Below, piece after piece: positions 1 to 64,000 of a stretch of 64,000 nucleotides of DNA. How positions within the stretch are numbered: position 1 is the first letter of the stretch; each line of letters opens with the position of its first letter. The position numbers and the translations under genes were made by a program. Under the pieces are notes generated by a model. The model was not told the origin of the DNA and did not search any database. It worked only from the letters and a program-made list of their open reading frames with translations. This DNA comes from a virus (Duplodnaviria; Heunggongvirae; Uroviricota; Caudoviricetes): positions 247,248 to 311,247 of IMG/VR virus record IMGVR_UViG_3300038345_000251, one strand, 5' to 3'.

Positions 1-3
1 AAC

Positions 4-1482
4 ATGACAGGATTAAGTATATCTTATACTGATTCATGGGCAACAGTAACATTGAGTAATCCGAATGGTAGTGGTACAATTGATTTTTCAGCACCACAAA
101 ATACAACAGGAGTAAATCATGGACCATCTAATTATTATGTACAACAAAATGGTATCAATATTGCCACAATTATTGTAGAGCAAACAAGAGGCTATGTAAC
201 TTTTGATGGATATGTATCACATTCAGCAGAAACAATTACAATTAGTTCAGATGAAACAAGTTTTGATAAAGTATTTGCTTCAACACTTAGTGGTTTGACA
301 ATATCACCTGAAGAAACTTATAATTGGATTTCAGGATTAGGAATTAATACACCGTTTGTTGATGATGGTGGTGGTGTACTTGCTGACCCAATCCCACAGT
401 CAGGTAGTGTTAGCGCAACAACAACAGTAAATGATACTAACTATGATAGAACTGCTATTTTTGATATTAAATGTAATAATGTTGTTGTTGGTAAACTTAC
501 TGTAAAACAATTAGCACAACTTAAAGAATTAACGTTTGATATTATATCAGCAGGTACATTATATTTGGCAGAAACAGCAGCAAGTGGTAGTTATAGTTAT
601 CTTGGAAAAACGATTGAATATAGTAAAGATAATGGTGTAACTTGGACAACTATTACAAGTAATAGTGGTAGTTCAGCACCAAGTATTAGTGTTGCTAGAG
701 GTGATAAAGTTTATTTTAGGGGTAATAATGACTGTTATACAGTAAATAGTGGTAATTGTTATGTTGTTTTTAGTGCTTCAACAGGTACAAAAGTTAATGT
801 TAGCGGTAATATAAACAGTTTAATACAAAAAGAAAACTTTAATTCAGTTACAAGTTTTACTAAAAGTTATGTATTTTGTAGTTTATTCAGTAATGGTAAT
901 TGGCTTGTATCAGTCAGAGATTTAGTATTTCCAACAATGTCACTCACAGATTATTGCTATGCTGGTATGTTTGCTTATCAAACTAATTTACTTGATGTAC
1001 CTGCAAAATTTCCTGCTACTACGTTAAAAGAAGGTTGTTATAGGTCAATGTTCCATGATTGTTCAGGCATTGTAAACGCTGATTATATGGAATTACCTGC
1101 AATGACATTAAAACCTTATTGTTACGCTAATATGTTTGTAAGAAATACAAGTCTTGTTAGCACACCTGCACTTCCTGCAACAACGTTAGCACAAGGTTGT
1201 TATTATTATATGTTCTATGGGTGTAGGGCTTTAACTACTGCACCTGAACTTCCTGCATTAACATTGGTTGCAGAATGTTATAAAACAATGTTTGAACTCT
1301 GTAGAGGTATTAAATATATTAAATGTCTTGCAACTAATATTTCAGCAAATCAATGTGTATATTATTTTACTAAAGATGTGGCTTCATCAGGTACGTTTGT
1401 CAAACATCCTAATATGACATCGTGGACAACAGGTACTGATGGTATACCAAATAATTGGACAGTAGAAGATGCAGTATTGTAA
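4..1482 (+). CDS. virion surface/adhesin-like protein with BspA-like leucine-rich repeats (probably 5'-truncated by the window edge)
   Basis: C-terminal repeats of the type PELPATTLxxxCYxxMFxGCxxLxxA; Ser/Thr-rich beta-type N-terminal part. Confidence 0.65.
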   Translation: MTGLSISYTDSWATVTLSNPNGSGTIDFSAPQNTTGVNHGPSNYYVQQNGINIATIIVEQTRGYVTFDGYVSHSAETITISSDETSFDKVFASTLSGLTISPEETYNWISGLGINTPFVDDGGGVLADPIPQSGSVSATTTVNDTNYDRTAIFDIKCNNVVVGKLTVKQLAQLKELTFDIISAGTLYLAETAASGSYSYLGKTIEYSKDNGVTWTTITSNSGSSAPSISVARGDKVYFRGNNDCYTVNSGNCYVVFSASTGTKVNVSGNINSLIQKENFNSVTSFTKSYVFCSLFSNGNWLVSVRDLVFPTMSLTDYCYAGMFAYQTNLLDVPAKFPATTLKEGCYRSMFHDCSGIVNADYMELPAMTLKPYCYANMFVRNTSLVSTPALPATTLAQGCYYYMFYGCRALTTAPELPALTLVAECYKTMFELCRGIKYIKCLATNISANQCVYYFTKDVASSGTFVKHPNMTSWTTGTDGIPNNWTVEDAVL

Positions 1483-1488
1483 TAAAAG

Positions 1489-1516
1489 AAAAGCCGTAGA
1501 ATCTACGGCTTTTTTA
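1489..1516. terminator. bidirectional intrinsic terminator
   Basis: AAAAGCCGTAGA-ATCTACGGCTTTT hairpin between convergent genes. Confidence 0.8.
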
Positions 1517-2557
1517 TTTATAATATTCTTTGTTAGAAATTATTCGTTGTATTACTTCATCAGACCATTTAGGGAAACATTCTTTTAATAAACTAATTAA
1601 TTCTTCTTTTGTAACGTTTCTCACTAAAAATTGTCTACCTTGTGCTGTTTTAAATCTAAATACAGGTATTATATCTTTTTTAGGCTCTGTAACAGGTTTT
1701 GATATTGTAGTATAGTCAGCACTATTAATTGGAATTGTGGTTGTTTGATATTTATCTATTTCTTTAACAAATTGTTGTCCTTCTACAGGCCAATATCTAT
1801 AGGCTCTACAAGCAGTTTTATATCCACTATCAAAGACAATGTTTTTAAGGTTTTCATCAGTAGAAAGTTTAATTTCTTTTGTTTTACCACCTTTCTTTTC
1901 TATATTAATAATTTCGGTTGTTAAATTTGGGGAAGTAGAATTTATTAAACGAACAGTACCATCATTTCTAAAAACAAATACTAATTGTATCTTACTTAGT
2001 TTATTTTGTTGTCTTTGTCTATTTTTAGCAGCAATAGCAGAATCTAATTCCATTTCATTCATTTGTTCTGCTTTTGCAAGTCTTTCAACTGTAAATATAC
2101 CATTGGATTTACTTGAAACATATGCAGCAATTTCTTTAAAATCAGTACCATGTGATTGTATAGGTACAAAACCATACATATTGCAATAATAATGGCACAT
2201 TTCGTGAACTAATGTACTTAATGCTGCTTTTTCACTCCATTTATAATTACCATTAAGTTCAATTGTTGGTTTACACATATCAACAAAATTACTTCTATCA
2301 ACATATATTTTATCTCCCCAATATGGGTCATATTGATATATTCTACGTGTTTGTTTACTGTATTTAAGATTAGTACCTGTCATTTTAAACCAACCTAAAA
2401 CGTTTCCGTTAGCACCTTTTCCTGTTTTAAATATCTTAAAATTACAAGCACCAAGTTCGTTATTGAATAATTGTCTGTTCATTTCGGTATACATTTCAGA
2501 CATCCATTCAGTAGTAAGATTTATATAATTCGTATCACTCGCTTCAATTAATAACAT
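1514..2557 (-). CDS. SprT-like zinc metalloprotease
   Basis: TLVHEMCH (HExxH) and downstream HGxxF motif. Confidence 0.8.
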   Translation of the reverse strand: MLLIEASDTNYINLTTEWMSEMYTEMNRQLFNNELGACNFKIFKTGKGANGNVLGWFKMTGTNLKYSKQTRRIYQYDPYWGDKIYVDRSNFVDMCKPTIELNGNYKWSEKAALSTLVHEMCHYYCNMYGFVPIQSHGTDFKEIAAYVSSKSNGIFTVERLAKAEQMNEMELDSAIAAKNRQRQQNKLSKIQLVFVFRNDGTVRLINSTSPNLTTEIINIEKKGGKTKEIKLSTDENLKNIVFDSGYKTACRAYRYWPVEGQQFVKEIDKYQTTTIPINSADYTTISKPVTEPKKDIIPVFRFKTAQGRQFLVRNVTKEELISLLKECFPKWSDEVIQRIISNKEYYK

Positions 2558-2624
2558 AAAAAAAATGTTTAATATATATAAATATTAAACAGAACTGAAT
2601 AAAAACCAAACTGAATAACAAAAG

Positions 2625-2972
2625 TTAACTTCTAATCCTTCTTCTTTCTGGACCTCTAATTTTATTTTCAAGCCCTTCAAATACATCTGAAATAACTTTC
2701 CAATCGTAGAATCCGTTTGCTGCACCACCTGCAATAATACCACCAATTATACCTACAATGTAGTTCCATAATTCAGATAAACCAAATGATACACCACCTG
2801 TCGCAACAAACACAACTGCAATAATAACTGCAAGAATCCAAGAAACTAAATGTCTTGCCCAACTTTTATCAATTTTAAAAATTCCATTAAAAACAGATGT
2901 TAATGTCTGTGTTCCAATTATGATTGATGGAATGGCAATTAAAAGTTGATTGATTAATGTTGTAATAACCAT
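2625..2972 (-). CDS. small multi-pass membrane protein (holin-like)
   Basis: 115 aa, about 3 hydrophobic segments, basic C-terminus. Confidence 0.5.
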   Translation of the reverse strand: MVITTLINQLLIAIPSIIIGTQTLTSVFNGIFKIDKSWARHLVSWILAVIIAVVFVATGGVSFGLSELWNYIVGIIGGIIAGGAANGFYDWKVISDVFEGLENKIRGPERRRIRS

Positions 2973-3027
2973 AATATAAAAATTTGTTAAATTATTGAAT
3001 ATAACAAGTTAGTAAATACTGTATTTG

Positions 3028-3112
3028 CGGAGGGTACTGGATTCGAACCAGTGGACCCATACGGGTCGGCAGTTTAGCAAACTGCTGGTTTAAGCCACTC
3101 ACCCAACCCTCC
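3028..3112 (-). tRNA. tRNA-Ser(GCU)
   Basis: class II cloverleaf, GCAGT-TT GCT AA-ACTGC. Confidence 0.95.
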
Positions 3113-3117
3113 AAAAT

Positions 3118-3243
3118 TAAGAACATAAAAAGTGTGCTGTAGCTTAGTTAGGATATATTTGCAACAATCACCTAACAACGTGTTTTCATTACAAGCACCA
3201 TCTAATACCATTATCTGCAAACGAGGTAACTTTAAATGTTCTT
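3118..3243 (-). ncRNA. putative structured RNA with a possible pseudoknot
   Basis: closing stem AAGAACAT/ATGTTCTT; crossing pairings TTTGCA/TGCAAA and GTTAGG/CCTAAC. Confidence 0.35.
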
Positions 3244-3245
3244 AG

Positions 3246-3319
3246 AGTACGTGACTGGATTTGAACCAGTGAATAACGGTTTTGCAGACCGACCCTTTAG
3301 ACCACTCAGGCACACGTAC
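3246..3319 (-). tRNA. tRNA-Cys(GCA)
   Basis: cloverleaf, loop CT GCA AA, U73. Confidence 0.95.
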
Positions 3320-3324
3320 ATAAA

Positions 3325-3721
3325 AAATCAAACCGTACTACATCGCTGCGACTGAGGAACTTCGGCTTTACGAAGATTGCATTACCTTTGGAGTGTTTTA
3401 CTTCTCTTTTAAACTACTTCAGATGTTGTACCAAATTACTGATGTTATCTCGTTGGCCTAGACAGGATGTTTTTCATCATCGTCTCTCTTTACAAGGTTT
3501 TACCCACCTGTTGGCAAGGCGCATCATTTTAGGTTTATGAATTATTCCTAAAATTCAAGATTCATGAGCATCCTAAGATTAATTATTCGGCCGCTTAGTT
3601 TCTTAATTTATTTTGGCTGTTTTCTTAATCGAACATTTACCGCACCTATGTTTGCACCTTAATAAATACCCTCATTACTACTTGGCAAGGTTCATTATGG
3701 AAAATGAACTAGGTTTGATTT
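3325..3721 (-). ncRNA. putative large (~400 nt) structured ncRNA
   Basis: 10-bp terminal stem AAATCAAACC/GGTTTGATTT, several internal hairpins, no ORF, lies between tRNAs. Confidence 0.45.
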
Positions 3722-3757
3722 GAAACTAACAAAGAAATGTTAGCGAGTATATTTCAC

Positions 3758-3820
3758 AGAAATCAATTTGTTTCATCAGATATTGGAGGTATCTACAAAA
3801 AAAGTTGCTGTTTGATTTCT
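3758..3820 (-). ncRNA. stem+ACAGCAA element with a Gly(UCC)-like anticodon hairpin
   Basis: AGAAATCAA-ACAGCAA...AGATA-CCTCCAA-TATCT...TTGATTTCT. Confidence 0.6.
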
Positions 3821-3825
3821 TATTG

Positions 3826-3898
3826 AGCCGACAGGGGGATTCGAACCCACGACTTCCGCATTACAAGTGCGGTGCTCTACCAGCTGAGCTATGTCGGC
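3826..3898 (-). tRNA. tRNA-Thr(UGU)
   Basis: canonical cloverleaf, CT TGT AA. Confidence 0.95.
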
Positions 3899-3962
3899 AT
3901 TAAATTCAATACAAATATACAAATAAATATATTAAAAATCAACATTAAATTAATAATGTTTG

Positions 3963-4035
3963 GGGGAAGGGTCGGAATCGAACCGACATCAACAGGACCA
4001 CAATCTGTCATGTTAACCTTTACACCACCATCCCC
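3963..4035 (-). tRNA. tRNA-His(GUG) with encoded G-1
   Basis: loop TT GTG GT, G-1:C73. Confidence 0.93.
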
Positions 4036-4040
4036 ATGTA

Positions 4041-4176
4041 TCTTCTAATAAACATCCAATGTGGTAATACGTACTCCCACAAATTTTACAGTTGTTGTTT
4101 TAACCTCATAAACTATCAGCACCACGCATATACAGACTTGAACTCGCTTCTCCAACTTGTGATGTGTATTAAAAGA
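4041..4176 (-). ncRNA. putative structured RNA with T-loop, D-arm and Tyr-loop-like pieces
   Basis: closing stem TCTTTTAATA..CATC/GATG..TATTAGAAGA; internal GTTCAAGTC, AGTTTATGAGGTTAAAAC, CTGTAAA. Confidence 0.3.
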
Positions 4177-4252
4177 AAAAACAGACTTTTAGTTATGTCT
4201 TCCTAACCAAGACATTTATGAACATCACCAGAGAGTATATTTCTAAGAAAAA

Positions 4253-4555
4253 TTACTTTTCCTTTTCGTTTTTCTTTCCCTTTTTAAGCCAAACTTCTTT
4301 AATACAATCAATTGAACCTTTATTGAAAAAATACAATACAGGTACTGTGATAAAGAGAAGAGGAAATACCCATAACCAAGAAATTTCAGGTGTGGCAATA
4401 ATAAAGTAAACACTATAAGCAACTATTAAATCAGCAATTAATGCGAAAATAGGTGCTAAATATGGTGTTAAGAATTCTAACTTATCAAAAAGTTTTCCAA
4501 GTGGTTCAAACATTTTTTCCACAACATTCCAAAATTTATCCCAAAACTTACTCAT
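4253..4555 (-). CDS. hypothetical membrane protein
   Basis: 100 aa, 2 hydrophobic segments, stop/start overlap with the upstream ORF. Confidence 0.6.
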   Translation of the reverse strand: MSKFWDKFWNVVEKMFEPLGKLFDKLEFLTPYLAPIFALIADLIVAYSVYFIIATPEISWLWVFPLLFITVPVLYFFNKGSIDCIKEVWLKKGKKNEKEK

Positions 4556-4769
4556 GATTCTTTTTATTTCTTTTTTCTTTTATTTTATTAACAAAATATT
4601 TACTAACAAGTATATCAAAATAAATTGCACCTGCTGTAAACGGAGCAATAAGAATTATTGCCCATAATAAACTTAAACTTTTGAAAGCAACACAAGCAAA
4701 TATCACTAATAAAAGATTAAAAGTAAATAATCCAAATGTTCCCCAAAAAATTAAACCTTTGTCTTCCAT
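4548..4769 (-). CDS. hypothetical membrane protein (start moved to MEDKG)
   Basis: 2 hydrophobic segments; ATG at 4769 directly follows the upstream stop. Confidence 0.55.
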   Translation of the reverse strand: MEDKGLIFWGTFGLFTFNLLLVIFACVAFKSLSLLWAIILIAPFTAGAIYFDILVSKYFVNKIKEKRNKKNHE

Positions 4770-4771
4770 AA

Positions 4772-5014
4772 TTAAACAATTAAAATTATAATAATTATTA
4801 TTGCTATTTGTAAAAGTTGGCCAACCATTCCACCTATCATGGTCGCCCACCAATCGTTCCAATCAAATATTCCACCTTTTAATTTGTCTTTGTATTCCAT
4901 CCCTGTAGCAAGGCCTAATACACATAAAATAGTAAATATAAATCCCACTGGGATAGCGTATTTAAAGTGTAAATCTCTATTAGAACTTTTAAACCAATTT
5001 TTAATTTTACCCAT
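4772..5014 (-). CDS. hypothetical membrane protein
   Basis: 80 aa, preceded by ACTATTTATA motif. Confidence 0.6.
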   Translation of the reverse strand: MGKIKNWFKSSNRDLHFKYAIPVGFIFTILCVLGLATGMEYKDKLKGGIFDWNDWWATMIGGMVGQLLQIAIIIIIILIV

Positions 5015-5255
5015 AACTCTTTTTACTATAAATAGTTATGAAGTATGAAATTGTATTATTTTGACAAATAAATTGTTTAATTTTTATATTAAAAATACGA
5101 AAGGAATTCCGTAGTCACCTTTCATCACAGATACTTCTGACACTATCTACATCAGCCTAAAGCGAACCGAAACCTGCTTATCATTATTTGAATCTTTCTC
5201 TAACACCCATTTTAGTTAGATATGCTATCTGATTCCCCAACTAGATATTTTTAAC

Positions 5256-5331
5256 TGGAGCAGTGGACGGGACTCGGACCCGCAACCTTGACATTGGCAA
5301 TGTCACTATCTACCAATTGATATACCACTGC
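5256..5331 (-). tRNA. tRNA-Gly(GCC) with encoded CCA
   Basis: loop TT GCC AA, U73-CCA. Confidence 0.93.
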
Positions 5332-5336
5332 ATATA

Positions 5337-5412
5337 TGGATGGCTGGATTTAATACCAACAATAGCGAGACTGTTTCTCGCTGTTTTACCACGTGACATT
5401 AGACTACATCCA
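5337..5412 (-). pseudogene. degenerate tRNA-like element
   Basis: acceptor TGGATG/CATCCA, D- and T-like arms, non-canonical anticodon and T loops. Confidence 0.45.
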
Positions 5413-5415
5413 TAA

Positions 5416-5569
5416 TGGAGCAGGTGAACGGAATCGAACCGTCATAGCCAGATTGTTCAAACACTACGCTTCGGACGTACAATCGTTCTCCCATTTGTTT
5501 GAAATAATTACTCACAGTGAATTGGAACTGTATGGAAGTCTGGCGCACTAACCGTTGTGCTACACCTGC
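5416..5569 (-). tRNA. tRNA-Gly(UCC) interrupted by a 79-nt intron
   Basis: exon1 5569-5534 ends CCAGA-CTTCC; exon2 5454-5416 AA-TCTGG...T-CCA; joining gives a canonical tRNA. Confidence 0.9.
5455..5533 (-). other. AUACRG...C mini-intron in tRNA-Gly(UCC)
   Basis: starts ATACAG; ACAGT/ACTGT pairing; nested stem TTCAAACA/TGTTTGAA with T-like arm; terminal C. Confidence 0.8.
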
Positions 5570-5575
5570 AAAAAC

Positions 5576-5712
5576 AAAAGTCTTTTTACCCTCATTCGGA
5601 TTCGAACCGTTATCTTCAGACTATCTGTCTGCTATTCTACCTATTAAACTACTTATGCAAGGGATTTATTTTGGCGCATACGAAATTGATTATTGATTGC
5701 TGTAAGACTTTT
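5576..5712 (-). ncRNA. stem+ACAGCAA element enclosing a degenerate tRNA body
   Basis: AAAAGTCTT-ACAGCAA...D arm, CAGAC/GTCTG arm, CGG-TTCGAAT-CCG...AAGACTTTT. Confidence 0.55.
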
Positions 5713-5885
5713 TATTAATTTTCTCAGTTTAATTATAACTGTATATGGCGAAGGTTTTTGACCACTCTTTTTACTTACTTAGCTAGCAGTTATTCGATAA
5801 AAAAAGTAAGAAGTTATATCTGAAAGATATTTCGAAATTCTCTTTCATCTACGGAATCAGACACCTTCAAAACCGTAAGCCTCTT

Positions 5886-6617
5886 TTACTGGTTTTTTAT
5901 ATCTTTTTTTCTAAATGGTAAATCGTATTTTTTACACCATTTTCTAACGGCATTATCTGTTACATTATAGATTTTACCAATTTCAACAAAACTTTTTTCT
6001 TTTATCAAGGAACTTAAAACATCTTTTGGCGGAATTGCATTTTTTTTCTTATTGTATGAAATGTTGTTTTTTTCTAAAAATTTGTTTAATGTTTTTCCAG
6101 TTATATGATTTTTTTTATAAATTTCTTTTTTAGGTAATCCGTTGTTAATGTCATTAATTATACTTTCATAATTTAAATAATTAAAAGAATCGTTTGTTTT
6201 ATGTATATAATTATTTTCATTGTAAAATGAAACCTTGTTTTTTTCCTTTTCTTCTTCTTTCTTTTTTTCTTTTTCTTGTCTGATTTTATAATGTATTTCT
6301 CTATGACAGTTAGCACAAAGTAACATACATTTATCAACTTCTTTTTTTAACGTTTCGATATTACATATTTTACTTGCTGAAATATTGAAATCTTTTTGTG
6401 TTGGGTCTTTATGATGAAAGTCAAGTGCTTCAATACACTTGTCATATCCACATATTTCACATTTACCACCTTTATATTCGACAAGTATTTGTTTATAATT
6501 TTTTCTTTTTTTAGCAACAGATTCATAGTTACATTTTTTACATCTTTTTCTTCCTTTTTTGTCAACGGAAAATTCAGTTTTTCCGTGTATCGGACAAAGT
6601 TCTATAATTGTTTCCAT
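5886..6617 (-). CDS. free-standing HNH homing endonuclease with C-terminal HTH (start moved to METII)
   Basis: CxxC..LDFHH..LCANCHREIH HNH motif; ACTATTTATA just upstream. Confidence 0.8.
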   Translation of the reverse strand: METIIELCPIHGKTEFSVDKKGRKRCKKCNYESVAKKRKNYKQILVEYKGGKCEICGYDKCIEALDFHHKDPTQKDFNISASKICNIETLKKEVDKCMLLCANCHREIHYKIRQEKEKKKEEEKEKNKVSFYNENNYIHKTNDSFNYLNYESIINDINNGLPKKEIYKKNHITGKTLNKFLEKNNISYNKKKNAIPPKDVLSSLIKEKSFVEIGKIYNVTDNAVRKWCKKYDLPFRKKDIKNQ

Positions 6618-6687
6618 ATGTTTTTTATTATAAATAGTTTTTGGTTCGAAAAAAATGCGATAATGTAAAAGTTTTTTGTTCGATTTG

Positions 6688-6764
6688 TCGGGACGGCAGG
6701 AATTGAACCTGCATGTAACCAATTACACTTTCAACACCTTATCAGGGTGAGGTGATACGTCCCG
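6688..6764 (-). tRNA. atypical D-arm-less tRNA-Ile(GAU)-like RNA with long extra arm
   Basis: acceptor CGGGACG/CGTCCCG, CACC-CT GAT AA-GGTG, extra hairpin TGTAA/TTACA, T arm GCAGG/CCTGC; only about 7 nt where the D arm should be. Confidence 0.55.
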
Positions 6765-6779
6765 GAGATAAAATACGGA

Positions 6780-6950
6780 TTAAAACTCAACAGGCATACC
6801 CCTAAAAATGTATTTAGTAGAGGTATCGCCTATTTTTCTTCTTCTAAGTTGTTTATGTGCAAGTTTTTTAGTTACTTTTTTTGTTTTTAACCATTGTTTA
6901 TTTGCTTTACCAGCACAATAAAATCCTTTGAAATCTTTTATACTATGCAT
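6780..6950 (-). CDS. small basic hypothetical protein (56 aa)
   Basis: own translation MHSIKDFKGFYCAG...PVEF*. Confidence 0.45.
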   Translation of the reverse strand: MHSIKDFKGFYCAGKANKQWLKTKKVTKKLAHKQLRRRKIGDTSTKYIFRGMPVEF

Positions 6951-6969
6951 ATTATTGAATTTAAAATTG

Positions 6970-7040
6970 TTGGAGTAGAAAGATTCGAACTCTCACTTAC
7001 AGAGCCAGAATCTGTAGTGCTGCCATTACACCATACTCCA
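6970..7040 (-). tRNA. tRNA-Gln(CUG)
   Basis: U1-A72, ACAGA-TT CTG GC-TCTGT. Confidence 0.93.
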
Positions 7041-7049
7041 TAAAAATTG

Positions 7050-7172
7050 TTGGGGGTAGAGGAATCGAACCTCTGTCTCGTCTTTATGAGAGATTTGCTA
7101 AGAAATTGCTGCAAGCTTTTATATCGAAAAGCCTTTTTCGCTTTTCGTATGCTGCCACTACACCAACCCCCA
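7050..7172 (-). tRNA. atypical tRNA(CAU)-like RNA with a ~50-nt stem+GCAGCAA insert in the anticodon stem
   Basis: intact acceptor, D and T arms; TCT-CT CAT AA-AGA; insert GCTTTT/AAAAGC-TT-GCAGCAA. Confidence 0.6.
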
Positions 7173-7179
7173 ATTGTTT

Positions 7180-7386
7180 TTATTTGTCAACTAAATTATT
7201 TCTAAGTCTTTCAAATTCTTTTTTATCTTGTTTATTTTTCTTTTGTAATTTTTCTACTTTGTTATCATTGCTTCCACAATGTCTATCATAGTATTTTTTT
7301 ACTTTAAATGGATAATCATTAAAATCATCACCATAAACACCATGTTTGGATTTTGCTTTTTCAGAATGTAATCTAGTTTTAGACAT
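7180..7386 (-). CDS. small basic hypothetical protein (start moved to MSKTRL)
   Basis: 68 aa; the ORF-track extension overlaps a tRNA-like gene. Confidence 0.5.
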   Translation of the reverse strand: MSKTRLHSEKAKSKHGVYGDDFNDYPFKVKKYYDRHCGSNDNKVEKLQKKNKQDKKEFERLRNNLVDK

Positions 7387-7407
7387 AATTTTATGTTTTA
7401 AAATTTG

Positions 7408-7522
7408 TGTGGATGAACAGATTTGAACTGCTGACACGAAGTTTACCCAAAAAGATGATGCTGTTAATTTCCAGAACTGAAAACATATTGTCTTCTGCTC
7501 TACCAGACTGAGCTACATCCAC
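7408..7522 (-). tRNA. atypical tRNA-Pro(UGG)-like RNA with a stem+ACAGCA insert in the anticodon stem
   Basis: intact acceptor, D and T arms; loop TT TGG GT; insert GTTTTCAG-TT-CTGGAAAT-TA-ACAGCAT. Confidence 0.6.
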
Positions 7523-7531
7523 ATATTAGAC

Positions 7532-7585
7532 GGAAAACGCTTTTCATTGCTACCCAGTAATAATTTAACTTGCTGTGTATTTTCC
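7532..7585 (-). ncRNA. minimal stem+ACAGCAA element
   Basis: GGAAAAT-AC-ACAGCAA...TGGGT...GTTTTCC. Confidence 0.55.
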
Positions 7586-7589
7586 TTTG

Positions 7590-7674
7590 TCGGAGTGGGG
7601 GGATTCGAACCCCCAAGCCCATTACAGGCACAAGTTCCTTAGACTTGCGTGTCTACCAATTCCACCACACTCCG
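7590..7674 (-). tRNA. tRNA-Leu(AAG)
   Basis: class II Leu body, CAAGT-CT AAG GA-ACTTG. Confidence 0.9.
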
Positions 7675-8598
7675 TTTTTTCAAATCTTTTTTCCTATAAG
7701 GTAAATCGTATGATTTACACCATTTCACTATTGTTTTATCACAAACATTATAAAGTTTTGCAATATATCTAAAAGAAAAATTAGTAATTAAATCAAATAA
7801 TTCTTTTTTAGAAGGTCTATTTTTTACTTTTCTTTGTTTTAAATAATACTCATGTTGTTTAATTGTATGTTTTTCATCATATTGCTCAGATTTTTTATAA
7901 TAGTTTGTATATTGTTTACCGTTTTTTGATATTTTTATTTCTCCTTTTGGTACTTTAATTATTCCAATATGAGTAATGTCTTTAATTTTATTATTTGATA
8001 ATAGTTCTTTTAATTTATTATTTATTAAATCATGATTGTTTTTTACTATGTCTTCTGAAATTCTAATAACTTTCCAACCCAAAGAAGTTAATAATAAATC
8101 TTTTTTCTTATCATTTTCTTTTCTTTCTTCATCTAAAAGATGTTGTGAACCATCTATTTCAACCGCAATTTTTTCATTGATAAATGCAAAATCAATATAA
8201 TATGGAAAAATAGATTTCTCTCTTTCAATTAAATATTTTTTATCATATTCATTTTCTTGAAGAAATTTTATAAAACATTTTTCTGGATAAGAAGGTTCAT
8301 TTCTTTTTCTCCAAGCAGTTTCTTCAGGATGTTCTTTTAAATATTTAAGCCTTATTTCTTTTAGTTTTAATTTTGTTTCTTTTGTATGTTTAAAACTCTT
8401 AGGATATTTTTTATGTGACAATGTGATTGATTCTGAAAAATTTCTTGTTATATTACCTAATAGTTTTTCTCTAATCCACATTTTTGATTTAATATTGTAT
8501 TTTTTAACAATATCACGTATTGAACAACCATTTAAATATTCATTTCTTATTTTTTCTTTTTCTTCTTCAGTAAACAAATTATCATATTTTGAACTCAT
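7639..8598 (-). CDS. free-standing DUF559/Vsr-like (PD-D/ExK) homing endonuclease
   Basis: YYIDFAF..KIAVEIDGSQH..D..L...GWKVIRI motif; HTH C-terminus; 3' end overlaps tRNA-Leu. Confidence 0.8.
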   Translation of the reverse strand: MSSKYDNLFTEEEKEKIRNEYLNGCSIRDIVKKYNIKSKMWIREKLLGNITRNFSESITLSHKKYPKSFKHTKETKLKLKEIRLKYLKEHPEETAWRKRNEPSYPEKCFIKFLQENEYDKKYLIEREKSIFPYYIDFAFINEKIAVEIDGSQHLLDEERKENDKKKDLLLTSLGWKVIRISEDIVKNNHDLINNKLKELLSNNKIKDITHIGIIKVPKGEIKISKNGKQYTNYYKKSEQYDEKHTIKQHEYYLKQRKVKNRPSKKELFDLITNFSFRYIAKLYNVCDKTIVKWCKSYDLPYRKKDLKKRSVVELVDTQV

Positions 8599-8672
8599 AA
8601 TTTTATCATTTTATTATAAATATAAGAAAAAAATAAAAACGAACCGATATTTTAAAAAATTTAATGTCCTTG

Positions 8673-8830
8673 TCGTGCATACCAGAATCGAACTGGTGTT
8701 TACAGAATGGGCTTCTTATAAAGTATCGAACTTTCTTCATTCTCACCAAGATTAAAATAAGAAGCTAACTTTTTTCAGATTAAGTTTAACTGTATAAAAT
8801 CTGTCGTCCTAGCCACTAGACGAATGCACG
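8673..8830 (-). tRNA. tRNA-Glu(UUC) interrupted by an 86-nt intron
   Basis: exon1 ends ACAGA-TT TT; exon2 starts C AT-TCTGT. Confidence 0.88.
8710..8795 (-). other. AUACRG...C mini-intron in tRNA-Glu(UUC), position 35/36
   Basis: ATACAG..AACTT..CTGAAA..AAGTT; nested stem GCTTCTTAT/ATAAGAAGC with AAAG-TTCGATA-CTTT arm; terminal C. Confidence 0.8.
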
Positions 8831-8835
8831 AAATT

Positions 8836-8974
8836 TAGTATCTACACGTGAAGCAGGTGTGCACTCCTATCTCTTCACCCTTTTGTATATGTAACACCCA
8901 AGTCATGTTCATATACCTTGCCTCCAAAAGACGCTTGGGAATTTCTTTGAAAACCGTCTTTATCCTTGATACTA
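8836..8974 (-). ncRNA. putative structured intergenic RNA
   Basis: closing stem AGTATC/GATACT, GC-richer than its flanks, no ORF. Confidence 0.25.
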
Positions 8975-8975
8975 G

Positions 8976-9049
8976 TGGAGCGTATCGGAATCGAACCGAT
9001 GACCTCAACATTGCAAGTGTTGCGTTCTAGCCAACTGAACTAACGCCCC
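8976..9049 (-). tRNA. tRNA-Ala(UGC)
   Basis: G3-U70, loop CT TGC AA. Confidence 0.95.
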
Positions 9050-9056
9050 ATAAATC

Positions 9057-9173
9057 GGAAAACTTTATCTTTACGTCCAGTGGACGGGGTTGGACTTGAA
9101 CCAACGAACCTCTCATGTTTTCAATTAAAGTGAAAAATGTTAAACCATTAGCGTAAATTGCTGTATGTTTTCC
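9057..9173 (-). ncRNA. stem+ACAGCAA element with UUA anticodon arm and T arm (permuted tRNA-like)
   Basis: GGAAAAC-AT-ACAGCAA...TTTCA-CT TTA AT-TGAAA...GTTGG-TTCAAGT-CCAAC-CGTCC/GGACG...GTTTTCC. Confidence 0.6.
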
Positions 9174-9174
9174 T

Positions 9175-9249
9175 TGGCGGTGCATACGAGAATCGAACTC
9201 GTACCGCATGATAGACAGTCACGCATCCTAACCATTGGACCAATGCACC
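9175..9249 (-). tRNA. tRNA-Asp(GUC) with encoded CCA
   Basis: loop CT GTC TA, G73-CCA. Confidence 0.93.
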
Positions 9250-9267
9250 GTAAAAAAATGTATAATC

Positions 9268-9381
9268 AGAAAACGTCTTTAAAAATATTTCCATTATCTC
9301 CAAAGGAGACCTTTCAGTTTTTTTGCTGAAAGTTGGATTCGAACCAACAATTTTTTAAGCAAATGTTGCTGTATGTTTTCT
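9268..9381 (-). ncRNA. stem+ACAGCAA element with a T arm followed by a hairpin
   Basis: AGAAAAC-AT-ACAGCAA...GTTGG-TTCGAAT-CCAAC-TTTCAG/CTGAAA...GTTTTCT. Confidence 0.6.
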
Positions 9382-9585
9382 TAATACAAATATACTAATA
9401 AATAATTTAAAAGTCAATAAAACGAAGCATATATATTTTCTTTAGATAATACACGTCTGTATTAAATAGGTCATCATTGATTGCCTTTGGGTACATTGTT
9501 CCTTATCTCATACTATAAGTCAATGGTTTGCTACCGTCACAATCGGTTTTTGCTTCTGGCTTGTTAGGTATGAACTAACAAGTTG

Positions 9586-9804
9586 TGGGAAGGGGAGGAT
9601 TCGAACCTCCGAAGCCGTAAGGCAGCAGATTGTTCCATATAACTGATTCGAACAGTTGATTGCAAGTTTTTAACTTACTCCGACTTTATAACATTTTTTT
9701 GTTACCGTAAGCCTACGACTTTGACCACTTGTCTAATATGGAATTTGGTTTTCAGTTTGCTCTGTATTACAGTCTGCCCCATTTGACCACTCTGGAACCT
9801 TCCC
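9586..9804 (-). tRNA. tRNA-Tyr(GUA) interrupted by a 136-nt intron
   Basis: class II Tyr body; exon1 ends GCAGA-CT GTA; exon2 AA-TCTGC. Confidence 0.9.
9632..9767 (-). other. AUACRG...C mini-intron in tRNA-Tyr(GUA)
   Basis: ATACAG..CTGAAA; nested tRNA-like domain TTCCATAT/ATATGGAA with D arm GAC-AAGTGGTCAAA-GTC and T arm AACTG-TTCGAAT-CAGTT; terminal C. Confidence 0.8.
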
Positions 9805-9810
9805 ATTTAT

Positions 9811-10401
9811 TTACTGTATTAAAACACCTTGTTTGTTTTTTCTAGGTTTATAACCTGTTCTACCTAATTTCCAACCATTGTTTAAATATTCTTGAAGTTT
9901 TTCTTTTAATAAATATTTAACTTTACCTTCTTTATTAATCCAAATTCTTTTGTTTGTTGAATTTTCAGGTAACATTTTTTTTCTTGTTTTTTGTTTTGAT
10001 TCTTCTTTATGGTGTCTATTTTTCCATATAGTATTAAAAGAATCTTTGTTGTTTAAATAGATTTCTTGACTAATCCAAAATTTTTCACCATTTTTGTCTA
10101 TAACTGGTACCATTCCATTAGTACTAAAATACTTACCACCTATTTGAACATTATAGCAATTTTCATCTTTTATTAAAGTTTCATTTACTATTTCCTTTTC
10201 ATATAAAAAGGCTTCTTCTGATGTATTAAAATATTTTAATATTTCTTTTTTAAAGCATTCTATTCCATATTTAATAATTGCTTTTTTAAGAAATTTTCCA
10301 GAACCCATATAACCGTCATCAATATTATCTGTGTTATGTACACCATAATAATATTTGTTGTTAATGGTGTTTGTAATTTTATAAAAATAATGATATTTCA
10401 T
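9811..10401 (-). CDS. free-standing Seg-like GIY-YIG homing endonuclease
   Basis: YFYKITNTINNKYYYGVH..DDGYMGSG N-terminus. Confidence 0.8.
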   Translation of the reverse strand: MKYHYFYKITNTINNKYYYGVHNTDNIDDGYMGSGKFLKKAIIKYGIECFKKEILKYFNTSEEAFLYEKEIVNETLIKDENCYNVQIGGKYFSTNGMVPVIDKNGEKFWISQEIYLNNKDSFNTIWKNRHHKEESKQKTRKKMLPENSTNKRIWINKEGKVKYLLKEKLQEYLNNGWKLGRTGYKPRKNKQGVLIQ

Positions 10402-10595
10402 AACATTTACAGTTTCTTTTTATATAAATAGTAGAAAAACTGTAAATGTAAAGTTTTTTTTCAAAAAAATAACCGATTATACACGAACTCGGTAAACATT
10501 CCTGACTTAACGATTCAGATGGCGATTATTGCTGCAAGAGCAACCACGTGTTTCGATTCCTGGTACCTAGGACCGCACATTTTAACATCATAAAA

Positions 10596-10868
10596 ACAGT
10601 ATTAAGGAACTTTATTTGGTATCTGGCTGTAACCTTATATGCCATATTGCAATTTGTTTATTCTTCGAACAACATATAAGAGCTTCACACACCATTAGAG
10701 AGTTGACCGTAAAGGCTGTTCTTCCTGTTTGAACTATTCCGTCTTCCCTTCGTGTTATCCTTAGTGTGTACCATTGAGGTCATACGTTTTGTGTTCGATT
10801 CACTACGTACTAACGGTTAATCCGTTCACTGCTCTCCCAGCTTGTTCCTGAACTCCTAATAATACTGT
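10596..10868 (-). ncRNA. putative ~270-nt structured ncRNA
   Basis: closing stem ACAGTATTA..GGAAC/GTTCC-TTAATACTGT, no ORF. Confidence 0.35.
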
Positions 10869-10880
10869 AAAGTTATATCG

Positions 10881-10954
10881 TGGGAGTGGTTGGATTCGAA
10901 CCAACGTCTTTCATCTTGTAAGGATGACAGTCTATACCACTGGCGTACACTCCC
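10881..10954 (-). tRNA. tRNA-Val(UAC)
   Basis: TCATC-CT TAC AA-GATGA. Confidence 0.93.
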
Positions 10955-11107
10955 AAAAGCACCACATTTACGGTAACGTGGTCAACCAAGTAATTACTCA
11001 ACGAGTAATATAAGTAAAATACCTACTGATGGAGTAACATATCACACTTAGTTACTCACCATCCCTCCAGTGTGTGAATCCCTTAAAATCTTTCTTACCT
11101 CGGTATT

Positions 11108-11653
11108 TTATTGATAATCTTCAGTTTGTCTAATTCCAAATTTATGAAAGTATCGCAAAGGTCTCCATTTTTTACCATTAACGATAAATCCCCATTTAAT
11201 TTTAGGTCTACCTTCAAACATTAAAGTCCAAGCACCACCTTTAGGAATCTGTAAATAATGTAAGTCTTCTGCTTTTGAAAACCATATTGAATCATCCATA
11301 TTGAAGAAGTTTTTCCAAGAATTGAAAATACCTTCAACGTAACATTTCCGTTGGTTTTTAACTTCATAAGGCGTTCCGTCTTTCCATATTGTAACAGTAT
11401 CGTCAGGATTCTTATTATCTTCGTAAGGCTTTACATTCCAATAATGTCCTTTTAGAACAATACTGAGTAAGTTAGCACTATGGTCGTGAAAATATCTGTT
11501 ATCATCACTTTTAATCCAATGATGTATTCTCATTGAATAACCAAAGAAGATAAAAGTCCATCTAATTAAATAAGGTGCTTCAGGAATACCAAGTTTTTCT
11601 GCCCATCTAATTTGAAAGTTTTTAAATGGTTTCGTGTTTGTACTTCCTTTCAT
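11108..11653 (-). CDS. cupin-like phage protein
   Basis: RIHHWIKSDDNRYFHDH..LSIVLKGHYWN His-rich motif. Confidence 0.55.
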   Translation of the reverse strand: MKGSTNTKPFKNFQIRWAEKLGIPEAPYLIRWTFIFFGYSMRIHHWIKSDDNRYFHDHSANLLSIVLKGHYWNVKPYEDNKNPDDTVTIWKDGTPYEVKNQRKCYVEGIFNSWKNFFNMDDSIWFSKAEDLHYLQIPKGGAWTLMFEGRPKIKWGFIVNGKKWRPLRYFHKFGIRQTEDYQ

Positions 11654-11679
11654 AAAATTTTAATTAAAATTAAACTTTG

Positions 11680-11817
11680 TCAAGGGTGAAGGATTCGAAC
11701 CCCCTGGATTCATCTGGAACGTCTAGAATACCCAAACTATCCCCTTTCGGTCTTCCCTATGTATCTGCTGTTAGCTACTCAGCAGTAAGGCTGTTTTACC
11801 AATTAAACTAACCCCTG
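11680..11817 (-). tRNA. tRNA-like RNA with a large insert replacing the anticodon arm
   Basis: acceptor CAGGGGT/ACCCTTG, D and T arms intact; insert has CTGCTG/CAGCAG hairpin with ACAGCAG, CC-GAAA-GG and TTTGGGT. Confidence 0.5.
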
Positions 11818-11825
11818 TAAATTTG

Positions 11826-11900
11826 TGTGCCCTGAATGAATCGAACATCCGCATTTTCTGGGACGTAAATCCCATTGGTCTGCCACTAGCCTAAAGACAC
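11826..11900 (-). pseudogene. atypical tRNA-Val(UAC)-like RNA with a 6-nt anticodon loop
   Basis: TGGGA-TTTACG-TCCCA, extended variable region. Confidence 0.5.
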
Positions 11901-12196
11901 ATTTCTCACCTAAGATTAACACGATTTTATCTGTCATTCTCACGCACTAGGTACATTCTTGTTTTTTGTGCTGTTCTCACCCCTTTTATGACCCCTAGAC
12001 GCTACTCTATGCATCCTATATTTGGAATTAATGATGCTACCCTACGTCCACACTCATCATAACGTTTAACTGTGGCTTCCATTACCTGTTCCAATCATTT
12101 AATGGACTCCCCCACAGTGAAGCTGTTAATCGGATTTCAACGCTCTCTATTGAAGATTTGAACTTCTACATACCCTAGTAATAGAAAAATATAAAC

Positions 12197-12327
12197 AGGA
12201 AACGTTTTTTGTTTTGTTTTCGCCACTAAACTAACAATGAGAACACACAATCTCATTGTGGGGGATTCGAACCCACCGTCTTCTTTTTTGCAGAAAGTTA
12301 ACAATTTAAAATTGCTGTATGTTTCCT
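12197..12327 (-). ncRNA. circularly permuted tRNA-Cys-like RNA inside a stem+ACAGCAA bracket
   Basis: order: AGGAAAC-AT-ACAGCAA, CTTT-CT GCA AA-AAAG, T arm, ACAATGAG/CTCATTGT acceptor hairpin, D arm, GTTTCCT. Confidence 0.65.
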
Positions 12328-12564
12328 TATCTTATTGTTTTGTGTGTTTTTATTTCAAAAAAATGATGGATGCACAACCACTTCCTATTCCATCATTGTG
12401 TCATTACGTTTTGTGCCAACGTACCCAATTCCACAACACTTATTGGGTAACTTCGTGTAGTTTCAACAATCAAATTACTAAGATTGTAATGGACAGCCAA
12501 AGTAAACTTTGGAACTAATGTAACCACCATTAAATTTCTGCCGTTGTTACGAAAAATAATTCTC

Positions 12565-12633
12565 GGAAAACTAAATTTTAGCGTTTCTGAATTAAAAGTT
12601 CGGAGCTTAAATAAAAGTTGCTGTACGTTTTCC
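12565..12633 (-). ncRNA. stem+ACAGCAA element with a Lys(UUU) anticodon hairpin
   Basis: GGAAAAC-GT-ACAGCAA...TCCGAA-CT TTT AA-TTCAGA...GTTTTCC. Confidence 0.6.
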
Positions 12634-12690
12634 TATATTTTATATTTCTGATACAAATATACAAACTTATTTTTAAAAAAACAAAATTTT

Positions 12691-12772
12691 CAGGGACTTA
12701 CACTGTTTTAATCATGCCTAAACTAACTATCTATTGATAGTGGTGGAATCAAACCAACCTTCTGATGCCAAG
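12691..12772 (-). ncRNA. permuted tRNA-like fragment (T arm, acceptor hairpin, D arm)
   Basis: TGG-TTTGATT-CCA, ACTATC-AATA-GATAGT, TA-GTTT..AAAC. Confidence 0.45.
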
Positions 12773-12948
12773 CGGAAGCGGAGGGATTTGAACCCACGAC
12801 CCACGGATTAGCTTGATGTGTGGAATACGATACCACAATTCGAACTGCAAATGCTACGAGTTTTTCCTTAAACTACATCAAAACATGTTCGTTTCGGTGA
12901 ACAATTCCGTATACAGTCCGTTGCTCTGACCAACTGAGCTACGCTTCC
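12773..12948 (-). tRNA. tRNA-Asn(GUU) interrupted by a 102-nt intron
   Basis: exon1 ends ACGGA-CT GT; exon2 T AA-TCCGT; G73. Confidence 0.9.
12811..12912 (-). other. AUACRG...C mini-intron in tRNA-Asn(GUU), position 35/36
   Basis: ATACGGAATT-GTTC-ACCGAAAC-GAAC; nested TTGATGT/ACATCAA domain; terminal C. Confidence 0.82.
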
Positions 12949-12955
12949 AAAGTTA

Positions 12956-13050
12956 AAACACTTGTTATCAGCCGATTAGAAGTAAGTCTTTCAAAGCATT
13001 GAATTTTAATGAGGTCTGCTTCCTCCTGTACACTTACTAAACAAGTGTTA
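12956..13050 (-). ncRNA. putative ~95-nt structured RNA
   Basis: 10-bp closing stem AACACTTGTT/AACAAGTGTT, inner AGTAAGT/ACTTACT and GAGG/CCTC. Confidence 0.35.
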
Positions 13051-13057
13051 TAAGTAG

Positions 13058-13235
13058 TACTCTCGTTGGGATTCGAACCCAAGACCCACAGCTTAGAACC
13101 CATAATGAGATTCGAACTCAATATTCATTACCTTAGCAATGTTCTATCCTAAATAGAAATTATGGGTTAATAAATCCGTTTCGGTGGATAATTCCGTATG
13201 AAGGCTGTTGCTCTATCCAACTGAGCTACGAGAGC
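13058..13235 (-). tRNA. tRNA-Arg(UCU) interrupted by a 104-nt intron
   Basis: exon1 ends ACAGC-CT TC; exon2 T AA-GCTGT. Confidence 0.9.
13096..13199 (-). other. AUACRG...C mini-intron in tRNA-Arg(UCU)
   Basis: ATACGGAATT-ATCC-ACCGAAAC-GGAT; nested cloverleaf AACCCATAAT/ATTATGGGTT with D, AC-like and T arms; terminal C. Confidence 0.82.
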
Positions 13236-13277
13236 ATCTATATTTTAGTTAAAAAATAAATTCAAAGTAAATGGTTA

Positions 13278-13610
13278 TTAGAGGATTTCCCTAACAATAC
13301 CATAAATGTTATTTCTGCTAATCCAACCGTTCATATGACCGTGATTATTACCAATCAAGTAAGATGAACCTTTTTTGTTGGTTTTAATAGAATGAATTAA
13401 ATGAAGATAATAATGTCCATTTACTTTTGAAAGAACTATATCTCTTTTTTTTAATTCAGTTTCTTCAGTAACAGGTTCGCATATTACAGGTTGTTTAGAT
13501 TTTAAAATTGGTGTCATAGAATTACCAATTCCTGTAATTTTGCAGGTTTCTCCGTTACGAAGATGTTCAGCAGAAAAACGATTTTCAAAACCACTATAAG
13601 TGTATTCCAT
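13278..13610 (-). CDS. S24/S26 peptidase-like protein
   Basis: GNSMTPIL...LHLIH...GNN pattern. Confidence 0.65.
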   Translation of the reverse strand: MEYTYSGFENRFSAEHLRNGETCKITGIGNSMTPILKSKQPVICEPVTEETELKKRDIVLSKVNGHYYLHLIHSIKTNKKGSSYLIGNNHGHMNGWISRNNIYGIVREIL

Positions 13611-13657
13611 AATCGTTATTTTTATTGAAATTATTATTAATTAAGGCTTATGCCTTG

Positions 13658-14001
13658 TGGACCAGAGCAGGGTCGAACTGCTGTCTTAAATACCGTCAAC
13701 AAAAAAATTGGTTACAAGCTTTACTATGTTCGTTCCTGAAGTCTATAAACATAGAAGAACTGAAAGTTACAGGAAGAACGATTTTAATTCGAATATTTTT
13801 TTGTTCTATCCTAGTTTAAAAATATTCTATTGTATCTTCTGTTTCCAGGTTTTACAAGACCCAGCAATACTTAGGCAATAGCGTAAGCGTATGCAAGTTG
13901 GTTTTCACTAACTTTGTCGTTTGTTGTTTGTAGAATTTTAAGTGTCACCACTACTTGTTTTCTTGTCAACTAATATCCAATCAAAACCAAAATACTGGCC
14001 C
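13658..14001 (-). ncRNA. ssrA: tmRNA; predicted tag (A)TNDKVSENQLAYAYAIA
   Basis: GGGCCAG/CTGGTCC-A acceptor with G3-U70, T arm, internal tag ORF 13924-13871. Confidence 0.88.
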
Positions 14002-14020
14002 ATTCTGTATATTTAATTTG

Positions 14021-14093
14021 TGACCCCGAAGGGACTTGAACCCTTGACCCCAGCATTAAAAGTGCCGTGCTCTACCAACTGAGCTACGAGGCC
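14021..14093 (-). tRNA. tRNA-Lys(UUU)
   Basis: loop CT TTT AA. Confidence 0.95.
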
Positions 14094-14107
14094 ATTAGTC
14101 TTAAGTG

Positions 14108-14180
14108 TGGTGTGGGGTGGAGTTGAACCACCGACACATGGATTTTCAGTCCATTGCTCTACCACCTGAGCTACCACACC
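14108..14180 (-). tRNA. tRNA-Phe(GAA)
   Basis: ATGGA-CT GAA AA-TCCAT. Confidence 0.95.
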
Positions 14181-14261
14181 ATATTTAAAAATTTTTATAT
14201 CGTCAAAAATATCTGAAAAAACGATGGATTCATACCATAGGCTATTAAGCAACCTTTCATG

Positions 14262-14333
14262 TACTCCCAATAGGAATCGAACCTATATTACTGGTTCCGT
14301 AGACCAACGTTTTATCCGTTAAACTATGGAAGC
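14262..14333 (-). tRNA. tRNA-Arg(ACG)
   Basis: loop CT ACG GA. Confidence 0.93.
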
Positions 14334-14349
14334 AGAACAGTTATGGTGT

Positions 14350-14424
14350 TGGCAGGAGTTAGAGGATTCGAACCCCTACCTGTGGTTTTGGAGACCAATA
14401 TGCTACCATTAACACCAAACTCCT
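14350..14424 (-). tRNA. tRNA-Trp(CCA) with encoded CCA
   Basis: loop CT CCA AA, G73. Confidence 0.93.
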
Positions 14425-14436
14425 ATATATTTTTTC

Positions 14437-14514
14437 GGAAAACAAAGTTGATTTATCATTCCAATTACCCTAAAATTGTGATTAAATTAAATTAAAATTT
14501 GCTGTATGTTTTCC
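14437..14514 (-). ncRNA. stem+ACAGCAA element with a Pro(AGG) anticodon hairpin
   Basis: GGAAAAC-AT-ACAGCAA...CAATT-TT AGG GT-AATTG...GTTTTCC. Confidence 0.6.
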
Positions 14515-14707
14515 TGTTTTTTTCCACGAAGGGAGAAGTCTAACTCCCACTTCGTTTAACGACTTTTTACTACCATAATGAATCTTCGAAGATACCCAAA
14601 TAAGATGTAGCCGTTATGAATTCGTTAATCAACAGTGCATCTGTGCCATAAAAATGGTTGATGTTGTCCGCTTTCACGTACTATTTAGGTAATTCATTAA
14701 AATATTT

Positions 14708-14788
14708 GCTATGGCAAGAGGAATCGAACCTCTGTCTCCACGTGCTATACTAAAGCTAGACGTCCTGTACCACTAGACGATACCACAG
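14708..14788 (-). tRNA. atypical tRNA-like RNA with 8-bp acceptor stem and ambiguous anticodon arm
   Basis: CTGTGGTA/TGCCATAG; Glu/Asp-like D arm; loop readable as CT TTA GT or TT AGT AT. Confidence 0.45.
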
Positions 14789-14800
14789 ATAAGTTTTATT

Positions 14801-14901
14801 CCACAAAGTATTGCTTGCTGCGTAGTCCGTTTTCGATTATCGGATTCAAACTTATAAAGCATCATAACCGTCAATGCTTCTACGCCCTGGGCACTTTGTG
14901 A
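14801..14901 (-). ncRNA. putative ~100-nt multibranch RNA
   Basis: CACAAAGT/ACTTTGTG, GCGTAG/CTACGC, AAGCAT/ATGCTT, TCCG/CGGA stems. Confidence 0.4.
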
Positions 14902-14906
14902 TTTTG

Positions 14907-14981
14907 TCGGGAAGACAGGACTCGAACCTGCGACCCCTGGTTCCCAAAACCAGTGTTCTGAACCAACTGAACTACTTCCCG
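14907..14981 (-). tRNA. tRNA-Pro(UGG)
   Basis: CTGGT-TT TGG GA-ACCAG. Confidence 0.95.
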
Positions 14982-15090
14982 ATAATTAAAAAAGTTAAAA
15001 TATAGCTAGCAGATAATAACTGACTACTTCTTGTTTTTTAATGACGTGCCATTTCGTCTCCAAGCCCATATCTGTATAATTTTAACTTTG

Positions 15091-15164
15091 TTGCGTAGAC
15101 TGGATTTGAACCAGTGACCGATAGGATATGAATCTATTGCTACTACCAACTGAGCTACTACGCA
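15091..15164 (-). tRNA. tRNA-Met(CAU)
   Basis: loop TT CAT AT; initiator versus elongator not resolved. Confidence 0.85.
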
Positions 15165-15295
15165 ATATTTGATAGAACCCAACGAAACTATCTGTCCTTG
15201 ATTTCTTTCTTAGTATTATTGTCCACTGCATTTGTGGCTTCAAGGTAGTTAATAAATGAATGCATCATTACATCAACTAAAGGGTTTTTGATTTG

Positions 15296-15882
15296 CGGAG
15301 AGTATAGGATTCGAACCTATGGACCGAAAAACGGTCAACAGTTTTCCTTACCACTATAGTTTTCACTACCAACAATATCATCATGGATTGCACATTTATA
15401 ACAATCTTTATATCAGGATTGCTCCCGTGCCAGGTGCTCCTATTGTTGTTTTGTGGTCTGGAACATACCTCAACCAATATTGAAATCTTGCAAGTATGGC
15501 TGTTACAAGGAAAGAATAATTCATTTCCATCTATAACCAATTTCAACTTAGGTTATTACCATCTGTTCTCTACACACTGTCTATTATTAATCCTAATGCT
15601 TTCACATGCAATGCAGAAGTATTTTTCCATTAGGATTATTTTAACATTGGCTCGGTATTAGCATATTTGGACTGTCCTCTTCCGTCTGAATTCTAAACGA
15701 TGCTTCTGTGTTACCACCAGCATTAATCAGGAATGGTTTGTTATTTAGACGATTATCCGATATATTCCTGCACATCCAAACTTAGCCTTCACCGAATTTG
15801 GTAATTTCTACATTATAAATTTCTTTATAAGCACTCAAATTAACTTTAAGACTGCCGCAATCGACCACTCTGCCAACTCTCC
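15296..15882 (-). tRNA. tRNA-Ser(UGA) interrupted by a group I intron
   Basis: exon1 ends GCAGT-CT T; exon2 GA AA-ACTG; class II Ser body, G73. Confidence 0.9.
15347..15847 (-). mobile_element. group I intron (501 nt, no endonuclease ORF) at tRNA position 34/35
   Basis: 5' exon ends in U, intron ends in G; P/Q/R/S-like cores AATTCGGTGAAG, AATACCGAGC, GTAGAGAACAGA, GAGGTATGTTCCA. Confidence 0.85.
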
Positions 15883-16066
15883 GAAAAAAATGAAACTTAT
15901 TCTGAACTCTCTCACGATTATAATAAATATTAACTTCCAGCCTTTGACTTGCACGTTAACAGACATTATCACCACTTAGGTATTCTGACACTACAGAGGT
16001 TATTTAAAATAAATGTTTATTCAACATTACTGTCAGTATTTATTTCATTAGAATATCTCTCTAGTA

Positions 16067-16188
16067 TGCTACAGGTAGGAATCGAACCTACGAAATTGAA
16101 TATTGTTGTGCCAAATTCAAATAACAGTTTCATCCATAGTCACACTTTAGGAATCAACCATTGTGTTGGGCCACTTCACCACTATAGC
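16067..16188 (-). tRNA. atypical tRNA-like RNA with enlarged anticodon/variable region (possible Arg-CCU loop)
   Basis: acceptor GCTATAG/CTGTAGC, D and T arms intact; TT CCT AA in a poorly paired arm. Confidence 0.45.
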
Positions 16189-16289
16189 CTTTGAGACAGT
16201 TTTTATCAGAATCAATATCACATATCATCTGATATTTAATATACAGTATTTACCAACATGTCAAAGAACATTGTTTCGTAAAAACATTA

Positions 16290-16297
16290 CAAAGATA
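16290..16297 (-). promoter_or_regulatory. Bacteroidetes-type -7 promoter element (TATCTTTG) feeding the tRNA array
   Basis: TAnnTTTG consensus; similar sites at 3912, 9387, 12654 and 17101. Confidence 0.6.
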
Positions 16298-16425
16298 CGA
16301 AGAATTTTTTAATTTTCCAAATCTTTTGTAATTTATTTCTTCATTTATTATTTTGAAGAACTTTTTTTTACATAATCAAGAAATATGCCAAGTTTTTTAA
16401 TTTAACAAATTTTTTGATTTATTTG

Positions 16426-16506
16426 TAGCCCTGAAAGGACTTGAACCTTCACGCCTGTGGCATCCGCTTTTGAGACGGACGTGTCTACCAATTCCACCAC
16501 AGGGCC
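16426..16506 (-). tRNA. tRNA-Leu(CAA)
   Basis: class II Leu body, CT CAA AA. Confidence 0.93.
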
Positions 16507-17272
16507 ATATAATAAAAGGTTATCGTTATAATAGATGTGCCTTAGATTTACACCTCTCACGGAAGGTTTGAGTAAACTTTCGTTCTACACTCGCTAACAC
16601 TCATGAATGTTAGTATCTTTAAAGTAACCTCAACTACTTTTATTCCGACTATACCATTTCACACTCTGTACACAAGCGGTAATTTTATACTTGGCCATAC
16701 TCTTTGTCATTAAATTACTAAGTGTTCATCATCCTTAATGAATTTACTTTTCCTAATAACCTATGTTTTTATTTCAATGAACTTCGTTTATGTTTCTAAC
16801 AATAACCGTGCCACGTTTTTTATACATATTATTTATAAAAAAAACCCCCGAAGTTTTTATCTTGGAGGTTGGGAATATATTGTGGTTAGAAACCTATGTG
16901 TCTTGTTTTTTCTTTATTCCTTCTCCAAGGTTAAGCATCCAAGTTCTCTTCTTGATGCTTTTGGGTCAATAACTGATGGTACGCCAAACCAACGACTTGC
17001 TGATTCCAAGCCGTTAAATTTGTGATTATATGTACACATCATTTTATTCATATCATTAAGGTTTAAAGAAATTACTCAAATATAAATATAAAACTTTTTA
17101 CAAAAATACGTAATTTTTATAAAAAAAACAAATATTTTTTTAATTTTTTTTGAAGAACTATGGGATTCGAACCCAAATAATGCCTTACCATTAGTTCTTA
17201 ACCTTGGTTTTGAACGTATAAACGCCCATCTCCACCACCAAATTTTATTTATTGTCGTTATTGGCCGACATT

Positions 17273-17344
17273 GTGATGTATATAGGAATCGAACCCATCT
17301 TGTCACGTTTAGAGTGTGCCGTTCTACCGATGAACTAATACATC
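17273..17344 (-). tRNA. amber suppressor tRNA(CUA)
   Basis: GATGTAT/ATACATC-A, D and T arms canonical, loop CT CTA AA; anticodon stem has only 3 central pairs. Confidence 0.75.
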
Positions 17345-17389
17345 AAAATGGGGATTTATAAGGGAAATCCCCAAAACCATAATAATAAG

Positions 17390-17677
17390 TTATTTAACCG
17401 TTTCCAAATTCTTAAAAAGTTCACCTGAATCGTCTCTTACCGCGAGTGCTGTAATTGTATAGTTCAAATCAGGTTCACGAAATGCTGAAAATCTAATTCC
17501 CATTTTTTGAAGTCTGTTAAACCACTTATCAGTATCTGCATACAAATATATAAGGTATTCATTGTTCCAATCTTGATTAGGGTTGTTAATCATCCATTGT
17601 GCCACAGCATGTCCACCTTGAACACATCCATATACAGGTCTAAGTTTTTTATTCACTAATACGTACAATCTTTTCAT
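17390..17677 (-). CDS. peptidyl-tRNA hydrolase-like (PTH2-type) protein
   Basis: LYVLV...VQGGHAVAQW...FREPDL...TALA pattern. Confidence 0.65.
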   Translation of the reverse strand: MKRLYVLVNKKLRPVYGCVQGGHAVAQWMINNPNQDWNNEYLIYLYADTDKWFNRLQKMGIRFSAFREPDLNYTITALAVRDDSGELFKNLETVK

Positions 17678-18116
17678 AATTTTCTAAATCAAAATTTTTT
17701 TCAAGTACTTTTTCACCAAACCAATTTTTTGTTTCTTTCACAGTATATGGTAATTCATATCCATATTCATTAAGAAAGTTATTAATTTCTGAGAGATACA
17801 ATGTTAAAGGATGTTTACCTTCAAACTTTGCGTTTGGATAATAACCGTGCAATTTGTAATATTCTTCTCTTTCAATTGGTTTAGAATTTTTTTCAGTTAT
17901 TTCAAAATTTTTACCCCTTAAAAGATTATAAGCTGCATACATTATTCGTAATTCATCTTTATTTGATAATACTTTGAAGTATGCATCTGATGGGTCAATT
18001 GTTCTTGTACCTGTAAAATGTACTGTTTTTCTTTGTGGTTTAATAATTTTTTGTTCGTTTTCTTTTTCAGCAATTCTTGCTCTAACTTCTTTAATAATTT
18101 TGTCCATAATATTCAA
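17649..18116 (-). CDS. hypothetical protein
   Basis: 155 aa ORF overlapping the PTH-like gene. Confidence 0.6.
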   Translation of the reverse strand: MNIMDKIIKEVRARIAEKENEQKIIKPQRKTVHFTGTRTIDPSDAYFKVLSNKDELRIMYAAYNLLRGKNFEITEKNSKPIEREEYYKLHGYYPNAKFEGKHPLTLYLSEINNFLNEYGYELPYTVKETKNWFGEKVLEKNFDLENYEKIVRISE

Positions 18117-18270
18117 TTTTTTAATTAATTATTCTTTTATTTTTACACAAATTCCTAACCAACCTTAAAAATTGAATATATTACGGAGGGTTTAAACTTA
18201 AAATCTAGTGTGTCATAACTTTACGTTTTTAAACATTATTATTATTGCTACAAATATATAATAATTTTCA

Positions 18271-19479
18271 TTAAAAATCAAGTTTTTTTAGATTAGATTC
18301 TGGAGAATCATTAATATAAACATTATTAAAACGAATATCAGTAGCAAAGAATCTAAACAATTCACCAACCCTATCTTTTAAAGTACGATTATCATTATCA
18401 ATAGATGAATTAAAATTTTGTCGTTTATCATGAAAGATAAAATTATATTCATCTATATTGTCTAACAAATCCCAATGAGTAACAACCATATTAAATGTCA
18501 GATTATATAATTTCCAATAATTATCAAGGCAATGTCTATTGTATGCTTCATTCAATAAATCAAAGTTCATTATACCTGTTTTAAATACACCTTGATATTG
18601 GTTTTCAACATTAGTTTCATGCTTGTTACTTAAGTCAAAATTAAATCCATATTGACAAGGAGTATAACCATTACCATGTCTTGTTAAATACGTTCTACTA
18701 ACAAGATAAACTTCAGCATTTTGAAGTAATTTTTCAAGGATAACATCATCAGTAAATGCATTTAATCCTGTTTTTGATGGGGTAACATTGGGGTAAAACC
18801 CTCTATCCATATCAAGTAATAATCCCTGACTACCTTCAAATATTAAAACATCAAATGTTGCTAATGCAATTACTCCTGCAACGTTAAAGAATTTATATTT
18901 ATCGTTTTCAACATCTTTTATTAATTGTTTATAAATGGTACTTTCAACTGAATCAAATGCTTTATCATTCTCATAATAGTAATAATCAAGGTCTGATAAT
19001 GTATTTAAATCAGTAAAATTATCTGGATAAACATGAAAGCCATCTTTATCACGTTTAAATGTTGGATAAATACCCCTTCCACAAGTACCATCACGTAGTA
19101 CTTTAGCATTTCTTCTACCATTTGCAACATCATAAGGTGTTACAATACGTGTTTTAGGCATAACATATAGTGGTGGTACTTTTTTAATTTTTTTCTTTAA
19201 TATTTCATATTCTAATTTAGCATCAAGAGGATTAAAATAGGTTGTATTCCAAATAAGTGTTGGTACTCCTAATAATACACCACTACCATATGTTGAACAA
19301 ATATGTTCTATACCATTATATTGAATGGTATGTGCTGCTTGTGGACCCCCACTAAAGCGAATAACCAGGGGTTTTTTCCCCTGGTCAATTGCTTTTTTGC
19401 ATAAATACTGTACGGTTACTCCTTTTCCTTCATCACCAAAAGCAGAACCTAATACAATTTTAACTTCTTTGTTTTCCAT
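18271..19479 (-). CDS. divergent adenylosuccinate synthetase-like protein
   Basis: GDEGKG, RFSGGPQAAHT, GTCGRG, FEGSQGLLLD, YPNVTPS, RTYLTRHGNG motifs. Confidence 0.85.
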   Translation of the reverse strand: MENKEVKIVLGSAFGDEGKGVTVQYLCKKAIDQGKKPLVIRFSGGPQAAHTIQYNGIEHICSTYGSGVLLGVPTLIWNTTYFNPLDAKLEYEILKKKIKKVPPLYVMPKTRIVTPYDVANGRRNAKVLRDGTCGRGIYPTFKRDKDGFHVYPDNFTDLNTLSDLDYYYYENDKAFDSVESTIYKQLIKDVENDKYKFFNVAGVIALATFDVLIFEGSQGLLLDMDRGFYPNVTPSKTGLNAFTDDVILEKLLQNAEVYLVSRTYLTRHGNGYTPCQYGFNFDLSNKHETNVENQYQGVFKTGIMNFDLLNEAYNRHCLDNYWKLYNLTFNMVVTHWDLLDNIDEYNFIFHDKRQNFNSSIDNDNRTLKDRVGELFRFFATDIRFNNVYINDSPESNLKKLDF

Positions 19480-20378
19480 CAGAGAATAACTTCAGGTTCA
19501 ACAATGTGTTCTTTACTTAAATCAACAGATTCAATAATGTTTGGTTTAATTTCAACAACTTCTTGTGTTTTATACGCTTTAGTGATAATACCTGCAATAA
19601 GATTTGGAATATCTTCACCATCACCTGACTGTGTTTCAACGTAGTTATCTCCAAGTAATTGTTTCCATTGTTCTTTTACTCTTTTTCTTGAACCACTGTA
19701 GTCTGTTACATTAATGTGGTACACATCCCAAGTTTTACGTGTTTCTTCAAGAATTTCGTTAATTGATACGTCTGCTTGTCCGTTACCAAACAAATTAGTA
19801 ATATCACTTTTAGGAATTCTTTCAAGAACAGGTTCATCACCAATTGTAATAAGAACACCTTTCTTACCGTGTTTTGTTAATGAATCAACAGAAGTATGTC
19901 TTGCAGCAACATACCAAACAAGTCCTGTTGCTTCTCCATCATTTGCACCACCACCACCTTCAAGATAAATAGATTTAAGCCATTGTTCTTGAAGTTCATC
20001 AGATGTTTCAAACTGACCCACCTGAATTGGTGCTTGGTCACATTCATTATCGCCATAGCCAATGAAACATACTTGTGCGTGTTCAACACCTTCATCCATA
20101 ATTTTCTTCATTAATTCAGGGAAACCTTTGGTAATGAGTTTCTTAGGGATTGTTCCCATACTACCAGTTACATCAAGACCAATAATAATAGGGAATGCGT
20201 TAGGGTGTTCTTCACTATCACGAGATTCACGAATTTTACCTTTGACATCCATCTTTTCATCAAGACTTCTTTTGGTAAAGATTTCTCTATCAAGATAAGT
20301 ACTGTCAAAGGTACTAGCTGTGGCGTAACGTGTACTTCTTAACGAAGCATCTGCATAACAATATACACCACCACCCAT
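19479..20378 (-). CDS. vWA-domain protein
   Basis: IIIGLDVTGSMG MIDAS motif, EGGGGAN, ITIGDE. Confidence 0.75.
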   Translation of the reverse strand: MGGGVYCYADASLRSTRYATASTFDSTYLDREIFTKRSLDEKMDVKGKIRESRDSEEHPNAFPIIIGLDVTGSMGTIPKKLITKGFPELMKKIMDEGVEHAQVCFIGYGDNECDQAPIQVGQFETSDELQEQWLKSIYLEGGGGANDGEATGLVWYVAARHTSVDSLTKHGKKGVLITIGDEPVLERIPKSDITNLFGNGQADVSINEILEETRKTWDVYHINVTDYSGSRKRVKEQWKQLLGDNYVETQSGDGEDIPNLIAGIITKAYKTQEVVEIKPNIIESVDLSKEHIVEPEVIL

Positions 20379-20380
20379 AA

Positions 20381-20788
20381 TTACTGTTCGTTATAGCGTG
20401 ATTTCCAAGTAGGGAGAACCTTTGTTACAAGTTCAGTATCAGTAAATTCTCCAAACAAAGTTTCATAACGGTCAAGCATAATTTCAAGACGGATGCTGAG
20501 ATTACGACTATCAAGACCAAGTTTTTCATCTGCTTCCATAAACTTATTAACATCGAAGTTTGCAGGAACAACGGTTGCATCATAAGTTGTAGTAGGAGCA
20601 AGTTCAAGCATCAAGTTTTCAGTCTTACGTTTGTTTTCACGAAGTGCACGGCAAATGTCTTCGATATGACGCTTGTAAGCGATTTCAGCATCTTCTGCAA
20701 CACTTTCTGCACGGTCACGTTTCAACTGTTTGAAGTCTCTAGTAAGGTTTGCTAAAAATAAACCCTGTTTTGCTTTTTCTTCTGACAT
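20381..20788 (-). CDS. hypothetical protein (start moved to MSEEK)
   Basis: the ORF-track start lies inside the TATATTTG promoter. Confidence 0.6.
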   Translation of the reverse strand: MSEEKAKQGLFLANLTRDFKQLKRDRAESVAEDAEIAYKRHIEDICRALRENKRKTENLMLELAPTTTYDATVVPANFDVNKFMEADEKLGLDSRNLSIRLEIMLDRYETLFGEFTDTELVTKVLPTWKSRYNEQ

Positions 20789-20848
20789 AGTTTTAATTTT
20801 TTTTTTAAGGTTATTAATTTCGATACAAATATACAAATAATTTTTTAA

Positions 20849-21001
20849 TTATTCAACAGTATAAAGTGAATCGGGTGAAACAGTTTCAAGGGTATCAACG
20901 GTTTCTTCAGTAACAGTTTCTTCTTCTACTTTATTATCACGGCAAGAAAATGAAACCATCATAAGTGCAATAATTGCAATAAAAGCAAATACTTTCTTCA
21001 T
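20849..21001 (-). CDS. small lipoprotein (50 aa)
   Basis: own translation MKKVFAFIAIIALMMVSFSC-RDNK.., lipobox Cys, acidic tail. Confidence 0.6.
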   Translation of the reverse strand: MKKVFAFIAIIALMMVSFSCRDNKVEEETVTEETVDTLETVSPDSLYTVE

Positions 21002-21082
21002 AATTTTACTTTTTTTTTAATTGTTATTATTATTTTTGTTTTTTTATTACTATTTATGTTTAGTAAAAAATGTTTAAACGTT

Positions 21083-21235
21083 ATGGCATGTTCATGTAAA
21101 TCATCATCAAGCAATGTTACTCCTATTAAACAGGTAGTAAAAAAAACTAATGCTAAAAATACAAGTTCTAAAATTAAACAAGTAATTCCTCAAAGAACTG
21201 TTAGTAGAAGGATTAGTTATAGACGTCCTATCTAA
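21083..21235 (+). CDS. small basic protein MACSCK.. (50 aa)
   Basis: own translation; preceded by an ACTATTTAT motif at about 21049. Confidence 0.5.
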   Translation: MACSCKSSSSNVTPIKQVVKKTNAKNTSSKIKQVIPQRTVSRRISYRRPI

Positions 21236-21552
21236 CAATTAACTATTTCAAAGAAGCACTTTCGCATATTAGCGATAATTTCTTCATATATAAACCAAAA
21301 ATGAAGTTTACAATTTAATTCAAAAAAACTAACTATTTTAGATAAAATGGTTCGTTGGTTTCTGAATTCATCACAAATTATTTTTATTTCCATACTATCA
21401 ACAATATCCTGTCTAGTACATATGATTATGAGAACTTCATAACCATACATTTTGGTTTTTTTTGTTGCCACAAACTTATCATTTAAAACATAAATGGTAA
21501 AATGTCTTATAGATAAAGTTCTAAATATTTCATTTTTCTTCAAGGAATCCAT
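21232..21552 (-). CDS. hypothetical protein
   Basis: 106 aa; one of very few ORFs ending in TAG. Confidence 0.45.
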   Translation of the reverse strand: MDSLKKNEIFRTLSIRHFTIYVLNDKFVATKKTKMYGYEVLIIICTRQDIVDSMEIKIICDEFRNQRTILSKIVSFFELNCKLHFWFIYEEIIANMRKCFFEIVNC

Positions 21553-22492
21553 TTTTAATAAATTCTTCTTTTAAAGGAATTGCGATTCTTTGAATATCTG
21601 GATGTGGTTTACCTGTTGTGCCATCAGCACGTAAATCAAAGAAATGTTTCCAATCAGATACAAATGCTGTCATTACAAATTCTGTGTTAATACCAAGTGG
21701 CAATACATAACGTGCATCTTCAGGATTCAAACCACAATCTAACAATTTAAAGTAACAAAACTCAGCAAAATCACATGCTGCAAGCCAATAAGTTAATCTA
21801 CTAAACAATGGCTTTTGTTCTTTTTCTTCAATTATTGATTTAAGATATTCTTTGTGAACTAATCCTAAAGTACCAAGCCATTCATCTTCATCGTTTAACT
21901 TTTCGTTTATCTCATCCTGATTAGTCCAATGTGGTATATTAAATTTGATTCCACCTTCTCCAAATTTCTTTTCGTTTGAATAGTTGCAAAATCTTGTACT
22001 CTCTTGTGAAAAACTAATACCATTTTCACCCCTATGTCTCATTGTACTTTGACTACCAACTCTATCCATCCAAAATTTTACACAAACTCTTTTTTCGTGA
22101 TAAGGTGTTGGTTCACAACTATATTGCAAATCATCTAACCAACCGTTTTCAACTAACACTCTAAGATTGGTTGTAACATAACCAGTAAGTGTGTTATCTT
22201 CGCCACATACGAAATTTACTTTAGAAAAATGATTTCTTTGATATTTTATAGGAACAACTTTTTCAGTAAAATTCTTAGTACTCCAAGTACATTTAAGATA
22301 TACAGTACCATGTTCAAGTACTGAACGATGACCACTTTTATTTAGTCTATCAATAAACGTTCTTGCGAATTCAGGTATTATTTCTTTATTTGTTTTATAG
22401 CAAATAAACCCACATTTTGTTGCAATTTCATAAGCACCGTCAATACCAGGGGATTGTTTAATTATTTCAAACTTTGGTTCTAAAAATCTCAT
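21530..22492 (-). CDS. thyX: flavin-dependent thymidylate synthase
   Basis: GHRSVLEH, RHR..SFSQESTRFCNY, EDARYVLP motifs. Confidence 0.9.
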   Translation of the reverse strand: MRFLEPKFEIIKQSPGIDGAYEIATKCGFICYKTNKEIIPEFARTFIDRLNKSGHRSVLEHGTVYLKCTWSTKNFTEKVVPIKYQRNHFSKVNFVCGEDNTLTGYVTTNLRVLVENGWLDDLQYSCEPTPYHEKRVCVKFWMDRVGSQSTMRHRGENGISFSQESTRFCNYSNEKKFGEGGIKFNIPHWTNQDEINEKLNDEDEWLGTLGLVHKEYLKSIIEEKEQKPLFSRLTYWLAACDFAEFCYFKLLDCGLNPEDARYVLPLGINTEFVMTAFVSDWKHFFDLRADGTTGKPHPDIQRIAIPLKEEFIKNGFLEEK

Positions 22493-22538
22493 TTTTTATA
22501 TTTTTATTATGGGGATAGTTATCTATCCCCATTTATTA

Positions 22539-23828
22539 TTAACCTGCACATTCACCTTCACAATCACAACACAATTCGTCAATACAAGATTCTTTGTCAC
22601 ACTTTAAATTATTAGTATCTTTAACGTTTTTATTTTTGAAATAGCCATTTCCAATGATTTCTTTAACGTTTTCAAGTGTCATCTTTTCAGGAATATGTTT
22701 TACATATTGTCCATCTTCATCAATCCAAACAGTAAGTTTTTCAAACTCAATTTCTTTTGGTTTATAACTATTTCTACTACCATAACCATAATATTGATTT
22801 TCGTTTTCAGTTAAAGTATATACAGTACAAAGGTCATTATCAACAATTTCATACGTATTACTACTAACTTTCTTAGGAGATTCCATACTCAAATCAATAT
22901 TAGTATAATTGTGACGTTTTGAACCATCAGGTCTAATAATGATATAGTGATATTCACAACTTAAGAATAAACCATCATCTGTATAATTTAACGAATTATC
23001 CCAAGCAGCATATTCTTTATCAATTTTACCTTCTTCATTAAGATACCATTGTGATGCATTGAAACTTACTTGTCTTGGAGTAAGGTTCATATATTCCATA
23101 CATCTTGATGCTGGTTCATTGAATCTATTCATTTCATCAATTATTGAAATAAGAATATCAAATGATAATTGGAAAATTCTACGTGAGTTTCTAAGTAAAT
23201 CTTCCATAAACTCTTTATTAACAAGTTTATCATTTGCAATTTCAACAATTTCTTCATCTGAAAGACCTTCATAACGTTTTGTATAAAGAATACGTGAAGG
23301 ACGGTTAATGAGGTTACTGTTAATGTTTGTTTGATTCACAGTAAAGATAAACAAATGATGTGTTTCATAAGGTCCATCAAGAAGTGAAAGAAGTGAATCA
23401 TTACCATCTTCATCATTATTTGGGCGATAAATTTTTTCAAACTCATCAATGAAAATAACACAATCACCAAGTGCAGGGTCAGTTATAAAATCTGTGAATT
23501 CTGGTCCATGAAATGGTTGACCAATAACAATAATTGGTTTATTTGCTTTTATTGCCAAAAGTTTAGCAGTAATTGTCTTACCACCACCCTTAAGACCTGA
23601 AAGAAGTACACCTACGTTTCTTGTCTTACTTTCATAAGTTTTTAACCACCTATCTACAGGAGATAAATCACCATAAATTTTCTCAGGAACTTTAAAATCC
23701 CAAGTTTTTGTTAAGAAAAATCCGCCTGGTGATACATTTAAATTATATACACCAACAGGTAGTTTTTCATAAGTTGCTTGTATTTCGGCAATTCTGTATA
23801 TATTGCCAGTTTGTAAAATTTTACCCAT
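22539..23828 (-). CDS. AAA+ ATPase
   Basis: GLKGGGKT Walker A, IFIDEFEK Walker B, NRPSR. Confidence 0.8.
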   Translation of the reverse strand: MGKILQTGNIYRIAEIQATYEKLPVGVYNLNVSPGGFFLTKTWDFKVPEKIYGDLSPVDRWLKTYESKTRNVGVLLSGLKGGGKTITAKLLAIKANKPIIVIGQPFHGPEFTDFITDPALGDCVIFIDEFEKIYRPNNDEDGNDSLLSLLDGPYETHHLFIFTVNQTNINSNLINRPSRILYTKRYEGLSDEEIVEIANDKLVNKEFMEDLLRNSRRIFQLSFDILISIIDEMNRFNEPASRCMEYMNLTPRQVSFNASQWYLNEEGKIDKEYAAWDNSLNYTDDGLFLSCEYHYIIIRPDGSKRHNYTNIDLSMESPKKVSSNTYEIVDNDLCTVYTLTENENQYYGYGSRNSYKPKEIEFEKLTVWIDEDGQYVKHIPEKMTLENVKEIIGNGYFKNKNVKDTNNLKCDKESCIDELCCDCEGECAG

Positions 23829-23830
23829 TT

Positions 23831-24499
23831 TTATTTTTGTTTTGTAATTATTTCATCAATTAAACCATATTCAAGTGCTTCTTCAGCAGTAAACCAATGG
23901 TCACGGTCAGCATCTTTTTCAATTTGTTCAAAAGTTTTGCCTGTATTTGATGCAAGGATTTCATACAATTTAGTCTGAAGTTTCTTTGCATGATTAATAC
24001 GAATTTCCATATCAGCAGTTTGCCCTTCTGCCCAAGAAGAAACTTGATGAATCATAATTTCTCCGTTTGGAAGACTGTAACGTTTACCCTTTGTGCCACT
24101 TGAAATAAGAATTGAACCCATTGAAGCAGCCATTCCTAAACAATAGGTAGAAACATCAGGAGTAATAAAATTCATAATATCATAGATAGCAAGACCATCA
24201 ATTACTGAACCACCAGGAGAATTAATAAACATTTTAATATCATCATCACCTGTAGAATTAAGATACAGTAATTGTGCATTAATGATATTTGCAACATCAT
24301 CATTAATACCTGTTCCTAAGAAAAGAATTCTATCATACTGTAAACGGCTAAAGATGTCCAAACCAATTACATTCATACTTCTTTCTTCAAGAATGGTAGG
24401 ATTAATAATACCATTCTTAACTGCGTATTTGTTATACTCATTAAGTTTATTAGTACCTATACCTTTAGATACAGCAAATTTTTCAAAATCGTTCATCAT
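23831..24499 (-). CDS. clpP: ATP-dependent Clp protease proteolytic subunit
   Basis: DIFSRL..DRI, INSPGGS, GMAASMG, MIHQ, DRDHWF motifs. Confidence 0.93.
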   Translation of the reverse strand: MMNDFEKFAVSKGIGTNKLNEYNKYAVKNGIINPTILEERSMNVIGLDIFSRLQYDRILFLGTGINDDVANIINAQLLYLNSTGDDDIKMFINSPGGSVIDGLAIYDIMNFITPDVSTYCLGMAASMGSILISSGTKGKRYSLPNGEIMIHQVSSWAEGQTADMEIRINHAKKLQTKLYEILASNTGKTFEQIEKDADRDHWFTAEEALEYGLIDEIITKQK

Positions 24500-24538
24500 A
24501 TTTTAAAGTTTTTACAAATATACAATTTTATTTTTTAA

Positions 24539-24820
24539 TTAACAATAGTGATTACCATATGTTCCTAACAAATGTTTTTCTTTATTAATATTACTAAGAT
24601 ATTTTTGTATTTCCGTTGAAAGTGTATCATTTTTTAAATGATATGTTTGTTCAGGTATAACTGTTATGGGAAACCTACAATTAACTTCGTTACATAACCA
24701 TTCTTCTTTTATCCAAATAGTTGTATCAATGTATTTGTAATTAGTTCCACAGTCAGTTTTTTCTGGATGATAATTATGATTAATTGAATAATCAAGATAG
24801 GTTTTTCCGTCTTTTTGCAT
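24539..24820 (-). CDS. hypothetical protein
   Basis: 93 aa ORF in operon. Confidence 0.5.
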   Translation of the reverse strand: MQKDGKTYLDYSINHNYHPEKTDCGTNYKYIDTTIWIKEEWLCNEVNCRFPITVIPEQTYHLKNDTLSTEIQKYLSNINKEKHLLGTYGNHYC

Positions 24821-24821
24821 A

Positions 24822-25370
24822 TTAATTTTTATTTTTGTTCATATATTCTAAAAGTGTATCTTTACTGATAACCATAAAATCGTGAATTTGGAATGGGTCA
24901 ATATCTTTATTGTGTATTAACAAATCTCTAACAGCAGTTGAAGAAATATGTCCAAATTCCTGTTTTGTTGGAAGAATCAATGTATCAATTTTTGGTTTAA
25001 TCTTCTTGTTAGCATCAGCGATTGCACGTTCATTTTCAAAATCAAGCATATTACGTACACCACGAATGATAAATCTGGAACCAAATTTTTCACAGGCATT
25101 GACAGTTAAACAATCATAGTCAACAACTTCATATCTATTATATATTTCACACCCGTCCTCTCTAAACCATCCCATTCCAGTAAAATATTTTTCAATGGAA
25201 TCTTCAATAATCTCTTTTCTTGTTTCAACATCAAAGAAACCTTTTTTAAGAGTGTTTTTACCAACACCAATGATTATTTTATCAAATAATGGAAGCGCAC
25301 GACAAAATATGTCTAAGTGACCCTTTGTAAATGGGTCAAAAGACCCAGGGAAAAAACCTATTCTTTCCAT
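24822..25370 (-). CDS. coaD: phosphopantetheine adenylyltransferase-like nucleotidyltransferase
   Basis: FPGSFDPFTKGH, IIRGVR..DFENE, ISSTAVR. Confidence 0.85.
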   Translation of the reverse strand: MERIGFFPGSFDPFTKGHLDIFCRALPLFDKIIIGVGKNTLKKGFFDVETRKEIIEDSIEKYFTGMGWFREDGCEIYNRYEVVDYDCLTVNACEKFGSRFIIRGVRNMLDFENERAIADANKKIKPKIDTLILPTKQEFGHISSTAVRDLLIHNKDIDPFQIHDFMVISKDTLLEYMNKNKN

Positions 25371-25371
25371 A

Positions 25372-26223
25372 TTATAAATTAATTAATTCTTCGTTATCCT
25401 CTCTGATGTCATCAATTGAATTGATTTCAAACTTATAATACCCACCTTCAGGATTTGGAATATCAACAAATTCATATGTTGGCTCTTCACTATCTGTTAT
25501 ATCCCATAAAACATAACCATGTCCTGTAATTGTTTCTCCATAATCTTTTTGTGATATACTTGAACAATAGACAATTTTAACACCATTTTTCTTAAGTTCT
25601 TGTTTCTTATGTATATGCCCTGCAATAACAAAATCACAATTTTCAAATATATTAGGGTCAATACCCTTTTCTGTTACATAATTTGTCGGTGTTATTGCAC
25701 CATTAATATCAGTATGAATCAAGCCAACATAACTTAACGGTGTTTTAGCACGACTTTTAGTTTTGAATGCTTCAATATCAGGTGTATTAAATGCATCATA
25801 TGAAGAATATAAACACCATACAACATTATCGTCTTTTAAACAGCCTGATTTATATTCAAGTTCTTTGTCAATATAAATAACATTAGTAAGTTTACCAAGT
25901 TCAAAAATTGGTTCAAGTGAATCAACTCTATCAGTATTGTTCATTAACATATCATGATTACCAATAACGACAATTGTTTTTGCTACTTTACCAAGTTCAG
26001 ACAAAAACCAGTATACAGCAATAATACTTTCATTGGTAACAGATATTTTATTATGAAAAATGTCACCGCAAACAACAATTCTTACTTTTCCTTTATCACC
26101 TTCTTCTTCTACAATTCGTTTACATTCATCAATAAATCTTTGAAGTATTACTTTAAGATTATCAATTCCTTTAACGGCAGGAAAATGTATATCAGAACAG
26201 GCTATAATTTTAGTTATACTCAT
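25372..26223 (-). CDS. metallophosphoesterase, SbcD/gp47-like nuclease subunit
   Basis: SDIH, GDIFH, IGNHD, AGHIHK motifs. Confidence 0.8.
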   Translation of the reverse strand: MSITKIIACSDIHFPAVKGIDNLKVILQRFIDECKRIVEEEGDKGKVRIVVCGDIFHNKISVTNESIIAVYWFLSELGKVAKTIVVIGNHDMLMNNTDRVDSLEPIFELGKLTNVIYIDKELEYKSGCLKDDNVVWCLYSSYDAFNTPDIEAFKTKSRAKTPLSYVGLIHTDINGAITPTNYVTEKGIDPNIFENCDFVIAGHIHKKQELKKNGVKIVYCSSISQKDYGETITGHGYVLWDITDSEEPTYEFVDIPNPEGGYYKFEINSIDDIREDNEELINL

Positions 26224-26813
26224 AATATATCATCACTAATATTCATTATTCGTAAAAGTTCTTTTAATTCGTCATTACTGAATTGCCAATTGTTAATTGT
26301 CTTTTCTTGAAATTTACGAATTGTAAATAATGGAATAAGACAAATAGGTGTTTTGAAAAATTCAGAATGTTCTTGTTTATTAAACAAATCAAAAAAATTT
26401 GTTATATCCTTATCATCATTACAAAAGTTTTGAATGTCTAACGCAATTGAAAACATATCACTTTCGTTAAAACCAACAAGAGTTTTTTCAAACAAATCTC
26501 TATCTATTTTAGTGTTAATAGATAAACGTTCTTTCCAAATATTCACAATTGTTTCTGCAATATATCTAAAAATAATAATTGAAAAAAATTCTTTGTTTGT
26601 TGTTGTTCTGTATTTGTCAGTAATTTCGTCCCAAGGAATTTCTTTATCATTTTTATGAATAATAACACCTTTTTGAAGTATTACATCATTACCATTATAT
26701 TTAATAGGCAGTGTTTCATCACTGGTAAATATGACATAATATGAACTATCATCAGGTTTTAATTGTGACAGCATATATTGCATTTTAATAAACGTTTCTT
26801 TTGAAATATCCAT
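26220..26813 (-). CDS. hypothetical protein
   Basis: 197 aa ORF in operon. Confidence 0.55.
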   Translation of the reverse strand: MDISKETFIKMQYMLSQLKPDDSSYYVIFTSDETLPIKYNGNDVILQKGVIIHKNDKEIPWDEITDKYRTTTNKEFFSIIIFRYIAETIVNIWKERLSINTKIDRDLFEKTLVGFNESDMFSIALDIQNFCNDDKDITNFFDLFNKQEHSEFFKTPICLIPLFTIRKFQEKTINNWQFSNDELKELLRIMNISDDIL

Positions 26814-26893
26814 AACTTAATATTTTTTACAAATATACAAAAAATCCTCAACAAAACCAAACTTGTTGAGGATTAAACTACTGATAAAGTTAA

Positions 26894-27223
26894 TCACCGA
26901 TTGATATTTACAACAATGTTCTTTCTTTGTTTATAAGGAATAAGTTTTTCATTCCTAAAAATTTCCATACAAAGGTCATAAACCTGATTATACAAGTCAC
27001 GTGCTTCTTCGCTTGGAATTTTGTGATTAGTGGAATCATAAAGGTTAAGATAACCATTCAGAATGTCAAGTTTTACTGACTTTACAGGGAAAATTTCTGG
27101 ATTAAACCCCTTCCACTTAAGGTAGTTCCAAAAATTAATGGTGCGAATTCTACGGAGGCTCATGTGTTCCTTCACAGTACCCCTCTTTTCAAGCATGTTG
27201 AAAATACTGTCGTTGTACTTCAT
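26894..27223 (-). CDS. hypothetical protein
   Basis: 109 aa ORF. Confidence 0.55.
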   Translation of the reverse strand: MKYNDSIFNMLEKRGTVKEHMSLRRIRTINFWNYLKWKGFNPEIFPVKSVKLDILNGYLNLYDSTNHKIPSEEARDLYNQVYDLCMEIFRNEKLIPYKQRKNIVVNINR

Positions 27224-27234
27224 ATGTGTAAATT

Positions 27235-27495
27235 TTATTTATGTTGTTTTTTAATCCAATCGTCAAGTGTACCGTCTGTTTTTTCCATTTTTTTCCTATT
27301 CCAGTAATCAGGACAATAACATTCATCGTTAGTGTAATAATAACATTCTGCGCCATTACTTCCAATATTTCTAGACAACATATAACAAATTCCTTCACCA
27401 ATATAGTGATTAAGTTTACTTATATCATATATGTATCCAGGATTTTTGGTTCGTTTATACTACCAACAATTTTTGCAACGTCCGTGATTAGGCAT
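27235..27495 (-). CDS. Cys-rich 86-aa protein with an in-frame TAG at codon 12 (readthrough or pseudogene)
   Basis: own translation MPNHGRCKNCW*YKRT...CYCPDYW...QHK*; fills the gap between two operon genes. Confidence 0.6.
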
Positions 27496-27497
27496 AG

Positions 27498-27710
27498 TTA
27501 GTCAACAATGATTATTTCTGTTCCTTCAGCATAAATGTTTCCTTCTCCGTCAGCCCAAAGATATTCATCCCAGTTTTTATCATATCCTTGATAATAAACA
27601 TGAAATTTTTCACTTTTTTTCTTATTGACAAATTTTGCTGTTCTAACGTTATCAAACGTTACGTTTTCGTGATTTATCAAAGTGTTTTTCTTCATAATTA
27701 TATCTCCCAA
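27498..27710 (-). CDS. hypothetical protein
   Basis: 70 aa, overlapping operon arrangement. Confidence 0.5.
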   Translation of the reverse strand: MGDIIMKKNTLINHENVTFDNVRTAKFVNKKKSEKFHVYYQGYDKNWDEYLWADGEGNIYAEGTEIIIVD

Positions 27711-27883
27711 CCGATTTCAAGAACTTTATTACCAAATTCATCTTCAATGTCATAACCACGTTCCCCGATACCAATAATCTTTACTTTAGTACCTTTAGTC
27801 ATAACACCTACCATACATTCATGTCTTTTGTGAGTTGTAACCCAGTCACCAACTTCACGTCCTTTATTAGATGGAATAAACAT
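27698..27883 (-). CDS. hypothetical protein
   Basis: 61 aa, operon arrangement. Confidence 0.5.
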   Translation of the reverse strand: MFIPSNKGREVGDWVTTHKRHECMVGVMTKGTKVKIIGIGERGYDIEDEFGNKVLEIGWEI

Positions 27884-27888
27884 AGTAT

Positions 27889-28740
27889 TTAATCTGTTAA
27901 ACGGTTTTCATTTACTTTAAATTTTTTAAACATATTTTTTTCTGAACAAAATGCTTGATATACAGTAGGATATTTTAGAATGAAATCTGCTGCTTTTTCT
28001 GGTTCTTCACAAGCATTATAAGTTTCGTCACAAGTACATACATTATCATAGTAAAGGTCTTCAATGGCACAGTGAGTTTTCCATAAAATTTCCCATCCAT
28101 TAGCAAGTTTTCTTGTATAGACAGTTCCATTGGAAAATATTTTTGTCTCTGTCTCATTAAATCCATTGTCATTGTAAGTTTTTTCAATGAATTTTACAAT
28201 TTCTTCCTTGGTTTGCTTATTATCTTCCAATTTATATTCAATGTTTGGAAAAGCGTTTTTCAATGTATGAAGTACCACATAAACCCTATACTCGTCAGGA
28301 CATTCAATTGTGAATTTTTGAGGAACGTTATTAGGATTATAACCATCCCATGCCCATGATTCTTTAAATCCTTCAAGGTAGCAACTTGGAATTTTGTCAT
28401 ATTTGTTTTCTACCATTCGCTGACTGATACAATCCTCTGGTATTAGGTTAGTTCTTTCATATTTGTATGGAAGTTCTACACTAAGTTTCCAATCATAAAA
28501 ATTACCTCTCATAATAACCTTTACACCGTTCATCATTTTAATGTAATAAACAGGCAAAAGGCAAGATTTAGAAGTGTGGGTTGATACGATGAATACACGA
28601 CTTTTTAAAAGATTCATTCCAATATCATCCCTAACAAAGATTGCTTGCTTTACTGCTGCGTTTTTATAAATGAGTTTTTCATCCAAATCCCATTTATTCA
28701 TCCAAGTTTGTAAAAGTTTCATTGTTTGTAAAAGTTTCAT
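27889..28740 (-). CDS. hypothetical protein
   Basis: 283 aa ORF. Confidence 0.6.
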   Translation of the reverse strand: MKLLQTMKLLQTWMNKWDLDEKLIYKNAAVKQAIFVRDDIGMNLLKSRVFIVSTHTSKSCLLPVYYIKMMNGVKVIMRGNFYDWKLSVELPYKYERTNLIPEDCISQRMVENKYDKIPSCYLEGFKESWAWDGYNPNNVPQKFTIECPDEYRVYVVLHTLKNAFPNIEYKLEDNKQTKEEIVKFIEKTYNDNGFNETETKIFSNGTVYTRKLANGWEILWKTHCAIEDLYYDNVCTCDETYNACEEPEKAADFILKYPTVYQAFCSEKNMFKKFKVNENRLTD

Positions 28741-28888
28741 TATTTATTTTTTATAATTCGTTCAATATATTCTTTAACGTCTTCTAATTCTTGTATCTCA
28801 AAACTCGTGCCACATTCTGCATGTTGTTTAAGTTGGTATATTTTCCCTTCAATATAACCTAATGTTCTATTTACCAATATTAAATCAT

Positions 28889-29740
28889 TCATAAGCCAAA
28901 AGTATCTCTTACTCCAAAATTTTCTTTCTTTTTAGAAAATATAATTTTGATATGTGTATAATCAGTTAATTTAACATCAAAATCTTTTTTAATTTCATCA
29001 TCAAGAAAAGAAACACGAAAACGTTCAAGATAATCAATATTATAATCATGTTCCATTAATTCCAAAAAGTCTTCTACCATAATAGGAAAATAATTTTCAT
29101 TAACTTCACGTTTCCAATTAATTTTCCAACGATACTTCAAAAGAAAATGCATGAAATTTTTCATAATTTTAAGTTCGCCATGCTTTTCTTCAAAGTCAGC
29201 AACTTGTTTTTCATATTTTACTTTACCATACACTTTATTCAATTCAGACGAATTGACATGTCTATAAGTATCATAAGTAACCATCATGTCTCTTACAATA
29301 ACATAATCAAAATCGCTATCAAACACTTTATTCCAAAAATCATCTATTTCTTCAGTAGATTTTGCATATGAATATACTTCATGAATAACAGAAGAAAGGA
29401 ACAAGATTTTAATACGATTTTTGCTTTCATTCAATTTTTCCTTTACTTCATCCCAAGAAGAAGTAAATATAACATCTTCATTATCATCACCATGAAAATT
29501 GGTTTTAGCAATATCAATCATAGTTTCAGAAATGTCATAACCAATATATGTGTGCATATAATGATTGTCTTTATTGGTTTCACAAAGATTGTTAATAATT
29601 GTACCGTCAGCACAACCAAAGTCAACAATTGTATAATGTTTATCAGAAAACTTATCCAACCAAAAAAGTTTATCTTTAATATGTTTGGACATATTTTCGT
29701 TATAAGAGTTAATGTTTTTGAATTTTTTTCCTACTTCCAT
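28889..29740 (-). CDS. class I SAM-dependent methyltransferase
   Basis: IVDFGCADG motif I, YIGYDIS, FLSSVIHEV. Confidence 0.8.
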   Translation of the reverse strand: MEVGKKFKNINSYNENMSKHIKDKLFWLDKFSDKHYTIVDFGCADGTIINNLCETNKDNHYMHTYIGYDISETMIDIAKTNFHGDDNEDVIFTSSWDEVKEKLNESKNRIKILFLSSVIHEVYSYAKSTEEIDDFWNKVFDSDFDYVIVRDMMVTYDTYRHVNSSELNKVYGKVKYEKQVADFEEKHGELKIMKNFMHFLLKYRWKINWKREVNENYFPIMVEDFLELMEHDYNIDYLERFRVSFLDDEIKKDFDVKLTDYTHIKIIFSKKKENFGVRDTFGL

Positions 29741-29833
29741 TTATTTTTATTTTTTACGATGCAAAGATAAATAAAATATTTTAATCTACCAAATTTTTTT
29801 TTTCATTTTTTATTTATCAATTTTAATGCCAAG

Positions 29834-30883
29834 TTAAATTAATAAATCAATTTCGGAAAATTGTTTTTTAGATTTCATTATTTTAATGATATTTTCTTTT
29901 CCACCTGCTTGATATGCTTCACCAAAGTCTTTCCAAGGAAGTTCATTAGTTTCAAGACGTACATACCATATTTTATTTCTTAATCTACCAACATTTAATA
30001 AATTATATATACGTTTTGTTTCAATAATTTTTGTATCACCATCAAGACATATTATAATATTACTATTTGCTTTTTCATAAAGTTGTTTATAAATTTCGTT
30101 TTCCTTCTTAAGTACCTTACCTAATAATGCGATACTATTTGGATAATATAAACAATCTAAACCACCTTCGACAAGAAATATATCATTATTCCATTGTATT
30201 TTACTCTCTTGGAAAACAATTTTATTTTTATCAGCGTCACAGTTTTTATACTTTACTTTATGATTATTCCAAGGAGAAGATAGACTATTACTCTTTTCAT
30301 TAATGAAATCTCTACCAATCCAATAATTTAAGTCACCTTCACTATTGTATGATGGAATAATAATTCTATCCCTGTCTTGCCACTTTTCTTCATCCCAAGT
30401 AGTATAACCGATATTATAAAAATCAATCATGTCCTGAGTGATTTTTCTTTCTTCAAGATATTCAATAAGTTTTTGTTTTCTACAGGTTTTCAAATCAATT
30501 TTTTTAAAGGTCAATGGTAATTTCAGACTATTATAATACCCTAAATCTTCTCCATTATCTTTAAATAAATCTAAATCATAGTATTTGGTTTCTTTTATTT
30601 CATTTACTATTCTAAAATATTCAGATAGTAATTCTTTAGTACCCCATTTTTTAATTAATTTAGATATGTTTCCACCATGTTCAGTTGACCAATCGTGATA
30701 TTTGCCTAATGAAAGAGATACTTCAAGATTATATTTTCCATCAGGTACACCACCATTTTCTTCAGCAATCCAAGGTGAATTAAATTGGTATTGGGATTCA
30801 TTAGTGCTAAAATCCCCTTGTTTAGATTCCCCAAAGATTAACCTAAGAATGTCGTATATTTGTCTAACTTCAACAGGTAACAT
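29834..30883 (-). CDS. DNA primase (TOPRIM)
   Basis: RIIIP..YWIGR, IFLVEGGLD, ICLDGD, KDFGE. Confidence 0.8.
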   Translation of the reverse strand: MLPVEVRQIYDILRLIFGESKQGDFSTNESQYQFNSPWIAEENGGVPDGKYNLEVSLSLGKYHDWSTEHGGNISKLIKKWGTKELLSEYFRIVNEIKETKYYDLDLFKDNGEDLGYYNSLKLPLTFKKIDLKTCRKQKLIEYLEERKITQDMIDFYNIGYTTWDEEKWQDRDRIIIPSYNSEGDLNYWIGRDFINEKSNSLSSPWNNHKVKYKNCDADKNKIVFQESKIQWNNDIFLVEGGLDCLYYPNSIALLGKVLKKENEIYKQLYEKANSNIIICLDGDTKIIETKRIYNLLNVGRLRNKIWYVRLETNELPWKDFGEAYQAGGKENIIKIMKSKKQFSEIDLLI

Positions 30884-30954
30884 ACAATATTGATTTTTAC
30901 AAATATACAATTTTTATATAAGTTTTACAACTTTTGTTTATTGGTGGACATAAT

Positions 30955-30979
30955 AAAAGCCGTAGGTTTTACGGCTTTT
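30955..30979. terminator. intrinsic terminator, near-identical to the one at 1489
   Basis: AAAAGCCGTA..TACGGCTTTT. Confidence 0.7.
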
Positions 30980-30991
30980 AATTTTTTTTGT

Positions 30992-31477
30992 TTAATCTTC
31001 CATACTTTGTGCCATTCGTTCAAGGTCCCCACCTTCTGCGTTCCACTGTTCTTTCCAGTTTTTATAGAACCCTTGTAATTTATTAAGTGTTCTCATATTT
31101 TCGTCAGAAAGAATAAGACCATCACACCATACAAAACATCCTTCACCTGTATTAGTTCTAAGTTTGAATTGGAACTTAAGATTATTAAGTCTTGGAATAG
31201 TACCACTAAAAATCAGATTACCTTCATCTGGAAGATAAATAAGTGGTGATTCTGATACTTTACCAGGTTTAGTGAATTGCGCACCGCTATCAACTGATGT
31301 TCTGAACTGTTCTATTTGACTTGATAAAACAGATTGTCCAAATCTTGGGTCATCAGTAATTGCAATAGCATCAGATTTTTTTTCATCTTCTTCTTTAAGT
31401 AAAGATTTTTCTGATGTATTATTTTCTTGAATATTTCTAATTTTATTTAATATATCTCTTGTATAATCTGTTTTCAT
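30992..31477 (-). CDS. hypothetical protein (start moved to MKTDY)
   Basis: ATG lies next to the upstream stop. Confidence 0.55.
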   Translation of the reverse strand: MKTDYTRDILNKIRNIQENNTSEKSLLKEEDEKKSDAIAITDDPRFGQSVLSSQIEQFRTSVDSGAQFTKPGKVSESPLIYLPDEGNLIFSGTIPRLNNLKFQFKLRTNTGEGCFVWCDGLILSDENMRTLNKLQGFYKNWKEQWNAEGGDLERMAQSMED

Positions 31478-31478
31478 A

Positions 31479-31967
31479 TTAACCATAATACATTCCATTC
31501 CATGAAGAAGTAGTACTTCTACCATAGTTTCTAATTATTTTACGTGCTTTTTCTTTAGCCTTTTCAGTTTTTTCAATTTCCTGTTTGATTAATTCTTCGG
31601 CTTCTTCTTGTGTTTCTACTTTTTCAAAGTTTTCTTTGAACTCTTCTTCTGATTTCTGTATATTTTCAATTTGTTCAATAACATCTTCTACTTCCTGAAC
31701 ATTTGTTTCTTCATCTGTTTCTTCAGATTCAGGTTCAATGTCATCAATAGTAACATCTATTTCTTTCACTGCTTTTTCAATTTCATCAAAAGAAATATCT
31801 TCGTTTTGTTCAAAAATATCATTTACATCTTTTTCAAGTTCTTCTTCTTCACTTGTTGTGACTGAAATTTCAACAGGATTTTCTACAATATCAAGTTTTT
31901 CGTTAAGTTGAACTTTAGATTTTATTTCATTAGTTTTCTTATTTGTTTTGTTACCTTTTTTAGCCAT
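31479..31967 (-). CDS. acidic hypothetical protein
   Basis: Glu-rich 162 aa; preceded by ACTATTTATA at 32003-31994. Confidence 0.55.
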   Translation of the reverse strand: MAKKGNKTNKKTNEIKSKVQLNEKLDIVENPVEISVTTSEEEELEKDVNDIFEQNEDISFDEIEKAVKEIDVTIDDIEPESEETDEETNVQEVEDVIEQIENIQKSEEEFKENFEKVETQEEAEELIKQEIEKTEKAKEKARKIIRNYGRSTTSSWNGMYYG

Positions 31968-31982
31968 AAGTTTTAAATTTTA

Positions 31983-32693
31983 TTAGTCATTATTATAAAT
32001 AGTTTTATCCATATCAAAAGACAATGCAGCACTTCTCATTTTTTTGAAACTGTTTGCATTAATTTGTCTAATTCTTTCTTTTGAAATTCCAAGTTCTTTA
32101 CCAATTTCATCAAGGGTTTTAGGTTTACAACCATTTAAACCATAATATTGTGTAATAATATCTTTTTCTTTATTATTTAAGAAATTCATTAATGAACCAA
32201 TTTTTGTTTTAATATCTTGTTCTTTTTCAAAACTGTTTTCATAAGTAATTGCACTTACTAATTTGCAATCAATATCATCATTATCATCTATTTCATCCTT
32301 TTCATTGAATTTTGGTAAATCTTCAGCATCTATTACGTTTCTTTTTTCTATCGCTTCTTTTATTGCTTGTTTAATCCACCATATAGAATAACTAATTACT
32401 TTATACCCTTTATCACCGTCAAAATTATCTAATGCTCTAATTAATCCAACATTTCCTTCAGAAATCAAATCAGAATAAGATAGTCCTCTACCTTGATAGT
32501 TTTTGGCTATATTAGCAACAAATCTTAAATTTGCTGATACTAATTTATTTCTTGCTTCAATGTCGTTTTCATATTTGTATTTATGCCACAATTCATATTC
32601 TTCTTCACGTGACAATGGTTTATATTCACTAATATCCTTAAAATACTTTTCTACATTATTATCATATTCAATAATGTTCTTATTACGTTTCAT
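31983..32693 (-). CDS. sigma-70 family RNA polymerase sigma factor (1)
   Basis: LVSANLRFV, DLISEGNVGL, YSIWWIKQ, TLDEIG..ISKERIRQI. Confidence 0.9.
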   Translation of the reverse strand: MKRNKNIIEYDNNVEKYFKDISEYKPLSREEEYELWHKYKYENDIEARNKLVSANLRFVANIAKNYQGRGLSYSDLISEGNVGLIRALDNFDGDKGYKVISYSIWWIKQAIKEAIEKRNVIDAEDLPKFNEKDEIDDNDDIDCKLVSAITYENSFEKEQDIKTKIGSLMNFLNNKEKDIITQYYGLNGCKPKTLDEIGKELGISKERIRQINANSFKKMRSAALSFDMDKTIYNND

Positions 32694-32713
32694 TCTCTTT
32701 ATGTTTTCATACC

Positions 32714-33544
32714 TTATTTTTTTGTTTTTTCGTTAATAACATTACTAACTTCATTGATTTTTTCCATAAGTCTTTCATTATAAATAGTTTGTATTCTATT
32801 TTTACTAAGTTCACAATATTCTGGTACTTTTTCAATACCAATAAAGTTTCTTTTAAGTTTTATAGCAGCGATACCAGATGTTCCACTTCCACAGAACGGG
32901 TCGAGAACAGTGTCACCTTCATTAGACCATGTTAAGATATGGTCATATGCAAGTTTTTCGGGAAAAACAGCAGGATGGTTTGTTTTATTTTGTGCTACAG
33001 CAATTTCCCATATATTATCTTTTACCTTTTCTTTATTAATATTAAAAGTTTTATGTGTTCTTCCATCTTCTCCACCAATATTTTTACAAGTTGAATCATA
33101 TTTTTTACCAGCACACTTACAAGGGACCATTATTGGGTTAAATGTCGTAGGTAATCCTTTACTGAAAACAAACATATATTCAAATACTTGATTATATCTT
33201 GGTTGTTTTACTTGTGGAAGTGGGTTTTCTTTTTTCCAAATCATTGTATCGTTTAAATTAAATCCTGCTTCTACAAAAGCAAGTGCTTGTTTAAACGAAG
33301 TAGTTGTTTCACTACCTTTTTTTGTCTTATCATTAATAACCCAAACAACAACACCACCAGGTTTTGTTATTTTATATAATAATTTGATGATGTCTTTACA
33401 AATATCTAAATTCCATTCAAGAGTATTACCATAACTACGCATATCGTCATATGGGGGGCTTGTTATTGTCATATCAACTGTAACACCTTTATCAATTAAT
33501 TCCTGTAGTTTTTCCCTACAATCTCCTTCAATAATACTAACCAT
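32714..33544 (-). CDS. DNA N4C/N6A methyltransferase (beta class)
   Basis: TSPPY, HPAVFP, VLDPFCGSGTS. Confidence 0.88.
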   Translation of the reverse strand: MVSIIEGDCREKLQELIDKGVTVDMTITSPPYDDMRSYGNTLEWNLDICKDIIKLLYKITKPGGVVVWVINDKTKKGSETTTSFKQALAFVEAGFNLNDTMIWKKENPLPQVKQPRYNQVFEYMFVFSKGLPTTFNPIMVPCKCAGKKYDSTCKNIGGEDGRTHKTFNINKEKVKDNIWEIAVAQNKTNHPAVFPEKLAYDHILTWSNEGDTVLDPFCGSGTSGIAAIKLKRNFIGIEKVPEYCELSKNRIQTIYNERLMEKINEVSNVINEKTKK

Positions 33545-33566
33545 TATAAAACAGATTTAATTGAAC

Positions 33567-34508
33567 TTATATTATTGATTTTACAAATTTCCATATATAT
33601 CCTCCACATGTTTTTCTTTTTTGGTTACAACAATGTGAAATGTGTTCACGTCTTATATTAAGACTTCTACTTGCTTCACCAATTGATTTATAAATTTTTA
33701 TTAAATTACCATCAATCGAATATTGTCCGACTTGTTTATTAAACGAAGTGTCTGTAAAATCACGTTTTTTCATGTGCGAAAACACTTCTTCTTGCCAATT
33801 ATTTTTACGAATAATTTGATAAGCTCTTGAATTACTATCAGCAAAACTTTTAATAGTATTATATTTTTTTGCTATTTCAATACAATTTTCTTTAGTGTAA
33901 ACGTTTCCGTATGGATTACCACCAAGTGTACCTGTTTTAGCAATATTTAATATAATCCAACCATTTTCTTTATATATTTTTACATATTCAGTTTCTAATT
34001 TAGATGCTTCTTCCTTAATAACATAATCAGTTAATTGTTTTGGTGAAGGTATTGATATATTATTATTTTTAGAAAAAATATAAACAACACTTTTTTTATC
34101 TTTTCTGTGTTGTAAATCTCTCATCTTTAAATTAAAAGTTAACCCTATATACGAATATTTTTTTTCATTAATTATAAATTCATATGCATAAATACATCTT
34201 TTATATTTACTACCAGTTTTTTTTAACTTTTCTAAAATATTATTCCATTTATTATTACGTATAACGGTATACATTGATAAATTTTCATTTACAAAATCAT
34301 TAAGATATTCATATTTGGATACTTTTTCAATACATTCATTAATTGTATATTTTTTGTGTTTTTTTCTTTTTAAATGAGATAATAATTCATTCCACCCATT
34401 TCGTCTTATGACTGTTACTATTGATTTATTAATATTTGTGATTTCTTCTAATGTAGTAAAATCTTTTACAAAATTTTCACAATATTCATATGTATATATT
34501 TTTTTCAT
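33567..34508 (-). CDS. free-standing GIY-YIG/NUMOD1 homing endonuclease
   Basis: CIYAY..YIGLT; C-terminal KQVGQYSIDG..SIGEASR..CGGYIW. Confidence 0.8.
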   Translation of the reverse strand: MKKIYTYEYCENFVKDFTTLEEITNINKSIVTVIRRNGWNELLSHLKRKKHKKYTINECIEKVSKYEYLNDFVNENLSMYTVIRNNKWNNILEKLKKTGSKYKRCIYAYEFIINEKKYSYIGLTFNLKMRDLQHRKDKKSVVYIFSKNNNISIPSPKQLTDYVIKEEASKLETEYVKIYKENGWIILNIAKTGTLGGNPYGNVYTKENCIEIAKKYNTIKSFADSNSRAYQIIRKNNWQEEVFSHMKKRDFTDTSFNKQVGQYSIDGNLIKIYKSIGEASRSLNIRREHISHCCNQKRKTCGGYIWKFVKSII

Positions 34509-34560
34509 GGCACTATGTATTTTTATATAAATATTTTAAAATAAAGAAAAAAAACAAATT

Positions 34561-36951
34561 TTATTTATTCAATACTCTTGAAATGTTATTTTCTTTAATT
34601 ATAGTTACAACACCACCATTGTGCCAATCTAAAATATCCGTTAAATGTGTAATATGTAAAACATAATCAAAATAAGGAATAATTTTATCATAAAGTTTTT
34701 TCACTGCATCATAATTTTCCTTTGCTACACCGCCTAATACTTCATCTAACAAAATCATTGGTGGTCTACTAAGCATTGACATATTACCTAAAACAACACG
34801 AAGTGCAAGTGAAGCAACTGTTCTTTCAAAACCTGATGCTGCATTAAGTTTACATTTAGCACCGTCACGTTCCATGATAAAATCAACTTCATTTTTATCA
34901 TTCATAATAATTTCAACAGTGAAATCAGCAACATCGTTAAGAAGATTATCCATTTGAGCATTGATAATAGGAAGTGTGTTTCTTAATACAATTTTAGATA
35001 TACCATTTTTACCAATAAGTTCAAGATATAATTTCCAGTCTTTTTCAATTTTTTCCTCATTTTTAATTTTAACAATGATAGATTCTTTTTCAGCAATTGT
35101 TTTTTCATTGGCTTCAATATTCTTCTGTGCAGAAATAATATCATTGTTTAACTTAATACGAATGTTATCTTCTACTTTAAGACTTTCATGTAGCATATTA
35201 ATTTTAGCATCAAGTTCATTATTGAATTTGATTGCTTCTTTATTATCATTTAATTTTTTAACGGTATCTTTTACTTCTTTATATTCAATTCTTTGATTTG
35301 CTAATTTTGTTTCAATGGCTGATACACGTAATTCAAGAGTATTTTTCTTTTTAGCATTTTCTCTTTTAATGTCAATTGCTTCAATTTTCTTTACAAGTTC
35401 TTCTTTTTCGTTATTAAGTTTAATACCTTCTTGAATTAATTCATTGATTTTAGTTTTATTTTCTTCAATTAAATTACTATTATCAACATTTTCAAACTTC
35501 CTACCACAAGTAGGACAATATTCATTATTCTTAAGTTGTTTATTATTATTCTTAAGATTTTCAATATTTGTTTTAATCTTTGCTATTTCGGAAATGACAG
35601 TTTCTTTTCTTGAAACGAAATTCTTATATTCAGTATCTGAATATTCAAAATCTTTAATATCAGATATTTGTTTTTCAAGTTCTTTTTTTAAGTTACTATC
35701 GTTTTTACCATTTTCTAATATTGTATTAAGTTTTGATTCTAATGTTGTTACATCTAATTTTGTATTAATTGTTGTATCTATAACTTTCTTTTCTGAAGTA
35801 TAACGTTTAATGTCTTCGTTATAACGTGTTATTGTTGTTTCAGAATCAGAAAATTTACGTTTGTTATCTTCTATCTCTTTGTTAAGAGAAGTATTAGAAT
35901 CATTAAGTTCTTTAATTTCCTGTACTAAAGTTTCTCTATTATAAACATCACAATATCTACCAACAGAAATTTTTTTGTTCCAAATTTCTCTTGCTACAAT
36001 ATTTTTATCTTCCAAACAAGATAAACCAATCCATCTTGAAAGCAATCTTCCTCTATCCGTTTTTTTAAGAGAAATAAGTTCATCAAGGTCTTTCATATTG
36101 GCTGAAATTATAAGGTCAAAATCATTTTCATCACCAATTGCCTCTTTGATTACTTTACTGGTTGCTTTTGCTGTTTGTTCCTGAAGATTGTCAATATCAG
36201 CCAATTCTTCTTGTTCACCTGCTTCATTTATACGATAATACTCTACTTTTTGGGAAGCACTTCTAAGTTCTTTTTTAGATTTACCTGCTCTTTTAAGTGT
36301 TCGTTTAATAACATAGTCAGTACCATCAATAGTTATACAACCTTCTACTTTTAATTCTGTTTCGTTTGGAAGATGTATATTGAACAATTGTCCAAGTTCA
36401 TCATCTGCTTTGCCAGAATGTGTTCTGCCAAAGAAAAGAAAGTGAAGGAGGTCATATGCAAATGTTGATTTACCACTCTTATTTGCAGGTTCACCATTAA
36501 GTAAAACCAAACCATGTAATTGAGTAAAATCAAAATGATTATTTGAACCATAGGAAAGAAAATTACTCCAGTCAAGCCATTTTACTGTATATCGTTTACC
36601 TTTTTCATATTTATCAAAATCAATTTGGTTATTAACCATTGAATCAATTGAAACAATAGCATCCCAATCATAATTTTCTATTTCGTTATCTGTTAAATAT
36701 TGTTTATAAAGTTGATGATGAAAATTAACGTCAGTAATGTTTTTAATATTATCAGCGTTTAATGCAACATCACCATTTGTCGTAAGTTTTTTAAAGTTTT
36801 TTTCGACAATAATATTTTTTATAGGAATATTATATTTTTCAGCAAATATTGTTTTAATGTTTTTCTCATTTTCTTTAGTATAATCAATGGGTGAAACATT
36901 CCAAACAATACATACTTTAGCATCTTGTCCTATTTCTATTTTCTTTTCCAT
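34561..36951 (-). CDS. SbcC/Rad50/gp46-like SMC ATPase
   Basis: NKSGKST Walker A, coiled coil with CPTC hook, ASGFE, LLDEVLG, HITH. Confidence 0.88.
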   Translation of the reverse strand: MEKKIEIGQDAKVCIVWNVSPIDYTKENEKNIKTIFAEKYNIPIKNIIVEKNFKKLTTNGDVALNADNIKNITDVNFHHQLYKQYLTDNEIENYDWDAIVSIDSMVNNQIDFDKYEKGKRYTVKWLDWSNFLSYGSNNHFDFTQLHGLVLLNGEPANKSGKSTFAYDLLHFLFFGRTHSGKADDELGQLFNIHLPNETELKVEGCITIDGTDYVIKRTLKRAGKSKKELRSASQKVEYYRINEAGEQEELADIDNLQEQTAKATSKVIKEAIGDENDFDLIISANMKDLDELISLKKTDRGRLLSRWIGLSCLEDKNIVAREIWNKKISVGRYCDVYNRETLVQEIKELNDSNTSLNKEIEDNKRKFSDSETTITRYNEDIKRYTSEKKVIDTTINTKLDVTTLESKLNTILENGKNDSNLKKELEKQISDIKDFEYSDTEYKNFVSRKETVISEIAKIKTNIENLKNNNKQLKNNEYCPTCGRKFENVDNSNLIEENKTKINELIQEGIKLNNEKEELVKKIEAIDIKRENAKKKNTLELRVSAIETKLANQRIEYKEVKDTVKKLNDNKEAIKFNNELDAKINMLHESLKVEDNIRIKLNNDIISAQKNIEANEKTIAEKESIIVKIKNEEKIEKDWKLYLELIGKNGISKIVLRNTLPIINAQMDNLLNDVADFTVEIIMNDKNEVDFIMERDGAKCKLNAASGFERTVASLALRVVLGNMSMLSRPPMILLDEVLGGVAKENYDAVKKLYDKIIPYFDYVLHITHLTDILDWHNGGVVTIIKENNISRVLNK

Positions 36952-37403
36952 TATTTTAATTTTCTTTTTTTAGGTTTTATTTCTTTTTTAGGTTCTTCTT
37001 TTACATTATCAGGAAGTTTAATCTCAACGGGCCAATCATTAGTTGTGTGTATTGGTTCGTAATGAACTTTACTTTCAGGTTTGTCTAAATTAGTTTCAGG
37101 TACTTCTTCTTTTACTGTTATATCATAGTCAGACTTATCTACCACTGTAGTATCTGACAACATTTCATCAAAATGGTCGTTTATTACTTCCTGTATTTGT
37201 TCAGGTGTTTCTTCAGTATTTTCAACAATCTTTTTAGCAAAATTATTAAAGGGTGAATCACCATATTTTTCAGTCATAAATGATTTTTGTAATAAATCAT
37301 TAATAAACCACCCTATTTTAAAATTATTAAGTTGACAATATTCTTTTATATCAGCGTATAACTTTGGTCTTATTTGTACCAAATGTCTTGTTTCGTCACT
37401 CAT
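36951..37403 (-). CDS. hypothetical protein (start moved to MSDET)
   Basis: the ORF-track start lies in the promoter motif. Confidence 0.55.
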   Translation of the reverse strand: MSDETRHLVQIRPKLYADIKEYCQLNNFKIGWFINDLLQKSFMTEKYGDSPFNNFAKKIVENTEETPEQIQEVINDHFDEMLSDTTVVDKSDYDITVKEEVPETNLDKPESKVHYEPIHTTNDWPVEIKLPDNVKEEPKKEIKPKKRKLK

Positions 37404-37521
37404 ATTTTTATAGTTTTTACAAATATACAAATTTTATATTAATTAAACAATTATTTTCCAGTTTTTTCTTTACAATCCATTGTTAAACATTATATTTATG
37501 TTAGTATTAATTAAAAAAATA

Positions 37522-38328
37522 ATGGAAGAAAATAGAATAATTTTAGGACTTGACGTAAGTACCAAATGTATTGGTATAAGTATTATTGAAGATGATGGTG
37601 AGAATATTCCAAAAATCATTGCAATTACACATAAATCACCTAAGTTGTCAAAAGATATTACTGATGATTTTGAAGGGCTATGTATTAAGAAACGAATATT
37701 TGATGATGAGTTTCTTAAATGTATTAATGAATATATCGGAAATAAAAAAATAACAGATGTTGTAATAGAAGAAGCATTATTAACATCTAAAAATGCGTAT
37801 ACAGTTGCAACTTTATTACGGTTTAATGGAATGATTGGCGAAGCTGTATATAATACACTTGGTGTAACACCTAAATTTATTTCTTCATATGATGCAAGAT
37901 TATATTCATTTCCAGAACTTGCTGCTATACGAAAATATAAAAAGAATGGTGATGAATATCCTTTAAAACATATTAAGGACGCAATTAAAAAAGATAACAT
38001 TGTTCTTTTTGGTTCATATCCATTTGATATAGACAAAAAAACTGTTATGCTAAATATGGTTAATAATGTATATACTGGCGAAAATACTATTCCTTGGGAA
38101 CTAAATAAAAAAGGTGAGTTAAAAAAAGAAAATTATGATGCTTGTGATTCACTTGTTTGTGCGTTAGCACATTCTAATATTATGAGATATGGATTAGATA
38201 AACCGACAATAGTTGACAGTCAAATAACAGAAACAGAAAACGAAACTATTATAGAATATACAACTAAAGTTTGGGATAGAAGTATTTCTAAAAAGATAAT
38301 GTTAACAAAAGAAAAAATCTCAGAATAA
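37522..38328 (+). CDS. RuvC-like Holliday junction resolvase
   Basis: ILGLDVSTKCIG, VVIEE, YDACDSLVCA. Confidence 0.75.
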   Translation: MEENRIILGLDVSTKCIGISIIEDDGENIPKIIAITHKSPKLSKDITDDFEGLCIKKRIFDDEFLKCINEYIGNKKITDVVIEEALLTSKNAYTVATLLRFNGMIGEAVYNTLGVTPKFISSYDARLYSFPELAAIRKYKKNGDEYPLKHIKDAIKKDNIVLFGSYPFDIDKKTVMLNMVNNVYTGENTIPWELNKKGELKKENYDACDSLVCALAHSNIMRYGLDKPTIVDSQITETENETIIEYTTKVWDRSISKKIMLTKEKISE

Positions 38329-38343
38329 TTTCTGAGATTTTTT

Positions 38344-38508
38344 TTAATCATTAAATGGATTTTTCATGTATTCGTCAATTGGCATATCACATAAATCAAT
38401 GACAGCACCATTCCATACATATCTTTCTTCTTTTCTGTTATCCATTTCCCAAATTGCATGATTATCCAAGTCAATACAATTTTCACGAGGGTCTTTCATA
38501 TAAGCCAT
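38344..38508 (-). CDS. small hypothetical protein (54 aa)
   Basis: own translation MAYMKDPREN..NPFND*. Confidence 0.45.
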   Translation of the reverse strand: MAYMKDPRENCIDLDNHAIWEMDNRKEERYVWNGAVIDLCDMPIDEYMKNPFND

Positions 38509-38556
38509 ATTCTACTATTTTTTAAAATAAATAGTTCTGTTTTTTAAAATGAAATT

Positions 38557-38566
38557 ACTATTTATA
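38557..38566 (+). promoter_or_regulatory. putative phage late promoter ACTATTTATA
   Basis: same motif upstream of structural genes (46868, 48959) and HEGs (6638, 10432, 34535). Confidence 0.55.
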
Positions 38567-38596
38567 TTAAAAATAAGAAAAAAAAATTAAACAAAA

Positions 38597-40087
38597 ATGA
38601 ATTATCAAGATTTTCAATTATCACGTAAAAGAAAAGACGTTATTTCAAAGCATCTTGCTAAAAAAAGAGTTAATAAATATGTAAGACAAAATGGTGTTGA
38701 ACCAACACCTGAAATTGAAGTAACATTCTATCAAGTTACACCTGAAGAGGAAGAAAAATATCGTAAAGCCTTTTTTGCTAATGACTTTGTTGAAGAAAGT
38801 GAATTACATATTGACATGCCTAATATTATTAATAATACCCATGAACAAGACCAGGTTGAAGAAACAATTGTTACCGAATTATTAAATGGTAATAAAACAG
38901 TTGTTGTTGAAGATGTTAATAATATTACACTTCCTAAAGAAGTAAATGTAATTGCAAATATTACAGGTAATTTTCAAAACGGTGCAACAATCGAATCACA
39001 GAGTACCAAAGCAATGACTATTCATAACACAAGTGAAGACCCTATTGACATTAGTATTATTGCAAAAAGTACTGTTTATTTAACAGGTAAATTCAATAAC
39101 ATCTATTTTAATGGTAAATCATTAAATGGTAGTTCAAGTGTTTATCCTGAAATTTATGGAGAAGTCGCAGTTGTTCCTCCAACAACAGGTAGTGTTAATG
39201 TTTATGGTACTTTCCAAGAAAATTCATCAGTTAAATATCTTGGTAGTGAAGCAATGAGTGTTTATAATAACAATAATGAAAATGGAAATGTTACCATTTA
39301 TGCGCCTTATTCAACAGTAACAGTTAGTGGTAAATATAACAATGTTGAAGCAACTGTTAGTGACAATACACTTATCCTTAGATATACTTTCCATGCACAT
39401 AAACTTAAAGTAAACCAAGGTAAAGTTGTATATCAAGGTATTAATGCATCAGATTTTTATGATGAATTAATCGGTGAAAGTGTTGAAGTAGAACCTTATG
39501 GTTTTGATGTTGATTCAACAAATTACACAAAAATTTCATCAACACCTGGTGTTTATAAGTTTGTAGACGATTTTACTGGAACAACATCTGTTAGTTTTGG
39601 TATTATTGCAAGTGGTAAATTCAAATATGACTTTAACGGACACAATGTAATTTTTGGTCGTTCAAATACAGGTAATATTTTCTTAAGAGGTACTGCAAGT
39701 ATTGACTTTGTTGGCGAAGGTAGTATGACAAACAATGCAAATTCATACGGAGTATGGGTTTCTTCAGAAAATGCAACTGTTAATGTTTATGGTGGTGAAT
39801 TCAATGCATATACACACGTAATGTATGCTGAAAAAGGTACAATTAATATCTATGGTGGAACATTTAATTGTTTGTCAGAAGATAAAAAATTTACTTTGAA
39901 CTGTCTTGATGCATCATATACAGCAGGTACTGCACATATTAATGTTTATGGTGGTAAATTCTACAATTTTGACCCATCACATTCAATGTCTGAACCTGGC
40001 GGACCAGTATCATTTGTTGCTGAAGGATATAAAGTTATTTCTTCACAAGTAGGCTCTGATATAATTTATGAAGTTGTTCCTGAATAA
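38597..40087 (+). CDS. probable virion protein with beta-helix-like C-terminus
   Basis: Asn/Gly-rich IYGGxF repeats; late-type motif upstream. Confidence 0.5.
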   Translation: MNYQDFQLSRKRKDVISKHLAKKRVNKYVRQNGVEPTPEIEVTFYQVTPEEEEKYRKAFFANDFVEESELHIDMPNIINNTHEQDQVEETIVTELLNGNKTVVVEDVNNITLPKEVNVIANITGNFQNGATIESQSTKAMTIHNTSEDPIDISIIAKSTVYLTGKFNNIYFNGKSLNGSSSVYPEIYGEVAVVPPTTGSVNVYGTFQENSSVKYLGSEAMSVYNNNNENGNVTIYAPYSTVTVSGKYNNVEATVSDNTLILRYTFHAHKLKVNQGKVVYQGINASDFYDELIGESVEVEPYGFDVDSTNYTKISSTPGVYKFVDDFTGTTSVSFGIIASGKFKYDFNGHNVIFGRSNTGNIFLRGTASIDFVGEGSMTNNANSYGVWVSSENATVNVYGGEFNAYTHVMYAEKGTINIYGGTFNCLSEDKKFTLNCLDASYTAGTAHINVYGGKFYNFDPSHSMSEPGGPVSFVAEGYKVISSQVGSDIIYEVVPE

Positions 40088-40109
40088 TAAAAAAGATAAA
40101 CATAAAATA

Positions 40110-40140
40110 AAAATGCATCCGTAACAGGATGCATTTTTTT
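40110..40140. terminator. bidirectional intrinsic terminator
   Basis: AAAATGCATCC..GGATGCATTTT. Confidence 0.75.
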
Positions 40141-40142
40141 AT

Positions 40143-41009
40143 TTATTTTGTTATCTGACGATAAGCAAGTTTCATTTTCTTGGTACATTTCTTAAGAATC
40201 TGTCTTACTCTTTCGCCTGACATACCTACTTCTTCACCAATATCATTATAATTTGGAATTGCATTATCTTTATAATCGCCAATACCATAACGCATTTCAA
40301 TAATTTTCCTGTCTTTAGTGTTAAAGATAGATAACATTTTTTCAATCATGTATGAAGTATAATCATTTTCGATTTCAATTTCATACTCATTTCTATCAGC
40401 AGTCTTTGTAATATATTCCTTTGAATTTTCAAAAGTATTTGATTCATTATCATCAAAGGTACTATTGATTGATTCAGTTTTTACATCATATAAATCACTT
40501 TCACACTGAATTTTAACGCCATATTTTTCTTGAAGAATTTCAATGACTTCAGATTCAGTAGGGTATCTACCATTTTTGCAATAGTAAGAATTATTAATAG
40601 AACTAAGTTTAGTACTGACTTTTGAATTGTTAGTACGTCTTACTAATAGGTTATCATTAACCAAATAGTAATTAATACTTCTACGAATATACCAGACAGC
40701 ATAACTAAGGAATCTGTTAGGCCGTTTAACGTCATAGAAGTCAATTGCTTGCATAAGACCAATGTTACCTTCACTTACTAAATCCAGTAATTTATCATCT
40801 GTCGTATAACATTTCGCAATAGAGAAAACAAATCTTAAGTTACTCTTAATTAGTTTTTCTCTTGCTTCTTCATCCCCATTCTTAACTTTGAGTATAAGTT
40901 CATCTTCCTCTTTTTCAGTTAAAACAGGATAGTTTTTAATGTCATGCAAATAATCTGCAATACCTCTTGTTCTTTCCAAGTAAGAACCACCGTAAACTTT
41001 TAAATCCAT
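40143..41009 (-). CDS. sigma-70 family RNA polymerase sigma factor (2)
   Basis: LIKSNLRFV, DLVSEGNIGL, FLSYAVWYIR, IGEEVGMSGERVRQI. Confidence 0.9.
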   Translation of the reverse strand: MDLKVYGGSYLERTRGIADYLHDIKNYPVLTEKEEDELILKVKNGDEEAREKLIKSNLRFVFSIAKCYTTDDKLLDLVSEGNIGLMQAIDFYDVKRPNRFLSYAVWYIRRSINYYLVNDNLLVRRTNNSKVSTKLSSINNSYYCKNGRYPTESEVIEILQEKYGVKIQCESDLYDVKTESINSTFDDNESNTFENSKEYITKTADRNEYEIEIENDYTSYMIEKMLSIFNTKDRKIIEMRYGIGDYKDNAIPNYNDIGEEVGMSGERVRQILKKCTKKMKLAYRQITK

Positions 41010-41422
41010 GAATTTGTCTTTAGTTTTGTTTTAAGTTGTGTTGCTACAATATAATCATAGTCTGCAATTTCATCTTTATAAAGAAAACCAATAAAGACGC
41101 TATCTTTGTTTTTTTGCGTTTCCTTTATATAAGCATTAATATTGGAAGCAGAACGTAAAATATCGTTTAAGACGTTTAAATTAGGGTCTTTATCTATATC
41201 ATACGTTTCAATCTTATAAATTGTTTCTTTATAAAGTTTATCAAAACTACTATTTTTATCAGCATATGGAACACTAAAAAGAGCAGCAAACAAAAACATA
41301 GCCATAGAAATTATTGCAATAATAACATCTAATATACTACTATTGGATGGTTTAAAAATTATTCTAATAATAATCAGTGCAATTAGAATAACTATTGGAA
41401 TAATAATAGATAAACAATGCAT
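41000..41422 (-). CDS. hypothetical membrane protein
   Basis: two N-terminal hydrophobic segments. Confidence 0.55.
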   Translation of the reverse strand: MHCLSIIIPIVILIALIIIRIIFKPSNSSILDVIIAIISMAMFLFAALFSVPYADKNSSFDKLYKETIYKIETYDIDKDPNLNVLNDILRSASNINAYIKETQKNKDSVFIGFLYKDEIADYDYIVATQLKTKLKTNSWI

Positions 41423-41425
41423 AAT

Positions 41426-42055
41426 TTATTTTGATTTTAAACGTTTTTTAAGTTCAGGGAATTCTTTAAGAATTTCTTTCATTTTATTCATATAATATTC
41501 AAAATCAGAGTTTGCTCTTTTAAGTTTTTCTTCTTTTGAACTATTGTCAATTTTTTCCCAAACCATACCATCAGTATTAACCTGATAATCACCTGCTGTA
41601 ATACCACCCTTATCCATATAATTAAAAATAAGGCTAATAATCAGTACAAGGTTTTCCACAATATAAAGGTACAATCCCCACCAATAATCTTCAAGTTCTT
41701 TAGGGTATTGTTTACCAAGAGGACTTTCTTCAGTTCCTGGAACAAAATCACCATAATGTCCAAGAATCATAGCAACGTCTTCCATAACATAAGTTCCACC
41801 AAACAAATTCCACTGATTAATTCCCCATGCATGACATTCTTTTTTATCTGACAAAACTTCAAGATGCTCCTGTGCACGATTAAGATAATCTCTAAGTTTT
41901 CCAAATTTTCTCATGTTTTCGTTAGAATTTTCAATTTCATTGATGGCGTCCACAAGTGGCGAAATATCATATAAATCACCAAGTTCAAAAGTTTCAAACT
42001 TAATATTTTTAATAAGTTTGATGTGGTCTTCAGTAAGTGTTAGTTTCTTTTTCAT
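41426..42055 (-). CDS. hypothetical protein
   Basis: 209 aa ORF in operon. Confidence 0.6.
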   Translation of the reverse strand: MKKKLTLTEDHIKLIKNIKFETFELGDLYDISPLVDAINEIENSNENMRKFGKLRDYLNRAQEHLEVLSDKKECHAWGINQWNLFGGTYVMEDVAMILGHYGDFVPGTEESPLGKQYPKELEDYWWGLYLYIVENLVLIISLIFNYMDKGGITAGDYQVNTDGMVWEKIDNSSKEEKLKRANSDFEYYMNKMKEILKEFPELKKRLKSK

Positions 42056-42249
42056 AATATAATATCTTTAATTTCAGTTAATTTTTCTTCTTTCTTTTCT
42101 TTATCGTTTATAATATCAAATATTTTCTGAATCTTATTCACGTCTTTAGAAAGCACATAACCATCTTCTAAAATCTTCCCACAATATGATAAAATACGGT
42201 TAAGTTGAATATGCACAATTTGTGCCATAGTTTCTTCATTAAATTCCAT
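42052..42249 (-). CDS. hypothetical protein
   Basis: 65 aa ORF in operon. Confidence 0.5.
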   Translation of the reverse strand: MEFNEETMAQIVHIQLNRILSYCGKILEDGYVLSKDVNKIQKIFDIINDKEKKEEKLTEIKDIIL

Positions 42250-42770
42250 TTTCGTTTCTTGTTAAAATTTTTATTGCTTTTTCAATGTCTTTATCAGATA
42301 TTCCATTTTCTTCATCTGTTTGAATAAAATTATCTTTTTGTCCTAACAACATATCAGTATCATCATCAAAAATAACAAATTCATAATCTATATCTTCTTC
42401 GTGGTAATGTTTTCGATAATACGGTTCACCATCATAATCATTACCATATTTTGTACCCATACCACCAAAATTAACTCGCAGCCATTTTTCAATCTCATTA
42501 CCCCTACAAATCCAATCTTCATAATAATGGTCTGTGTAACCAATAATTGGTACTTCTAATCCACACCCCTGTAGTGATTTTTCAGTTCTTCCATTGTCAT
42601 AACCCCACGAAGATGATATGACAATTTCTGCACCAATTTCATTCAATTTATTTAATTTCTTAACACAGTCAGTGTCTATACGTCCATAGCATTTACTTGT
42701 AGTAAGTACACCATCAATGTCAAAGGAAGACGATACGTTTGTAGTATCGCCCTGAACCGTCTACGGACAT
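42239..42770 (-). CDS. HAD-family phosphatase (RNA-repair 'Swiss Army knife'-like), needs a +1 frameshift at CTT-TGA-C
   Basis: frame 0 MSVDGSGRYYKRIVFL, then +1 frame DIDGVL..IVISSSW..VIFDDD; joined it reads VFLDIDGV. Confidence 0.7.
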
Positions 42771-42780
42771 TTTTAAATTT

Positions 42781-43503
42781 TTATTTGTGTTGTTCATATA
42801 TTTTATACTTTCTTGTTAAATAAATTTCTTTATTTCCTTGGTATATAAAGTTTAAAAATTTTAAAGAATCTTTGTACCAATGTTGTTTAAAAACATTATT
42901 TTTATTTTTTGTTACTGAAAACATTTTAACACTTGTTATCTGATATTTTTCTTCTAAAAATTCGTTTATGAAATTTAAAATTTCTTTTGTTGAAATTAAA
43001 TTACAACGTAAACGGTTTTTATTTATACCACACAAAGAAATCGAACCATCCCCATCAAATAATCCTGCAATAAAATATGAATATAGTTCTTCTTCAATTT
43101 TTGGAAATTCACATTTATCAGATTTTTTATTTGTGATTCCTTTTTCAATTATATTATTAACAAACAATTCGTTTGTAATTTGTATTGAATATTCATAATA
43201 TGTTTTATCTGTTCTTTTGTCGTGATAATTAAAATTAGATATTTTATGCTCTGATTTAATATCTGTTTTGAATTTTTCAAGTATTTCTAAGTCTTTACAT
43301 ATAATTGTTAATTTATTATTATTTTTATTTATAGAACCATCAGCAGTAATAAAACCAAGCCAATATGCTTTTTTAGGTGTATCTATTGTTTTAAAATAGT
43401 CAATATCAATATTAAGTTTTGACATATTTAGTCTTGATTTTTTTCGTTTTATTCCATATTTCCTTAAAACACTTCCAATTCCTCCAGGTGTTAATCCAAA
43501 CAT
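42781..43503 (-). CDS. LAGLIDADG homing endonuclease
   Basis: YWLGFITADGS and FIAGLFDGDGS motifs; frame stays open about 39 codons upstream of the ATG. Confidence 0.88.
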   Translation of the reverse strand: MFGLTPGGIGSVLRKYGIKRKKSRLNMSKLNIDIDYFKTIDTPKKAYWLGFITADGSINKNNNKLTIICKDLEILEKFKTDIKSEHKISNFNYHDKRTDKTYYEYSIQITNELFVNNIIEKGITNKKSDKCEFPKIEEELYSYFIAGLFDGDGSISLCGINKNRLRCNLISTKEILNFINEFLEEKYQITSVKMFSVTKNKNNVFKQHWYKDSLKFLNFIYQGNKEIYLTRKYKIYEQHK

Positions 43504-43586
43504 TTTTCCAATTTCTTTTTGGGATAATGTTTTGGATAATTCAATAATTTTTTCGTCTCTTTTTTTAATTTCTATGTTTTTTATAT

Positions 43587-43634
43587 CTAAAAAAACAACA
43601 TTTTTAGAAATACCAATCGTTTATAGTCTTTCAT
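43587..43634 (-). CDS. short ORF MKDYKRLVFLKMLFF*, a probable orphaned 5' end of the HAD gene
   Basis: ATGA overlap with the upstream stop; YKRLVFL matches YKRIVFL. Confidence 0.5.
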   Translation of the reverse strand: MKDYKRLVFLKMLFF

Positions 43635-43861
43635 TCTAATACTGATTTAAATAAACTTCTAACTGTTCGAAATAAAAGTACAAATATATGAAATATTACT
43701 CTTAAAATACCAAAAAGTAAATATAAAGGCCAAAAAAGAACTTTTGAAACAACTAAAGTATCTTCATCTAAACTAAGTTCATCAGCCCATTTAAATCCAG
43801 CCAATGAAAAGATACCGATAAGAAAATATATAAGACAAATGCAAATAATTTTTCCAAACAT
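43631..43861 (-). CDS. hypothetical membrane protein
   Basis: 76 aa, hydrophobic. Confidence 0.55.
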   Translation of the reverse strand: MFGKIICICLIYFLIGIFSLAGFKWADELSLDEDTLVVSKVLFWPLYLLFGILRVIFHIFVLLFRTVRSLFKSVLE

Positions 43862-43866
43862 AACAA

Positions 43867-44127
43867 TTATTTTTTATAAAATTCAAAAACGTCACAAACA
43901 AATGTTTTACAAACATTATAAAGAAATTTTACAGATACAAAAATAATTTTTGGTAAATAAAAAATTAAATAAAACAACCAAAAAATACTATAACTGCCTA
44001 CTTCAACAAATGAAATCTCTTCTTCTTCTGTGTCTCCCATACACAAAAAAAGCGTAAATCCCAAAAAAATAGCAAATGAAATAATTCCGTAAATAAGTAG
44101 GAAAGTGCCAATTGTCCAATTTTCCAT
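43867..44127 (-). CDS. hypothetical membrane protein
   Basis: 86 aa, hydrophobic. Confidence 0.55.
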   Translation of the reverse strand: MENWTIGTFLLIYGIISFAIFLGFTLFLCMGDTEEEEISFVEVGSYSIFWLFYLIFYLPKIIFVSVKFLYNVCKTFVCDVFEFYKK

Positions 44128-44138
44128 AATATAATAAT

Positions 44139-44555
44139 TTAATATAAATGTTCACTAAACATCATTTCCCAACCATTACCATCATTATTTGTATATCTTT
44201 CATGTGGTACTTGATTTTGAAATTCTTCTGAACTAACATATATACCTGTATAATCTTTTTTTATTGCATCTTGTTCAGAAACTTGTCCTGCATTATATGC
44301 AATCTCCATTGCTTGCCACCTGTCAACAAATCTACCTTTGCTTGTAAGAAATCCTTGCACTTGTCTTCCATCAGAAATACATCTGCAAAGTCTTGTCTGT
44401 TTATGTGTATAGATACAGTTACCGTGCCTCCAGTGGCCGATAACCATACCTTTACTTATATTTTGTGCAAGAAACCCTCTTGGTGCAGGTGTTCTGAACC
44501 TATGCTTATACCAGATTGCAGCACAAATTATGTATTCTTTGCTATTATCAATCAT
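44139..44555 (-). CDS. hypothetical phage protein
   Basis: YIICAAIW..GHWRHGNC..QGFLTSKGRFVDR. Confidence 0.6.
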   Translation of the reverse strand: MIDNSKEYIICAAIWYKHRFRTPAPRGFLAQNISKGMVIGHWRHGNCIYTHKQTRLCRCISDGRQVQGFLTSKGRFVDRWQAMEIAYNAGQVSEQDAIKKDYTGIYVSSEEFQNQVPHERYTNNDGNGWEMMFSEHLY

Positions 44556-45034
44556 TAGTCAAAAAGTTTTAGCCATTTACCAAATTCATATCCAAATGAA
44601 GGAATCCTATCAGTAGGAATTTTACTTAACACAGAATTTACATAAAGTTCGTGTTCATCACCATAAAACTCTTCGTAAATATCCTTATTTTCTTTCAAGC
44701 CTGTTGCTTTTTGAATTAAATCATAAAGTGGCTGAAAATATTCAGACATATCTTCAACTTGATTAAATCCAACAACATCCATAGCAGAAAGAATCTGATA
44801 ATCCCAGAATGGTTCTTCACTAATATTGTTTTTCACTTGAAAACCATTCCCACTACAATAGAATTGATAAAAACCATTACTATCTTTGTTAGGAAGTTTA
44901 TAATCCCAACGTGCCAATTTACGGTTTCCAGATGGAAAATCCTTAACGAGCATACAGATAGTTATACCCTCTTCAGGGTATTCCTCAACACTAAAACCGT
45001 GTGCTTTAAACCATTGTTTATCTACTTTTTCCAT
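44555..45034 (-). CDS. hypothetical protein
   Basis: 159 aa ORF. Confidence 0.55.
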   Translation of the reverse strand: MEKVDKQWFKAHGFSVEEYPEEGITICMLVKDFPSGNRKLARWDYKLPNKDSNGFYQFYCSGNGFQVKNNISEEPFWDYQILSAMDVVGFNQVEDMSEYFQPLYDLIQKATGLKENKDIYEEFYGDEHELYVNSVLSKIPTDRIPSFGYEFGKWLKLFD

Positions 45035-45075
45035 ATCTTTTTTGGTTTGTTACAACATTAACAAAAAGTATGCCG

Positions 45076-45756
45076 TTAAAATTCAGTTCCTTTAATTTCT
45101 TTAATTTTCTTTTGAATTTGGAAAAAATTTAGTTCTTCAGGTAATGGCATAAGATATTTTCCAAAGGCTTTTTCCCACACAAATCTTTTTTTACGTTCAT
45201 AATATTCGTTCCTATCAATTTTACCTTCGTGAAAATCATTTAATATTGCGAAATAATTATCATTATCTTCTACTCTATAATTTTTTTGTTCGTAATCATA
45301 AATGTATAAATCAATATCATCAGTTGTTTCTGCAATTATTTCATATATTTTCTTTGCATCACCACCTGCCTCAAATTCACTATTACCGATTAATGTACTT
45401 GCAACTTTTTTACCTTTAAAATGTGCATTTACAAGTTCTAAACACGATTTAAGGGCATCATAATCCAAAGTATCAGGTTTTATAGAAGGATTATATCTAC
45501 CTTTAGTGATATAGCAAAGAACAAAAATTGGAAATCCTTGATTAACATAACTTGTAACAACTTGACAAGTACCTAATTTATTAACATCATCATAATTTGT
45601 TTCTTTGTTAACTTTGTCAATATCAGGAAAATTACGACAAATTTTATGCATAAATCCATTTCCCTTACTATTTTTAATAGATGCACCTATTAATATCACA
45701 TCATATTTCTTAACATCATCAACAAGGTCTGTACCGATAATAATTTCTTTTACCAT
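45076..45756 (-). CDS. macrodomain (ADP-ribose-binding) protein
   Basis: [37 protein letters not shown] pattern. Confidence 0.6.
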
Positions 45757-46793
45757 AGTTCTTTTAACTTTTTACGTTGTTCTTCACTAAATGTTTCAGG
45801 ATAAAGATATTTAAATGTAACAAAATAATCACCATATCCACCACTTGGGTCAATTTGTGTTATCTTTGGAATACCTTTACCGTTAAATTTTATTGTATAT
45901 CCATCTTTAATTATATTAGGTAATTTTACCTCTTTTTCAGTACCATCAATGAATTTTATATTTCGTTTTCCACCAAGAAGTGCTTCATTGAACTTAATGT
46001 ATTCAGTATGTTGTATATTAAACAAATCAGTTCTTCCTTCAGGTGCTTTTCTTTCAAAATATCCATCGTTTTCTATGATAAAGAGAATATTAACTTCACC
46101 CCTTTCTCCACCACCAGCAGGTTCATTACCAATATTTCCAAGGCTCATAGTTAGTCCACCAAACACACCTGGCGGAATTTGAATATTTTGGGTAATAGTT
46201 TTATCTTTTCTTCCTGTACCATTACAATGTTTACACTTGTTTTTTGGTACACCTTTACCTGTTCCATTACAATATTGGCAAGGTCTGATATTTCTAAATA
46301 TCATACTGCCATTAACTCTTTCATCAACGACAGTACCTGAACCACCACAATGTTCACATTTTGTTTCTTTACCATCTTCTGAACCTGTACCGTTACAATG
46401 GCTACAATTTTCTTTGACAGTAAATGAAATTGTTTTATTTGTACCTTTATACGCTTCTTGTAATGTAATTGTTACATTAACTATTATTGGTTCACCAACT
46501 CTAACAACATGCCTTGTTCTTCTGTTAAACATTTCAAAAGGGTCCATACCAACCCAATCATCCATTGATGGAGCAGGGTTATCATATTTTGCACGTTTAT
46601 CCTTATCAGACAGAACGTTATACGCTTCTGAAATTTCTTTAAATTTTTCTTCTGCTTCTTTTTGTTCTTTTTCTGATTTATCAACCCATTTATCAGGATG
46701 CCACTTAATACTAAGTTTATGATATGCTTTTTTTATATCATCTTCACTTGCATTTTTTGAAATACCTAATATGTCGTAATAATTTTTATCCAT
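45750..46793 (-). CDS. dnaJ: DnaJ chaperone
   Basis: J domain with HPD, four CxxCxGxG repeats, C-terminal domain. Confidence 0.93.
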
Positions 46794-46899
46794 TTTATAT
46801 ATCTAATATACTTTTACAAAAATACAAAAATAATATTTAAATCTCAAAAACCTTATCTATTTTTTTGACTATTTATATAAGAATATAAAACAATTTCAT

Positions 46900-48909
46900 A
46901 TGCTTACATATCAAAATATTAAAAATAATAGTACACGAAGTATTGATGCTAGACTTTACAATGATGAATACTTTGATTTCATGCTTTATCGTGGAGAAGT
47001 TGTAGGACTTAATTGTGATATTGATAATAGTCTTATTGCTGACTTTTCTGATATGAGTATTGAAGATGGAATTCTTTATTCATCAAGACAATGGACAGGT
47101 GCAATAAATAATGGGATATTATTAGAAGATATTGGATTTACAGGTATTGATAATGGTTTGATTCACTTTGATAAAGATAAAATTTCAAATAGAGACTTCT
47201 TAAAAATTCTTACAGGAAGTACTTATGAAATTAATTCAGGTGAAACACGTTTATTCTTAACACCAATTACAGGTAATACACAAAACTTCTCATATCCTAT
47301 GTATTTAGAAGAAGAAGACGGTAAAAAATATATAGCATTTAAAGGTGGTTTTTATCAGGGATTTTATAAACTTTTTGGTTTTGACTACCAAGTACTTCCA
47401 AATGGACCAGATTTTGAATGGAATTTATCATTTACAATTAGACCAAGAGACTACGAAGTTGGTGTTGATACTGTTAATCATATTCATCCAGAAAATAAGG
47501 GTATTTTCTTCTTTATAGGTACACGTGCAGAAAATAAATTTGTTAATTTCTATAACACAGATGAAGAAACAATGGAAGAAATGAAAATCCCAAGTATCAA
47601 CAATGATGGATATTTAGACCCTTCAAATTGTGACCCTTCAGCAATTACATATAGTATTGAAAATCATATTGTTAACCCACAAGATTATACAATGGATATA
47701 GTTGAAAAGAAAGTTAATAGAGATTATTTTCCTCCTGAATACTTTGACAAAAACAGTACACAACCATGTAACTGCCATCCTGATAAACCTAAAAAGCCGA
47801 AAAAAAGAACAGTTTATCCTAAAGATGGTTGTGAATGTAATGTACACTCAATTCCAGAATATAATTGGCATGTATCTGATTTATACACATACAAATACGA
47901 TGAAGGTTCTGCCAACTGTTGTAGAGGGAAAAAATGTAAACCTTATGACCCATGTGAACCACATCCACTTCCTACATGTGATTGTGATAACACATACTTT
48001 GCAGACAATTATTTCCAAGATTTAGAGTGTAATCGTGGTAAAAAATATATGTCAGATGAATATCTTGTAAAAGATGTTAAAATTGATGAAAATAATATTA
48101 CTGATAGTTTAGGACATCTTTTCACTAAAAAAGGATATTATGAAATTACAACTGACAATAAATTTTTAATGTTCGATAGAACACCACTTGGTTTAACTGT
48201 ACGTGATTGGGTTGACGGAATGACAGTAACACTTACAGGTAGAAACGATTGGGGTAATATCAATTATTTCCCAATTATGAATAGAACAAAAACTGGTTAT
48301 ACAGTCAATGACATTTACAAATATCAAGAAGAGAATACAATTCCTTATAACATTTATAAAGATATTAAAAATAATGCTTTTGCATTAAAAGTTACTGATG
48401 ATGGCGCAATCGGATATAAATATGCTTATCTTGATTGCAAAGCAGATAATGACCAACATTATACTGTAAAAGAAGAATATTCAAAACCAGGATTAATCAA
48501 AAAAGATGAATGGAATAGTATTGTTGTAAAATTTGTTATTCTTAATCCAACCATTATACGTAGAAAAGATGGAACTATTTGTCCAGACCCAAATAAGGGA
48601 AAACGTAAGATGAGAATGTATTTTTATGTAAATGGTTATCTTGTTTTTATAAGCAAAGAACTTAACGAATTTAATTTCAGAGAATTAAATGATGTAAACT
48701 TAAAACAAGAAGCCGTTCCTTATAACATTTCACTTGGTGGAGGAACACAAGGTTTACTTGAAGCAATTTTACCTGATTATTATAAATTATCAGAATATGT
48801 ATTTCCAATTGAAAAAGATTTTTGCGGAACTTTTCTCGGTGATATAAAATCATTTAAAATTTATGACGGTCATCTTGATTGTATTACAATGAGAGACTTA
48901 AAAATATAA
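46900..48909 (+). CDS. probable virion structural protein
   Basis: 669 aa, late-type motif upstream, Cys-rich central insert. Confidence 0.5.
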   Translation: MLTYQNIKNNSTRSIDARLYNDEYFDFMLYRGEVVGLNCDIDNSLIADFSDMSIEDGILYSSRQWTGAINNGILLEDIGFTGIDNGLIHFDKDKISNRDFLKILTGSTYEINSGETRLFLTPITGNTQNFSYPMYLEEEDGKKYIAFKGGFYQGFYKLFGFDYQVLPNGPDFEWNLSFTIRPRDYEVGVDTVNHIHPENKGIFFFIGTRAENKFVNFYNTDEETMEEMKIPSINNDGYLDPSNCDPSAITYSIENHIVNPQDYTMDIVEKKVNRDYFPPEYFDKNSTQPCNCHPDKPKKPKKRTVYPKDGCECNVHSIPEYNWHVSDLYTYKYDEGSANCCRGKKCKPYDPCEPHPLPTCDCDNTYFADNYFQDLECNRGKKYMSDEYLVKDVKIDENNITDSLGHLFTKKGYYEITTDNKFLMFDRTPLGLTVRDWVDGMTVTLTGRNDWGNINYFPIMNRTKTGYTVNDIYKYQEENTIPYNIYKDIKNNAFALKVTDDGAIGYKYAYLDCKADNDQHYTVKEEYSKPGLIKKDEWNSIVVKFVILNPTIIRRKDGTICPDPNKGKRKMRMYFYVNGYLVFISKELNEFNFRELNDVNLKQEAVPYNISLGGGTQGLLEAILPDYYKLSEYVFPIEKDFCGTFLGDIKSFKIYDGHLDCITMRDLKI

Positions 48910-49005
48910 GAAAGTTTTGAAAGATAGTAAAGTATGTCAATATTTTAGGCTTTCTACAACTATTTATCTAAAAATAATGAAATAATAAAATTAATAAATA
49001 ATAAT

Positions 49006-51348
49006 ATGTCTAACGAAATAAAATGTAATAAGGGTGCTGTTGTAAAAGAAATCAATGGTGTTAAGTATTTCAAATTAGTTAGTAAATACCCAGGTGATTA
49101 CACAAAAAACTGTGGTTTGTTAGCAAATGAAATTGATGAGAACTTTTTCTTCCTTAGAAGTTACGACATTCAAAGTATGCACATTGATGAGGATAGAAAC
49201 CTTATCCTTACACGTGTAGATGGTGATAAACTTGTTGTAAATATTAGTGAAGAAGTCGGTTATCCTACTTTTGAATTTATTAAAGAAGAAGGTAAGATAA
49301 TTGTACATTATCCTGATGGTACAACTGACGTAATGGAAGGATTTCTTATCGAAGGACAAGACATCAGAGTTGCAACAGACTATACTATCAAAGGTGATGG
49401 TAGAATCTCAAACCCTCTTAGAATCAGTGAAGTAGAAAGAACAGGTACTTATGCACCTGCAAAAGAATTTATTGATTTAACTGTTGAAGGAAATAAATTA
49501 CCTGAAGACAAAGGAAAAGGTTATAGAGTTGTAACTAAAGAATATTTTACACCTTTTGGTTGCCTTTATGACTATTCTGGTGTTACAAAAATTCAAGAAG
49601 ACCTTGAAGGTAAACCTTGGAGAGTTCCATCAAGACAAGATTGGGCTGATTTACTTAATGCTGCTGAATGTCCTGAAGATAGAAATCACGGTGAAGTTGA
49701 TATTAATGAGTGGAAAGGTAAAGTAGCTGGTAAAAGATGTAAATCTACAACATCTTGGTCTGCATATACTAAAGAAGGTCAAGAAATGGAAGATTGGGTA
49801 AAAGGTATTGACAATTTACCATCTACAGGTAGTTTTGGAACATTTCACGTAATCCCTGTTGGTTATGCAGAAGGTAGTCGTGGTAATCTTAGTGGCGAAG
49901 GTGCAAGAGATAACTTCGATATTGAAGGACTTCATCTTCTTTCATCATTCTGGTCAATTACTCCAACTAATAGTAAATTAAAATCTGAAAACCCTAACAT
50001 TTATACCAGAACATTTGCATATGATAGTGCAGAAGTTCTTCAAGAATCTTCAAAACCAAGTTCAAAACTTTCACTTCGTCTTGTTAAAGACTTTAACTTT
50101 GACGATTTTAATGAATATGAAAATATTCTTGGTCACTATGTACCATGTGTTTTAATTTCTAATCCAGAATTAAAATATAGTAAAGTTTGGACAGCAATTA
50201 ACATTGGTTTTACTAATCCTAATTATGGTGGTGTAACATCAGATTCATGGAGTGGTTTAACAGGTGAAGATAGAGAAATTAAAGAAGTTTTCTTCATTAA
50301 CGAATGGAATGGCGAAGAATGGGTTAAAAAACAAATGAACCCTGGTGATTCAGTTGTTATTATTGACTATGATGGAGACCCTTCAACTTCAGGTGATACA
50401 TATCACGAATGGAGAGTATATGAATATGAAGATGGTACATCAGAACTTAAAGATACAGCAGAAGCACTTAAAGAAGAAATTCAAAAAGAACTTGATGAAA
50501 TTAATGATAAAATTGATGAATTAAGTGCCAAAACTGAAGAAATCGAAGACAAACTTGATGATGAAATTGCAAGAGCAATTTCAGCAGAAACAATGCTTGC
50601 AGAAGCAATTGATGCTGAAACTGAACGTGCAATCAGTGCTGAAACCATTCTTCAAGAAGAAATAGATGCACTTGACGAAAAACTTGATGCCGAAATTGAA
50701 CGTGCAATCAGTGCTGAAACCATTCTTCAAGAAGAAATAGATGCTGAGACTGAAAGAGCACAGTCAGCAGAAACTGTTCTTCAGGAAGAAATTGATAGTA
50801 TTACTGTTGAAAGTGCTGAAACACCAGATGAATATACATTAAAATCATATGCTGTTTATGTTAATGGTGAACAACGTGGAATAACCATTGATATTCCTAA
50901 AGATAAAAGCATTAAAGAAATTTCAACAGGATGGACAGGTGCAATAATTGACCCAGAAACAGGTGAATATACTTATGACCCAGAAACTGGTACAACAGAA
51001 GTAATAAGAATTATTTACCAAAAACAAGATGGTAAATTTGAACTTACTGAAGTTAATATTGAAGACTTTATAATGGAAAATGAATTTGCTGATGGTTTAT
51101 CAGCAGATACAAATGAACACGTTGTAAGAGTTCTTATTGACCCTGAATCAGATTCATTCTTAACAGTTAGTCCTACAGGTGTTTTACTTTCAGGTGTAAC
51201 TTCAGAGATTGAAAGACTTGACGGTAAAGACATTGATGTTGATGGACATGATTTAACTGTAACTGAAGGCCTTACTCTTAAAAGAGAAAATGGTGAAGAA
51301 ATTAAAGTAAATATTGATACAAACTTTGGGTTATTACCTAAATATTAA
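49006..51348 (+). CDS. virion/fibre protein with FISUMP (Fib_succ_major)-like domain and coiled coil
   Basis: WRVPSRQDWADL, GKxCKS..W, FWS..LSLRLVKD; ETERAxSAE repeats. Confidence 0.65.
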   Translation: MSNEIKCNKGAVVKEINGVKYFKLVSKYPGDYTKNCGLLANEIDENFFFLRSYDIQSMHIDEDRNLILTRVDGDKLVVNISEEVGYPTFEFIKEEGKIIVHYPDGTTDVMEGFLIEGQDIRVATDYTIKGDGRISNPLRISEVERTGTYAPAKEFIDLTVEGNKLPEDKGKGYRVVTKEYFTPFGCLYDYSGVTKIQEDLEGKPWRVPSRQDWADLLNAAECPEDRNHGEVDINEWKGKVAGKRCKSTTSWSAYTKEGQEMEDWVKGIDNLPSTGSFGTFHVIPVGYAEGSRGNLSGEGARDNFDIEGLHLLSSFWSITPTNSKLKSENPNIYTRTFAYDSAEVLQESSKPSSKLSLRLVKDFNFDDFNEYENILGHYVPCVLISNPELKYSKVWTAINIGFTNPNYGGVTSDSWSGLTGEDREIKEVFFINEWNGEEWVKKQMNPGDSVVIIDYDGDPSTSGDTYHEWRVYEYEDGTSELKDTAEALKEEIQKELDEINDKIDELSAKTEEIEDKLDDEIARAISAETMLAEAIDAETERAISAETILQEEIDALDEKLDAEIERAISAETILQEEIDAETERAQSAETVLQEEIDSITVESAETPDEYTLKSYAVYVNGEQRGITIDIPKDKSIKEISTGWTGAIIDPETGEYTYDPETGTTEVIRIIYQKQDGKFELTEVNIEDFIMENEFADGLSADTNEHVVRVLIDPESDSFLTVSPTGVLLSGVTSEIERLDGKDIDVDGHDLTVTEGLTLKRENGEEIKVNIDTNFGLLPKY

Positions 51349-51420
51349 TAATAGTTTTAATAAAATTTTTATTTTAGCAAAAAAGAATAATAAAAAAATA
51401 ATCCAAAAAAATTTAAAATA

Positions 51421-54400
51421 ATGAGTAGATTACAATTTAGACACTACGAAGGTGTATATGATACCAGAGAAGATGCATTAGTATATATTAGTAAACTTAC
51501 TAATCATGAACTTGCAACAAATCTTGGTGAATCACTTATCGGTGAACCTTTTACCGTAGCATATCTTGACGAAAATGGAGAAAAACAAGTTTTGTTATGC
51601 ATTGGTAAAGAAGGTAACGTTGGTGATGGTATACTTGAACCTTATCATATTATTGATTCTGCTAAACTTGCAGAAGATATTGAAGAAGTTTCAGGTGCAA
51701 CAGAAGGACTTAGAGAAGAATTAGAGGCTGAAATTGAACGTGCAAAAGCAGCTGAACAAGCACTTGATGAAAAAATTGATGCTGAAACTGAACGTGCACA
51801 GGCAGCAGAACAAGTACTTCAAGATAATATTGATGCTGAACAAGCAAGAGCAGAAGCAGCAGAACAAGCATTACAGAATGAACTTGATACAACACAAGCA
51901 GGTGCAGGTTTAAACGAAGATGGAACATATCATAGACACAACACACAAGGTGAATCAAACTATATTCACGAAGCAACATCCCTTGATGAAGCTGATATGG
52001 TTCTTGATAGAGAACTTGCAAGAATTGATGGCGAAGCACTTAGAAACATTATTGTTAACGATGTAACAGGTACTGTTAATGATAATATTGCCGAAGTTAC
52101 AATTGATGGTGAAGATATTAAGATTGGTGACTATGAAGAATATGATGGACGTGCAAATACTCCACACCCAATTCACGATGATTATACAGTTCTTGAATCT
52201 GTTAAACAATTAGATACCAACCTTATGGAGTTCATGTCAAGAGAACAAGAAGAAAGAGAAGGTATTCATTTAATTAAATTAACAGAAGAAGATGGTTTAC
52301 CAGCAAATGTTAGAGAAGCATATCAACTTGTAAATAAAGATGGTTTGCCAATGCCAAATACAGCAAGAGTTGATATTTACAAAGATAGTGCACTTAAAAA
52401 AGTTTATCTTGGACATACTGATGATAGACTTGAAGATTATACAAATCCAGAATCACTTGTAGAAGGTACAGGTGATACTGCACTTTGCTTCATTTATTTT
52501 ACAGTAGATGGTTTTTATCAACTTGTTCCTATTGATGTAGAAGAATTTCTTGAAGAAAGCGAATTTCTTGATGGTTTAAGAGTTGATAACCACAAAGTAT
52601 ATGTTAAAATTGACCAGGCTTCAGAACCATTCTTAACAGTTTCAGAAAATGGTGTTAAATTAAGTGGTGTACAAGACGCTATTGATGCTACAGTCAATAC
52701 TGAAACTGAACGTGCACAGGCAGCAGAACAGGCACTTCAAGATAATATTGATACTGAACAAGCAAGAGCAGAAGCAGCAGAACAAATACTTCAAGACAAT
52801 ATTGATGCTGAACAAGCAAGAGCAGAAGCAGCAGAACAAATACTTCAAGACAATATTGATGCAGTTATTGCTGGTGCAGGTTTGAACGAAGATGGTTCAC
52901 ATAAACAACATAATGTTGTACCAGATGATGTTGCTAATTATATTATGGGTTCACATTCACTTGATGAAGCCGATATGATTCTTGATAAGAAACTCTTCCA
53001 ACTTAGTGCTAAAACTGAAGCTGAAATTGCAAGACTTGATGAGGCAATTGATGATAATTCATCATTAATCAATGATTTGCAAGAAGAACTTGATAGAACA
53101 CAAGATGGAGCTGGTTTAGCAGCAGATGGTTCATATGAACCTATTCCAAGTGCTAATTATATTAACGAAGCAATATCACTTAAGGAAGCAGATTTAATTC
53201 TTGATAGAACAATCCATCAATTAAGTGCAGGTACTGTTACTGAACTTCAAACTCTTGACGAAAAAATTGAAGAAGAAATTGCAAGAGCAACTGAAAGAGA
53301 AGACCAAATCAGTGGTGATGTTACAACATTAGCAATTGCAGTAACAGAAGATATTGAAGAACTTTATAGTCAAATTACTAACGAAATTGATAGAGCAACC
53401 CAAGCAGAAAGTGCAATCAGTTCAGATATAAGAACACTTAGTGCATCTACTTTTGAACTTAGTGCTAATACTGAAAACAGAATTAGAGAAGAAAGAGAAC
53501 GTGCAATGGCTGCTGAAGACGAACTTCGTAATTCAATTAACGAAAATCGTGTTATTTCTCTTGATAATACAGTTAAAATTACACGTAATAGTTCTATAAA
53601 TGGTACTGATTTAGCAGTTAACATTGATGGTGCTACAATTGCAAAAGATAGTAATGGTGTTCTTGCAGCAAAACTTAAGATTCAAAAGTTAGCAACTCCT
53701 TCTTCAACAAATGTTAAAGAAGAATATGCATTAGTTGATAATAATGGTACATATCTTGGTGATACTGTTAAAGTTTACAAAGATAGTTCACTTGAAAGTG
53801 TTGAACTTGTAAACGTTGGCGGTAAAGAATATCTTAGATTCCATTACATTCTTGCTGATGGTTCAACAAGTCAGGTTGACCTTGATGTAAGTGCATTCCT
53901 TAGTGAAACTGAATTTAAAGATGGTTTGAAAGTTACTAATAGTAATGTATATGTTCTTATTGACCCTACTTCAGAATCATTCTTAACAGTAAGTTCTAAT
54001 GGTGTTAAATTAAGTGGTGTACAAAACGCTATTGATAGTGCAGTTAATACTGAAAAAGCAGCACGTGAAGCAGCGGACACAACACTTCAAACAAATATAA
54101 ACAATCTTAGAACAGATGCAACTAATTCAGCAACTACACTTTATAACGCATTAACTGCTGAAACTTATAATAGAGAAACTGCTGACAGTACACTTCAAAA
54201 TAATATTAATTCTGAACAGGATAGAGCAACTGCTGCTGAAAATCAACTTAGAAGTGATTTAAATACTGAAATAAACAATCGTTCAACAGCTGATACCGCA
54301 CTTAACAATGCAATTACTGCTGAAACACAAGCACGTAGCAATGCTGATACAGCACTTCAAAATAGTATTATTGATGAGGTAACAAGAGCAACAACAATTG

Positions 54401-56088
54401 AACAAGAACTTAGAAACTTGATTTCAAATGAAACGTTAGCAAGACAAAATGGTGATACTCAAAATACTAATGCTATTAATACTGAATCAACAAGAGCACA
54501 AGCAGCAGAATCTTCACTTCAAACATTAATTGATAATGAGGTAACAGATAGACAAACAGCAATTTCAGATGAAATAGCAAACCGTACTGCTGCTGATAAT
54601 CAACTTCAGTCAAACATTGATGATATGTATACTGCATATACTCATGCAATTACTGAAGAAAGTACAAGTAGAATTGATACTGATAATATGCTGTTATCAT
54701 TAATTCAAGGATTATCAGGTGCTACAGGTGAAACTTATCAAGCATTACAGCAAGAAATTATTAGAGCAACTAACGCTGAAACTTATATTAGTGGTAATGT
54801 AACAACTTTAAGTAGTTCTACTGTAGAAATTAATAACAATTTAACTGTTTTAAGTAGTACCACAAAAGAAATTCAGAGTGGATTAACACAACTTAGCGGT
54901 TCAGTTATTACTTTAAGTAGTACAACAAATACTATTAACAACAACTTAACAACATTAAGTGGTTCAGTTACAGCATTAAGTAGTACTACTGTAGAAATTA
55001 GAAATGATGTAACCGAACTTAGTGGCTCAGTTGTATCATTTAGTTCATCAACACATACTGAAATTACCGACATTAAAGAAAGACTTAATAATCTTTCAAG
55101 TAAGAGCGTTGCTGGTTCACAAGCAATTAAAGTTGCAGCAGGAACAGGTTCTAATAGTGGTGTAAGTACTGTTAGTTTGTTAATTAATGGTGCTGATAAA
55201 GTTCTTACCCAAGATGATTCAGGTTTACTTACTAACTTATCAATGGAATTAAGTAATGACAGTAAAACTCTTTATCTTAAAGGTAAAAATGGAACAACAA
55301 TTTCTACTATTGATACCACAAACTTTGTGAAAGATGGTATGCTTGATAGTGTAACATTCGATTCAAATACAAAGACACTTAAATTTGTCTTTAACACTGA
55401 TTCAGGACATGCACAAATTGATGTTCCACTTGGAAGTCTTGTTGACATTTATACAGTATCAGCTGGTTCAACAACTTACTTAGAAATCGAAAACTATAAA
55501 GTTGGTGCAAGAGTTGATGTTGATGGTGGTCTTGCAGGTTATACAAAACTTAGACAACTTAGTGGTGATGTTGTTACTTTAAGTGGCAATGTTGTTACTT
55601 TAAGTGGAACAGTTGTTAATATCCAGAGTGGTTTGACACAACTTAGTGGTACTGTTATTACTTTAAGTGGTAATGTAACTACTTTAAGTGGAAACTTAAT
55701 TACATTAAGTAGCACTACAAAAGAAATTCAGAGTGGTTTAACACAACTTAGTGGTACAGTATTAAGTATTCAAAGTGGTTTAACAGTTCTTAGTGGTGAT
55801 GTTACTAATCTTAGTGCACAAACAGTTAATAATACTGAAGAAATTAATAATCTTAAGCAACAAATATCTGCAATAACACAACAGGTATCTGCATTAACAC
55901 AAACTGTCAATAATATGGAATCTAATATTGAACAGTATCTTAATGACCATCTTTACGATGCAATTAAGGCAATGTTTAAGGGTACTACAGATGAAATCAA
56001 ACTCACAACTGATGATACTAATTCAACAATCACAATTGGATTTGATGACCCTGCACACTTCGGTAATGGTGATGGTTATAACGGATAA
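51421..56088 (+). CDS. long coiled-coil tail fibre-like protein
   Basis: 1555 aa; 18-aa AEQARAEAAEQ repeats, TxLSGxV heptads, duplicated modules. Confidence 0.7.
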   Translation: MSRLQFRHYEGVYDTREDALVYISKLTNHELATNLGESLIGEPFTVAYLDENGEKQVLLCIGKEGNVGDGILEPYHIIDSAKLAEDIEEVSGATEGLREELEAEIERAKAAEQALDEKIDAETERAQAAEQVLQDNIDAEQARAEAAEQALQNELDTTQAGAGLNEDGTYHRHNTQGESNYIHEATSLDEADMVLDRELARIDGEALRNIIVNDVTGTVNDNIAEVTIDGEDIKIGDYEEYDGRANTPHPIHDDYTVLESVKQLDTNLMEFMSREQEEREGIHLIKLTEEDGLPANVREAYQLVNKDGLPMPNTARVDIYKDSALKKVYLGHTDDRLEDYTNPESLVEGTGDTALCFIYFTVDGFYQLVPIDVEEFLEESEFLDGLRVDNHKVYVKIDQASEPFLTVSENGVKLSGVQDAIDATVNTETERAQAAEQALQDNIDTEQARAEAAEQILQDNIDAEQARAEAAEQILQDNIDAVIAGAGLNEDGSHKQHNVVPDDVANYIMGSHSLDEADMILDKKLFQLSAKTEAEIARLDEAIDDNSSLINDLQEELDRTQDGAGLAADGSYEPIPSANYINEAISLKEADLILDRTIHQLSAGTVTELQTLDEKIEEEIARATEREDQISGDVTTLAIAVTEDIEELYSQITNEIDRATQAESAISSDIRTLSASTFELSANTENRIREERERAMAAEDELRNSINENRVISLDNTVKITRNSSINGTDLAVNIDGATIAKDSNGVLAAKLKIQKLATPSSTNVKEEYALVDNNGTYLGDTVKVYKDSSLESVELVNVGGKEYLRFHYILADGSTSQVDLDVSAFLSETEFKDGLKVTNSNVYVLIDPTSESFLTVSSNGVKLSGVQNAIDSAVNTEKAAREAADTTLQTNINNLRTDATNSATTLYNALTAETYNRETADSTLQNNINSEQDRATAAENQLRSDLNTEINNRSTADTALNNAITAETQARSNADTALQNSIIDEVTRATTIEQELRNLISNETLARQNGDTQNTNAINTESTRAQAAESSLQTLIDNEVTDRQTAISDEIANRTAADNQLQSNIDDMYTAYTHAITEESTSRIDTDNMLLSLIQGLSGATGETYQALQQEIIRATNAETYISGNVTTLSSSTVEINNNLTVLSSTTKEIQSGLTQLSGSVITLSSTTNTINNNLTTLSGSVTALSSTTVEIRNDVTELSGSVVSFSSSTHTEITDIKERLNNLSSKSVAGSQAIKVAAGTGSNSGVSTVSLLINGADKVLTQDDSGLLTNLSMELSNDSKTLYLKGKNGTTISTIDTTNFVKDGMLDSVTFDSNTKTLKFVFNTDSGHAQIDVPLGSLVDIYTVSAGSTTYLEIENYKVGARVDVDGGLAGYTKLRQLSGDVVTLSGNVVTLSGTVVNIQSGLTQLSGTVITLSGNVTTLSGNLITLSSTTKEIQSGLTQLSGTVLSIQSGLTVLSGDVTNLSAQTVNNTEEINNLKQQISAITQQVSALTQTVNNMESNIEQYLNDHLYDAIKAMFKGTTDEIKLTTDDTNSTITIGFDDPAHFGNGDGYNG

Positions 56089-56107
56089 AAATTATTTTAA
56101 ACATGAT

Positions 56108-56136
56108 AAAAGGGGAAGTGTTTAACTTCCCCTTTT
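56108..56136. terminator. bidirectional intrinsic terminator
   Basis: AAAAGGGGAAG..CTTCCCCTTTT. Confidence 0.8.
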
Positions 56137-56139
56137 ATT

Positions 56140-56667
56140 TTATCTTCTTCTTGGTGGTTGATTACCCCTATGTTGATTATTTCTTGGTGGTTGATTACGA
56201 TTAGGATTGTTAGGTGCTGGACGGACATCTGGACGTGGACGATAATTTGGTCTTGGTTGTGGACGTGGTTCAGGTCTACGTGGCGGTGGTGGTGTAACCC
56301 TATATCTTGGATAATGATATGGATAACGGTAATAATAACTACCATAATAAGGATAATAATACCCATAAGGATATACGACAACAGAAGTAGTACTTGTTAC
56401 TTTTTCTGATTCAAGAATTTGTTCAACACCTTCAACAACAACAATTGAATTGTCAATATAATGTTCAGTTCCATTTTGTTCAATAAAATGAATTGAAAAT
56501 AAAGTATCTTGTACAGGTACTTCTTCTAAAACAACATTATTATAACTTCTCAATTTTTCTCCTGTTGGGGATAAAACGCTAACATTACCAAGTGTGACAA
56601 CCCTATTTGATACACCACAACTTGTAATTAAAATCGTCATTAAAATTACAATTAAAATCTTTTTCAT
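56140..56667 (-). CDS. lipoprotein with Tyr/Pro/Arg-rich C-terminus
   Basis: MKKILIV..ITSC lipobox. Confidence 0.6.
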   Translation of the reverse strand: MKKILIVILMTILITSCGVSNRVVTLGNVSVLSPTGEKLRSYNNVVLEEVPVQDTLFSIHFIEQNGTEHYIDNSIVVVEGVEQILESEKVTSTTSVVVYPYGYYYPYYGSYYYRYPYHYPRYRVTPPPPRRPEPRPQPRPNYRPRPDVRPAPNNPNRNQPPRNNQHRGNQPPRRR

Positions 56668-56686
56668 TATACAAAGGTTTTAAAAA

Positions 56687-57427
56687 TTATTTTTTACATT
56701 CATATATTGTTAACAAAGTTTCATCATCTAATGGGTCAATAAATCTTTCGTAAAAATTAGATACCCAATCAAATTGATTTTTAGTTTCATCTAATTCAAC
56801 CCATCCATTTTTATCAACAAATGCATATGCCCAAAATGCAGTACTATGAACAACATAATTTTCTTTAGTTCCAAATGATTGAAAATATGCTGTTCTTTCC
56901 TTCATATTAGTGTATATTTTCTCTTCATATAAGTTAGATGGTTTCCTACCTTCCATTACCATTTCCCAAGCAATACGGTATATTTCTTGACCATTTAGAT
57001 GCATTTTAGACCAATCAATATCTTTCTTTCTTGCTTGAAATAATTCTACACCATCATAAGTTATAAAAGGTACTGAAAATAATTTACCTTTTTGATAAAA
57101 ACTATATTCTCCATTAGGGTTTTTAGTTGATACGGCATTGTTGTTCTCATCCAAATCATAATCAGATGTTAAATAATAATAAGCATCTTCATCTGACATA
57201 TTTTTTAATGCATTTAATTCATCTTGATAATATATTGTTGAGCCATTAGATATGTTACTATCAATAATTTTTTGATATACTTTTTCTCTTTCTTTTTTTA
57301 ATTTATGTGCATCTTTAAAATTATAAACAATATATTCATCAACAGTAATATTACTATCATATGGCATCATCAATTCTTCAGGGTTTTCTCCTGCGACTAT
57401 TGTTTCAAAAAAACTATATTCAACCAT
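56687..57427 (-). CDS. hypothetical protein
   Basis: 246 aa ORF. Confidence 0.6.
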   Translation of the reverse strand: MVEYSFFETIVAGENPEELMMPYDSNITVDEYIVYNFKDAHKLKKEREKVYQKIIDSNISNGSTIYYQDELNALKNMSDEDAYYYLTSDYDLDENNNAVSTKNPNGEYSFYQKGKLFSVPFITYDGVELFQARKKDIDWSKMHLNGQEIYRIAWEMVMEGRKPSNLYEEKIYTNMKERTAYFQSFGTKENYVVHSTAFWAYAFVDKNGWVELDETKNQFDWVSNFYERFIDPLDDETLLTIYECKK

Positions 57428-57439
57428 AATATTTTTTTA

Positions 57440-57748
57440 TTAATCAGGTAATTTATTATTACTAAAATCTGGTAAACAATTATTGTTAAATTGATAAATG
57501 GATAAGATTTCTTTCATTGCATGTTTTTTACTTTCTCTTTCACCCATTGCTTTTCTATTTAACGAATCTATTATAGCATACATTTCTTTATATGTTAATT
57601 TCCTAAAAACCCAAAAACACATAAATTTATAAAGCCAATTCCTTTTGGGAACGGCTTTAACTACTTCATTTATCCATGAACGTTCTTCTTCCATAATTAA
57701 AATACAATTAAAACTGACCAAGTTATTGCCATTAACAATGTTAACCAA
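57440..57748 (-). CDS. hypothetical protein (true start may be MEEER at 57694)
   Basis: ORF in operon. Confidence 0.45.
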   Translation of the reverse strand: MVNIVNGNNLVSFNCILIMEEERSWINEVVKAVPKRNWLYKFMCFWVFRKLTYKEMYAIIDSLNRKAMGERESKKHAMKEILSIYQFNNNCLPDFSNNKLPD

Positions 57749-57909
57749 AGTCTAATAGATGAACTTTTCTTAATAACTTCATTTTCAGTTGTATTTAACT
57801 GTATTGCCTTCATTGCTGGTGACATTGTAATGTCACTTATTAACGTGGTGATAAACGTAACACTTGAAAATAATGCTATTACAGCACAAATATATTTAAG
57901 AAATAACAT
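57697..57909 (-). CDS. small membrane protein
   Basis: 70 aa, two hydrophobic segments. Confidence 0.5.
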   Translation of the reverse strand: MLFLKYICAVIALFSSVTFITTLISDITMSPAMKAIQLNTTENEVIKKSSSIRLWLTLLMAITWSVLIVF

Positions 57910-58216
57910 TGTTGTAAATATCTTCTGCTTTTAACATTCCAATAGTTCTCTTTACTTCTTTACCGTTATTGAAGTAAACACATACAGGAATGTTTCTTAT
58001 ATTTAAATCTCTTGTAATATCATCAGCAAAGTCATCTTCAACGTTAACTTCGCCAAATTTATATCCGTTTAATTTTTCAGGGTCAAGTTTGTTAATAATG
58101 CTTCCAAGTACCCTACATGGACTACACCAATCAGCACTAAATTTTAAAACAACTTTTTCTTGATTAATAAAACTGTCGTATTCTTCTTTCGTATGTAAAA
58201 TTCTAATATCAACCAT
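57896..58216 (-). CDS. trxA: thioredoxin
   Basis: FSADWCSPC, IRNIP. Confidence 0.88.
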   Translation of the reverse strand: MVDIRILHTKEEYDSFINQEKVVLKFSADWCSPCRVLGSIINKLDPEKLNGYKFGEVNVEDDFADDITRDLNIRNIPVCVYFNNGKEVKRTIGMLKAEDIYNNVIS

Positions 58217-58303
58217 AATTTTTTTCTTTTTTTACAAAATTATAAAAAAAATCTGGAAAAAACAAGACTTTCCAGATTTTATAACTAATAATATAAATGA
58301 ATG

Positions 58304-58777
58304 TTAAAACGGAAGTTCTTCGTCATTGTCTTCATCAACATAAGGTGTTGGTTGTTCAACAGGCTCTTCTTTTTCAACAGGTTTTGGTTTAGCACTTGGC
58401 ATACTTGTACTAACATTTTCATCTTCCTGTGGTGCTGCCTGTGGCTGTGCAGTTGTACCGTCACGTTTAGTATTAGTATTAACGATTCTAACCATATCAG
58501 TAACAACATCGTAATTGATATATAACTGTCCGTTTTTACTGAAAGAAGGTCTTACGTTTACCACACCTGACACAAAAACCAATGAACCCTTTTTAAGTGC
58601 TTTAATCTGCTTATCAATGATAAATGGATTAAAAGAAACACAATCATACCAAGTAGAAGATTCTTCACCGTTTTTAAATTCGTTTTCTACAATTTTAAAC
58701 TTAACAACTTTAGTTCCACCTGAAGTAGTTTCAACTTCAGCATCTTTTCCTAAACGACCAATAATGTGTCCAATCAT
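58304..58777 (-). CDS. ssb: single-stranded DNA-binding protein
   Basis: IIGRLGKDAE OB fold, KKGSLVFVSG, acidic tail DEELPF. Confidence 0.88.
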   Translation of the reverse strand: MIGHIIGRLGKDAEVETTSGGTKVVKFKIVENEFKNGEESSTWYDCVSFNPFIIDKQIKALKKGSLVFVSGVVNVRPSFSKNGQLYINYDVVTDMVRIVNTNTKRDGTTAQPQAAPQEDENVSTSMPSAKPKPVEKEEPVEQPTPYVDEDNDEELPF

Positions 58778-58813
58778 AATTTTTAGTAAGTTTTAAATAA
58801 TTAATAAATTTTG

Positions 58814-58886
58814 TTGTGATGAGAGGATTCGAACCTCTGACTTTCAGGGCCAAAACCTGACGTTCTACCAACTGAACTACATCACA
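58814..58886 (-). tRNA. tRNA-Gln(UUG), outside the main array
   Basis: TCAGG-TT TTG GC-CCTGA, U1-A72. Confidence 0.9.
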
Positions 58887-58967
58887 TTTTTTAGTAGAAG
58901 TAATTAATAAATATATCCTTCTACTTTTTTGCAATACAAATATACGTTTTTTTATTGAAAAAAACAA

Positions 58968-59417
58968 TTATTCTTCAGTTTTTTCTTCATCAGGTGTTGT
59001 TTTTTCATCTGAATTAACTTCTTCATAAGGTGTTTCGTCTATACTTTGTACAGGTGTTTCCTTAGTTTGAAGTTCATTAAGTTTCTTACCAATGGCAAGT
59101 TCTTCATTTGTAGTATCAACCTCGCTTACACCATTCTTCTGATTTTCGTAATCCTTTAACCATTGGTCATAATATTTTTCAGTTTTCTTTACCTGAAGCA
59201 TATATTCCTTATAAGAAATACGATGATTATTATACTGTCTTCTTAAACCTTTAAGAATTTCTTGCTTGGTTGCAAATCTTTCTTCACCTTCTGGAGCACT
59301 CTGTGTTGGTGTTGTAGAATTCGTTTGATTGTGTTTAACAACTTCCTTTACTTCGCTTTTAGCCGCCTTTTTTACTTCATTTTCATCAGTAGCAACTCTT
59401 TCTCTTTGTTTTGCCAT
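58968..59417 (-). CDS. hypothetical protein
   Basis: 149 aa, charged. Confidence 0.55.
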   Translation of the reverse strand: MAKQRERVATDENEVKKAAKSEVKEVVKHNQTNSTTPTQSAPEGEERFATKQEILKGLRRQYNNHRISYKEYMLQVKKTEKYYDQWLKDYENQKNGVSEVDTTNEELAIGKKLNELQTKETPVQSIDETPYEEVNSDEKTTPDEEKTEE

Positions 59418-59461
59418 AATTTATTTTTTTTAATTCAATTATTGTTTTATATTTATATATA

Positions 59462-60280
59462 TTATTTTATTTTACATAATTCGAAAAATTTTTCTTTATT
59501 GTCACTTAAAAGAAAAGCGTCAAACACTTTAAATTTATTTCTTGTAAAAGTTACTGTTTCTCCTTTAACAACTTTAGTTTGAGTTGTTTCCTCTTTAGCA
59601 ATAAACCTACCATATTTATATTTGTCTTCAAACATATTCCAATCAACAATGCATCTATCATTACACATTGCAATTTGTTCGTCAGTATTTTTACCAAGAA
59701 GTTCCTTGTGTGGAATATATGTTTGGGCAGTTTGCTGTTTAGAATTCTTTATACAGTCTAATTGACGATAAAGAAACCAAGCATATACATCGTTCTGATT
59801 AGGAACAACCCACGCTTTACAGTCAAATTGTGCCATTTTCATTTTATCAATCAAATTATATACATCATCCAAAGAAACTTTATCATATCCTTCATCAAGT
59901 TTATCAGAAATATTATAAAGTATAAAATTTCTATTAAATTCAGATGTTGCCATAGCAGCAAGAATAGATTGAATCTTACAAAGTCTTCCACCAAATAACG
60001 TATCAGTTTCAGGCGTGTCATAATCAGTAATAAGTAACGAAATTTCATCACTCTGTACATACGCAAGTTTACATCCCTGCACGTTTTCACATAAGAATTT
60101 AGCCGTTTCGTTCATCATTCTAATAAAATAATCATCAAATGGCTTTTCAAAGTTATTTTTCACTAACTTACTAAAATTCTTACCGTCCAACATTATAAGA
60201 ATATTGCTATTTGGAAGCAGACGATAGTCAGTAAGACTTCTATAGTACTGACATTTATCTTCAAGATTTTTAAAGTTCAT
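59462..60280 (-). CDS. Thg1-like tRNA guanylyltransferase (3'-5' polymerase)
   Basis: IMLDGKNFSKL, YVQSDEISLL, FGGRLCK, FDCKAW, WFLYRQxD..KNS. Confidence 0.9.
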   Translation of the reverse strand: MNFKNLEDKCQYYRSLTDYRLLPNSNILIMLDGKNFSKLVKNNFEKPFDDYFIRMMNETAKFLCENVQGCKLAYVQSDEISLLITDYDTPETDTLFGGRLCKIQSILAAMATSEFNRNFILYNISDKLDEGYDKVSLDDVYNLIDKMKMAQFDCKAWVVPNQNDVYAWFLYRQLDCIKNSKQQTAQTYIPHKELLGKNTDEQIAMCNDRCIVDWNMFEDKYKYGRFIAKEETTQTKVVKGETVTFTRNKFKVFDAFLLSDNKEKFFELCKIK

Positions 60281-60746
60281 ATTTATTTTTATCAATTAAA
60301 GGATTTTCTTTTTCTATACGTTTCCAATGTTTTTCAAAATCTTCTATATCATTTTCAAATAGTCCGACCCATTTATATTCTGGATATTCATTGATGGCAG
60401 TTTCAATAACCTTATAAACTGAAGGAAACCTGCGTGTACCATCTTCCATATATTGTTCAACCATATTTTGAATATGTTGCTCCTTAGTAAATGATACACC
60501 AAGCATTTCATAATCATAAAGATTACTATCTTTTTTAGCAAGTTCAAAGGCTTCTTTTTCAGTAGGATGATACGTTAGTTCAACTTCATCTTTGACTGAA
60601 TATTCCCAAGCATAGTTTTCATATTTTTTTTGATATTCATCAAACTTTGTTTTATCAACAAATCCAACTTTACCATAATAATGTTCAGCATTAAAACAGT
60701 AATCTCTAAAAGTTGAAATAAATATTAATAAAATTTTATCTTCCAT
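60270..60746 (-). CDS. hypothetical protein
   Basis: 158 aa ORF. Confidence 0.55.
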   Translation of the reverse strand: MEDKILLIFISTFRDYCFNAEHYYGKVGFVDKTKFDEYQKKYENYAWEYSVKDEVELTYHPTEKEAFELAKKDSNLYDYEMLGVSFTKEQHIQNMVEQYMEDGTRRFPSVYKVIETAINEYPEYKWVGLFENDIEDFEKHWKRIEKENPLIDKNKYEL

Positions 60747-60851
60747 TATTCTTTAAAATATTTATTTGGTAAAAAATTAATCCAAAATATAAGTGCTATG
60801 TTATATAACTTTGGAAATTTTTCTAAATCCTTGGCAAATTTTATACCAAAC

Positions 60852-61628
60852 TTAGTTATCCTCAGTTTCTTTTTGTTTCTTCTTGTGTTTTTCATAATAT
60901 TCTTGATTAGTCCAACCATAAAAATCCATATCAGATTCGTATTTTAATGCCTTATCTTTCTTATTTTCAGGAATACATCTTTCACAATACGGCTCTATCC
61001 ATCCGTTTGTGACATATTCAGCGGGTCTACCACATTCAATACACGTTCTATATGAAATATAACCATATTTTGCTATAACTTTCTCTGTTTGTCTATTTCC
61101 ACCTGTATCGTACCAACATAATGTTCCATGTTTCTCCTTTATTTGGTCAATCCTATATTTTTTAAGTGTTTTCCTTCCATCTTCAAGTAATGCTTTTTTT
61201 ATTTCCTTACACATTTGAATTCCAAAACATTTTCTCCATCCATATGGCATTGCACCTAATTCAGTATATAAAGGAACACAATGAAATATACCTAAAAAAA
61301 TATTCAATAAATCAGCACATTTAATTTTAAATGCAAGATACTTATTTTTTACTTCCCAACATCCTGGTACATTACTATATTTTTTATTTATTTTATTCGG
61401 ATTCCATTCATAAGCATCATTCCATTTATCTCTATGATAATCCCATAATTTCCAATTAGTGTAATGTTTACCTGTCCATCTATTCCTTGGATATAAAAAA
61501 GGAAAACGAATACATAAAATAGTAGATTTCGTTGCTCTTATTGGCCAAGTAAAAAACCTATGTATTTTATATTTAATGTGATTTATTTTTTGTCGTTTCA
61601 TTAAATCATTTAATTCTTTTTCTGTCAT
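60852..61628 (-). CDS. hypothetical phage protein with CxxC
   Basis: MPYGW..QIKEKHGTLCWY..TCIECG..GWIEPYC. Confidence 0.6.
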   Translation of the reverse strand: MTEKELNDLMKRQKINHIKYKIHRFFTWPIRATKSTILCIRFPFLYPRNRWTGKHYTNWKLWDYHRDKWNDAYEWNPNKINKKYSNVPGCWEVKNKYLAFKIKCADLLNIFLGIFHCVPLYTELGAMPYGWRKCFGIQMCKEIKKALLEDGRKTLKKYRIDQIKEKHGTLCWYDTGGNRQTEKVIAKYGYISYRTCIECGRPAEYVTNGWIEPYCERCIPENKKDKALKYESDMDFYGWTNQEYYEKHKKKQKETEDN

Positions 61629-62074
61629 TTTAAACCAAGTTTACTATCTTTATTCTTTTTAAAATAGTTTATAATTTCTTCAGGTGATGCTTTATGTGTT
61701 TTGGGTGAATTTAATGCTTTTATTCTTTTATCTACTAAACAAAATTCAAGTGTACCAGGTTCAATCCACATACCTAAATTAACCCAACTTGCACCGTCTT
61801 CATTAACCCAGAACTGATATTTATCTAAATCATCCCTTATTGCAATTATTCCAAAAAAAGCATTTATATCATCACCACAATCAAAAGTATCAAAACTATT
61901 ATAGAAATTATCAAAATTTTGAATAAATACTGTATCGTTTGTTGTGAAAGCATATAAATCACATTGAGATTGATTCAACATATGTTTTTCAATTTCATAT
62001 TCAAGATTATCTAATTTTTTTAAAAAATCAGACAAATCATTAATCTTAACATTTGCTTTATATTTATATTTCAT
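61625..62074 (-). CDS. hypothetical protein
   Basis: 149 aa ORF. Confidence 0.55.
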   Translation of the reverse strand: MKYKYKANVKINDLSDFLKKLDNLEYEIEKHMLNQSQCDLYAFTTNDTVFIQNFDNFYNSFDTFDCGDDINAFFGIIAIRDDLDKYQFWVNEDGASWVNLGMWIEPGTLEFCLVDKRIKALNSPKTHKASPEEIINYFKKNKDSKLGLK

Positions 62075-62076
62075 AT

Positions 62077-62406
62077 TTAAAAACCTTCTTTTTTTAAATC
62101 TTCTTTTAATCTTTCATGAAACGTATCTTCTCCATCGTCACCCGAAATAAGCCAATCAATTCTTTGTGCATAAATATATGCTTTTTTGAGATATTTAAGT
62201 CCTTTTTTAAACTCTTTAATTGTATCATTGGAAAAGTTATAATAATATTTTGCATATTCTTTAACGTTTCCATTTTCATCAATTTCCCAAGGGTCTAAAC
62301 TTTCTTTTGGTCTTTCTTTTTTATTTTCTCTAATTATTTGTTCGACTTCATCAGCAATTTGGGAAATACGGTATTGTTGATAGTCACATAAATGTCCACC
62401 ACTCAT
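62077..62406 (-). CDS. hypothetical phage protein
   Basis: MSGGHL..RIDWLISGDDGEDTF. Confidence 0.6.
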   Translation of the reverse strand: MSGGHLCDYQQYRISQIADEVEQIIRENKKERPKESLDPWEIDENGNVKEYAKYYYNFSNDTIKEFKKGLKYLKKAYIYAQRIDWLISGDDGEDTFHERLKEDLKKEGF

Positions 62407-62471
62407 AATTTTATTTTTTTACAAAAATACAATTTTATTTTTTAAAAAACAAACATTTCTACTATTATATA

Positions 62472-62578
62472 CATACACGTGTATGCGTGAGTAACTTATA
62501 GTTCTGGAAATTTATTTAGCTAAATATATTTAAGCTAAATATTTTATTTTAAGCTAATTATATATAAGCTAAATAAAT
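62472..62578. repeat. palindromes plus 4 AGCTAA(A/T)T direct repeats in a divergent intergenic region
   Basis: CATACACGTGTATG, TATTTAGCTAAATA, then three further TAAGCTAA copies. Confidence 0.6.
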
Positions 62579-62680
62579 TAATTAATAGTCCTGTTAAGTT
62601 ATATAAGCATTGTATGTCAAAAAAGTGCAATAGTTGTTTTTTTAAGTTTTTTTTTGTAGCTTTGTCAAAAACAACGCAAT

Positions 62681-62932
62681 ATGGAAAAAGAAATCAAATT
62701 ATTCAATCGTGATGGTATTGGTACAAAATTTGTACAAATCGAAGACAATGTATATAAACTTGAACAGAGTATAGATTTAAATTGGGGTATTACAGGTACG
62801 CTTGACAACATTATAGCGGTTGACCCACCTGGTGGACCATATATTACTGTTGGCTATCAAGTACAAGATTATGTTGTTGTTGATATTAAAAATGATAAAG
62901 GGATTAAATTTACATTAGCAAAACTTAAATAA
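62681..62932 (+). CDS. hypothetical protein
   Basis: 83 aa ORF. Confidence 0.55.
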   Translation: MEKEIKLFNRDGIGTKFVQIEDNVYKLEQSIDLNWGITGTLDNIIAVDPPGGPYITVGYQVQDYVVVDIKNDKGIKFTLAKLK

Positions 62933-62934
62933 TT

Positions 62935-63480
62935 ATGAGTACAAACAAAATCGTATCTTTAGTATTGGTTCTCCTTATCGGTTTAGGAGCAATTGTTGGT
63001 GTTTCTATGTATTTCAGTTATAACAATGCTGAAATTAACCTTCGTAAACAGTCTGATGCACAACGTAGCAAAGTTGAAGGTGTTTATGATAAAATGTGGA
63101 AAATTATTCAACAGAAAGCACAAGTTTCTAATGAATATAAAGAAGCATTTAAAGAAATTTATCCTGAAATTATTAGTGGACGTTATTCTTCAGGTGATGG
63201 TAGTCTTATGAAATGGATTCAAGAAAGCAATCCAGAATTTGACACTTCACTTTATAAAGACTTGATGGCATCAATAGAAATTTATCGTACAGAGTTTCAA
63301 CATGCACAAGAAAAAATGATTGATATTATTCGTGAACATGAAGTTCTTACTTCAACATATCCTTCAAAATGGTTCGTTAAAAATAAACAGCCTATTGAAT
63401 ACACCGTGATTTCTTCGACAAGAACGAAAGGTACTGTTGAAACAGGTATTGATGATGATGTTGACTTATTTAAGAAATAA
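62935..63480 (+). CDS. membrane-anchored phage protein
   Basis: N-terminal TM segment, soluble helical domain. Confidence 0.6.
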   Translation: MSTNKIVSLVLVLLIGLGAIVGVSMYFSYNNAEINLRKQSDAQRSKVEGVYDKMWKIIQQKAQVSNEYKEAFKEIYPEIISGRYSSGDGSLMKWIQESNPEFDTSLYKDLMASIEIYRTEFQHAQEKMIDIIREHEVLTSTYPSKWFVKNKQPIEYTVISSTRTKGTVETGIDDDVDLFKK

Positions 63481-63483
63481 ATA

Positions 63484-64000
63484 ATGGAAATTGTTTTATT
63501 TGTAATTCCATTTATTGTATCAGTTTTACTTCTTATTTTTTTTAAGAAGCATACTGTGTGGTGGGAATACCTTATTTTGGTAATCCCATCCTTGCTTTTT
63601 ACTCTTGGTGTAAAAGGAATAATGATTAAAGCAAACACGACTGATACAGAATATTATGGCGGTTACATTGTAAAAGTAAGACATTATGATGAGTGGGATG
63701 AATGGATAGAAAGAACATGTACTAGACAAGTTCCTATTGGGGAAGATAAAGATGGTAATACAATATACAAAGAAGAAGAGTATGATTGTTCTTATAGACA
63801 ATACCATCCTGAATATTGGGTATATGTTACTAATTTATCAAACTTTGAAATACCATTATCAGATAAATTGTTTGAATATATAAGAAAGCGATTTGGTTCA
63901 CCAATGGTATTTGTTGATATGCATAGGAATTATTATAGAATTGATGGTGATGCACAGGATTATTATTGGACAGGAACAAGAGAAACTATATATACGGTTA
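63484..64000 (+). CDS. membrane protein, runs off the window end
   Basis: own translation MEIVLFVIPFIVSVLLLIFFKKH..; frame open to the edge. Confidence 0.6.
   Translation, partial: MEIVLFVIPFIVSVLLLIFFKKHTVWWEYLILVIPSLLFTLGVKGIMIKANTTDTEYYGGYIVKVRHYDEWDEWIERTCTRQVPIGEDKDGNTIYKEEEYDCSYRQYHPEYWVYVTNLSNFEIPLSDKLFEYIRKRFGSPMVFVDMHRNYYRIDGDAQDYYWTGTRETIYTV

What the first reader, a model, noticed from the sequence alone, without database searches (positions are those of the whole stretch)
42239..42770. RF2-type CUU-UGA-C +1 frameshift site needed to make the HAD phosphatase
Seen: ATG at 42770 gives MSVDGSGRYYKRIVFL, ending CTT TGA C (42725-42719). A +1 shift continues GAC ATT GAT GGT, completing the catalytic FLDIDGV motif and a 176-aa protein. 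A GCGATAC/GTATCGT hairpin lies just upstream. Known: CUU-UGA-C is the programmed shift site of prfB, where shifting competes with RF2. Inference: expression of an RNA-repair-type phosphatase may sense RF2 or termination status. No prfB-like internal Shine-Dalgarno is evident.
Basis: partly seen in the sequence, partly recalled or inferred. Interest (0 to 1): 0.7.

Follow-up and report, generated by a model that had tools for sequence, protein, structure and literature searches.

The report
Hairpin-linked +1 frameshift in phage phosphatase
A giant rumen phage can make its HAD-type phosphatase only if the ribosome slips forward one base at CUU-UGA-C, and the same slip site with an RNA hairpin just before it recurs in at least five diverged relatives, so it looks deliberate and not like a broken gene or a sequencing error.

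Summary
The HAD_SAK_2 phosphatase gene (minus strand) is split at CTT TGA C (42725-42719). Reading +1 rebuilds ...KRIVFL|DIDGV..., which aligns without a gap to uninterrupted homologues.

It is not a simple indel or an assembly error. The same 53-nt block (hairpin plus UUC CUU UGA C) occurs in 8 distinct assemblies from at least 5 lineages. The block is 87-92% identical where both flanks are only 50-67% identical. All 8 keep a complete downstream frame, with dN/dS 0.13-0.50.

A 9-10 bp hairpin ends 1-2 nt before CUU in 8 of 8 frameshifted alleles and in 0 of 14 in-frame alleles. It shows one compensatory pair.

- ORF0 probably starts at 42797.
- The hairpin is probably the stimulator. An upstream hairpin next to the E site replaces the prfB Shine-Dalgarno at CUUUGA in vitro (PMC6321510).

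In the window the cassette arrived together with a LAGLIDADG homing endonuclease gene. A relic of the original 5' end lies at 43634-43587. This recalls the T4 mobA/gene 60 cassette.

RF2 sensing and the slip itself are untested. Read data could not be obtained.

The scan has noted prfB-type sites in phage release-factor genes on other DNA, but not this cassette. Best reading: programmed +1 frameshift, confidence about 0.65.

The parts
42723..42797 (-). ORF0: 25-codon leader MNNTNKNLKMSVDGSGRYYKRIVFL. It encodes the true N-terminus (strand beta-1) of the phosphatase and overlaps the homing endonuclease gene's 3' end by 17 nt. It ends at CTT, followed by TGA at 42722-42720.
   Evidence: The upstream ATG is conserved in all 8 frameshifted alleles; the second ATG is lost in L027 and L016. 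The AlphaFold model puts strand E9-16 directly before D17.
42727..42753 (-). Upstream hairpin. 5' arm 42753-42744 (AGGGCGAUAC), loop 42743-42737 (UACAAAC), 3' arm 42736-42727 (GUAUCGUCUU). It is 9-10 bp and ends 1-2 nt before the CUU codon, so its 3' end lies in the E-site codon UUC. Proposed stimulator of the shift.
   Evidence: Present in 8/8 frameshifted alleles (-13 to -18 kcal/mol) and absent in 14/14 in-frame alleles (0 to -6). There is one compensatory pair (window U-A, others G-C). The 5' arm is a 12-nt insertion absent from the in-frame relative L030.
42719..42725 (-). Shift site CUU UGA C, preceded by E-site codon UUC (42728-42726). Peptidyl-tRNA-Leu is proposed to re-pair from CUU to UUU, so that GAC is read next.
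   Evidence: The 17 nt CGUCUUCCUUUGACAU are invariant in all 8 alleles. The junction aligns without a gap to FLDIDG of in-frame homologues.
42239..42721 (-). ORF1: 160 codons plus stop, starting at GAC (D17 of P0001). It holds HAD motif I DIDG, SSSWG, and the DDD motif. Its stop overlaps the start of the next gene (ATG 42249).
   Evidence: dN/dS against other frameshifted alleles is 0.18-0.29. The nearest solved folds, all weak matches, are mostly HAD-superfamily (MDP-1, lipin/Pah, Nir2 C-terminal domain, TIM50).
42781..43503 (-). LAGLIDADG homing endonuclease gene (240 aa, two LAGLIDADG motifs) directly upstream of ORF0. It is absent from the closest in-frame relatives and from the other frameshifted lineages.
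   Evidence: PF14528; phrog_4645, E 1e-48. Searches show the relatives lack it. A 53%-identical homologue in L035 also sits directly upstream of another HAD gene that starts MNEKIIFLDIDGT.
43587..43634 (-). Relic of the original 5' end of the phosphatase gene: mini-ORF MKDYKRLVFL+KMLFF*. Its first 29 nt are homologous to the start of the in-frame relative L003 (MKDYRRICFL). Homology stops at TTTCT. A second VVFLDI-coding relic follows at about 43601-43581.
   Evidence: Removing 43605-42723 (883 nt) would give GTA TTT CTT GAC ATT, an in-frame gene. The endonuclease gene and the ORF0 cassette therefore entered as one block.

Best explanation
This is a conserved programmed +1 ribosomal frameshift cassette at the 5' end of a jumbo-phage HAD-fold (HAD_SAK_2) phosphatase gene.

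Proposed mechanism:
- Ribosomes start at ORF0 (42797) and translate 25 codons that encode the real N-terminal beta-strand.
- They reach UUC CUU UGA C with CUU in the P site and the poorly terminated UGA-C in the A site.
- A fraction of them slip one base forward (tRNA-Leu moves from CUU to UUU), read GAC, and go on to make the full enzyme, whose catalytic DxD motif begins at the first +1 codon.
- Ribosomes that do not slip release a 25-residue peptide.
- The GC-rich 9-10 bp hairpin, whose 3' arm ends in the E-site codon, is proposed to re-form behind the ribosome. It would take the role that the internal Shine-Dalgarno duplex has in prfB. That suits a host whose genes do not use SD.
- Yield should depend on RF2 activity at UGA-C.

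Shown here: the sequence anatomy, conservation of the block, strict co-occurrence of hairpin and shift site, selection on ORF1, and linkage to a homing endonuclease insertion in this phage.

Inferred: the slip itself, the hairpin's stimulatory role, RF2 dependence, and that the extra base also protects the allele against the endonuclease.
For: 1. Recurrence. The same site and leader occur in 8 distinct sequences from separate studies: the window (identical in L008), L009, L010, L012, L016, L026, L027 and L028.
2. Conserved island. The 53-nt block is 87-92% identical between lineages whose flanks on both sides are 50-67% identical. No change falls in the 17 nt around the shift site. Changes cluster in loops.
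3. Hairpin. It is predicted in 8/8 frameshifted alleles (-13.2 to -17.8 kcal/mol, local GC 0.49-0.55 in a 29.6% GC genome) and in 0/14 in-frame alleles (0 to -6.2). There is one compensatory change, U-A to G-C, and L016 gains a loop-closing G-C pair.
4. In-frame comparison. The in-frame long-leader relative L030 (SVN-DYKRIIFLDIDG) lacks exactly the 12-nt 5' arm, the GC-rich 3' arm codons and the extra T.
5. ORF1 is kept. It is complete (152-165 aa) in all 8 alleles, with the catalytic motifs intact. dN/dS is 0.13-0.50, including 0.21-0.36 in five of the six pairs (0.50 in L010-L012, 19 changes) of the L010/L012/L026/L027 family, whose members share both flanks.
6. ORF1 cannot work alone. It has no start codon before motif I, and strand beta-1 (residues 9-16, pLDDT about 91) is encoded by ORF0.
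7. Experimental precedent. In an E. coli 70S in vitro system, a stable upstream hairpin placed next to the E site mimics the internal SD and stimulates +1 frameshifting at CUUUGA (PMC6321510).
8. No SD use. There is no SD enrichment upstream of 324 phage ORFs (11, against 18-22 in controls). The start context is A-rich.
9. Single copy. The cassette occurs once per genome, only at this gene.
Against: - No expression, peptide or read-level data were available.
- Frameshifted alleles are a minority, about 7 of the 120 best protein clusters.
- They are interleaved with in-frame alleles on the tree. At least 4 changes are forced, and L012 is 98% identical downstream to in-frame P0020. The cassette is therefore gained or lost by recombination and is not indispensable.
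- Spread by endonuclease-driven gene conversion into intact genes could keep ORF1 looking intact without function.
- Only one fully compensatory base pair supports the hairpin. Z-scores against shuffles are modest, -1.2 to -3.1.
- By my own knowledge of prfB, CUU UGA C without its SD shifts at only a few percent in E. coli.
- A stem ending 1-2 nt from the P-site codon must be melted while the ribosome sits on the site.
Confidence: 0.65

Rival explanations
1. Selfish disrupted allele. The cassette is the flank of a homing endonuclease element that has been copied into intact phosphatase genes by gene conversion. The extra T simply breaks the gene, the phosphatase is dispensable, and ORF1 looks intact because each invasion is recent. 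The block is conserved because it is young, or because it blocks cleavage by the endonuclease, and not because ribosomes shift on it.
For: - In the window the endonuclease gene and the cassette form one 883-nt block inserted into an L003-like gene, with a relic of the old 5' end left upstream.
- Similarity between the frameshifted L012 and the in-frame L032 breaks exactly at the shift site.
- The trait is scattered on the tree.
- A homologous endonuclease gene in L035 also abuts a HAD gene's 5' end.
Against: - Only 1 of 5 lineages carries the endonuclease gene. L009 has the cassette in the native position with no relic and no endonuclease gene.
- Both flanks of the block have diverged to 50-67% identity while the block stays at 87-92%. 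That argues for age plus selection, not recent spread.
- The stem change is compensatory.
- dN/dS is well below 1 within a family that shares the cassette and both flanks.
- A broken gene would not be expected to keep YKR(L/I)VFL in frame 0, a stop exactly after Leu, and a one-base offset in every lineage.
Confidence: 0.17
2. RNA-level repair. In the window, the 883 nt between the relic exon (ending ...UUUCU) and UGACAUU are removed as an intron that carries the LAGLIDADG ORF. This would give an in-frame mRNA with no frameshift.
For: - Precise removal of 43605-42723 restores MKDYKRLVFL-DIDGV in frame.
- LAGLIDADG genes often reside in group I introns (established knowledge).
Against: - No group I or group II intron model matches 42500-43800 even at E up to 10.
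- The insert does not end in G (group I), and it does not begin GUGYG or end AY (group II).
- L009 has no upstream exon copy. L016's upstream ORFs have no family match, and L028's upstream region is cut by the contig end. Splicing therefore cannot rescue L009, yet all three keep the same block and an intact ORF1.
Confidence: 0.05
3. The hairpin block has a different primary function, and the frame break is tolerated or incidental. The hairpin with its U-rich tail could be an attenuator, a terminator or an RNase site that controls the downstream operon (65-aa, 209-aa and 140-aa ORFs, then a sigma factor). ORF0 would then act as a leader peptide.
For: - A GC-rich stem is followed by UUCCUUU.
- The ORF0 stop lies in that tail.
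- The downstream genes overlap start to stop, down to the sigma-70 gene at 40143-41009.
Against: - The scan for terminator-like sites does not call it.
- ORF0 encodes the homologous N-terminus of the enzyme, not an arbitrary leader.
- The one-base offset that rejoins the enzyme's frame is invariant.
Confidence: 0.08

Closest known systems
Bacterial prfB (RF2) autoregulatory +1 programmed frameshift (SD-N3-CUU UGA C)
   Same: - Identical heptanucleotide CUU UGA C.
- Early position in the gene (codon 25-26, as in prfB).
[quoted passage not shown]
- A duplex-forming element immediately 5' of the E/P sites.
- Expected competition with RF2.
   Different: - The gene product is a phosphatase, not RF2, so there is no autoregulatory loop.
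- There is no internal Shine-Dalgarno.
- An intramolecular 9-10 bp hairpin sits where the SD:anti-SD helix would be.
- The E-site codon is UUC, not UAU.
- It occurs in only a minority of homologues and moves as a cassette.
Engineered upstream refolding hairpins that stimulate +1 frameshifting at CUUUGA (Huang et al. 2018, PMC6321510; Cho et al. 2013, PMC3639245)
   Same: A stable hairpin next to the E site, upstream of CUUUGA, acts as a functional mimic of the internal SD on 70S ribosomes. The geometry is the same as here.
   Different: Those were synthetic 12-bp GC hairpins, tested in vitro without RF2. This case would be a natural, evolutionarily conserved counterpart with a weaker stem, and it is untested.
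Phage T4 mobA homing endonuclease plus the gene 60 50-nt translational bypass element, a mobile cassette (Bonocora et al. 2011, as summarised in PMC5009743)
   Same: - A homing endonuclease gene inserted into a phage gene travels with an adjacent recoding element.
- The recoding element interrupts the target sequence.
- The interruption is compensated at translation.
- The insert is thought to protect against the endonuclease.
   Different: - The recoding here is a one-base +1 slip, not a 50-nt hop.
- The endonuclease is LAGLIDADG.
- The endonuclease gene is present in only one of five cassette lineages.
- Protection from cleavage is not tested.
HAD_SAK_2 (PF18143), the HAD phosphatase domain of 'Swiss Army Knife' RNA-repair proteins; T4 Pnkp phosphatase domain as functional analogue
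   Same: - Pfam match above the cut-off.
- DxDG nucleophile motif, SSSWG and DDD motifs.
- Capless HAD-like fold.
- A phage with a large tRNA cluster.
   Different: It is a stand-alone 176-aa protein with no kinase or ligase partner seen next to it. Its substrate is unknown. PHROG lists the family as of unknown function.

Membership tests
prfB-type +1 programmed frameshift site | Heptanucleotide CUU UGA C, with the 0-frame stop in the A site and the +1 frame continuing the protein | tested here: met
   42725-42719; the +1 reading aligns without a gap to FLDIDG.
prfB-type +1 programmed frameshift site | Internal Shine-Dalgarno sequence 3 nt upstream of CUU | tested here: not met
   the 12 nt upstream read CGUAUCGUCUUC. 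The nearest AGGG is 24 nt away. The phage's genes show no SD use. A hairpin occupies this place instead.
prfB-type +1 programmed frameshift site | Conservation of the site across diverged homologues | tested here: met
   8 sequences in at least 5 lineages; the 17 nt around the site are invariant. It is present in only about 6% of the homologue clusters examined.
prfB-type +1 programmed frameshift site | Product is RF2, giving autoregulation | tested here: not met
   The product is a HAD phosphatase. The phage has no RF gene.
prfB-type +1 programmed frameshift site | Measured +1 shifting that responds to RF2 level | not testable with these tools
   Needs reporter assays or proteomics.
HAD_SAK_2 (PF18143) / HAD superfamily phosphatase | Profile match above the curated cut-off | tested here: met
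   68.4 bits against a cut-off of 27.5, residues 13-100; phrog_1818, E 5e-28.
HAD_SAK_2 (PF18143) / HAD superfamily phosphatase | Motif I hhhhDxDG after strand beta-1, motif II Ser/Thr, and an acidic motif IV | tested here: met
   IVFLDIDGV (joined), the invariant SSSWG, and D135/D136/D139 invariant within FDDDTD. Strand E9-16 precedes D17. The top fold matches are mostly HAD-superfamily but weak, E 2e-3 to 1e-2.
Homing endonuclease plus recoding element mobile cassette (T4 mobA/gene 60 type) | Endonuclease gene and recoding element adjacent and inserted together into a host gene | tested here: met
   In the window, an 883-nt block with a relic 5' end upstream. This is not so in L009, L010, L016 and L028, which lack a recognisable endonuclease gene.
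Homing endonuclease plus recoding element mobile cassette (T4 mobA/gene 60 type) | The recoding insert renders the allele resistant to the endonuclease | not testable with these tools
   Needs cleavage assays on in-frame and frameshifted target DNA.
Group I / group II intron carrying a LAGLIDADG ORF | Ribozyme core and canonical splice-site nucleotides | tested here: not met
   No Rfam intron match at E up to 10. The insert ends in U, not G, and does not begin GUGYG.

The most novel reading that the evidence does not exclude
This is a natural +1 frameshift device in which an RNA hairpin next to the E site replaces the Shine-Dalgarno stimulator of prfB. It would have evolved in phages of SD-independent (Bacteroidota-type) hosts. 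It arose, or is kept, as a 'saviour indel': the extra base destroys the recognition site of a LAGLIDADG homing endonuclease that targets the FLDIDG-coding DNA of HAD genes, and the ribosome repairs the frame. Expression of an RNA-repair-type phosphatase would thereby become dependent on RF2 activity.
Probability: 0.3. Interest if true: 0.8.

Novelty: new variant of a known kind. Interest (0 to 1): 0.7.

Why it matters
As far as I know, and in the papers I could search, prfB-type +1 frameshifting is described in bacteria almost only for the RF2 gene itself, and always with an internal Shine-Dalgarno. A conserved CUU-UGA-C site in an unrelated phage enzyme, paired with a hairpin where the SD helix would sit, would be a natural counterpart of an effect so far shown only with engineered hairpins (PMC6321510).

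It would show how frameshift stimulation can work on ribosomes that do not use SD pairing. It would also be a second example, after T4 mobA/gene 60, of a homing endonuclease travelling with a recoding element.

In practice, gene callers truncate these genes. The database holds them as 135-159-aa proteins that lack the catalytic aspartates. Recognising the cassette corrects the annotation.

Tried and rejected
- Sequencing or assembly error: rejected. An independent Logan assembly is identical, and seven other assemblies carry the site.
- Alternative genetic code: rejected. Reading TGA as sense gives L-W-H-W-W-C-T-Y-Y-K-stop, unrelated to the homologues. Long ORFs are intact under code 11, and internal TAG/TGA lie mostly at ORF ends.
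- Internal initiation of ORF1: rejected. The first start in that frame is the TTG at 42646, 25 codons after motif I.
- Transcriptional slippage: unlikely. The T run is only 3 bases (sequence; established knowledge of slippage on runs of 6 or more).
- Simple 1-nt indel against the closest relatives: the relatives L003 and L004 are in frame, but they lack the whole cassette.
- Intron: no Rfam match.
- Intrinsic terminator: not called.
- Repeated or mobile small element: the covariance model R1 finds one copy per genome and none in five related jumbo-phage records apart from L012's own. In-frame loci score 27 bits or less, against 92-98 bits for the cassette.
- Searches that gave nothing: GenBank phages by megablast; species genomes by pattern; extra viral-contig patterns beyond L012. 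The JGI metagenome scan gave one extra locus, L016.
- Pfam on the ORFs upstream of the cassette in L009, L010 and L016: no family.
- PDB search by sequence: no significant match.

Full report
**1. What the window is**

The window is bases 247248-311247 of a 392,823-bp IMG/VR virus record. The genome is 29.6% GC and has 23 tRNA genes. Related contigs come from bovine and rumen metagenomes. The finding lies on the minus strand, in a run of tightly packed genes that ends with a sigma-70 gene at 40143-41009.

**2.

- From ATG 42770 the frame reads MSVDGSGRYYKRIVFL, then CTT TGA C at 42725-42719.
- One base further on, the frame reads GAC ATT GAT GGT and stays open to 42239.
- Read with the single step TGAC=D, the 176-aa product P0001 matches Pfam HAD_SAK_2 from residue 13, across the junction (68 bits, cut-off 27.5). 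It matches phrog_1818 over residues 10-173.
- It aligns without a gap at the junction to uninterrupted homologues of 165-185 aa (YKRIIFLDIDGV).
- An AlphaFold model (pLDDT 78.6) places strand beta-1 at residues 9-16, directly before D17. ORF0 therefore encodes a structural element that the catalytic DxD motif needs. The nearest solved folds are mostly HAD-superfamily members, though the matches are weak.
- The ORF1 frame has no start codon before the TTG at 42646.

**3. It is not an error and not a private mutation**

An independent Logan assembly (L008) is identical.

However, several database homologues of about 150 aa start downstream of motif I. I fetched DNA for L009, L010, L026, L027 and L028. 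All have the same ...CGUCUCGUCUUCCUUUGACAU site and the same leader M..K(M)SVxGSGRDYKRLVFL-stop. Pattern scans added L012 (IMG/VR) and the much more diverged L016 (JGI).

That makes eight distinct sequences in at least five lineages. Each has a complete ORF1 of 152-165 codons with DIDG, SS(S/T)WG and the DDD motif intact.

L027 and L016 lack the second ATG, so the conserved start is the upstream one. In the window that is 42797, giving a 25-codon ORF0.

**4. A conserved island**

Between lineages, the 53-nt block from GUCCGUA to GACAU is 87-92% identical. The 60 nt upstream, the next 240 nt upstream, and the 150 and 290 nt downstream are 48-75% identical, mostly 50-67%.

The 17 nt around the shift site never vary. 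The changes lie in the hairpin loop, in a bulge, in one variable codon, and in one stem pair that changes on both sides: window U-A, all others G-C.

The stem GGGCGAGAC/GUCUCGUCU (9 bp, or 10 with A-U) ends in the E-site codon UUC, 1-2 nt before CUU. Folding the 47 nt before the Asp codon gives -13.2 to -17.8 kcal/mol in 8/8 frameshifted alleles and 0 to -6.2 in 14/14 in-frame alleles.

The in-frame relative L030 has the long leader SVN-DYKRIIFLDIDG. It lacks exactly three things: the 12-nt GGTTCAGGGCGA that makes the 5' arm, the GC-rich codons of the 3' arm, and the extra T. Hairpin and shift site therefore come and go together.

**5. Is ORF1 used?**

dN/dS of ORF1 between frameshifted alleles is 0.13-0.50. 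Within the L010/L012/L026/L027 family, whose members share the cassette and both flanks, five of the six pairs give 0.21-0.36; L010-L012 gives 0.50, on only 19 changes. This argues that the frame is expressed while the cassette is in place.

The caveat is recombination. On a tree of the ORF1 part, the trait needs at least 4 changes, and L012 is 98% identical to in-frame P0020. Aligning L012 with P0020's DNA (L032) shows near-identity downstream of GAC and a sharp break exactly at the shift site. The 5' module is therefore exchanged between alleles.

**6. The homing endonuclease link**

- 43634-43587 reads MKDYKRLVFL-KMLFF-stop. Its first 29 nt are homologous to the start of L003 (MKDYRRICFL), and homology ends at TTTCT.
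- Removing 43605-42723 (883 nt: endonuclease gene plus ORF0 cassette) would restore GTA TTT CTT GAC ATT.
- So in this phage the endonuclease gene and the frameshift cassette entered a naive in-frame gene as one block.
- A second fragment coding VVFLDI lies just after the relic. I read it as a possible trace of an earlier insertion.
- A 53%-identical endonuclease homologue in L035 also sits directly upstream of another HAD gene that starts MNEKIIFLDIDGT. This fits an enzyme family that targets the conserved motif-I DNA.

The known parallel is T4 mobA with the gene 60 bypass element. There the recoding insert is thought to protect against the endonuclease (Bonocora et al. 2011, as summarised in PMC5009743).

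However, L009 carries the cassette in the native position without an endonuclease gene or a relic. The other lineages also lack a recognisable endonuclease. The cassette therefore persists without it.

**7. Mechanism**

The site is the prfB heptanucleotide. There is no internal SD, and the phage's genes show no SD enrichment: 11 of 324 ORFs, against 18-22 in controls. The start context is A-rich at -14 to -12 and has A at -3. From my own knowledge, that pattern is typical of Bacteroidota-type translation.

Huang et al. 2018 showed in an E. coli 70S system that a stable upstream hairpin next to the E site mimics the internal SD duplex and stimulates +1 frameshifting at CUUUGA (PMC6321510; see also PMC3639245). 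The geometry here is the same.

I therefore propose hairpin-assisted +1 slippage of tRNA-Leu from CUU to UUU, in competition with RF2 at UGA-C. RF2 dependence is an inference from prfB. The phage encodes no release factor.

The phage does encode tRNA-Leu(AAG), which would read CUU. Whether it is the shifting tRNA is unknown.

**8. Rivals**

- A selfish disrupted allele spread by gene conversion is the main rival. It is weakened by the age of the flanks, the compensatory stem change, dN/dS, and persistence without the endonuclease gene.
- An intron reading fits the window's arithmetic, but it has no Rfam support and no canonical ends. It cannot apply to L009.
- An attenuator or terminator role is not called by the scan, and it does not explain the invariant one-base offset.
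- The cassette is single-copy per genome.

**9. What is known**

Full-text searches found no description of a CUUUGA site in a phage enzyme gene or of this cassette.

The scan itself has noted prfB-type sites in phage RF1-like genes and a CUU-UGA hop in a nuclease gene, on other DNA. Those are different genes and genomes.

**10. Verdict**

- The programmed-frameshift reading is well supported by comparison, but it is untested at the bench.
- The RF2-sensor idea remains open.
- I rate this a new variant of a known kind, with interest 0.7.

Noticed in passing
window 43503-43634 (minus strand): The LAGLIDADG frame is open for about 39 codons upstream of its ATG (…NVVFLDIKNIEIKKRDEKIIELSKTLSQKEIGK-M…). 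By eye, that stretch resembles the helix-turn-helix N-terminus of the 270-aa homologue in L035, but it has no in-frame start. That would put a recoding event on each side of the endonuclease gene.
   Followed up: partly
L035:2429-3591: A 53%-identical LAGLIDADG homologue (270 aa) overlaps by 4 nt the start of a different, in-frame HAD gene (MNEKIIFLDIDGT...). This endonuclease family seems to home next to the motif-I DNA of HAD genes.
   Followed up: partly
window 7589-7674 (minus strand): A phage tRNA-Leu with anticodon AAG, which would decode the CUU of the shift site. CTT is the second most used Leu codon in the phage (2833 uses, against 3393 for TTA).
   Followed up: no
window 17273-17344 (minus strand): An amber suppressor-type tRNA (anticodon CUA). 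TAG ends only 23 of 324 long ORFs. A few long frames have internal TAG (for example genome minus-strand frame 34455-35436, in reverse-complement coordinates, codon 155), but there is no genome-wide recoding signal.
   Followed up: partly
window 11825-11900 (minus strand): ARAGORN calls a tRNA with a two-letter 'anticodon' (ta).
   Followed up: no
whole genome G000 (324 ORFs): There is no Shine-Dalgarno enrichment upstream of start codons. Instead the context is A-rich at -14 to -12, with A at -3 and T at -1. This points to a host with SD-independent initiation (Bacteroidota-like).
   Followed up: partly
L010:1130-1399, also in L012, L026 and L027: An 89-aa ORF with no family match lies between the upstream gene and the cassette. 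It is absent from the in-frame sibling L032. It begins ATG TAT AAA ... TTT CTT (MYKAGDFL), which may be a relic of an older phosphatase 5' end, like the relic in the window.
   Followed up: partly
window 40143-42249 (minus strand): ORF1's stop overlaps the next start. The following 65-aa, 209-aa and 140-aa ORFs and the sigma-70 gene overlap or abut one another. Translation of the sigma factor operon may therefore be coupled to the frameshift.
   Followed up: no
P0043 (272 aa, 235 member sequences): One abundant homologue cluster carries a roughly 100-aa N-terminal extension in front of the HAD domain. I did not examine it.
   Followed up: no
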